The notes beneath the pieces were generated by a model. That model was not told the origin of the DNA. It saw only the letters and a list, made by a program, of their open reading frames with translations, and made no database searches. A stretch of DNA of 24,411 bases from a virus (lineage: Duplodnaviria; Caudoviricetes). This document shows positions 1 through 24,411 of the stretch, one piece after another; positions within the stretch are counted from its first letter, which is position 1, and every line of letters begins with the position of its first letter. The translations under genes were made by a program, and so were the position numbers. Location: positions 1 to 24,411 of IMG/VR virus record IMGVR_UViG_3300032292_001230. One strand, written 5' to 3'.

Positions 1-121
1 CCCATTTAGCCCGATATTCAGCGCACTTTTCTGGATTCTCTTTCGCCCATTTAGCCCGATATTCAGCAATTTTCTCTCGGTTTGCTTCTCGCCATTTAGC
101 TTGATATTCTTTGGTACTCAT
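1..121 (-). CDS. Partial CDS (runs off left edge): 15-aa repeat protein MSTKEYQAKWREANREKIAEYRAKWAKENPEKCAEYRAKW..., a helical repeat often seen N-terminal to phage HNH nucleases
   Basis: Manual translation from ATG at 121 on the minus strand, open to the window edge. 45-bp periodic repeats at 1, 46 and 91 encode EY(R/Q)AKW. Not in the ORF track. Confidence 0.7.
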   Translation of the reverse strand, partial: MSTKEYQAKWREANREKIAEYRAKWAKENPEKCAEYRAKW

Positions 122-371
122 AATGAAACTCTCTGATGTCTCTCTACATACTAAAGTAATTCGCAAAAATCTGATAGGTTGCCGTCCAATGATCGGTGAA
201 ATTGTCAGCAATGAAATTAAAAAAAATAATAGCGGGGGACAGTTTCAAGTATTAGTCCAGTACGAACGCGAAAGCCGCCCTCGATGGGTCGGTGGTGGGA
301 CATTGGCTAAGGTTGAGTGGTAGGATTTAAACAAACTAAACGCCATCATATTTTTAAAAATTAAAATTTAA

Positions 372-1310
372 TTATCGCCATCCTTTCAACAATGGCGCAA
401 GCGTCCGATTAGCAGGATCAAAATTAGGATCGGCGATCATTTTTGCGTGAACAGGGTTAATTTTTGGGAGTAAAACTGAGATTGTACTTCGGCAATTGTA
501 ATGCAAACTTGGCTGATATTTTTCAGCATCAGCAATCGGGAAAACAATCCCATTTCTGGTTAAGCAAATATCGGTTACGCGGTCATCAGAGATCGCCAAA
601 AACCTGCAATGAGTAGCAAGCGAACTTTGCTTAAATGTCTCTACTCTTGCTTCACTATATGCATTTGTAGTTTCAGTTCGTGAGATTGTGGCGGCGCGTG
701 ATTGGCTTACTCCTAACGTTTCTTGGATTAATAAATTTACTTTTTGGGGCGGTAATGTGTACCCATTTGGCTGCTCAATCATGCCCTGCGAAATATTATC
801 TTTTACCCTATCCAAAAACTCTTTTGCGTAATCACCCGCAATCATCAAATTGCGATTTAGTACTGACTTTACCCATGCTTTAGGGCGATCGCTATCAAAA
901 GCTGAAAAAGGTTTTATTTCAAATATTTTTTTAATTAGATCGGCAATAGATGCATATTGACTAATATTTAATTCAGTATTATTTGTTCTCGTTCGCTTTT
1001 TGTTCAGTGGCACGGCGGCGCGTAGCTCCTTAATCGCGTCTGTGCTACCTGACTTAAAGCCCTTATCCCACAATACATTTAAACTTTCTGCTACATCAGG
1101 CTGTAAATCCCAGTTAAGCTTTTTGATTTCTGCCAAAGATTTACCCTGCGATCGCTTGACTAAATCGCTTACAGCCGCCTTTGTTGCGCTAGACATACTT
1201 TTTAGCGCGGCTCTCTCAATTTTGTCCATAGTCGCGATTATCTCGCTAGCAGGCATTAAATCAGGTGCATCTGCATATCGAAATGTGCCAAATACTGAAT
1301 CGTAAAGCAT
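372..1310 (-). CDS. Phage head morphogenesis / minor head protein (SPP1 gp7 / Mu gpF family)
   Basis: Motifs RAATISRTETTNAY, DDRVTDIC and PSLHYNCRS are typical of Phage_Mu_F domains. Located in the head module. Confidence 0.9.
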   Translation of the reverse strand: MLYDSVFGTFRYADAPDLMPASEIIATMDKIERAALKSMSSATKAAVSDLVKRSQGKSLAEIKKLNWDLQPDVAESLNVLWDKGFKSGSTDAIKELRAAVPLNKKRTRTNNTELNISQYASIADLIKKIFEIKPFSAFDSDRPKAWVKSVLNRNLMIAGDYAKEFLDRVKDNISQGMIEQPNGYTLPPQKVNLLIQETLGVSQSRAATISRTETTNAYSEARVETFKQSSLATHCRFLAISDDRVTDICLTRNGIVFPIADAEKYQPSLHYNCRSTISVLLPKINPVHAKMIADPNFDPANRTLAPLLKGWR

Positions 1311-1380
1311 GGGCGATCGCGGGTGATGTATGGGGTTATTTTAGCTTATATGTGAATTAAATATAATTTGGGGCTAGGGG

Positions 1381-1410
1381 TTGACATTTGTTTTGTTAGG
1401 ATAGTAATAT
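1381..1410 (+). promoter_or_regulatory. Sigma70-type promoter TTGACA-N18-TAATAT for the 1449 ORF
   Basis: TTGACA at 1381-1386 and TAATAT at 1405-1410. Nearly the same sequence as the promoter at 6175. GAGGA RBS at 1435-1439. Confidence 0.7.
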
Positions 1411-1448
1411 AAAAAGTATCAAAGCAAATACACAGAGGACACAAGATT

Positions 1449-1748
1449 ATGGGCAAGCGTTCAGACTGGAATAAATTAGATTTGCACTGCAAGAAAGCAT
1501 CAAAACCTAGTGTAATCAAGCCCAAAAACATCAAAGCTGAAATTGATTTAACAATTGAATTGGATGATACTATCAAAGCTTTGCCACAAAAGGAATTGAT
1601 TGAAAAATACAATAAACTTGATTCTTTGCTTTTTAAAAATGATGGCAGTTTAAAATTGTGCAGATGCGAACGCACTCAATCATTAAGACTTTGCGAGTTT
1701 CGCGAATATCAAGCTGAAATTATTTTAAGGAATAAAATTAAAAACTAA
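1449..1748 (+). CDS. Hypothetical basic protein, moron-like, antisense to the head operon
   Basis: 99-aa ORF with its own promoter and RBS, filling the gap between two minus-strand head genes. Confidence 0.7.
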   Translation: MGKRSDWNKLDLHCKKASKPSVIKPKNIKAEIDLTIELDDTIKALPQKELIEKYNKLDSLLFKNDGSLKLCRCERTQSLRLCEFREYQAEIILRNKIKN

Positions 1749-2193
1749 CTACTGTCCCCCCCGATCGCGTTCCTACACTAGGGGCGCGATTTACTGCACC
1801 AATGGACACGCCAATCGCCACTTCACCACTGATAAAACTTTGCATGAGTTCATCTAGTTCATCCATGCCTTGCGTGCAATAATCGTCTTTGATTATCCCA
1901 CCTTCACTTGAAGGATCGGCTCCCATAAAGTTGGTTGTTAATATCTCGCATATCGTCAGCTTTTCGACAATGCTTGCCAATGCTTTTTGAGCATCAGTAT
2001 CGGTAAGATTTAAGGGTAGCTGGTACTTAGCTTTTAATCGCATCCGTACACGCGATTCAACTTGCTCGGCTATTTGATTTGTGTCAGAATCACTTATTAC
2101 CGTTTTGCCGAACGCCGCCTGTGTGCCGCCCATTTGGATGCGTTGTTTAAGTCTGGTGCTAATTGCTGCTAGAGTTGTAAATTGTAAAGTCAT
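1738..2193 (-). CDS. Head-tail adaptor/connector (Mu gp36 / DUF1320-like)
   Basis: 151 aa, downstream of the capsid gene, with the pattern ESRVRMRLKAKYQLPL...LASIVEKL. Confidence 0.65.
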   Translation of the reverse strand: MTLQFTTLAAISTRLKQRIQMGGTQAAFGKTVISDSDTNQIAEQVESRVRMRLKAKYQLPLNLTDTDAQKALASIVEKLTICEILTTNFMGADPSSEGGIIKDDYCTQGMDELDELMQSFISGEVAIGVSIGAVNRAPSVGTRSGGTVVSF

Positions 2194-2215
2194 TATTTTT
2201 TTTGAGGCTTAGATT

Positions 2216-2356
2216 ATGGAAGAGATAATTCCTTGGACTCCTACCAACAGAGCGCAAAGACGGAAATTCAGCAAGTTGAATAAGCCGATTACTAATTTGG
2301 CAAAAAAGCCCCGCCGTTGCAAAGGATCTGAAAAAAGTTTTGCACTGGCTAAATAG
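2216..2356 (+). CDS. Small basic hypothetical protein (46 aa, MEEIIPWTPTNRAQRRKFSKLNK...)
   Basis: ATG at 2216 with GAGG at 2204-2207. Stop at 2354-2356 lies immediately before the bidirectional terminator. The NRxQRR motif is common in small phage proteins. Below the ORF-track length cutoff. Confidence 0.5.
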   Translation: MEEIIPWTPTNRAQRRKFSKLNKPITNLAKKPRRCKGSEKSFALAK

Positions 2357-2390
2357 CCAAAAAGCCCGATCATGAGATCGGGCTTTTTGG
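2357..2390. terminator. Bidirectional intrinsic terminator after the major capsid gene
   Basis: Perfect 15-bp inverted repeat CCAAAAAGCCCGATC-atga-GATCGGGCTTTTTGG, giving T-tracts on both strands. Confidence 0.85.
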
Positions 2391-2408
2391 TATCAGTAAC
2401 AAAATGGT

Positions 2409-3548
2409 TTACACCACTTTTCGGGCGCAAATTTGGCGAGGATCTAGCACGATTGGCATATAGTTAGCCACGGCTGTAGTCCATGTTTTAAACGGAATAT
2501 CGTTAGTTTTTTCACCGCTTACGATAAAGATCCCGCTTGTGCCATCTTCTTCGCAAGGCACAAAAGCCCGCTCAATATATCCGTCCCAAGCAAAGAAATA
2601 GTAGTCGGTCGAACCGTTTACGTCCATCAAATACTTGTCGGTGACAGTACCGTTTGCCTGTTCCTCAGAAACCATCGCATCGATCTCAACCACAGTCGCT
2701 GGATTGCGAGGATTTACCCGTTCGCCAATGAGAGCTTTTACAGCTTCATCCGAGACGAATACACCTGTTAGATCCTGCGATGTAGTTCCAGAACCACCGT
2801 TTTTAGTCAGGAACGCAATTTTTGCTTCATTGCTATCTGCAATACGGCGCATATTTAGGCGGTTCATAAACACATAATCTGGGAACCTACCCAAATTGTC
2901 ATTACCGCCCGTAGGGTCGTAATAAACAATCTCAGCATGGTCTTTAAGGTTAGTCAAAGGAGTGCAAGTTGTAGGCTGATTCCATCGCGCATTACCCGTC
3001 AATGCAGCAGGCATATGGCTCGCTACGGTCGTGTAACTTACTGAAAATTGCACTTTTGAGATTGGATCAGAAAAAGTGCAACTTCCAGTAAGAGCGATCT
3101 GAGTAGATAGCAAACGCGCCTTATCTTGGATTGCTGGAACTAACCCAGAGATTTCACCAAAGAAGTGCTTCTTGACCACATCTGCAAACGCAACCGCATT
3201 ATTGCCAGACATCATGTTTAGCTTACGAATCAGCGCCAAGGTTTCAGAACCGTATTGATACTTTTTACCGATCCGCGAGTCTTTTAGGATGTCTTCGGTG
3301 AGTGTCATTCGTGGTTTGCTAGGTGGGATCTCAGCATCTTTCGATACTAAAGTACCAACAGTGGGGCGGTGGGTTTTAATGCGATTCAAAAGCAAATTTG
3401 TATCTGCATAAAACTTAGGAGCGATGACGCGATCCAAAACAGGGATTGCTTCGGTATCCATCAAAAATGCATTGGTTTGATCAACCAAAACGCGAATACT
3501 ATTCGCAATGTCCTGACGGTTTAAATATTCGAGAATTTCACCAGCCAT
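2409..3548 (-). CDS. Major capsid protein (lambda gpE-like / Phage_cap_E, HK97 fold)
   Basis: 379 aa with IALTG...DPISKVQFSVSY...ALTGNARW...PLTNL pattern. Follows the protease and decoration genes and precedes a terminator. Confidence 0.85.
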   Translation of the reverse strand: MAGEILEYLNRQDIANSIRVLVDQTNAFLMDTEAIPVLDRVIAPKFYADTNLLLNRIKTHRPTVGTLVSKDAEIPPSKPRMTLTEDILKDSRIGKKYQYGSETLALIRKLNMMSGNNAVAFADVVKKHFFGEISGLVPAIQDKARLLSTQIALTGSCTFSDPISKVQFSVSYTTVASHMPAALTGNARWNQPTTCTPLTNLKDHAEIVYYDPTGGNDNLGRFPDYVFMNRLNMRRIADSNEAKIAFLTKNGGSGTTSQDLTGVFVSDEAVKALIGERVNPRNPATVVEIDAMVSEEQANGTVTDKYLMDVNGSTDYYFFAWDGYIERAFVPCEEDGTSGIFIVSGEKTNDIPFKTWTTAVANYMPIVLDPRQICARKVV

Positions 3549-3554
3549 TATTTT

Positions 3555-4460
3555 TTATCCCCTAGGAACTGAAGTGATTTTAGGAAGTGCCAACGCGATC
3601 GCCTCATCCCAGTAAGGGATTAACGATGTATAAATATCTGCATAATCGTAGATATTCACATCGTTAGAGAGAGCCATTTGCATTGATTCAGTGGTAGCGA
3701 TTAAGCGCTTTTCAACTGATAAACCGATGATTTGACTTGGCTTGACAGCAACACCAATAGGAGCGCCGATCGGCTGTGCCACAGCACTACCCGCCGCTAA
3801 TGTAATCACGTTGGTCGTGGTATTGATTGCAGTTGATGCATGGATTGAGGCGATCGCTACATTTTCTTGCATCACAGCCGCGCTCGCAGTAGAGGTCACG
3901 CCGCCGCCTGTAACGGAAGTAGCAAAGGTATAAGCCAATCCAGTCCGAGCGTAAAAGTACACAATTGCGCCGCTTGCGATCGCTAATACTTTATCGCTAG
4001 CCACACCTGTATTGATAAAGGCTGCGAACGATGTAGCGGTAATAGTTGCGGTCGTGTCTCCTGCTACCAAGGTATAGGTTAGGGCTTGACCTTGTAAGGT
4101 GAGTGTAATCGTGTTACCAGTGGCAACAGTACCCGCAAAAGTAAGGGTCGCATATGGTCTTGGGATTACCAAAGCGCCGCCGTTTTTAAATACCTTAGAG
4201 TCAGCAACAGTAACGGTGGTATCACTTGAAGCAAGCGCCGCCGCCACAGTAGTCAAAGGCAAAACGCGAACAAAATTAGAGCTAGGAATATCGACAAAAA
4301 TAGAACCCGCTTTGATTACTTTTGCGCCGCCTGAATCAGCTTGCAAAAAGCTTAAATCTACGGTGCGAGAGATTGGGGCGCGATAAGCATTGGTAGCCAG
4401 AACATTAATATCCTGGTCTACACTTGCATTAAAAGTTTGAGTTACGACTGATGTAGCCAT
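3555..4460 (-). CDS. Head decoration protein with an inserted Thr/Ala-rich beta domain
   Basis: Sits between protease and capsid genes. N-terminal GAKVIKAGSIF and C-terminal LIPYWDEAIALALPKI resemble decoration proteins. Confidence 0.6.
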   Translation of the reverse strand: MATSVVTQTFNASVDQDINVLATNAYRAPISRTVDLSFLQADSGGAKVIKAGSIFVDIPSSNFVRVLPLTTVAAALASSDTTVTVADSKVFKNGGALVIPRPYATLTFAGTVATGNTITLTLQGQALTYTLVAGDTTATITATSFAAFINTGVASDKVLAIASGAIVYFYARTGLAYTFATSVTGGGVTSTASAAVMQENVAIASIHASTAINTTTNVITLAAGSAVAQPIGAPIGVAVKPSQIIGLSVEKRLIATTESMQMALSNDVNIYDYADIYTSLIPYWDEAIALALPKITSVPRG

Positions 4461-4462
4461 TA

Positions 4463-5689
4463 TTATTTTTTAACTCCGTATTTACGTTCGTAATTTTTTA
4501 CTGTTTCTGCAACAGCATCAGCTACCGCTTTATCGATAGCATCAGATGCGGGGCGATCTGGAACTGCCTGATTAATCAAGGGAGTAGCGCCATAAACTGA
4601 AGGGGCAAGACGCGGATCAGGCGTGATATTTTCATTCACATAGTTGAGAAAATCTTCAAGAGCGCCATTAGCGATCGCCGCTTCATTCCTTTCAAAAGCG
4701 TCATCGCCCTCAAAAGTAGCTTTATACTTAGCCGCGCTAAGTTTGCCAAGCCCGTTAAGTTCACTTGCGCGATCTTTTAATGCCGAAAATTTGCGGATAT
4801 TTGCGGTCGCTTTATCTTGAGCGTCTTTAATAAGTTGCTGCATTTCAGCAGCATTATAGGTTTTAGACCCTTCAGACATAGATTTCTCCATTATTGTAAT
4901 TGGTACAGTTTCAAGCTCTTCATCAGGCTTAGGGGCATAAATACCCATAAGGTAATCAGAAAAAGCCGTGACGGTTGATTTAATGGACTTATAACGGCTC
5001 TTTGGGAGTTCGTCATCAGTCGCATCAATGATATTGTCCATAGCCCTAGAGAATGCGTAATAACCGCGCTCTCTAGCGTTCATAGACTTCATGTCATCTT
5101 CTGTCCATTCCTTTTGAGCGCGTCTCATTTGCGACTCAAAAGAGAATGCATATTTTTTGATATCCACATCAGGTTCCCCCGAATATATATGTGCTTCTTT
5201 TACCGCACCCCAAGGCACAGCAGATACTTCAAAAATTGTTCCTGTATCTTTTTGCAGAATTATCCCTATGGATAATTCTTTTAATAATTTTGAATGATAT
5301 TTTTCGATCGCTTTTTCATCGCGAATTTCGATACCATCATTAAAAATTGCATATTTGCCAATTGAGTCGCGATCGCTGCGATCGCTATTCTCTGGTAAAT
5401 CCGTTTCAACAATTTCACGCGCCGTAAATTTGCCAGTGACCGAGCCAATACGAGTTTTTTGGCTGTACTCATGATCGGTAAATAATTTTATTTCTTGCGT
5501 GAGGGCATATTCGTTTGAAGTTGCCACAATGCTATCGATTAATTCGCGAGTATAGGTTGTTTTTTGCCCTTCACTGTCAGTTACATCACCTTCAACCAAT
5601 AACAAAGCAGGGCGCGTCAATACACCGCTTTTTGTGAGCGCTGTATTTGCTTCGCGGTAGTAACGGTGGGTTTTAGTTTTTGTCGCCAT
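4463..5689 (-). CDS. Prohead maturation protease fused to a scaffold region
   Basis: FTDHE (His), ELSIGI (Ser) and FEVSAVPWGAV fit herpes/HK97/Mu-type prohead proteases. Charged helical C-terminal half. Confidence 0.75.
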   Translation of the reverse strand: MATKTKTHRYYREANTALTKSGVLTRPALLLVEGDVTDSEGQKTTYTRELIDSIVATSNEYALTQEIKLFTDHEYSQKTRIGSVTGKFTAREIVETDLPENSDRSDRDSIGKYAIFNDGIEIRDEKAIEKYHSKLLKELSIGIILQKDTGTIFEVSAVPWGAVKEAHIYSGEPDVDIKKYAFSFESQMRRAQKEWTEDDMKSMNARERGYYAFSRAMDNIIDATDDELPKSRYKSIKSTVTAFSDYLMGIYAPKPDEELETVPITIMEKSMSEGSKTYNAAEMQQLIKDAQDKATANIRKFSALKDRASELNGLGKLSAAKYKATFEGDDAFERNEAAIANGALEDFLNYVNENITPDPRLAPSVYGATPLINQAVPDRPASDAIDKAVADAVAETVKNYERKYGVKK

Positions 5690-5745
5690 TACGTTAATTT
5701 CTTTACTAAGGCTAGAAAATAAAGCAAGCCTGCATTTTTGGCAAC

Positions 5746-5808
5746 AAAAAGCCCCTGATTAAATTTAATCAGGGTAGTGAGAGCCTAATTAGGTCGGGGC
5801 GCTTTTTT
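5746..5808. repeat. Nested palindromes; possible terminator or operator
   Basis: Perfect 22-bp palindrome CCCTGATTAAATTTAATCAGGG (5753-5774) and 10-bp palindrome CCTAATTAGG (5784-5793), with outer arms AAAAAGCCCC / GGGGCGCTTTTT. Confidence 0.6.
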
Positions 5809-5812
5809 ATTG

Positions 5813-6134
5813 GCTGACCATAGGTAGGCACAAATAAGGCAAGTGCTGACCATAGCCACAACCTATATATATCAACGCTTTTCAGCCATCGCGCCTAGCT
5901 GTCTAGGCTAAAAAGCCGTTTTAAATCCTATACAAAAGCAATACACATAAAATCACTAATAAAAATATGTGCATATATATTACCTGTATGTATGTGTAAT
6001 GTAGGTATTAGATAGACAATATGGCTGTAACCCTTATGCAGTACTGTGGACAGATGTGGTCAGGGGTATGGACAGCAGATTTTACTGAAATAGGCGCAAA
6101 ACCTTACAGCGTATACATCTTAGCGATGGTCAAC
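5813..6134. repeat. Oppositely oriented 9-11-mer repeats flanking an AT-rich core (origin-like)
   Basis: GCTGACCATAG at 5813 and 5845. Reverse-orientation variants TGTGGACAG at 6045, TGTGGTCAG at 6055, TATGGACAGC at 6067 and GATGGTCAAC at 6125. Confidence 0.5.
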
Positions 6135-6174
6135 ACCTTGGCTATCACTAGCCAAAACTGTTTTTGAAAACCTA

Positions 6175-6203
6175 TTGACATTTGTTGTGTTAGGGGATAA
6201 TAT
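6175..6203 (+). promoter_or_regulatory. Sigma70-type promoter TTGACA-N17-TAATAT; probably gives a leaderless mRNA
   Basis: TTGACA at 6175-6180, TAATAT at 6198-6203, ATG at 6211. Confidence 0.75.
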
Positions 6204-6210
6204 AAAAACT

Positions 6211-6582
6211 ATGGATATTGAACTAACCGAGCAGCAAGAAAACGAGTACACCCGCCGTACTGCATTAGTCTATTTTCAGCAGTATGTTGATGGCTCCATG
6301 ATTGGATTTACGGGCGACGAAGATAATTTGCCAAGCGATCGCGAGATAAACAAGCGACTCAAAGCGTACGCCCAAACTTTGACACCTAATCGATTAACTG
6401 GATTCGATAGCGACGGGTGGACTATGAATTTTAAAGAAGTTGTTGAAGTTGAATTTGATTATTACCCACACTTCCCAATGTGGGCGCAATCGGATCTAGA
6501 CGGCGTAAAACCTTACTACCTTCCCAACGGATGCAACGGTGACGGCGCTAACGTAAGCAGCAAAAAACTCAAGAAGGATTAA
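6211..6582 (+). CDS. Hypothetical acidic protein (start revised to ATG 6211)
   Basis: The ORF-track start at 6175 is the TTG of the -35 box. MDIELTEQQ begins at the predicted transcription start. Confidence 0.7.
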   Translation: MDIELTEQQENEYTRRTALVYFQQYVDGSMIGFTGDEDNLPSDREINKRLKAYAQTLTPNRLTGFDSDGWTMNFKEVVEVEFDYYPHFPMWAQSDLDGVKPYYLPNGCNGDGANVSSKKLKKD

Positions 6583-6603
6583 CTCTCGCAAACTAAAACT
6601 GAT

Positions 6604-6885
6604 ATGCCAAAGCCAAACCCTCTAAATCCGATCTGCACTCAATGTGGCAAACACACCACATTTAACTGCACGCTACCATCAGGTGCGAAGCAGTACCGAT
6701 GCCGCCGCCATACCCCTAATTACACCTGTACCGATAGCGATCGCCCAGAGGGTGGGCAATTACTGGGCGATCGCAAGCTCACACAAAAAGAGCTTACTGA
6801 AAGGTGGAAGTTAAACGATCCTGAAGGGTATCGCGCCGCCCAAAAACGCAAACAACAAAAGCGAAAAAAGCTAAAAAATAAATAA
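6604..6885 (+). CDS. Zn-ribbon protein (InsA-N-like CxxC...CxxH) with a basic C-terminal helix; putative DNA-binding regulator
   Basis: CTQC...SGAKQYRCRRH and a K/R-rich tail. Confidence 0.65.
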   Translation: MPKPNPLNPICTQCGKHTTFNCTLPSGAKQYRCRRHTPNYTCTDSDRPEGGQLLGDRKLTQKELTERWKLNDPEGYRAAQKRKQQKRKKLKNK

Positions 6886-7049
6886 TTTAAAATTATATTA
6901 GTGATATTAAAATAATTTGCCGCCCGAAACCCTTGCACCGTATACGTTCTTATAAATATCAGCAAAATAATTTAAAATTATATTTACGATGTTTTACTAA
7001 AATACGCTTTAAAAGCTATACAGCGTATACGTTTAAGCGATTTTTGCTA
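6880..7049. repeat. Degenerate 85-bp tandem duplication upstream of the ncRNA promoter
   Basis: AAATAATTTAAAATTATATT at 6880 and 6965, and CGTATACGTT at 6939 and 7024; both pairs are offset by 85. Confidence 0.75.
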
Positions 7050-7083
7050 AGGGGTTGACATACGCTGTATAGGATGCTATTAT
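7016..7083 (+). promoter_or_regulatory. Strong sigma70 promoter TTGACA-N17-TATTAT (extended -10 TG) with a 13-bp inverted-repeat operator
   Basis: TTGACA at 7055-7060, TG at 7075-7076, TATTAT at 7078-7083. CTATACAGCGTAT (7016-7028) and its reverse complement ATACGCTGTATAG (7060-7072). Confidence 0.85.
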
Positions 7084-7089
7084 TTAGAA

Positions 7090-7357
7090 AGTTAAGAAAT
7101 TAACTGGTGCGAAACCCTAAAACAAAGCGAGGATGACGCTATACAAACCCTGTAGACCCCAGTAAAATCGGTGAGAAACCCTTATACAAACCGAGGATGA
7201 CGGTATATAAACCTCGAATGCGAGAAACCCTGAGAAACAGGATAAACAAAGCGAGGATGACGCTATACAAACCCTGTAGACCCCAGTAAAATCGGTGAGA
7301 AACCCTTATACAAACCGAGGATGACGGTATATAAACCTCGCTAACCGAGAACGGTTA
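7090..7357 (+). ncRNA. Putative ~270-nt repeat-array ncRNA built from tandem small hairpins
   Basis: No ORF in the track. Begins at the predicted TSS with hairpin AGUUAA-GAAA-UUAACU. Four A(G/C)CG-AGGAUGA-CG(C/G)U hairpins at 7126, 7190, 7250 and 7314 show a compensatory G-C/C-G swap. Ends in UAACCG-AGAA-CGGUUA at the ribozyme cut site. Confidence 0.7.
7120..7340 (+). repeat. Exact 97-bp direct repeat x2 (7120-7216 and 7244-7340), each holding two related ~27-bp subunits
   Basis: Read directly; period 124 bp. Subunit consensus CAAA(G/C)CGAGGATGACG(C/G)TATA(C/T)AAACC. Confidence 0.95.
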
Positions 7358-7411
7358 GCCCCTTAGACAGTAACCTCCACGCGGTTAGGGGTGGGTAACG
7401 CTAATACTGTT
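7358..7411 (+). ncRNA. Minimal HDV-like self-cleaving ribozyme (P4 nearly absent)
   Basis: P1 GCCCCU(U) 7358-7364 / (U)AGGGGU 7386-7392 with G1.U wobble. P2 ACAGUA 7367-7372 / UACUGU 7405-7410. P3 ACC/GGU with L3 UCCACGC. P1.1 CC 7377-7378 / GG 7393-7394. Vestigial P4 GUAAC. J4/2 GCUAA with candidate catalytic C7401. Confidence 0.85.
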
Positions 7412-7466
7412 AGGGCAATCACTTCACCGCCCAAATGTCCACACTACAGGCACACACTACACCGCC

Positions 7467-7799
7467 ATGAAATACATCAAAGCGTCACTCGTAATCATCG
7501 CCGCCATCGCCACACTCGCAATCGTAGGCGGCGCGATCGCACTCAAAAAATGGGTAGATCGTTATGTGGCTGTATCTATGCTCACAGTCGCGCCCAAAGC
7601 TAATGCTCAGATCGTGATTAGATCGCAGCGCAAAGCGATCGCTTTAAAAGCGGTGAGCATTACGATTAAAAATGATCGTCCTGATTACGCAGGGATGACA
7701 CTCAGGCAGCTAAAAGATGCTGCTAGAGGCACTGGTATCAAAAACTGGTCGCGACTGACTAAGAGCGTGTTAATTGCGGCTCTCATTGCCACTCACTAA
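7467..7799 (+). CDS. Membrane-anchored protein with a C-terminal Rho_N-like helix-extension-helix domain
   Basis: N-terminal hydrophobic helix SLVIIAAIATLAIVGGAIAL. C-terminal YAGMTLRQLKDAARGTGIKNWSRLTKSVLIAAL fits the Rho N-terminal domain pattern. Confidence 0.75.
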   Translation: MKYIKASLVIIAAIATLAIVGGAIALKKWVDRYVAVSMLTVAPKANAQIVIRSQRKAIALKAVSITIKNDRPDYAGMTLRQLKDAARGTGIKNWSRLTKSVLIAALIATH

Positions 7800-9474
7800 C
7801 CTTACCCAACGCCGCCGCCTGTGACTTAGGATTAGGGGCATACATACTAATCGACTGCAATAGGGCATACTTCACTGCATCTGCCCTATCAGGAGATCTC
7901 CCCAATCGCTTCTTCACTTCTTTTTTAGATTCTATTGAAACCACACCGCCATCGATGGACGATCGGCGAATACTGCAAAGCTCAGCTTTTAATTTTGGAT
8001 CGGGCGGTAACATCAGCGTGGGATTGTACTGCGGATCGAGCGCTTCCATTAACTTCCACGCAAGCATCGCATTCATGTCCCTGAAGCGCAGTAAACCAGT
8101 GCGATCGGTGATTGGCTTACCGTTGCGATCGCAAGCACTAGCGCCGCCATTAATCGCCACTACACTCCATCCCATTTTTTTGCATGAATCATAGGGCGAA
8201 CTGCCAACGCCCACAACATCGATATTAATTTGGGGATTGCCAATCCTGAGATTATGGATAATATCTCGAACCGCGTCCCCATCTTCGACATATTTACCTT
8301 TAGTCAGGTGAATCGGCGCGATCCAATCATTAAAGCGAATAGCGATCGCTGTCTCGTCATCACCGCCTCTCGATGGATCCACGCCCATAGCTGACATATT
8401 GGGGCTTTGATTTTTTGTACGATAAATTGAGAGGGCATTATTAAAATCTAAGCTTTTAGTACCCATGTACGCAATCCATCTGTCTTGCGCTGCCACAATC
8501 CAAGCTGTGGGGATTACTTGGAGATCGGTGGATTCCACAATCCTAATAAAATTACCTTCTCTAAATCGCGTCCTAAGCTCAATGGGTAAAGCTTCTAAAG
8601 TTTTGTCGTACCCCTTAGCCATCAACACAGGATTATCCTCAACCTTACCGCCAATAAACGACCGTGAGCGCCCCTCTAATCGCTTTACCGTGCCATTAGG
8701 TAGCGTGTATTCATGAATCGGTCTAGGAGGCATTTCACCCCGCGCCATGTACTCTTTAACTTCACTTAATGGAGTTCGTGCAATCTCAACGTCTAAATCT
8801 TCTTCCCCGATATATTTACGAACGAACCAAACCAAGCTCCCTTGCTCAGCGCGATCGCCATCGTAATCAGGATCAATAAACGCGCCCCAATAATCTAAAA
8901 CCCATTCACCATCAACAGTCGTAGGCGGGTTGCCAGTTGCCACAATTCGGCATCGCACACTAGGATCAGGGTGACGATTCCAGATATTGATTTTCCTGAA
9001 TTGCATCTCTGAAAATTCTGTAAGTTCATCCCAGCACTTCAAATCGTGAGCTTGTCCTTGATATTTCTGCCAATCCTGTTCGTATTGCACAGAGCCAATT
9101 TGAATAGTATTTGACTCGCTTAATCGCCACAAATGGAGCGATTCGTTATAGCTGTCACGAGCATGAATTGAAACATTACGCGCAAATATTTCACGCGATC
9201 GCTCGATGATTGCTCTACACCGTGGGAACTCGCGCCGCAAAAGCAGTGAATGCTTAGCAAATGCGGCTAAGCCAAGAATTAAATCCGTTTTCCCGCTACC
9301 CGCCGCACCACCATAGAATAATTCATCCGCAGGGTGATGAAATGCAAATTCTTGTGGACTATTTGGGAATGGTTGCCAAATGACAGAATTATTAGTATTT
9401 TCGCGCTTATTCTGTCTCTTTAATTTCGCCTTGTGTTTCGGTGATTTCAGTGGGGTCGGACACTTCGTAACCAT
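7783..9474 (-). CDS. terL: Terminase large subunit
   Basis: Walker A GGAAGSGKT, Walker B LKCWDE, motif III ATGNP, RNase H-like MGVDPSRGGDD and C-terminal SPDRADA. Start codon uncertain. Confidence 0.95.
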   Translation of the reverse strand: MVTKCPTPLKSPKHKAKLKRQNKRENTNNSVIWQPFPNSPQEFAFHHPADELFYGGAAGSGKTDLILGLAAFAKHSLLLRREFPRCRAIIERSREIFARNVSIHARDSYNESLHLWRLSESNTIQIGSVQYEQDWQKYQGQAHDLKCWDELTEFSEMQFRKINIWNRHPDPSVRCRIVATGNPPTTVDGEWVLDYWGAFIDPDYDGDRAEQGSLVWFVRKYIGEEDLDVEIARTPLSEVKEYMARGEMPPRPIHEYTLPNGTVKRLEGRSRSFIGGKVEDNPVLMAKGYDKTLEALPIELRTRFREGNFIRIVESTDLQVIPTAWIVAAQDRWIAYMGTKSLDFNNALSIYRTKNQSPNMSAMGVDPSRGGDDETAIAIRFNDWIAPIHLTKGKYVEDGDAVRDIIHNLRIGNPQINIDVVGVGSSPYDSCKKMGWSVVAINGGASACDRNGKPITDRTGLLRFRDMNAMLAWKLMEALDPQYNPTLMLPPDPKLKAELCSIRRSSIDGGVVSIESKKEVKKRLGRSPDRADAVKYALLQSISMYAPNPKSQAAALGKVSEWQ

Positions 9475-9826
9475 GTGCTGTCACCGTATCAATTGCTTGC
9501 TCTAATTTATCAAATAAGCCCCTTAGTTTTGCCCTGCTGTCGGCTGCTTGTAATGCTGTTTGGTACTTCTTATCATCCAGTGCTTTACGGATGATTTCGC
9601 GTCGTAATTCCATCTCTTCAGCATAAGCTTCTTCTCTCTCAATCGCGCAAACTTCTTTCATTTGCTCACGCGCTCTTTTTATGAGGGTAGTAGTCTGGCG
9701 GCGGTTTATGCCCCATGTTTGAGCAGCAAAAAGCACAATTTTTTCAGTAGAATGACATTGCAAAATAAGCGAATAAACTTTATTTACTCGCTTTTCCATT
9801 TCTGCATTGTCGCTTTTTTGTGCCAT
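9407..9826 (-). CDS. terS: Probable terminase small subunit (HTH)
   Basis: 139-aa helical protein with an HTH-like segment (AAQTWGINRRQTTTLIKRA), directly upstream of terL. Confidence 0.7.
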   Translation of the reverse strand: MAQKSDNAEMEKRVNKVYSLILQCHSTEKIVLFAAQTWGINRRQTTTLIKRAREQMKEVCAIEREEAYAEEMELRREIIRKALDDKKYQTALQAADSRAKLRGLFDKLEQAIDTVTAHGYEVSDPTEITETQGEIKETE

Positions 9827-9827
9827 G

Positions 9828-10646
9828 TTATTTAGTTATAATTCGGTTTTTTTGCGATTCTCTTTTTTGCCTTATATTATTAAATCTTTTGATTTCTTCA
9901 GCAGCGCACAAACATTTATTCATTTGCTGTAACGGATACCACACAATACTATACCGATAACCATCTGAGTTTTTAGTGATAGGCGAAACACCATGAAGTG
10001 TTGTAGCGCCTGAAAATGCAATAAATGTATTATCTGCCATTTCTAATGCAACATCGTACTGGGGTAATATTAAATGACCGCCGCTAGTTTTCTTTTTGAA
10101 GCAGATCATCACGCTCCAAGAATCCTTGAAATTACCAGAATCAAAATGATATTGCAATGGATTATCTTTATTTACAATCCCACTGGTAAACGCACCGCCG
10201 ATTAAAATCCATTCATTAAGAACGGTATCGCTTATATTTTTAACTTGATTTTTGTATTGATTAGGATTATAAGTTTTTAAAATTTCAGAAGCAAATAAAG
10301 CGCCGTTAGAGAAAGAAGTAAAACTTTTAGGCTGATATCTTAATAATCCTGTAGCGCGACAAATATCATTTTGCAGCCTAACCGTATTCCTAGGCGCGAA
10401 TCCAAAGATAACCGATTGAGTTTTCATCCCATCAGTTCTAGCCCCTTTGTCATATTTAGTTGTTAGACAAGCATTTCTAAGATTATTTGTAGAATCATCC
10501 AAAGAGCCATAAACAGCGATTAAATCGCCATTATTGTCTACTAACTTAGTATTTTCTGTAATCAAATTACTGTAATCAGAATCTTTAGGAGTTAGCTTTA
10601 AAAAATTTTTTTTATCCTTTTGGATTTTGACAATAATATTATTCAT
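9828..10646 (-). CDS. TET/JBP-like 2-oxoglutarate Fe(II) dioxygenase (DNA base modification)
   Basis: HFD (HxD) in NPLQYHFDSGN, distal His in LHGVSPI and 2OG-binding Arg in RYSIVWY. Lies between the ParB-like gene and terminase. Confidence 0.8.
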   Translation of the reverse strand: MNNIIVKIQKDKKNFLKLTPKDSDYSNLITENTKLVDNNGDLIAVYGSLDDSTNNLRNACLTTKYDKGARTDGMKTQSVIFGFAPRNTVRLQNDICRATGLLRYQPKSFTSFSNGALFASEILKTYNPNQYKNQVKNISDTVLNEWILIGGAFTSGIVNKDNPLQYHFDSGNFKDSWSVMICFKKKTSGGHLILPQYDVALEMADNTFIAFSGATTLHGVSPITKNSDGYRYSIVWYPLQQMNKCLCAAEEIKRFNNIRQKRESQKNRIITK

Positions 10647-11262
10647 AATTTTCTGCTAAAGCTTTTAAAGCCTCTGCATTATTTTCTACTTTAAATCGAT
10701 TAATTAACAACTCAAAAAAGCCTAAAACAAGATCATGATCTTCGATTGAATAAGTAAGTACAAATTGCCTAACAGAACTATTTAAGTATTGGCTCTCATA
10801 TTCTTTAGGGGTAAAATCTCTTTCGGTATTAGTTAAAGTCTCACTCTCGTTCTCATCCCCTATCAACTCATCATCATCATACATATCGGAAATATCAATC
10901 TCATCCGATATTTCTGCCAATAATTCATAATCAGCATCATAGTTAATTTCAGATATCCGATTGTCTGCAATGCCTAGCCTAACTGCTTTGGGGTGATTAG
11001 CATCTGGAATATCATCACGCACAATAATGACAGGGCGATCGCCTGTAGTATGTACCATGATTGGCTCTGCATCTTCACCAAAGCGATTAGTCGCAACCTC
11101 TAACCGTGCCGATCCTGCGAACGTTTCCCCATTAGCAGCAGTGGTGATTGCACCGATCCAGCCTTCTTTTTCAACGATATTGTTAAGGGTCTCCATACCG
11201 CGCTTTTTGTGGCGGTTTACGTTGCGAGTTTGCTTTTTAAAATCTGATAACTTTTTTGCCAT
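10639..11262 (-). CDS. ParB/Srx N-terminal-domain protein
   Basis: RNVNRH...GWIGAI...FAGSARLE...LGIADNRISE pattern, followed by an acidic linker. Common upstream of phage terS. Confidence 0.75.
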   Translation of the reverse strand: MAKKLSDFKKQTRNVNRHKKRGMETLNNIVEKEGWIGAITTAANGETFAGSARLEVATNRFGEDAEPIMVHTTGDRPVIIVRDDIPDANHPKAVRLGIADNRISEINYDADYELLAEISDEIDISDMYDDDELIGDENESETLTNTERDFTPKEYESQYLNSSVRQFVLTYSIEDHDLVLGFFELLINRFKVENNAEALKALAENYE

Positions 11263-11334
11263 AAGTACCGATAACGAATTTACAGCGATTTTATCATAAG
11301 CAGCTACAATCTATAAAACTTACTGATCGCTCCT

Positions 11335-11637
11335 ATGTCTTATGGACTCGAAAATTATGATCCAAAACATCACTACCGAGCCATTAAATACCAGCGTAAA
11401 GCCGACTTTGATCATTGCTGTGCATATTGTGGCGATCGCCCTCAATTCTTGACTATTGACCATGTAATACCGCGCAGTCAAGAGGGAACAAATGAGCTTA
11501 ACAACCTATTGCCAGCCTGTAAGCCATGCAATGAAAGTAAAGGCTCTAAATCCTTGGCTAATTGGTACACGCACCGTAATTATCGATATACGGCGGCGCG
11601 ATGGGAAAAGATTAAGGCAGTTTTGCAACATAGCTAA
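11335..11637 (+). CDS. HNH endonuclease (Zn-binding, McrA-like)
   Basis: CAYC...TIDHVIPRSQEGTNELNNLLPACKPCNESK. Confidence 0.92.
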   Translation: MSYGLENYDPKHHYRAIKYQRKADFDHCCAYCGDRPQFLTIDHVIPRSQEGTNELNNLLPACKPCNESKGSKSLANWYTHRNYRYTAARWEKIKAVLQHS

Positions 11638-12268
11638 TTAAATCAAGAAGCCTACTGCCTCTTTTTGTAGCAATCACAGCCTCACTAGCAGCATATTCAC
11701 TGATGTATTTAGCTAATTTATCGCTTCGATAGTTGCCAGAATTAATCTCAGTCTTACTAAATCCCATAGCCATAAGCTCTTCATACCTTGTGAGTAAATG
11801 GACAAATGTAGAGAGGTAAATATACAGCGTGTCTAGCTCAAATTGAACTGGGAAGTAATCACGGCTATTGGCTTCTAATGCCCACGGCAATATGTGCTTT
11901 TGCGCTGATTCGGCAATGCAGATTGTAAACGGCGCCGCGGGGGGATTGATAAGCCATTCACGCAATAAAACGCGGGTAGGTAGCTCAGTCACTACTTGCA
12001 AAGTATCTTTTCCCTCGGTAATTGTGTCACCAAATTTAGGATAGGAATTATCGCCATTAAGTAGCCATGACCAGTTACGGGAATAAATAGCGCTGTACTT
12101 GCCCTTGGTTTCATTCCAATAAAAAGCCCTTAACGGGATACACCATGCACAGCGATCGCATAGATGCTTAGAATCAGGACATCTAGCGGCGTTGTGCGAT
12201 GTAAAGGTATCCTTCAAGGCTAATGGCTTATTAGCGTTAGGGGCGGCGCAAAGGTAGCAGTTAGGCAT
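11612..12268 (-). CDS. csf1: Type IV CRISPR-associated Csf1 (Cas8-like large subunit)
   Basis: N-terminal Zn finger CYLC...CDRC and the WLINPPAAPF...IAESAQKH motif; last gene of the operon. Start revised to ATG 12268, overlapping the cysH-like stop by 8 nt. Confidence 0.8.
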   Translation of the reverse strand: MPNCYLCAAPNANKPLALKDTFTSHNAARCPDSKHLCDRCAWCIPLRAFYWNETKGKYSAIYSRNWSWLLNGDNSYPKFGDTITEGKDTLQVVTELPTRVLLREWLINPPAAPFTICIAESAQKHILPWALEANSRDYFPVQFELDTLYIYLSTFVHLLTRYEELMAMGFSKTEINSGNYRSDKLAKYISEYAASEAVIATKRGSRLLDLISYVAKLP

Positions 12269-13010
12269 AATTTTTAACCTCTGGAAATAGCGCTGCAAAT
12301 TCAAAATAAATCTTGGGGTAATTCTTTCTTAGATGTGCCATACGCCCCCAATTAGAAAGCGCTGTATCTATAGGGCATCCATTACGAAAAGTCATACGCC
12401 CCTCAACATCGTAAATCGTGGCATAGGGTAGCTTTTGCCAATCTATGTATTGCCAAATATCTTCGGTTTCCCAAAAGCCAATTGGTGAGCAAATGACGCT
12501 TCCATCTTTTTTCGTGTAAAGCAATCCATTAGATCGCAAATACTCTTTACGACCTCTTGACTCTTGCCTTAGTCCCCATGCGTACCCTTTGACGTTGTGC
12601 ATTTCAGCCCATTCATTCAATGGATAAAGTAAAAGTTCATGGCATTGTTTTTTGTCAAGAGCATTAAATTGTCCGTCAAAACTCATGCCTAATTTGCGGT
12701 AAAGCTGCATCAATCCAAGCGGTGGACATAGCTCTATAATGTTCCATTTGAGTTCATCTCGCAGATAGTAAAGCAACTCTATGCAATCATCCCATTCGGC
12801 TAAATGCCCTTGATTTACCCATAGAAATGGACAATCTGGGAAAACCTCTTTAATTAAATGCGCCATTACTAGCGAGTCTTTACCGCCCGAAATAGAGCCG
12901 TAAACTTGATAGTCGCAAAGTTCTAACCATTCTTTGATTAGAGCGATCGCCTTATCTTTTTTGCGCTGTAACCAAACAGCATTTAATCCACTGCCAAAAG
13001 TTATCGACAT
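12261..13010 (-). CDS. cysH: PAPS-reductase-family (CysH-like) protein, the hallmark accessory gene of type IV-B
   Basis: PP-loop SISGGKDS, WGLRQES and SPIGFWETEDIWQYI. Embedded between csf3 and csf1. Confidence 0.88.
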   Translation of the reverse strand: MSITFGSGLNAVWLQRKKDKAIALIKEWLELCDYQVYGSISGGKDSLVMAHLIKEVFPDCPFLWVNQGHLAEWDDCIELLYYLRDELKWNIIELCPPLGLMQLYRKLGMSFDGQFNALDKKQCHELLLYPLNEWAEMHNVKGYAWGLRQESRGRKEYLRSNGLLYTKKDGSVICSPIGFWETEDIWQYIDWQKLPYATIYDVEGRMTFRNGCPIDTALSNWGRMAHLRKNYPKIYFEFAALFPEVKNYA

Positions 13011-13684
13011 ACATTATCCGTAGGCATATAGCACATAGTTTTATTAGCAGCTAACCATGTAGGAGGTCTCCATCCCCAGTTCATCATATTGATAGCTTGA
13101 GGCTGTGGAATCATATTGATCGGCATAGGACGTGCTAAATGTTCACCTCTCCATAAGTGCCAATCATGTTCAAAGGGTAGTACCTCCCATTTATGCACCT
13201 GTCCGCACCCTTGCGATCGCTTCTTACCAAGATTAGTAACATTTAGAATCAGTTCACTAATCTTGTCAGCATCACCAATACAAAACCAGTGTATAGTCTG
13301 CATTTCTCGATCATATCTTGGCAGATCATAGGCTTTAAAATGCCCTTCACTGCCATTGACTTTTGCGCGTTTCTTACCCCATTCAAGATGATGCTCTTGA
13401 TAATCCCATCGCTTACGGAATTTTGAAATTTGCTGATGATTCTCAATGTAATGAGGTGAACTTACCGCCCAGTACCATTGACCATTCAGCATCTTTCGGG
13501 CGATCGGCATTTGCTCAAATAGGATAGGCAAGTTTTTAATGATGCTTGCTTCTGTGGGATTAGGCTCGATTAATCCTAAAGAGTCTAGCAATTGATACTC
13601 AATAAGAGCATCAAGGCTAGGACTCCAATCATCATAGGCAACAAGCGGCGTTGCCATGTGTGCGATTATTTGAAGATTATCCAT
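13001..13684 (-). CDS. csf3: Type IV Csf3 (Cas5-family RAMP)
   Basis: LQIIAHMATPL...LDALI, G-rich loop LGKKRSQGCGQV, RPMP and WRPPTW. Start revised to ATG 13684, which has a GAAGGAG RBS. Confidence 0.85.
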   Translation of the reverse strand: MDNLQIIAHMATPLVAYDDWSPSLDALIEYQLLDSLGLIEPNPTEASIIKNLPILFEQMPIARKMLNGQWYWAVSSPHYIENHQQISKFRKRWDYQEHHLEWGKKRAKVNGSEGHFKAYDLPRYDREMQTIHWFCIGDADKISELILNVTNLGKKRSQGCGQVHKWEVLPFEHDWHLWRGEHLARPMPINMIPQPQAINMMNWGWRPPTWLAANKTMCYMPTDNVCR

Positions 13685-14237
13685 TCGGTAGATCTCCTTC
13701 AATACAACTCAGGTAAAAATCAAACGATTCTGAATTATCGTATATATTCCAATCGCTCCATTTGCTTATGTAATTAACAACGTTTGAATTTAATTCAAAC
13801 AATTCTCTCCCGAATGTTTTGACTTTTTGGTTTCGCAAAAAAGCATGAATATAAATTTCAGCTTGTCTGTCGCAAAAAGCAAATCCGATAACAATAGGAT
13901 TTGATACCCATCTATTACATTCAGAAAACCTTTGATAAAAATGCTTTAAAGAACCAGCAGATCCTATTTTTACAGCATTTTCAGATACTTGGATAAAGTA
14001 CAAAACATCTTTTGCGCCACATCGAATCAACTCATTAATTCCTTGTAAATCAATATCTCGTCTAGATAAAATACCTTTGGATATATTTACGGCTTTAACG
14101 TCATTGCTTAAATAATCTCTAATAAAATCGCGCAACAAAGGGCTTGCGTTAGTCCCATCATTTTTTGCCTTTCTACAAAAACAATCCCATAGATCGGCAT
14201 CAATATTAAATGTAGCCATTGTTGATCTACTATCCAT
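13677..14237 (-). CDS. RHH-like DNA-binding domain fused to a GIY-YIG-like (T5orf172/MUG113-type) domain, inserted in the cas operon
   Basis: TFNIDADLWDCFCRKAKNDGTNASPLLRDFIRDYL (RHH-like), then VLYFIQ...VKIGSA...QRF...AEIYIH...RELFEL. Confidence 0.7.
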   Translation of the reverse strand: MDSRSTMATFNIDADLWDCFCRKAKNDGTNASPLLRDFIRDYLSNDVKAVNISKGILSRRDIDLQGINELIRCGAKDVLYFIQVSENAVKIGSAGSLKHFYQRFSECNRWVSNPIVIGFAFCDRQAEIYIHAFLRNQKVKTFGRELFELNSNVVNYISKWSDWNIYDNSESFDFYLSCIEGDLPNG

Positions 14238-15408
14238 TCAACAAACTCCTAATATCACTCTTAGAATCTGCCAAAAACCCTTTGTAATCTTCGAGATATT
14301 CTTTATACCTTGCATGAGATTCAGAAGCGCGGTCGCTAAGCTTTTGAGCGTGAGGTGTAATTGTCATAAACTCACCGCGATCGCCGTCCGCAGTTTCAAA
14401 CCAAAACTGCATGGAGCATAGTCCGCAACCCGTACCAGATTGACCGCCTAAGTATGGCGATTCAGCGAACTTGAGTAATGCATCAGCAATAAAACCTTCT
14501 TCGATTCTGGTAATATTTGCGCTCCAATAGGAGTACAAAGTCGCGCCCGTTTGCAGTAGCCAATTACCCATGATCATTTGTTGGCTTTTCTCTTTTTCAG
14601 GCTTCTTTTTTGGAGAATTATCAGCAACTACAAATAGATCGCTTTGTCCGATTTTTGGCTGTGGATTAGCGCCAATTAAGTGCTTTGCAAAATTAGGATC
14701 ATGAAGAGAATCGCGCCTTGTTTTCTGATTATAGGTAAGCCAATCAGAATAATATCGGAGGCGATCGCCTAAGAATGGTAGCCACTCATCAAGCAAAGCT
14801 TTGAGGTCGTACTGGGAAACCTTAGCATCAATCCCTAGCCATTGGTTTACTCGTTGCGAGTGTTGTAAATCTTTGCCATCAACAATCTGTTCTAGCGCTG
14901 AAATAACATCAAGTGGCAACGCGGGGGGGAATTGTCGATAAATATACTCAGCGCTTTCTACACAAACCAGATAGGCATCACCAACAGCGATCCGACCATG
15001 TACCATCTGAGCATCAGATACACCAAATAAACCTTTAGGCTTGGCAGTTCCTAGTACTGAGAGGCATGGCAAAAGTTGCCTAATCTTTTTATCTAAATCC
15101 AAATCGTTACCAGTACCGCCATCGATCGCGCCGCCACAAAATAAAGCATGATGCATCGTTGGGGATACTTGCACACCAATCTGAGATAAGAAAGAATCAA
15201 TACCGCACCGCCTTAAAATTCGGTTGCGTAATGAGTTGCCAGAAAGTGTAAATACTTCCGAGGGATTACCCTCTAAATCTGTCACCTTCATCGTGCGTAA
15301 ATTCGTTTGATTGCCTACGCTTTCACTGATGTGAGACATTGGCTGTAGTAGCGTAATCTGCAAATGTAGCTTGATATTGTGGCGATCGTGTGGATTGTAA
15401 TTAAGCAT
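14230..15408 (-). CDS. csf2: Type IV Csf2 (Cas7-family backbone RAMP)
   Basis: ITLLQPMSH, LSGNSLRNRILRR, LFCGG, LLPCLSVLG, QQMI and the C-terminal G-loop LGGQSGTGCG. Confidence 0.9.
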   Translation of the reverse strand: MLNYNPHDRHNIKLHLQITLLQPMSHISESVGNQTNLRTMKVTDLEGNPSEVFTLSGNSLRNRILRRCGIDSFLSQIGVQVSPTMHHALFCGGAIDGGTGNDLDLDKKIRQLLPCLSVLGTAKPKGLFGVSDAQMVHGRIAVGDAYLVCVESAEYIYRQFPPALPLDVISALEQIVDGKDLQHSQRVNQWLGIDAKVSQYDLKALLDEWLPFLGDRLRYYSDWLTYNQKTRRDSLHDPNFAKHLIGANPQPKIGQSDLFVVADNSPKKKPEKEKSQQMIMGNWLLQTGATLYSYWSANITRIEEGFIADALLKFAESPYLGGQSGTGCGLCSMQFWFETADGDRGEFMTITPHAQKLSDRASESHARYKEYLEDYKGFLADSKSDIRSLLNG

Positions 15409-15922
15409 TGTTAGCCTCTACATCTAGAGTATTTTCTGGTTCATCTGGAGTATTCAAAGCGCGATCGCTTTCAAAGCGAACACGGCAAAAAGTAGTAATC
15501 ACATGGGGTTTGGATTTGCACATATTCAGGATATGGCGATCGCTTATTCCTTCAGGCTTAAGGGAGTTGAGAATATCTTGCCAGCCTAGCCACTGCAAAT
15601 GTTGATCGCTGTCCATTTGCTGAATGTCTCCCATACTGCCATCGGCATTTACAAAAGCCCGTAAAATCACCTGTTTTGGCGCGATTATGCGCGTCCATTC
15701 TTTAGGATTGAGGTGTGCAACGATTAGCTTTTTAGCTAAATTTTCGATGTAATCATCAATATTTCGAGAAGGAATAGCAGCATTTTGGATGCTGCTTTGA
15801 AAGTATTCCCATGTTTTGAGTCCCATCGCTGGGCTTTTAGCTTTATCCCTACAGCGAAAAACCCAGTAACTAAGCGCACTGGCGATCGCTGTAACTTTAT
15901 CTTCAGTTTCTATGCCATACAT
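15401..15922 (-). CDS. cas11: Probable Cas11-like small subunit of the type IV-B complex
   Basis: 173-aa helical protein translationally coupled to csf2 (8-nt overlap). Assigned mainly by position. Confidence 0.6.
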   Translation of the reverse strand: MYGIETEDKVTAIASALSYWVFRCRDKAKSPAMGLKTWEYFQSSIQNAAIPSRNIDDYIENLAKKLIVAHLNPKEWTRIIAPKQVILRAFVNADGSMGDIQQMDSDQHLQWLGWQDILNSLKPEGISDRHILNMCKSKPHVITTFCRVRFESDRALNTPDEPENTLDVEANNA

Positions 15923-15994
15923 AAATATTTGCGTACATCTACGATAGATTTATTATATTGCCTAATATCCCTATTTGCTTTATTTTAAGCACCT

Positions 15995-16768
15995 ATGGCA
16001 CTGCAAACAATCACCCTAACTTATGGCGGTTTATCTGTCGTTTTTCGCAATTGGAAAAGCGCGGATTTGCCACGTTCGCGCAAAGTATTTGTAAATGAAA
16101 GTAGTTATGCAACCAGTGGCAATTTAATCAAGTCTGGATCAAGTTTCGAGTTGCCTTATTTGTGGACAATAGCCGCCGATCTTTACCAAACGGATTACGA
16201 CAAAGTGCAGATGATTTGGGAGCTTTTGGATTATGCTCGCAGGAACCAACGCGCCCAAATTGCAATCGATGTCAATGTAACCAGTAATATTTTTTCGTCA
16301 ACAGCGCACCCGTACCAGAATGTTGATGTTGTGACCTTATCCACTACAGGTACATTACCCGCGCCGCTTGTCTCTACTCGCGATTACTGGATAGTTAATC
16401 GCACCACTAACAGCTATCAATTATCAGAAACACCAAATGGATCGCCCATTGACATCACAACCACAGGAAGTAATTCCGTACTCAATACTCAGCTATTTGT
16501 TAGGCTCGATGATGAATCAGAAGAGATTGCAGAGGCAGGCAAAACGACATTAACAAAAACGAGATCGGCTGTTGCAGGAACTACCCCAAGAGAGGCAAAT
16601 GGCGGCGTTTATTACTACGCAAGATTTTTAGCTGATTGGGTTGCGCCGCCCGAATTTGGTAAAGCTTATAGTTCGGTGCGATATAGCCCTAATAATTCAG
16701 TTCGCGCCGATCAAGTATTGGTTAGATCGGTCGGATTAGTGCTGCAAGATACTGGGGTGAAGATATGA
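15995..16768 (+). CDS. Virion/tail structural protein (distal-tail-like, with an inserted beta domain)
   Basis: First gene of a coupled operon. Internal STAHPY...TGTLPAPL...YWIV...YQLS..PNGSPIDITTTG module seen in phage structural proteins. Confidence 0.55.
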   Translation: MALQTITLTYGGLSVVFRNWKSADLPRSRKVFVNESSYATSGNLIKSGSSFELPYLWTIAADLYQTDYDKVQMIWELLDYARRNQRAQIAIDVNVTSNIFSSTAHPYQNVDVVTLSTTGTLPAPLVSTRDYWIVNRTTNSYQLSETPNGSPIDITTTGSNSVLNTQLFVRLDDESEEIAEAGKTTLTKTRSAVAGTTPREANGGVYYYARFLADWVAPPEFGKAYSSVRYSPNNSVRADQVLVRSVGLVLQDTGVKI

Positions 16769-18840
16769 CAACTAATATTTCAGCCCGTGCTTTTAGCCTC
16801 ACAATCAACGGAATAGATCGCGCTCCTAACTTTATCTCAATTTCTTTATCCCAAGATGAGTTAGGGGACAAAGCCGTGCTAATTAGTGGTCAAATCACAC
16901 TAAAAGCCAATTACTCACAACGCACAGAATTTACCTACATGGCTAGCCCTGCGATCGCCTCTAACTGGGCGCGTGGGGTGCAAGTGGTTTACAGAATCGC
17001 CAATGACTCAGGAACTCTCACAAATCATCTACTTTCGGGCGCTCGATTATTTATTTTGCAAGAACCCGCACCGCCCGATGACGATGGACAAATTACCTTG
17101 CAGATTGGTGATGAAGCAACGCTTAAAAATTATCGCACTGCCATAGTTGATGCATCTGGGATTGTCAATGTAACTGGCGATCCAAGTGGCATTTTAGAAG
17201 GAACTGTTACCCCACGCGATACGGTAATCGAGAATTATTTAGCGGCGGCGGCAATCACTCATTCAATCTCAAGTATTCCCTACCCATTCCGATACTCACA
17301 ACCGCAATTAGCTAATGGAACTTTAGTGGATACGGCGGGGAAAATGGCGCGATCGGCTAACCACATCCTTTACACCAATAGCGCGGGTACTTTAGTAAAT
17401 CGTGCCATTGATTTATCGGTAAGTGCGATCGCGTCATTTGCGATTGGCAGTGATGAAAAACTTTTTGATTATGTGGATAGCAGTGGCATTGAAACCACAG
17501 TAGATGAGCTTGTAATTTCAGGATTAACTACCGAAGTAGAAGATCAAAGTTTTCCTTTTACGACTACTGCGATTAGCAAAACTTTTCTTCTCTCACCAAG
17601 ATTCTCATTATGGAGTGTTTCTGGCGTTCCTACTTATAGCCTTATTAAAATCGAATATGTATCAAAGCGAGTGACAGTCAAAAATTATGGATGGAACGGC
17701 GCTTATGAACATATTAATATTTTGACAGAAACAGCCCGAAAAGGGGTCACTGGATTCGTTGATAATACTAATCAATTGATTGCAGACCCTTACGCTTGGC
17801 TAGCTCCAGAGAGCGAACTTGATACATATTATTTTTATGATGATAAATCACGATTAATTAAAACAGTAGAGCAGAAAGATATTTATTATTTAGAACTTGG
17901 TTTTGCATCTAGATTTAATGCATTTGCTCCAAATTTTGCCTTGACTCGCCTTAATAATCAAGATATTGAAACTACTTATACATACTCTGATAGTTCGATT
18001 TTGATTTCAAAAAGGACAGAAACAACAAATTACGAAACAACGACTAACTCGCCCTATGCAAGAATCGCAAAAGAAGAAACTTGGGGGGATGGATTTTACT
18101 CAATTGCTAATTTTTATCAAGATTTTATTTATCAAATAATTCGTCAAGGGTTTGGTAGCTATCGATTACAAATCTCAGCCGATAATGCTTGGCAATCAGC
18201 TAATAGCGACATTATTTATGCCCGTGATAGCAGTACTAAACCGCCACAAACAACATATCGAAAGCCATTTAATGTAACAGAGCGACAAATAAACGTAAAA
18301 CTTCGCGCTAAGCCCTTTGCGGGTGATTCGCTGAAAGAACGATCGCGCCCTGTTGATGTTGATTTTCTCGTATCGGAAGCACAGGCAACTGATTATGGGA
18401 ATATATTTTTAGCCTTGCTTTATGGCAGAAAACAAAGCTTTACTTTTGCGACTGCCATAAACGACAACCTATTGGCTAACCTTAAGCCATTGACTAGAAT
18501 TGATATCACTTGGTATGGGGTCGTTTATGAGTGCCTAGTTGATGGAATTTCATGGGCGCACACCTTAACCGAAATGGTGATAGGTATGCGACTTATCCCT
18601 ATTAGGACTGCATTAGCGATCGCTCCATCTGTAACAAGTAATCTTGTAATTTCTTCACCCATGATTGAGGTAAATTTATTACAAGATTCTTATATGAGTT
18701 GTCAGCTAATTACTGATAATTATTTGGGTGGCGTTGGACTGCAAGACTCTTATATGAGTGTTTTGTTAGTTGCTGATTTGGCGATTTCTGTGCGTTTAAT
18801 CCAAGATAGCTATATGACAATTACTGTAACTGTGAGCTAA
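16765..18840 (+). CDS. Large tail tip / baseplate hub-like protein
   Basis: 691 aa, beta-rich, ATGA-coupled to the previous gene. C-terminal LVSEAQA...YGRK...LKPLTRIDI...VDGISW resembles hub proteins. Confidence 0.55.
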   Translation: MTTNISARAFSLTINGIDRAPNFISISLSQDELGDKAVLISGQITLKANYSQRTEFTYMASPAIASNWARGVQVVYRIANDSGTLTNHLLSGARLFILQEPAPPDDDGQITLQIGDEATLKNYRTAIVDASGIVNVTGDPSGILEGTVTPRDTVIENYLAAAAITHSISSIPYPFRYSQPQLANGTLVDTAGKMARSANHILYTNSAGTLVNRAIDLSVSAIASFAIGSDEKLFDYVDSSGIETTVDELVISGLTTEVEDQSFPFTTTAISKTFLLSPRFSLWSVSGVPTYSLIKIEYVSKRVTVKNYGWNGAYEHINILTETARKGVTGFVDNTNQLIADPYAWLAPESELDTYYFYDDKSRLIKTVEQKDIYYLELGFASRFNAFAPNFALTRLNNQDIETTYTYSDSSILISKRTETTNYETTTNSPYARIAKEETWGDGFYSIANFYQDFIYQIIRQGFGSYRLQISADNAWQSANSDIIYARDSSTKPPQTTYRKPFNVTERQINVKLRAKPFAGDSLKERSRPVDVDFLVSEAQATDYGNIFLALLYGRKQSFTFATAINDNLLANLKPLTRIDITWYGVVYECLVDGISWAHTLTEMVIGMRLIPIRTALAIAPSVTSNLVISSPMIEVNLLQDSYMSCQLITDNYLGGVGLQDSYMSVLLVADLAISVRLIQDSYMTITVTVS

Positions 18841-18843
18841 AAA

Positions 18844-19230
18844 ATGACCATATTATCTACCTACACACGCGATCAAACTCTCACCACAATAACGTCAGCG
18901 ACTCGTTATGTGGCTACCTACTCAGTCGCACCTTCACGCGCTGGGACTGGCGGCACTGAAAATACTACATCCATCAGAACGGCGGGTAGGATTGCGATTG
19001 CTTCATCCGAATGGGATGCAATTGAATCATCTGGAAACTCACGACAAAGGAAAAACACTAATGCATTGCCTTTTGGTAATGCAGTAAATAGTGTTTCGGT
19101 AGTCTTTATCGGGTTATGGGATGCCGCAACTGGAGGCAACTTTATCGCGGGTGTTGCATCCCCATTTACTAGCACGGCGGGTGCGCCTGTTACTATTCCT
19201 GCGGGTGCTTTGATTATTGGATTACAGTAA
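18844..19230 (+). CDS. Small tail/fibre-associated structural protein
   Basis: NTNALPF...FIGLWDAATGGNF...VTIPAGALII motif, common in ~130-aa phage tail proteins. Confidence 0.7.
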   Translation: MTILSTYTRDQTLTTITSATRYVATYSVAPSRAGTGGTENTTSIRTAGRIAIASSEWDAIESSGNSRQRKNTNALPFGNAVNSVSVVFIGLWDAATGGNFIAGVASPFTSTAGAPVTIPAGALIIGLQ

Positions 19231-20249
19231 TGCAAAACGAAGATGCGATCGCCATATTAAAAGCCAAAATCAGCGCAAATGCATTGCGCCGTATTCGTGA
19301 TGCTGCTGATGAAATATCGCGCCCAAAAATATTGCACACTCAATATTTAGGCGATCGCACAGTACAACAATTAGGGCAAGAGCCTAACGAAAATGCTGTG
19401 ATTTTAAATAATTCTGCTAATGCGATCGGTGATGCTCTAATGCCATTAGCAAAAGGGCAGCCACTTCAAAGATTTGATTCTGTAAATCAGGATGATGGAG
19501 TCGGTACAGCTAAGCGAGCTTTGCTAGACTATGCAGCTAATCGTGATGGGTCTAGCATTATTCGGTTAAGAACTGGTGAGCAAGAACCCGCTAATGATCC
19601 GCTAAAAGGCACATCAAGAGGGCGTGATCCTTTACCTAAAGATTACCCGCCGCCGTTTGGCTGCGTACCTCTTTTCCCTGCTAAACAATGTATTTGGATA
19701 CCCAGCGCAACGCCGCCATCAGGCTATCAATCGCATGGGAGCGCGGTAATAAATGAGGATGGATTAGAACTATGGCTGCATTGCAAAGAGGGAGTTGTAC
19801 CGCCGCCTGATTTGGGCTGTACTTTCTTGAGTCGTTGGAAATGTGTCGATGGTGTTTGCACTCAAGATCCTAGCGGTAGTTATGCCACTAAAGCGGCGTG
19901 TGAAACTGCGCGAATTCCTGCAAACTTTACTGGTGGTCAATGTGTGGGAACTGTCTACAGCATCGGCGGAATTTGTGATATTTACGATGGAAACGGTACG
20001 TTAGTTGCTATATCCGCCTTCTCTGTATCGTCTACAGGTGCAGTGGTATCCGTAGCTCCGAAACGTCTATATTTATCCAATGGTCAAACTATAGTTGTTG
20101 CCGCTATAGGTTCAACAGGCGAGACAGAAAGCGGTTTTATCTATTTTATTAACAACGTATTCAATCCCAATGCTTGGACTTTTAATTTAAGGAATATTAC
20201 TCTTTCGGGATCGCCCGATAATTGCGGAGATCGCTTCACCTGCCCTTAA
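19230..20249 (+). CDS. Cys/Pro-rich putative tail or receptor-binding protein
   Basis: TAATG-coupled to the previous gene; many Cys in the C-terminal half (WKCVDGVCTQDPSGSYATKAAC, FTGGQC). Confidence 0.55.
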   Translation: MQNEDAIAILKAKISANALRRIRDAADEISRPKILHTQYLGDRTVQQLGQEPNENAVILNNSANAIGDALMPLAKGQPLQRFDSVNQDDGVGTAKRALLDYAANRDGSSIIRLRTGEQEPANDPLKGTSRGRDPLPKDYPPPFGCVPLFPAKQCIWIPSATPPSGYQSHGSAVINEDGLELWLHCKEGVVPPPDLGCTFLSRWKCVDGVCTQDPSGSYATKAACETARIPANFTGGQCVGTVYSIGGICDIYDGNGTLVAISAFSVSSTGAVVSVAPKRLYLSNGQTIVVAAIGSTGETESGFIYFINNVFNPNAWTFNLRNITLSGSPDNCGDRFTCP

Positions 20250-20255
20250 AAAAAT

Positions 20256-20525
20256 ATGAATGCAATCAACTCAATAAAATCAATGCTTACTGATAATGCA
20301 ACTGCTCGCATAAAAGCAATAAAGCCTGTCGATAATACCGCTCCTACGCTATGCCAAGTCACGGGATTTGACGCAAACGCAGGAATGTATACAGCGATCG
20401 CCCCTGATGGCTCTAATCTTTATTTTCGGTACATTGGCAATGCCTCACTGGCGATCGGCGAACAAGTTTCAATTACCACACCTGATAAAGCGGCTTTTGG
20501 CTATGGCGATACTAAAGCTAGGTAA
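20256..20525 (+). CDS. Hypothetical protein (small beta/OB-like)
   Basis: 89-aa ORF in the tail operon. Confidence 0.65.
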   Translation: MNAINSIKSMLTDNATARIKAIKPVDNTAPTLCQVTGFDANAGMYTAIAPDGSNLYFRYIGNASLAIGEQVSITTPDKAAFGYGDTKAR

Positions 20526-20556
20526 TTAAGCTAAAATCAGGAAAAACATCAGTATT

Positions 20557-20970
20557 ATGGCAGAACCAACAGCAACACCCACATCGACAATAAATCCTGC
20601 TGTTAATGAGCTAAATCAGCAATCTCAAATTCAGCAGCCTCAATCGCCTCCATTATCAATATCGCCAGAATTGATATCTAGTGGCGGATATGTCCTTGGA
20701 ATTACTACTTTAGTATTGGTATTTTTTCGCAATTATCTCAACAATGCCAATAAGCGAGCGCAAATTGATAACGAATCTGCACAAACCACAAGCCAAACAC
20801 TTTTTAAGCAGCAAGCAGATTTAGTTAACGATATGCGCCAAGAAAGAGAGAGTATGAGAAAGGAAAGGGAAAGAGTGATACACGCCTTAGAATGCAATAC
20901 GATCGCGATGCAACAGTTCACAGTCACACTTCACAAGGTTGAATTGATTTTAGAAAAGTTTGCCGCTTAA
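20557..20970 (+). CDS. Single-TM coiled-coil protein, possibly holin-like
   Basis: TM segment GGYVLGITTLVLVFF followed by a coiled coil; at the end of the tail operon. Confidence 0.5.
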   Translation: MAEPTATPTSTINPAVNELNQQSQIQQPQSPPLSISPELISSGGYVLGITTLVLVFFRNYLNNANKRAQIDNESAQTTSQTLFKQQADLVNDMRQERESMRKERERVIHALECNTIAMQQFTVTLHKVELILEKFAA

Positions 20971-21398
20971 CGCACTAGCTCCATTGTATCGCCAGAGTAC
21001 TCAACAAAACCAAGCTTCAAATATAGTCCTTTCGCTTGGCTAGTCATCGCTCTTATAGCCTTGCAGTGAGGTACATCGGCACAAAGTTGGAGAGTGATAT
21101 TTGTAGCGATCGCCTGTCCGCGATAATCAGGATGGCAAGCAATATCGGTTAATACCGCCAGATGAACACCATCGCCTATTATTCTGCCAAATCCGACAAT
21201 CTCAACACCATCAAAGGCGATGTAACTAGCGATGGAATTTAGTACGCAAGTTTTGATTTGTGCTGTAGTGCGATCGCTTGACCAGTGGGTAGCGCATTTC
21301 AGAAAATTCAATATTCGGCAATAAATCAAAGCGTCATCAGGGAGCGAAACTTTATTTACTTTTTGAAAGGCGATCGCAGGACGGGTTAGGGTTTGCAT
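20967..21398 (-). CDS. GNAT family N-acetyltransferase
   Basis: IVGFGRIIGDG...LTDIACHPDYRGQAIA...LYLKLGF. Start revised to ATG 21398. Confidence 0.88.
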   Translation of the reverse strand: MQTLTRPAIAFQKVNKVSLPDDALIYCRILNFLKCATHWSSDRTTAQIKTCVLNSIASYIAFDGVEIVGFGRIIGDGVHLAVLTDIACHPDYRGQAIATNITLQLCADVPHCKAIRAMTSQAKGLYLKLGFVEYSGDTMELVR

Positions 21399-21399
21399 T

Positions 21400-21894
21400 T
21401 TATTTCTTCTCAAATACAAAATAGATGTTGGTAAAAACAAAACATAGAGCGCCATAAATTGGCTGATATTTAATGCTCACGCTTGCCATATATCCGAATA
21501 GGAAAGCGAGTATTATTGAGGCGATCGCAATAGTTTTGCGCCCTATAACTTTGCTCAACAGGCTCAACAGATTTAACAAAGTCAGCGTCACAAACCAGAA
21601 TAAACACGATGGACGCAACAGCAACCAATTGATAAAGAATCTAATGAAATGATTGTCGTGTTTTAGGAATATCAATCGTGCAGCACCATGAACAAAGTTA
21701 TGAACTCCTTTGCTTAGAGGCACAACATCACGCAAAAAGATTTCATGCTCAAGGTTTTTGTAAGTCATGTGGTGAGCATCGTTTGACTTCAGGAATGGTA
21801 ATACACAGCATCGGTTAAGCATTACATTACGAAATGATTTAGATTTTTGCCGCCATCTGTCGGAGCCAAGGTAGGTTAGATATCGGTTACTCAT
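21400..21894 (-). CDS. HNH-like domain with C-terminal transmembrane helices
   Basis: YLGSDRWRQK...HHMTYKNL.HE...DVVPLSKGVHNFVH, followed by hydrophobic segments. Confidence 0.65.
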   Translation of the reverse strand: MSNRYLTYLGSDRWRQKSKSFRNVMLNRCCVLPFLKSNDAHHMTYKNLEHEIFLRDVVPLSKGVHNFVHGAARLIFLKHDNHFIRFFINWLLLRPSCLFWFVTLTLLNLLSLLSKVIGRKTIAIASIILAFLFGYMASVSIKYQPIYGALCFVFTNIYFVFEKK

Positions 21895-23051
21895 TGTTTT
21901 TTAAATCTCCCTAAAACTGTAGTTGTGTAATCTTTGATTGAAGGATAATCACCCGCCCCATACTTTTGAGGTTTAGGATTATCGAATAAATTTGGATCGC
22001 CTGAGTACCAAATAGAGGCAACTTTGCGGATCTGCTCATCTTCATTAGCTGATGATTTTGCGGTAAGTTCTAATCCCTCTTTGAGTTTGCAATCAATAAT
22101 TTTGATTTGCTTCTCTTTGGATTTCAAGAACTCATCTTCAGTAAGCTCTTGACCGATGCATTGCTTACTCCATGATTTGATATTCTCTGGCATAACTTGA
22201 CCATAGCCAAGAGCGTTGCTATCTGGATTGACGGCTTTAGAATCATGGTTAGATTCTTGACTCGCGATCGCATTACGCAACCTCTCAACTATTGGCTTTG
22301 TTGATTGTGGTTTTTTACCTTGGAGTAGCCACATTAAATAACCTCTAGGCGGATCTATCCATTCTCCCTTTACCTTTACACCGTAATGTAAATGTGGAGC
22401 CGTAGAAGCGCCGCTATTACCAGATTTAGCGATCATCGCACCGACAGGGTGACGACCTGAATAGCACTCACTTAAATGGAATAAGGCGATCTCGGTATCA
22501 GGCAATAGAGGGGATTGAATATAAGCCGCCATACCTTCAAGCGGGTTATTTGGATTCCAAGGGCAAGCAACATCAACATAACCATCGTGGAAATTACTTG
22601 CAGATTTTTCTTCACCGATCGCATATAGCGGCGTTCCAATAGGAGTATTAATATCTACACCTTTATGATCGCTACTGCATGAAGGGCAAGGCTTCTCACG
22701 CTTACCAAATACGCTTGTAACTTCCCACTCAAGAACCTTATCGCCAAGTTTAAAAGTCGAATTAAAATCTTTATCCGTTGCCAACGGCTTAAAATTTTCT
22801 TCAAGCGATGACTTGTCAAAAGTGGGAAAATTTAAAGCTTGCCACGCCCAATCTTTTGCAGAATTTAAAGGTTTAATAACTACGAATGACAGCAATACGA
22901 CAGAAATAGTTACGCGACAAAAGTTACCGAGCCGATAGGCTTTCTCTTTGTTTAGCCAGTGCTGATGTCTGTAGTCGTCCGTGCAAAGTTGGATCGGCGG
23001 CTCTATTTCTGTTTGTGAGCGTGTTGGATTTCGTATCCGTACTAAAGTCAT
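21891..23051 (-). CDS. Peptidoglycan hydrolase: M23 peptidase plus lysozyme-like/lytic transglycosylase domain, with an N-terminal TM
   Basis: HKGVD (HxxxD) and PHLH (HxH) for M23; IASQES...ALGYGQVMPEN for the lysozyme-like fold. Start uncertain (ATG 23051 used). Confidence 0.85.
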   Translation of the reverse strand: MTLVRIRNPTRSQTEIEPPIQLCTDDYRHQHWLNKEKAYRLGNFCRVTISVVLLSFVVIKPLNSAKDWAWQALNFPTFDKSSLEENFKPLATDKDFNSTFKLGDKVLEWEVTSVFGKREKPCPSCSSDHKGVDINTPIGTPLYAIGEEKSASNFHDGYVDVACPWNPNNPLEGMAAYIQSPLLPDTEIALFHLSECYSGRHPVGAMIAKSGNSGASTAPHLHYGVKVKGEWIDPPRGYLMWLLQGKKPQSTKPIVERLRNAIASQESNHDSKAVNPDSNALGYGQVMPENIKSWSKQCIGQELTEDEFLKSKEKQIKIIDCKLKEGLELTAKSSANEDEQIRKVASIWYSGDPNLFDNPKPQKYGAGDYPSIKDYTTTVLGRFKKQ

Positions 23052-23415
23052 AATCCAATACCTTATCAAAACTTACAGTTAATTCTTTCCCTGCTTCCGT
23101 AAAATATTTAAAGCCCTTTGATGTTTCACAAAAAGCATTGCCAAGTAGTGTTTCAACTTGTTTTTTGTCGGTTAGCTGCCTTAATGTCCTGATTTGAGTC
23201 AGGGTTACAGGCTTGGTTTGCGATGGTTTGGTTAGGCAATCATCGGTATTACCTTCAATCAACTTTGCGAACTGTGGGGGGACAGTATTCGGGATTAATC
23301 TTTTAAAGTCGTCTACTGCCGCAAATTCCATATAGCCTGATTTGAGGCTGTCAAGGGCGATCGCTCCAATAGACAATATTAGAAATGTGTATGAAGCGAT
23401 CGCCGTTTTACGCAT
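22924..23415 (-). CDS. Hypothetical exported or membrane-anchored protein
   Basis: 163 aa with N-terminal MRK followed by a hydrophobic stretch. Confidence 0.6.
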   Translation of the reverse strand: MRKTAIASYTFLILSIGAIALDSLKSGYMEFAAVDDFKRLIPNTVPPQFAKLIEGNTDDCLTKPSQTKPVTLTQIRTLRQLTDKKQVETLLGNAFCETSKGFKYFTEAGKELTVSFDKVLDYDFSTDTKSNTLTNRNRAADPTLHGRLQTSALAKQRESLSAR

Positions 23416-23437
23416 GATTAATCTGCATCAGAATTAA

Positions 23438-23689
23438 TTACAAAAGTTCGTTTGAAAGCCACTTATGCAGCGACTTGAATGTATCAACAGATTGATTACT
23501 TAGCCAAGTGTCGGTGTAGTAATTAATATTGAAGGTCTGATTGTCTGGACTCCATCGGCGATCGCGTATGGCTGCGATTAAAGCATCGCAAAAATTAAAG
23601 CGATCGTGACGAGAAAAGCTGGTAATGGTTGATTCCACATAGTCAGGGATTTGCGCGGTGGAAGCGTAATAGTTTGCTGGTTTTGGCAT
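23438..23689 (-). CDS. Hypothetical protein
   Basis: 83-aa ORF with ATG and an AAGG RBS, co-oriented with its neighbours. Confidence 0.65.
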   Translation of the reverse strand: MPKPANYYASTAQIPDYVESTITSFSRHDRFNFCDALIAAIRDRRWSPDNQTFNINYYTDTWLSNQSVDTFKSLHKWLSNELL

Positions 23690-23779
23690 GATATTTACCT
23701 TGTTTAATAAATTTGTACTGTTCTCTCTTCTCCGCTTATATGTCGGGACATCGATACATATACGGGGTGGGGTTAGTCA

Positions 23780-24250
23780 TTAATCGACTCGCACCTTGGT
23801 TTGTTTCTTTAATGAAGATGACTGAGAAGCATAAGCTGATTCAGTATTTTCATTGGCAACTATAGCGTCACCAACCGCACCCGCCGCGCCTTGAAACGGG
23901 GTTTTAACTGCATAACCAAGCCTTGTACCTAATACTTGCGGAGCCATCCATCCGATACCTGTGGTAACTGGTTCTGGTTCGCCTTTACGGAACACGCCAG
24001 TAGCTATTCCAAGCCCAAATAATCCAACACAGCATAAACCGCTAACGGTAATCGCTGACATCATCGGACGATGCTTAAAAGCTCCGAGCATAGCTAGAAA
24101 CGCATTTACAGCCGCCCAAGGGTCGTTAGGGTTAATTATTGTTGCGCGTTGGGTAATTACCGATGAAAACGCGATCTCATCTATAGTCCCATTGCCGTCA
24201 TTGTCAAAACGGGCGATCGATTCGCGTGGTTGATGTACCATTCGACTCAT
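23780..24250 (-). CDS. Hypothetical membrane protein
   Basis: 156 aa with a hydrophobic segment; GAGGA RBS and TAATG coupling to the upstream gene. Confidence 0.65.
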   Translation of the reverse strand: MSRMVHQPRESIARFDNDGNGTIDEIAFSSVITQRATIINPNDPWAAVNAFLAMLGAFKHRPMMSAITVSGLCCVGLFGLGIATGVFRKGEPEPVTTGIGWMAPQVLGTRLGYAVKTPFQGAAGAVGDAIVANENTESAYASQSSSLKKQTKVRVD

Positions 24251-24411
24251 TATGCTGTCCTCTTTTTGTTAATTGGAATAACTTTGTCGTTAGGGATTTT
24301 GTCTTGAATATCCTCAATTTCATCAAATAAGCTATCAATTTCATCAATTGATTCTTTTTTTGATAGATCGGGAATTGAAACCCGCACGGCTTTTTTGCTG
24401 TCATGAGGATC
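24250..24411 (-). CDS. Partial CDS (3' end; ...DEIEDIQDKIPNDKVIPINKKRTA*)
   Basis: Frame is open from the right edge to a TAA that overlaps the next ATG at 24250. Not in the ORF track. Confidence 0.65.
   Translation of the reverse strand, partial: DPHDSKKAVRVSIPDLSKKESIDEIDSLFDEIEDIQDKIPNDKVIPINKKRTA

Follow-up and report, generated by a model that had tools for sequence, protein, structure and literature searches.

Sponge RNAs such as CsrB and RsmZ are built as beads-on-a-string of small hairpins with purine-rich, often GGA-bearing loops, and GGA in hairpin loops is recognised by CsrA. In the case of HDV-type self-cleavage, the reaction leaves a 2',3'-cyclic-phosphate end.

Theta ribozymes have been described from gut phages, and hundreds of matches lying away from tRNAs were left without a function in the accessible part of that report (PMC10879173). 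Phage PhiTE carries pseudo-ToxI, an expanded repeat array of variable copy number (PMC3475682, accessible part). For AbiF, the toxin is held by an antitoxin made of RNA (PMC12737573), and RNA anti-CRISPRs (Racrs) are phage small RNAs (PMC10651486), both according to the accessible parts of these papers. Our literature search, made largely outside subscription journals, found no publication describing a ribozyme-ended repeat RNA in cyanophages.

The window analysed here, by which we mean the whole stretch of DNA, is a virus record of 24,411 bases in which profile searches of the ORFs found terminase, head and tail genes. The octamer GCGATCGC, which we take to be the cyanobacterial HIP1 repeat, occurs 42 times in the window for about 0.2 expected occurrences, and the closest terminase match among bacterial genomes, 75% identical, lies on a contig of Phormidium tenue FACHB-1050. 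Because of this octamer excess and this terminase relative, the host of the phage is likely a cyanobacterium. Targets were accordingly searched in 71 genomes of the family of Phormidium tenue FACHB-1050 (the host family) and in 14 control genomes. The hairpin array sits in a plus-strand island between the minus-strand terminase gene and a minus-strand 408-aa gene, with the following features.

4463-5689, minus strand: 408-aa gene, the other border of the plus-strand island
6175-6203: second sigma70-type promoter, which opens the plus-strand island and resembles the promoter directly driving the array of locus L124
6604..6885, plus strand: zinc-finger-like 93-aa protein with a basic tail; C11, C14 and C33 invariant in five homologues
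7055..7083, plus strand: sigma70-type promoter TTGACA-17-TATTAT with a TG extension; 11 of 12 consensus matches, predicted start near 7090
7090..7105, plus strand: 5' cap hairpin, stem of 6 bp and GAAA (GNRA) loop, seen in folds; predicted 5' end of the RNA
7101..7357, plus strand: array of four units of 59-69 nt (7101-7164, 7165-7223, 7224-7288, 7289-7357)
7342..7357, plus strand: terminal hairpin of the array, found in a bulged version in L140 and L158
7358..7410, plus strand: predicted minimal HDV-like ribozyme, core of the theta type; cut predicted at 7357/7358, catalytic C equivalent at 7401
7467..7799, plus strand: ORF of 110 aa whose product has a hydrophobic N-terminus and a Rho_N domain (PF07498, E 1.1e-5), a passenger 3' of the ribozyme
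7783..9474, minus strand: terminase large subunit (phrog_2, E 1.4e-26), on the strand opposite to the cassette whose slot it marks

Like CsrB and RsmZ, the array is a string of hairpins with purine-rich loops; unlike them, it is found without a CsrA in the host family, lacks GGA in some units, has no Rfam match and is followed by a predicted ribozyme. As far as the accessible parts of PMC3475682, PMC4627078, PMC3401426 and PMC12283969 describe them, type III antitoxins and pseudo-ToxI share with the array promoter-driven short structured repeats, A-rich linkers and variable copy number, and pseudo-ToxI likewise resides in a phage. A 10-mer following stem B in many units is part of the CptI repeat primer given there, although this match is short and perhaps due to chance. 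In contrast to the type III antitoxins of these accounts, the array has no conserved H-type pseudoknot, no toxin behind it and a 3' end predicted to be made by a ribozyme. By analogy with the part of PMC3475682 available, pseudo-ToxI would be the closest precedent for an array serving as a decoy. The array would also resemble Racrs as a phage small RNA that soaks up host proteins; however, in the accessible part of PMC10651486 Racrs are solitary mimics of CRISPR repeats, whereas the array has no CRISPR-repeat match in the 71 host-family genomes.

Promoter, neighbouring genes and transcription

The promoter at 7055..7083 ranks best of eight sites in 5600-8200, and promoters like it precede the RNA in L124, L125, L140 and L225. 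The cap hairpin recurs letter for letter in L225, ahead of a different payload, and in L124 with an equal stem and a GCGA (GNRA) loop. Its pattern was found in two of 17 related records, and its one match among the 71 host-family genomes lies in coding sequence. A perfect 13-bp inverted repeat (7016-7028 / 7060-7072) has one arm within the promoter spacer; this operator-like element may mean that the promoter is regulated, perhaps by the zinc-finger protein. Further upstream (6880-7000) lies a 36-nt AT-rich direct and inverted repeat, in a region 82% conserved in L125.

Eleven sequencing runs share a small part of the stretch; seven are recorded as RNA, and the figures given here come from four of these RNA runs. 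Six of their seven contigs fall inside 7122-7337, with 90-95% identity and a word depth of 2.4 to 69.6, and one contig extends into a tail like that of L124. Where the contigs differ from the window, the tip of the third loop is changed with its stem kept, and the covarying pair of hairpin A appears again. These contigs hint at transcription of the array; they belong to relatives, the runs were selected for this stretch, the contigs carry no strand or level, and RNA libraries can hold DNA. The terminase end had no RNA contig, an absence to which we give no weight.

The genes beside the RNA raise the question of a phage-internal partner. The zinc-finger gene adjoins the RNA at four of the six cassette loci (window, L125, L140, L225), and the ORF downstream of the RNA in the window carries the Rho_N domain. 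The RNA could be a scaffold or antitoxin for one of these nearby proteins, zinc-finger/basic or Rho_N, in a regulatory or toxin-antitoxin module of the phage itself. However, the zinc-finger gene is missing from the L124 slot and stands without the RNA in L123 and L128 (L158 ends at the contig edge). Downstream genes differ at every locus: behind the ribozyme, L140 and L158 have other genes or none, so that the Rho_N ORF is not conserved beside homologous arrays, and it had no tblastn match at E <= 1e-3 in L121-L128. None of the six cassette neighbour proteins matched PADLOC. Against the protein atlas, the zinc-finger-like ORF gave hypothetical-protein clusters and DUF7576 leads below 0.9 only. 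We consider such a module improbable.

Beside the terminase gene, the segment 9828-13010 carries genes for a Tet/JBP-family oxygenase, a ParB-like protein, an HNH endonuclease and a PAPS-reductase-like protein, a candidate DNA-modification module.

The hairpin array and its homologues

Each array unit consists of hairpin A (G-AGAAA-C), hairpin B (4 bp closing a 7-nt RGRAYGR loop) and a third, weaker hairpin, separated by A-rich linkers, and the array RNA is about 40% A. The hairpins listed by an earlier sequence-only reading were all recovered, at 7126/7250 (AGCG), 7190/7314 (ACCG), 7106/7170/7294 (GGU-G(C/A)GAA-ACC), 7213 (CUCG) and 7229 (CCUG), and its 3' boundary of 7357 was exactly right, the predicted ribozyme starting at 7358. 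A greedy count found 12 non-overlapping Watson-Crick mini-hairpins in 7090-7357, a number reached by none of 1000 dinucleotide shuffles (mean 3.2); over 91 tiled 268-nt windows, the array's own included, the mean was 3.3 and the maximum 8. The folding z-score was -2.55. Both the count and the z-score are inflated by internal duplication; positions 7120-7216 are identical to 7244-7340, an exact duplication of 97 nt. The alternation of AGCG and ACCG stems previously read as repeated compensation is real in that both variants are present, but it consists of two variants copied once by this duplication and not of four independent swaps.

We then asked what the array is related to. Rfam 15 gave no match at the gathering score in the window, and the recommended Rfam check yielded a sub-threshold match to RF02682 right after the array. 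Searches of annotated phages and plasmids with blastn returned 2 and 4 records, all short matches with E 0.2-0.6. The three-hairpin unit of about 64 nt was also found in three other phage contigs (L124, L140, L158), which makes four distinct arrays in all, of 3-4 units each; L161 equals L124 over 274 nt. L124 has a promoter and a three-unit array followed by a palindromic terminator-like hairpin, after which no sense-strand gene comes. L158 has an array, a ribozyme and then a convergent gene. A search of viral contigs for terminase relatives gave six loci, five of them including the slot. A stem-blind pattern run on metagenomes gave 76 matches at 73 loci, and the five with Watson-Crick stems were all true homologues (L140, L158, L161). 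With a 17-base pattern, viral contigs yielded single matches at 120 or more loci; among the 80 listed, the best against the slot region were 20 nt with E 0.006. Candidate loci L129, L143, L189, L209-L212, L235, L236 and L239 were dropped after inspection or scoring as chance, coding or motif-less.

The array-unit model had no match in the 71 host-family genomes, where BLAST with the array gave four weak matches. Three of these were short and fell in what looks like coding sequence, and no match lay within a CRISPR array. That the array is not a CRISPR array, as already proposed, is borne out by units that repeat in full and by the lack of any repeat-like match in these genomes.

The alignment comprised 13 units, 12 of them distinct. 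The stems are short. In hairpin B, 97.9% of cells are paired and four units show a C-G/G-C swap, and it is the only hairpin predicted by RNAalifold (-3.9 kcal/mol); this agrees with the earlier suggestion of selection on RNA structure. Hairpin A, drawn as G-AGAAA-C with a bulged base, is paired in 94.9% of cells and has two covarying pairs. The letters of the GGU/ACC hairpin initially drawn in its place are present, but that register pairs only 75% of cells. Since units arise by duplication, each stem swap may be a single event. The loop of hairpin B, described before as an invariant AGGAUGA, reads AGGAUGA in only nine of the 13 units, GGGAUGA in one and AGAACGR in three. We regard the array as a real and hitherto undescribed family of structured non-coding phage RNA, whose stems appear from the alignment to be under selection.

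Other pairings fared less well. The proposed AGG/CCU pseudoknot, taken together with the GGU/ACC register, was matched by 68 of 500 shuffles, and versions slid by +1 or +2 covaried better. An H-type pseudoknot in each unit was not supported, its two loop-to-downstream registers (86% and 78% paired) being no better than shuffles and its slid versions equalling or beating the covariation. Compensatory changes in the third hairpin proved to be an artefact of misaligned terminal units, and this hairpin is uncertain. A different drawing of the third hairpin, in which it kisses loop B through 2 bp, had 77% of its cells paired and was unsupported.

The units could also be read as protein-coding. Loop B contains ATG in 10 of 13 units, nine of these reading frames close after 7-13 codons, and two third-position changes are synonymous, as if the repeats were micro-ORFs making many copies of a peptide of 7-13 residues starting M-T-x-Y-K-P. 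However, ACG replaces ATG in three of the 13 units, most variable positions alter the residue (L/V/E, P/S, P/H/N/R), a covarying pair joins the would-be leader to codon 3, and the L225 payload has a similar loop without ATG. A coding role is therefore very unlikely.

A predicted ribozyme and an exchangeable cassette

The sub-threshold match was to Rfam family RF02682 (HDV-F-prausnitzii), at 7358-7414, with an E value of 0.027 and 24.2 bits for a gathering score of 44. The same family matches L125 and, twice, L140; the four copies score 21.7-28.2 bits, all under the 44-bit threshold. Parsed by hand, 7358-7410 shows P1, P2, P3 and P1.1, no P4, and a J4/2 that opens with C7401. The predicted fold is thus the nested double pseudoknot without P4 by which minimal HDV-like ribozymes are structurally defined. 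A descriptor of it, run on 870,080 bases from 231 sources, gave nine matches, all of them one of six ribozyme copies or their duplicates, and gave none when the catalytic C was changed to A, G or T. A ribozyme model found two of 17 related records, both among the known copies, and two false matches in the 71 genomes.

In the six copies all 102 pair cells are paired, and two P1 pairs change on both sides. The pairing score was reached by four of 500 shuffles, and slid controls were 29-55% paired. Conservation across the copies begins at G1 and ends with P2; the partner of G1 is C in four copies and U in two, and C7401 is invariant. P1 has 6 bp plus an invariant U-U pair. Competing folds are predicted to cover G1 and P1, and the terminal hairpin 7342..7357 can add two pairs onto G1 and C2 of the ribozyme. 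As P1 has only 6 bp plus U-U and the last hairpin of the array pairs onto G1 and C2, the predicted cleavage may be slow or regulated. We hold it very probable that the locus encodes a non-coding RNA ended by a ribozyme, which had been overlooked before, together with the cassette structure described below.

The element was compared with the theta ribozymes of gut phages, as they appear in the available part of PMC10879173. Shared with them are the absence of P4, the order of elements, the P3/L3/P1.1 core, a J4/2 with the catalytic C, and a cut site (a predicted one here) exactly at the 3' end of a stable upstream RNA. The theta-ribozyme table of that paper has 1036, 117 and 162 rows with the three P3/L3 cores of the present copies. 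P1 has 6 bp plus U-U here and 7 bp in the six rows of that table viewed, the other elements parsing alike. The upstream RNA is a hairpin-repeat array here and a tRNA in the part of PMC10879173 available, and the host is likely a cyanobacterium here and belongs to Bacteroidota or Bacillota there. The exact flanks of the ribozyme are absent from the eight supplementary files of PMC10879173 searched. As regards a cut site within 5 nt of a tRNA 3' end, no tRNA was found in the window, L125 or L158, and in L140 and L225 the tRNAs are far removed from the ribozymes. The 3' element would work like a theta ribozyme, minus the tRNA association.

Copies of the predicted ribozyme end four different upstream RNAs.

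Window, L140 and L158: hairpin array (payload 1)
L125, 7936-8215, minus strand: non-repetitive RNA of about 280 nt between homologous promoter and ribozyme, with a modest fold, z -1.14 (payload 2)
L140, 2189-2296, minus strand: 108-nt RNA of small hairpins between two HDV-like ribozymes (payload 3)
L225, 588-706, plus strand: two-copy repeat of about 55 nt with the 5' hairpin of the window and a ribozyme with two compensatory P1 changes (payload 4)

The L125 payload had no Rfam match of note. The L225 units carry a 7-nt loop of AGGA type that G-C closes, the outer pairs being different, and may be distant kin of the array units of the window; however, they were not scored by the array-unit model, and shuffles fold as well as they do (z +1.05). 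In L124 a terminator-like hairpin takes the place of the ribozyme at the 3' end of the array, so that all four distinct arrays end in a predicted self-cleaving motif or a terminator-like hairpin. In L123, L127 and L128, three of five informative terminase relatives, the slot holds small protein genes only. The distribution of the cassette is patchy, the ribozyme being present in two of 17 related records. Comparison of the loci indicates that payloads and 3'-end signals have been exchanged between phages, and that promoter, payload and ribozyme form a swappable cassette for non-coding RNA. A theta-type ribozyme would thereby gain a definite task, to complete the 3' end of phage non-coding RNAs that are swapped for one another, and it can be used as a handle in searches for undescribed phage RNAs, six copies having led to four payloads.

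These 3' ends bear on whether the array acts in cis. A promoter immediately precedes it and it contains an exact recent duplication of 97 nt, as might be expected of a leader, an antitermination RNA (proposed earlier), a DNA binding-site array or a selectively neutral duplication. However, the stems covary, each of the four arrays has its predicted self-cleaving motif or terminator-like hairpin, and two homologues, L124 and L158, have no sense-strand gene after the array. Antitermination fits poorly with an RNA followed by such ends and by no such gene. Neither a replication initiator nor a cas gene was annotated among the 33 window ORFs scanned; the first result speaks against a DNA binding-site array, and the second against the Csf-bound RNA that had been suggested. 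A cis-acting or neutral array is accordingly given little credence.

In the 75-kb phage of L225, repeated promoters follow one another in the region neighbouring the cassette, each in front of small ORFs, which suggests that the cassette may be expressed early. The L140 payload, lying between two ribozymes, would gain 5'-OH and cyclic-phosphate ends. The ORF 3' of the second ribozyme of L140 (1800-2090, minus strand) encodes a long acidic run of DF/DL dipeptides.

Possible roles of the RNA

The following course of events is proposed. The consensus promoter, active early in infection or in the lysogen, would start the transcript at the 5' GNRA hairpin, and the four three-hairpin units would form its body. 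The predicted minimal HDV-like ribozyme would cut at 7357/7358 and free an RNA of about 268 nt, whose 2',3'-cyclic-phosphate end would stabilise it, the cut uncoupling the array RNA from the downstream message. The purine-rich loops would bind protein, and the freed RNA would act in trans by binding many copies of an RNA-binding protein of the host, which would most likely be an anti-phage effector. A free, protein-binding RNA is suggested by the promoter, the capped 5' end, the repeated loops on an A-rich string and the built-in 3' end, and an arms race would suit both the patchy distribution and the exchange of payloads. We infer that the array is sponge-like or pseudo-antitoxin-like; in the tests run it could not be assigned to CsrB, type III antitoxins, AbiF antitoxins or CRISPR-derived RNAs. 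Of the several roles listed by the sequence-only reading, a multivalent sponge or mimic stands as the likeliest in kind. Should the array be a decoy, its partner would be an RNA-binding defence or regulatory protein of cyanobacteria.

Known partners of such RNAs were searched for in the sampled cyanobacterial genomes. Ten of 13 units carry GGA in loop B, and the L225 loops carry it too, as in a CsrB/RsmZ-like sponge for CsrA, another of the roles put forward. However, GGA is missing in three of the 13 units, and CsrA was found in none of the 71 host-family genomes and none of five related phage records (the control was positive in three of 14), which makes this sponge the most improbable of the explanations weighed here. 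For mimicry of a type III antitoxin, no toxin to act on was found: models of ToxN, CptN and TenpN each gave no match in the 71 host-family genomes, the 14 control genomes being silent too, and no toxin gene lies downstream of the array. Abi_2 genes are present in 15 of the 71 genomes. A mimic of the AbiF RNA antitoxin was not supported, as none of 17 host Abi_2 loci matched the array-unit model at E <= 5; the best BLAST matches of any payload had E 0.06-0.7. No mimicked host RNA was found with the array-unit model in the 71 genomes and the 17 Abi_2 loci. For this reason we rate at about even the chances that the array RNA is a multivalent decoy aimed at an RNA-binding protein of the host, which is likely to be an effector of defence.

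The same RNA and ribozyme could instead titrate housekeeping RNA machinery (ribonucleases, S1/30S subunits or cyanobacterial RRM proteins), a form of host takeover that would favour phage messages. The strong promoter, a composition of about 40% A, the purine-rich, Shine-Dalgarno-like loops of several payloads and the repeated early-type promoters near the cassette of the second phage group (L225) are consistent with this. However, a ribozyme found in only two of 17 related records and payloads that differ suit an arms race better than a constant target, and we think titration rather unlikely.

The decoy reading can be extended to all payloads, more tentatively. Cyanophages may possess plug-and-play cassettes made of a host-type promoter, a 5' GNRA cap hairpin, an exchangeable decoy payload and a theta-type ribozyme 3' end, with at least four payload families, each of which would disable a cyanobacterial defence protein that binds RNA and has yet to be described; the ends of the L140 payload between ribozymes could be ligated to give a circle. 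This wider scheme is possible but speculative.

A separate observation was made at the Abi_2 genes of the host family. A conserved, promoter-driven hairpin RNA lies about 40-110 nt upstream of these genes in L240, L241, L243-L247 and L249, and is likely an RNA antitoxin. Two other conserved leaders precede Abi_2 genes, one in L250-L253 and one in L254-L256.

Follow-up and report, generated by a model that had tools for sequence, protein, structure and literature searches.

A theta-type HDV-like ribozyme behind a repeat RNA in a probable cyanophage: a candidate 3'-end processor of exchangeable RNAs

What most self-cleaving ribozymes of bacteria and phages do remains largely open, to judge from the part of PMC6765202 available. 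Theta ribozymes were presented by Kienbeck et al. (2024; PMC10879173) as minimal HDV-like ribozymes of gut Caudoviricetes. In the portions of that paper at hand, cleavage in vitro is reported for four tRNA-linked thetas, 742 of 1281 occurrences are tRNA-linked, 526 are not and carry no assigned function, and the hosts named are Bacteroidota and Bacillota. An earlier note on the DNA studied here took such ribozymes to be known mainly for trimming tRNA 3' ends; tRNA-less ones were already in print. What, then, would a theta-type ribozyme serve in a phage where the RNA before it is not a tRNA?

The question is raised by a whole virus record of 24,411 nt (the window, at its full length), which encodes terminase, head and tail-fibre-like genes and carries 42 copies of GCGATCGC, which we take to be the cyanobacterial HIP1 octamer. 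Its terminase is 75% identical to the terminase in a prophage of Phormidium tenue FACHB-1050, an identity that upholds the previous assignment to a cyanobacterial phage. The GTDB family of that strain also contains Pseudanabaena cinerea (G002), and a member of this Pseudanabaena family is the likely host. ARAGORN finds no tRNA in the window and neither a tRNA nor a tmRNA lies upstream of the ribozyme, as the earlier note had observed for tRNAs; what is new is the genomic context, the lack of a tRNA being already known for thetas. The ribozyme sits in a plus-strand island between the terminase gene and the next minus-strand gene, with the following features.

6175 to 6203, plus strand: second promoter-like site of the variable island
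within 6175 to 6885, plus strand: a pair of small ORFs in this island, each with homologues that in relatives also lie 3' of the ribozyme
7055 to 7083, plus strand: Sigma70-type promoter, TTGACA-17-TATTAT with a TG extension, predicted start near A7090
7090 to 7105, plus strand: 5' hairpin with a GNRA loop at the predicted RNA start (z -2.9)
7122 to 7339, plus strand: repeat RNA with two full 64-nt units (7122 to 7185 and 7246 to 7309) and a partial unit after each
7126 to 7150, 7190 to 7214, 7250 to 7274 and 7314 to 7338, plus strand: module B, a predicted A-rich hairpin/pseudoknot
7150 to 7169 and 7274 to 7293, plus strand: module C, a predicted hairpin/pseudoknot
7340 to 7359, plus strand: terminal hairpin abutting the predicted cut
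7358 to 7411, plus strand: minimal HDV-like (theta-type) ribozyme, from a descriptor match and the alignment of relatives
7467 to 7799, plus strand: 110-aa ORF with a C-terminal Rho_N domain (PF07498, E 1e-5)
7783 to 9474, minus strand: terminase large subunit, convergent with the island and used to find orthologous loci and the host family

The promoter at 7055-7083 has 11 of 12 matches, the best of 8 sites within 5600-8200, and equivalent promoters precede the RNA in loci L001, L042 and L127 (9/12 in L127). An Atlas search with the Rho_N ORF returned nothing beyond Rho_N. A 93-aa ORF at 6604-6885 has homologues in G003, in G349 and at four places in G004, and recurs beside these cassettes. 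A ACAGCGTATAC-like motif occurs at 6098-6119, 6927-6948 and 7012-7033 and, inverted, near 7060-7075 in the promoter spacer; lying beside both island promoters, it is possibly an operator. Elsewhere in the window, minus-strand genes beside the terminase (9407-13010; Tet_JBP oxygenase, ParB-like/methyltransferase, PAPS-reductase-like) suggest DNA modification, three repeats at 45-nt spacing lie at the contig start (1-109), and a bidirectional terminator-like hairpin with weak Rfam matches is found at about 2360-2389 (region 2342-2389).

Fold and conservation of the ribozyme

The elements of the ribozyme, all on the plus strand and read directly from the sequence, are these.

7358 to 7364 with 7386 to 7392: P1, with a G1.U wobble at the cut-site end
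7366 to 7372 with 7405 to 7411: P2
7373 to 7375 with 7383 to 7385: P3
7376 to 7382: L3
7377 to 7378 with 7393 to 7394: P1.1
7395 to 7400: 6-nt loop replacing P4
7401: C7401, first base of J4/2, the predicted catalytic C

Every element of the nested double pseudoknot that the earlier note had put into these 54 nt is found at its place, and the identification of a minimal HDV-like ribozyme is borne out by a structural descriptor, by the alignment of relatives and by the letters of the core; by these sequence criteria the fold is real. The fold also agrees with a predicted cut between A7357 and G7358 and with C7401 as the putative catalytic base. The HDV descriptor, which allows one P1 mismatch, finds 7358-7411 as its sole match on both strands of the window and nothing in 1500 dinucleotide shuffles; having been composed with the site already known, it limits chance only roughly. 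Rfam family RF02682 aligns weakly to 7358-7414, at 24.2 bits (E 1.1) where the cut-off is 44, and related copies also match it weakly, at 24-28 bits.

Certain details of the first reading change. There is indeed no P4 stem, but the theta literature would write the loop as GUAACG and J4/2 as CUAA, where the earlier note had GUAAC and GCUAA. The nearest kin are phage theta ribozymes, with identical letters throughout the P3-L3-L4-J4/2 core, and not the antigenomic HDV ribozyme. The U-U opposition at the seventh P1 position is genuine and is kept in all nine distinct relatives, but it ceases to be a blemish once U7364 is bulged, as it probably is. An alternative 5' strand for P1 at 7302-7308 was discarded: it pairs at 7 of 7 positions but more weakly (-7.7 versus -9.9), begins with A and would require a 57-nt J1/2.

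Conservation is plain in the alignment. Eleven copies in ten loci (the window, L007, L042 and L126-L132, with two from L127) align without gaps, and both G1 and the predicted catalytic C are invariant in all eleven. Nine rows are distinct, with G1-C in seven and G1.U in two. The standard register pairs 93.6% of cells over these rows; if U7 is bulged and P1 is closed by position 8 instead, every cell is paired (162/162). Two-sided changes affect 2 of 19 pairs; column identity is 95%, a shallow divergence that makes the support from covariation modest. The pattern used for the metagenome scan left P1 pairing, the catalytic C and the P2 3' strand unfixed, and all eight of its matches nevertheless carry them. 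L128 and L130-L132 are near-identical and may represent one population. Seven further loci (L011, L013, L014, L133, L145, L160 and L162) were dropped on inspection as chance pattern matches. The ribozyme pattern is absent from 71 host-family genomes, and blastn gave no match among GenBank phages. In the human CPEB3 ribozyme the seventh nucleotide is extruded, and that ribozyme is slower than the chimpanzee form (10.1101/2022.09.22.508989, as far as available).

How the ribozyme stands to the published thetas can be followed in the tables of PMC10879173 that were searched. Its L4 and J4/2 are identical to rows in Supplementary Data 1, where the P3-L3-P3 string, a positive control, occurs 861 times. 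Within supplementary files 2-9, by contrast, a 21-nt string of the window ribozyme has no match, and neither do the words Cyanobacteria and Pseudanabaena. The 5' strands of its P1 and P2 are found only in the tRNA-linked table and, in the rows displayed, within tRNA sequence. P1 of the window has six standard pairs plus a U-U or bulge, and a seven-pair P1 belongs to the authors' final RNArobo descriptor. L087, a tRNA-linked theta with a U-U, is likewise missing from the searched tables, which suggests that the descriptor excludes such cases. Reports of HDV-like ribozymes in cyanophages, or of thetas behind repeat RNAs, were not found in the literature covered, from which subscription journals are mostly absent.

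The upstream RNA and the exchange of neighbours

Upstream of the ribozyme lie two identical 97-nt copies (7120-7216 and 7244-7340), which bear out the repeat named in the earlier note and which are assembled alike in the likely source sequencing run. The 64-nt unit also occurs in L001, L127, L128, L130 and L131 in varying copy number; L132 retains the 3' end of the repeats, the contig end cutting off the rest, and contigs of runs X2 and X6 omit 64 nt of the RNA. Besides modules B and C the unit contains a third predicted small hairpin/pseudoknot, D. When the unit is modelled with three small stems and two loop-to-tail pairings, 98.5% of cells pair over 10 distinct units. Of the 13 pairs, four show two-sided changes, among them a loop-to-tail pair of module B that goes from G-C to A-U; the structure was derived from these same sequences, module C is invariant, and each change is possibly a single event. 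A loop-tail pairing ACC/GGU in module C was given up because relatives lose it. The repeat region as a whole folds little better than shuffles (z -1.8). Small pseudoknots, counted with a descriptor, number six in the window, seven in L001 and five in each L127 array (each 0/300 shuffles), four in L007 (5/300) and four in L126 (7/300), and their number is not significant in L042 (67/300) or L129 (30/300); with a descriptor fitted to the window and copies that depend on one another, these counts are a lead only.

Rfam holds no family for the repeat RNA at E<=5 in the window, an exact pattern finds no copy of the repeat in GTDB genomes, and a covariance model finds none in 71 host-family genomes, a set that contains no positive-control genome. 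No RNA run is among the sequencing runs listed as carrying the sequence. A preQ1-type aptamer was rejected for its short loops and the lack of an Rfam match.

Both ends of the RNA would be marked by hairpins. A7090, the predicted start, is the first base of the 5' hairpin, which is identical in L042, has its loop swapped for another GNRA in L001 and is absent from L127, L128 and L131. At the other end, the last two pairs of the terminal hairpin take G7358 and C7359 and so compete with P1, while its 5' arm could pair as well with 7382-7388, seven nucleotides of P3/P1.

The earlier note had described the ribozyme as attached to a repeat RNA. So it is in the window, but relatives pair it with other RNAs, and the ribozyme is therefore not tied to the 64-nt repeats. 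These exchanges of cargo are directly observed. Though the same ribozyme follows 64-nt repeats in the window, L127, L128, L130, L131 and L132, it stands in L042 behind a repeat of 51-nt period, itself placed after the same 5' hairpin, in L007 and L126 behind long non-coding stretches, and in L129 behind a 49-aa ORF and a hairpin, between two ORFs. L127 carries a repeat of 45-nt period between its two ribozymes. Logan contigs of runs X1 and X14 fuse the ribozyme to other upstream sequence, in X14 exactly at 7357. Conversely, the same 64-nt repeats end in L001 in a 16-pair terminator-like hairpin with a T run and no ribozyme, although a terminator scan scored that hairpin only for the opposite strand. 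The long non-coding stretches of L007 (5936-6212, minus strand) and L126 (1-305, plus strand) are poorly alignable and have in common one stem, whose loop reads ACCCGCA and whose paired letters differ. Rfam has no match for the L007 stretch or for the cargo of L126-L134.

The genes downstream are equally seen to change. A 135-aa ORF follows the ribozyme in X2 and X7 in place of the Rho_N ORF, other ORFs follow it in L007, L126-L129 and L131, and L130 has no sense ORF of at least 20 aa starting within 100 nt. Six terminase-linked loci were found and five inspected (L008 ends inside the terminase gene and L009 is incomplete), and the slot is filled in them by differing small ORFs and RNAs. Among them only L007 has the ribozyme, only L006 (the same locus as L001) has the repeats, and both are missing from L005 and L010, so these phages can do without the cassette. 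Nor is it confined to one lineage: G004, a complete 75.5-kb phage, carries the ribozyme and has no detectable homologue of the window terminase. One tRNA of G004 lies about 700 nt off on the other strand; G003, a complete relative, has one ribozyme and no tRNA.

How do these arrangements compare with thetas at large? A core pattern matched 110 IMG/VR loci, and its scan, the metagenome scan and the window together gave 63 distinct contexts of ribozyme plus upstream sequence, contexts with more than one P1 mismatch or fewer than 45 nt of upstream sequence being left out. ARAGORN tRNAs abut the ribozyme in 24 of the 63, four end in something T-arm-like (one of them a tmRNA), 27 lie behind something else, and eight form the cyanophage subfamily, none of which has a tRNA within 5 nt of the cut. 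A stem of at least -5 kcal/mol ending within 3 nt of the cut is predicted in six of the eight subfamily contexts (27% of shuffles) and in 16 of the 27 other tRNA-less thetas (35% of shuffles), a blunt test, given that only 13 of the 24 true tRNA neighbours pass it.

The same scans brought several sightings in their own right. In L041 (1157-1487) a theta ribozyme lies directly 3' of a phage tmRNA gene, by Rfam match, and L098 and L113 have, as judged by eye, tmRNA-like 3' ends before theirs; the main text of PMC10879173 makes no mention of tmRNA. L058 has a twister-P5 ribozyme (1193-1251) and, some 230 nt further 3' on the same strand, a theta ribozyme at 1483, and may excise a short RNA at both ends. 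A second, unrelated theta-type ribozyme at L035:1484 begins with A and has a 13-pair hairpin before it; L035 is a 134-kb phage record with HIP1 sites, a probable cyanophage.

A candidate 3'-end processor and its rivals

What stays constant is a predicted cut at the close of an upstream structure, usually 0-3 nt after a stem, and both neighbours of the ribozyme are exchangeable; for this reason we read the theta-type ribozyme as a portable 3'-end processor that frees structured phage RNAs while transcription continues downstream, an interpretation that we consider probable. The strong promoter at 7055-7083 would start a transcript near A7090, transcription would run on into the small gene downstream, and cleavage by the ribozyme between A7357 and G7358 would free a structured repeat RNA of 268 nt (7090-7357) with hairpins at both ends. 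By the product chemistry of HDV-type cleavage, as given in the available part of PMC6765202, the upstream product would carry a 2',3'-cyclic phosphate and the downstream product would be a 5'-OH mRNA headed by the ribozyme. Transcription, cleavage and the separate fates of the two products are what we infer from this layout. The ribozyme would thus act as a punctuation mark in a variable expression island, substituting for a terminator or a host nuclease, much as tRNA-linked thetas are proposed to process tRNA trailers.

Cleavage may be slow or gated, since the upstream hairpin captures G1 and C2 with the better score. In the window it is 1.5 kcal/mol ahead of the full P1 (-16.1 versus -14.6, tertiary contacts ignored), whereas in three relatives the order is reversed, P1 being favoured by 0.2-0.8 kcal/mol. 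Flanking sequence controls the genomic HDV ribozyme, according to the available part of PMC4615214, and that documented control lends itself to another explanation, a conditional switch in which the terminal hairpin or a repeat-bound factor governs P1 and hence both cleavage and downstream expression. In each of the six loci with 64-nt repeats the hairpin takes in G1 and position 2, the two states lie within 1.5 kcal/mol of each other, and the 5' arm can pair with the seven nucleotides of P3/P1 noted above. But these six loci are close kin, the overlap is missing with other cargo (L007, L042, L126, L129 and the second L127 copy) and the repeats match no riboswitch family in Rfam, so we regard a switch as quite improbable. 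Somewhat less improbable, though still unlikely, is that the ribozyme mainly serves the mRNA downstream, trimming its leader and leaving a pseudoknot-capped 5'-OH end that tunes stability or translation, with the upstream RNA incidental. Most copies do lie shortly 5' of a small ORF, the L129 copy is between two ORFs, and processing of polycistrons has been proposed for bacterial and phage ribozymes (PMC6765202, part available). Yet the element after ribozyme 1 of L127 is another repeat RNA and not an ORF, no ORF follows in L130, and the repeat RNA, in which pairing is preserved where letters change, occurs alone in L001. A service to the mRNA would also be compatible with 3'-end processing as a second effect.

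Last in probability, and only just behind the switch, comes an inactive or neutral remnant moved by recombination within the variable island, with the repeats as DNA-level binding sites. The non-standard seventh P1 position and the RF02682 score below cut-off would suit it, as would the patchy presence of the ribozyme among relatives, and covariation of inverted repeats can arise in DNA sites too. Against this, the catalytic C is retained in all eleven copies, as is every pair once the bulged register is adopted, this conservation spans phages that share no detectable terminase (G004), and the human CPEB3 ribozyme, whose seventh pair is broken, still cleaves, if more slowly (10.1101/2022.09.22.508989, part available); the loop-to-tail G-C to A-U change in module B, moreover, fits RNA folding. 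The preferred reading, a portable 3'-end processor, is made directly testable by the natural swaps: a ribozyme or a terminator after the same RNA, different RNAs before the same ribozyme, and one RNA between two ribozymes. The family also suggests a use for thetas as signposts to unknown phage RNAs: those marked here, none with a match in Rfam, include at least three repeat RNAs and two long ones.

Possible roles of the freed RNA and comparison with known systems

The weakest step of the scheme concerns what the freed repeat RNA would do. It would most likely act in trans as a multivalent decoy that binds a host or phage protein many times; this is our preferred guess and the least supported step, and an anti-defence role for such a decoy is plausible. 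Phage PhiTE is reported to carry pseudo-ToxI decoy repeats. A broader and decidedly tentative idea is a modular cassette of RNA effectors, in which promoter-driven, interchangeable arrays of A-rich pseudoknots would serve as decoys or sponges against host RNA-sensing defence or a regulator, each freed by a theta ribozyme; if true, the arrays would form a class of phage anti-defence RNA not yet described, and thetas would turn out to process the 3' ends of phage non-coding RNAs in general.

Such a decoy would have its closest parallel in the type III antitoxin RNAs (ToxI, CptI, TenpI), which, as far as the available parts of PMC4627078 and PMC12283969 go, the window resembles in layout: a promoter, tandem repeats, predicted H-type pseudoknots, an A-rich loop and a hairpin or terminator closing the array. 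A CptI primer printed in PMC4627078 contains the 7-nt A-rich linker of module B. In contrast to those systems, the window has no toxin gene downstream, its unit of 64 nt comprises three modules, and its second stems are only 2-3 pairs long. First stems and one loop-tail pair of the repeat RNA covary, and module C is invariant. No ToxN/TenpN/CptN-type ribonuclease lies directly downstream, where the Rho_N ORF is found, itself variable or absent in relatives. ToxN was found in none of 301 genomes of the class, and TenpN and CptN each in none of 71 host-family genomes, searches in which the controls were silent too.

Abi_2 genes are present in 15 of the 71 host-family genomes. Their leaders were tried as a model for the repeats and set aside, 11 of 12 loci being parsed with chance-level matches only to the window repeats. 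The Abi_2 (PF07751) genes of L148-L155 and L157 have in common a leader about 60 nt upstream that is conserved, looks structured and stands behind a strong promoter. Rfam gave no match to it at E<=0.5 among the scanned loci, and it is a candidate for an RNA antitoxin or an attenuator.

RNA anti-CRISPRs (Racrs) and viral CRISPR-like mini-arrays are likewise said to be phage non-coding repeat RNAs with their own promoter. The window RNA is also phage-borne, non-coding and behind its own promoter, but it differs in having no similarity to host-family genomes, of which two were searched by BLAST and 71 with the covariance model (the true host strain may differ), and no match to an Rfam CRISPR repeat. 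CRISPR mimicry thus finds no support in the genomes searched.

The ribozyme itself shares topology and catalytic C with RF02682 (HDV-F-prausnitzii) and with HDV/CPEB3-type ribozymes, and differs in having no P4 stem, in scoring below the gathering threshold of 44 and in its occurrence in a phage; human CPEB3 also has a broken seventh P1 pair, its position 7 being extruded (10.1101/2022.09.22.508989, part available). The likeness to theta ribozymes goes much further: a nested double pseudoknot of 54 nt, with short L4 and J1/2 and without P4, in a tailed phage, a predicted cut immediately 3' of a structured RNA, and letters of P3, L3, P1.1, L4 and J4/2 identical to those of thetas in the tables available. 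The tabulated thetas belong to phages of Bacteroidota and Bacillota, whereas the likely host of the window phage is a freshwater cyanobacterium; the subfamily has a conserved U-U or bulge at P1 position 7, and where tRNA-linked thetas have a tRNA as cargo it has a repeat RNA, a long non-coding stretch or a short ORF. Judged by its sequence, then, the window ribozyme is a theta-type element that appears to depart from the type only in its lack of association with a tRNA.

Follow-up and report, generated by a model that had tools for sequence, protein, structure and literature searches.

The main finding of this work was the identification, in a phage genome, of a type IV-B Csf operon that is a mobile cassette, in which the backbone subunit Csf2 carries a predicted beta-clamp-type motif and the enzyme following csf3 occupies an exchangeable slot. 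The window, meaning the whole stretch of 24,411 nucleotides analysed here, belongs to a phage whose likely hosts are freshwater cyanobacteria. As revealed by ORF calling, the operon runs in the order cas11-csf2-[GIY-YIG-like insert]-csf3-cysH-like-csf1 at 11612-15922, all on the minus strand, and comprises cas11, encoding the type IV small subunit (15401..15922, 173 aa), csf2 or cas7 (14230..15408, 392 aa), the insert (13677..14237), csf3 or cas5 (13001..13684, 227 aa), a class A cysH-like gene encoding a PP-loop enzyme (12261..13010, 249 aa) and csf1, encoding the Cas8-like large subunit (11612..12268, 218 aa). The ATG of csf3 was checked and that of csf1 was taken from sequence and alignment. 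Genes overlap at all five junctions (by 8, 8, 8, 10 and 8 nt), in agreement with the translational coupling of six genes proposed in the sequence-only reading, which had also correctly given a 72-bp gap to the divergent tail gene (start 15995). The operon contains no cleavage module among the window proteins scanned, as expected from that reading's preference for a function other than cleavage. An HNH endonuclease gene (11335..11637, plus strand, PF01844), convergent with csf1, lies outside the cassette, since the empty allele joins from 11615.

The type IV-B identity, also anticipated, is supported by gene content and by PADLOC type IV profiles, which matched Cas7 (E 3e-41), Cas5 (2e-44), Cas8/Csf1 (1e-23) and Cas11 (typeIV_Cas11, 1e-14). 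The NCBIfam Csf1, Csf2 and Csf3 models all matched, each under its own curated cut-off (TIGR03116 against csf3, E 6e-16, under cut-off), and profile and structure searches, on which the earlier reading had staked its assignment, do place the proteins in these families. Csf2, Csf3, the Zn-finger large subunit Csf1, Cas11 and a cysH-like gene with a PP-loop are all present; in alignments of relatives, Csf1 has four invariant Cys and Csf2 an invariant Asp44, and in the AF2 model the Csf2 thumb is a hairpin with a disordered loop (residues 247-274). Profile matches of Csf2 (11fs, 7jhy and 8rc2) ranked IV-C Cas7c first and then 7JHY, and Foldseek matched its model to type IV Csf2 and Csm3, with IV-A chains above 7JHY; the subtype was called from gene content. 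Neither DinG, a Cas10-like HD subunit nor RecD was found among the window proteins scanned, which speaks against IV-A, IV-C or IV-D.

Virus-borne IV-B operons have been published for Fuxiviridae (PMC10848311) and a Methanoperedens virus (bioRxiv 2023.08.02.551345), which share the five-gene module. However, those viruses have archaeal hosts, Fuxivirus has a mini-array, and the passages compared mention neither a clamp motif nor enzyme swapping. No match to Csf2 was obtained among GenBank phages, and a literature search, thin on subscription journals and without supplements, returned no publication combining csf2, cyanophage and type IV CRISPR. The Csf complex of Mycobacterium sp. JS623 (7JHY; PMC7937560), as described there, shares csf1, cas11, csf2, csf3 and a cysH-like gene, the conserved Csf2 Asp, a flexible thumb insertion and the lack of array, Cas6, helicase and nuclease. 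In contrast, the operon of the window is phage-borne and of a cyanobacterial lineage, is ordered cas11-csf2-csf3-cysH-csf1 with cysH inside the operon, has an exchangeable enzyme slot, and encodes a Csf2 that is longer (392 aa against 300) and whose thumb bears a clamp-type motif.

This motif is the pentapeptide QSDLF at Csf2 residues 255-259 (codons at 14632..14646, minus strand), in a loop of pLDDT<50 at the tip of the thumb. Compared with the clamp consensus Q-phi-[SD]-L-F (bioRxiv 10.64898/2026.05.27.728225), positions 1, 3, 4 and 5 are kept and position 2 is Ser instead of the preferred aliphatic residue; with this deviation, the pentapeptide in a disordered segment expected of a beta-clamp client is present. 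Within an otherwise variable region of the Csf2 alignment, conservation of Q255 and L258 is 90% or more, and 80 of 104 distinct Csf2 thumb loops contain such a motif (shuffled mean 2.0, max 8). Across 39 loci it occurs only in Csf2 in 21, only in Csf1 in 15, in both in two and in neither in one; where Csf2 is motif-free, Csf1 has usually acquired a tail with a QLSLF-type sequence at its end, a C-terminal clamp tail that the Csf1 of the window lacks. According to quick trees this complementarity represents only 1-3 evolutionary events. Across the fetched loci, such a motif stands at the C-terminus of only 20 of 1593 proteins, namely 11 Csf1 tails, one Csf1 helix match, five DNA methyltransferases (one family, from a single phage clade) and three others. 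The motif occurs in only 13 of 100 loops of distant type IV Csf2 and was not found in the Gloeobacter and Rhodococcus plasmid systems. Q-x-x-L-F clamp clients such as polymerases, MutS and IS transposases (PMC4549789; bioRxiv 10.64898/2026.05.27.728225) likewise carry the pentapeptide in unstructured segments and at different places in homologues; here it is a predicted motif, on a Cas7 thumb or a Csf1 tail, with a non-aliphatic second residue. In the type IV CRISPR literature searched (subscription journals thinly covered) no mention of a clamp-binding motif was found, nor any IV-B study by title for sliding clamp, csf2 and CRISPR; under the same limits, Mom with beta clamp, and DNA methyltransferase with clamp-binding motif and phage, returned no publications. 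The clamp-type motif in the Csf2 thumb is what the present sequence analysis adds here to the IV-B picture.

A predicted clamp-docking peptide on the backbone subunit together with a swapped partner enzyme makes marking of newly copied DNA, not cutting, the likely function. The explanation that we favour, tentatively, is a Csf scaffold tethered to the clamp, by which an adenylating enzyme would reach replicating DNA and place a protective chemical mark. Csf2 and Cas11 would form a filament, as seen on non-specific RNA for another IV-B system (7JHY; PMC7937560), and the QSDLF thumb loop is predicted to attach this filament to the bacterial beta sliding clamp; once docked, the complex would deliver the CysH-like, ATP-adenylating enzyme to DNA that has just been replicated, where it would add a chemical mark without cutting, and the mark would probably protect phage DNA from host defence. 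Counting against this explanation, GGCC and CCGG are both wholly absent from the window, which suggests site avoidance rather than blanket protection. It is possible, with less confidence, that phage IV-B systems in general are domesticated effectors in which clamp docking replaces the guide RNA and DNA-modifying cartridges are interchangeable, with a tag movable among Cas7, Csf1 and Cas11. Type IV-B function was still called unclear in September 2026 (PMC13676074), and the shifting motif with natural enzyme swaps on near-identical cores makes it cheaply testable: a true proposal would mean a CRISPR-derived machine targeted by replication instead of RNA, together with a phage DNA chemistry not seen before, and a false one would leave the locus as one more ordinary member of IV-B.

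The same motif could instead serve a hijack of the replisome, with the filament sequestering clamps, or CysH AMPylating a replisome or defence protein or making a signalling nucleotide at the fork, so that host replication is slowed. We consider this rather improbable. Every Csf2 copy would bear the motif (six per complex in 7JHY; PMC7937560), three of the six near-complete genomes have a DnaN homologue of their own, and AMPylation or second-messenger synthesis is a standing proposal (PMC13676074). However, the motif is in Csf1 only in 15 of 39 loci; since it would then presumably be present once in each complex, tethering is suggested rather than titration. No dnaN gene adjoins csf (in G005, dnaN is in another segment than cas11), and DNA-modification-type genes within the operon would be left unexplained.

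The enzyme that the favoured tether would deliver retains its PP-loop (SGGKDS; PF01507 E 8e-15), as the earlier reading had stated. Its AF2 model (pLDDT 96) matched PAPS/APS reductases, FAD synthase and TtuA in Foldseek, its NCBIfam CysH matches are all far under cut-off, and PADLOC gave weak BrxP and SspD matches. The invariant columns are S41, G43, D45, S46, G146, R148, E150, R154 and W186, and no Cys is invariant in the alignment. The enzyme shares the PP-loop Rossmann-like fold of DndC/SspD, BrxP and the CysH PAPS-reductase family, and the lack of an invariant cysteine, whether a catalytic C-terminal one or those of an Fe-S cluster, makes phosphorothioation, sulfate reduction and DndC-type sulfur chemistry unlikely; it is also much shorter than BrxP. 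Adenylation without a catalytic Cys has already been proposed for CasCysH (PMC8175902). A cysH-like gene lies within 10 kb of csf in 52 of 65 related loci. The slot begins exactly at the ATG overlapping csf3, with the cysH-like gene as its first gene in the window, and the quick Csf2 tree requires at least seven to eight changes from one CysH class to the other, the two classes being about 25% identical. The partners of CysH in the slot are Coq4-like, cupin or glucosyltransferase/2OG; the Coq4-like and cupin partners could equally act on small molecules. In two loci (L002 and L018), cysH and csf1 are separated by a glucosyltransferase gene and a 2OG-Fe oxygenase-like one, and in another locus (L003) the slot is occupied by an N6/N4 DNA methyltransferase, whose first five codons are still those of class B CysH and which may be a disruptive insertion. 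In a complete genome (G001), csf1 is relocated just upstream of ParB-Mom-ParB. Since a flank scan (120 of 177 family representatives) found DNA-modification genes at all distances from csf, their mere neighbourhood is weak evidence. The exchange of enzymes in this slot, on near-identical csf cores, is the other point that the present analysis adds to the IV-B picture.

Of the RNA-guided nucleic-acid modification proposed earlier, modification stays a leading idea, whereas guidance is left without a source in the window: neither an array nor Cas6 was found there or in the closest complete relative (G006). Arrays occur in two of six near-complete genomes, both adjoining TnpB/Cas12f-like genes and none beside csf. 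Nuclease-free interference, in which the complex would load crRNAs that come from arrays of the host or co-resident ones and are processed by a host or phage Cas6, and would then block replication or transcription of competing phages or plasmids, brought to forks by the clamp motif and using CysH as effector, is unlikely in our estimate. The four Cascade-like subunits are all intact as well as conserved, the Csf2 fold is nearest to DNA-targeting type IV-A Csf2 in Foldseek, and Cas6 (PF09559) in 20 of 65 related loci, often within the operon, argues for an RNA-guided role; against it, the operon has no helicase, and no enrichment of co-expressed crRNAs was seen with the Mycobacterium complex (PMC7937560). 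Three candidate guide sources were rejected: a promoter-led repeat element at 7055-7400, also present in the sister phage L066, where csf is missing, and in none of the csf loci; the gaps after cas6 of relatives, with terminator/promoter-like sequence; and a "solo CRISPR repeat" in G002 and G006, inside a coding ORF. Rfam gave only sub-threshold terminator-like matches on the window, in which no tRNA was found. The Csf filament could alternatively be an anti-CRISPR that absorbs crRNAs of the host or small RNAs of another kind, which non-specific RNA loading by the 7JHY complex (PMC7937560), negative co-occurrence with other CRISPR systems (PMC7038947) and carriage by a phage would fit; this earlier suggestion is weakened and appears doubtful, because a swappable enzyme and a clamp-type motif are superfluous for a pure sponge.

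It is very improbable that the operon and the TET gene nearby act together in a single modification pathway, either RNA-guided or based on DndC-like sulfur chemistry. A ParB-like gene (10639-11262; PHROG ParB-like) and a TET/JBP dioxygenase gene (9828-10646; PF12851 E 4e-11), both on the minus strand, form a module (9828..11262) upstream of the terminase; the operon is on the same strand, 350 bp from ParB, and the catalytic residues HxD..H..R are intact. However, the module is missing from L066 and from L004, which has the csf operon; no TET homologue clustered among ORFs of the 65 related loci or was found in the six near-complete genomes; CysH has no invariant Cys; and the TET gene (GC 0.33) resembles a recent arrival. 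No TET relatives were found in viral contigs, and one variant is present in run X2. It is a separate ParB-linked module, and the earlier link to the operon is not sustained. Thymine dioxygenases of the ParB-dependent kind function by themselves in E. coli (bioRxiv 2025.08.14.668559); like clade E 5mYOX in that source, the window has a ParB-like gene beside TET/JBP near the terminase and no C5 methyltransferase (the stand-alone thymine dioxygenase type), a likeness by gene content alone that does not extend to downstream hypermodification genes, which the window lacks.

The mobility of the cassette contradicts its earlier description as long resident. In L066 the terminase small subunit and tail genes are 46 bp apart without csf genes, a run X3 contig joins 11615 directly to 15957 as an empty allele, and Csf2 proteins 87-97% identical were found in several unrelated phage contexts. 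The operon had also been called rich in HIP1 apart from the insert: the window is rich (42 sites vs 3.3 expected), but the operon is merely average (8 vs 6.5) and the zero of the insert (vs 0.97, P 0.38) is not significant, so HIP1 counts were rejected as a residence clock. Better markers of a foreign insert are its GC of 0.33 and GC3 of 0.24 and the alleles without it, seen as a 553-nt skip in runs X2, X3 and X5. The insert between csf2 and csf3 is recent, has a copy of the 9-nt csf2/csf3 overlap on either side, and encodes an N-terminal DNA-binding-like domain and a T5orf172/GIY-YIG-like domain (a structure row reaches the naming bar for PF10544), with 44% identity to the insert of L022. At the other end, the operon leader (15923..15957, minus strand), conserved across four different upstream contexts, reaches the cassette edge at about 15957 (the empty-allele joint) and contains a conserved palindromic motif of 12 nt (15932-15943), preceded at a distance of 8 nt by a -10-like hexamer; the palindromic motif occurs ahead of cas11, in single copy, in 19 of 72 loci.

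The six minus-strand genes at 11612-15922 overlap one another in turn (by 8, 8, 8, 10 and 8 nt) and lie 72 bp from the start of a divergent tail gene, confirming the coupled operon described in the sequence-only reading. Profile searches assigned five of the six genes to type IV (Cas11, Csf2, Csf3, Csf1 and a PAPS-reductase-family protein), and the NCBIfam Csf models matched the window proteins, but below cut-off. The AF2 model of Csf2 resembled type IV Csf2 and Csm3 chains; since IV-A chains ranked above 7JHY, the IV-B Csf complex of Mycobacterium sp. JS623, the subtype call rests on gene content. The proposed IV-B identity was borne out to the extent that profile and structure searches do place these proteins among type IV Csf families, and the presence of Cas11 and a CysH-like protein, with neither DinG nor a Cas10-like subunit, argues for a genuine IV-B operon. 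IV-B systems on prophages and viruses have already been published (PMC7038947; PMC10848311; bioRxiv 2023.08.02.551345) and their function is still described as unclear (PMC13676074; PMC12669027); as a true IV-B member, this variant locus gives a testable lead on function.

The window, a 24-kb phage fragment, carries head, terminase, tail and lysin-like genes. Its 42 HIP1 sites (3.3 expected), together with Pseudanabaena MAGs holding a Csf2 94% identical to its own, suggest a Pseudanabaena-like host. GGCC and CCGG, expected 57 and 37 times, do not occur at all, and many 6-bp palindromes are likewise missing; 45-nt repeats occupy the window edge (1-110), AT-rich repeats with 85-nt spacing lie at 6880-7040, and 20967-23069 holds a GNAT acetyltransferase gene and an endolysin-like gene of the M23/SLT type.

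Comparison of related loci indicates that the IV-B cassette is mobile. In the sister phage L066 (TerL 74%, tail gene 72%), which has no csf, ParB or TET, 46 bp separate TerS from the tail gene, and a contig from sequencing run X3 joins 11615 to 15957 (the shorter side being 30 letters, placed at 85% likeness), a joint that sets the limits of the cassette and places the HNH gene beyond them. The viral locus L004 carries the operon without the insert, ParB or TET, and Csf2 is 87-97% identical in 22 viral loci of several unrelated contexts. The empty site in L066 and X3 and the near-identical Csf2 in unrelated contexts contradict the earlier view of a long-resident operon; the HIP1 density invoked for it does not date residence. 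The insert, which encodes a 186-aa T5orf172/GIY-YIG-like product, has a copy of the 9-nt csf2/csf3 overlap on either side, and three runs skip it. The leader of cas11, bearing a -10-like hexamer and a palindromic 12-nt motif, moves along with the gene. Judged from position, co-transcription with ParB-TET-terminase is plausible. A common promoter-like motif (TTGCC-type hexamer, 17 nt, TATTTT), also found in L066, precedes the tail operon at 15958-15986 (+) and the head operon at 5716-5744 (-), and is a candidate late promoter.

The ParB-like and TET/JBP pair (9828-11262, minus strand), unaccompanied by a C5 methyltransferase, stands in place of the terminase small subunit type of L004 and L066. 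The TET (GC 0.33) keeps its HxD..H..R residues and, like ParB-dependent thymine dioxygenases, has a ParB-like neighbour in a matching layout (bioRxiv 2025.08.14.668559), which makes it a candidate thymine dioxygenase. The link between operon and TET raised earlier is weakened by L004 and by six near-complete relatives, in which no TET homologue was found; the TET module is separate from the csf cassette, and joint action of the two is highly improbable.

The gene place after csf3 (the slot) was surveyed in 65 csf2-bearing loci, many of them near-duplicates. A cysH-like gene occurs in 52 loci (53 genes): 30 belong to class A together with that of the window (43-95% identity to it), 19 to class B (mostly 23-29%) and four to another kind. 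Class A is followed by csf1 (23), a glucosyltransferase and 2OG-Fe oxygenase-like pair (2), or other genes or an end (5), and class B by Coq4-like (9), cupin (6), cas6 (1) or csf3 (1) genes or the contig end (2). A quick tree of 41 Csf2 rows, with the four other rows scored as class B, implies at least 7-8 switches of class, and the complete genomes G001 and G002 are 88-90% identical to the window in Csf2 and 77-78% in Csf1, but 27% in CysH. The slot opens precisely with the ATG that overlaps csf3, and its occupant in locus L003 is an N6/N4 DNA methyltransferase whose first five codons are still those of class B. The fold of CysH is like those of PAPS/APS reductases, FAD synthase and TtuA. The alignment shows the PP-loop kept, as had been noted, along with GxRxxES..R motifs, and no invariant cysteine, which speaks against the suggested DndC-type sulfur chemistry; these features fit adenylation without sulfur transfer, a chemistry proposed in PMC8175902. 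One phage (L038:3414-8665) has both CysH classes, three csf3 and two csf1, then a TGT-like gene, and a distant IV-B operon (L057:11633-12535) has a 300-aa hydrophobic, membrane-like gene with no family match between csf3 and cysH.

The window Csf2 has a beta-clamp-type pentapeptide, QSDLF (255-259), in a Lys-rich loop predicted to be disordered between thumb strands; the window Csf1 has no tail. In the Csf2 of 7JHY the thumb insertion is unresolved (PMC7937560). The clamp consensus is QL[S/D]LF, with positions 1, 4 and 5 weighing most (bioRxiv 10.64898/2026.05.27.728225), and the motif site varies among homologous clamp clients (PMC4549789). The thumb loop was found in 159 of 177 Csf2 sequences, which are related by descent, and of 104 distinct loops 80 matched a loose pattern (shuffled 2.0, maximum 8) and 63 a stricter one (shuffled 0.2, maximum 3), both chosen post hoc from the alignment. 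Among 39 loci with full Csf1 and Csf2, one locus with truncated csf1 being left out, Csf2 alone carried the motif in 21 and Csf1 alone in 15, while two loci had it on both proteins and one had it on neither (16/9/2/1 by distinct pairs); because the tree is compatible with one to three origins of the Csf1-only state, the Fisher P value for this split is no real test. Distant 50%-cluster Csf2 representatives yielded 13 matches in the 100 of 136 with a located loop (shuffled 1.2, maximum 7). The Rhodovastum plasmid Cas11 has a near-terminal QLELF, and no clamp motif was found in the Gloeobacter and Rhodococcus systems. Of the 20 motif-terminated proteins among 1593 in the control, Csf1 tails accounted for 11 and a helix match in Csf1 for one; five were DNA methyltransferases related to one another and three were others. 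Our literature search found no report of a Cas7-thumb clamp motif or of its complementarity with Csf1. QLSLF also ends phage N6/N4 DNA methyltransferases (L046:6663-7520, L048:6593-7966, L049:8819-9673, L050:3854-4795), which suggests clamp-coupled methylation.

We tentatively propose, as the likeliest of the readings considered though one that is somewhat more likely wrong than right, that a Csf filament, a step taken from the literature, would dock on the clamp and recruit the slot enzyme to nascent DNA, which the enzyme would modify through adenylation. DnaN is encoded in three of the six near-complete genomes, not beside csf; cyanophage homologues lie at L093:8680-9795, L096:11605-12708 and L083:13353-14456. 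Against the proposal as a whole stand the imperfect motif, the few independent events, the recurrent Cas6 and the modification genes, which are widespread throughout csf-bearing phages. Replisome hijack, AMPylation or signalling would be a rather improbable alternative.

Cas6, present in 20 of 65 csf2 loci, speaks for interference with borrowed guides, which we consider unlikely; G006, the closest relative, has neither array nor Cas6, and neither array nor tRNA was present in the window. Arrays occur in the flanks of five loci, three directly behind a TnpB/Cas12-like gene, and in two of the six near-complete genomes, both adjoining a TnpB/Cas12f-like gene. Action as a crRNA sponge, also raised in the sequence-only reading, is decidedly unlikely. 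Some csf-bearing cyanophages carry TnpB/Cas12f-like genes accompanied by CRISPR arrays of their own (L080:6800-8843, L082:17190-19184, L046:14179-18046). In Cas6-bearing relatives csf1 has moved tens of kb off (L067:1483-2160, L068:1492-2181), to lie directly upstream of genes for ParB/Mom or the terminase small subunit, and short remnants of the csf1 start persist before cas6 in L012 and L016. Downstream of the window terminase, 7055-7400 (+) holds a strong sigma-70-like promoter (11/12, extended -10), four copies of a unit of about 60 nt and a hairpin (fold z -2.5). An Rfam search of this element gave no match, and X3 alleles have fewer units or zero. L066 has a like promoter, 64-nt repeats and a terminator at the corresponding place, and the element is a candidate repeat-containing phage small RNA.
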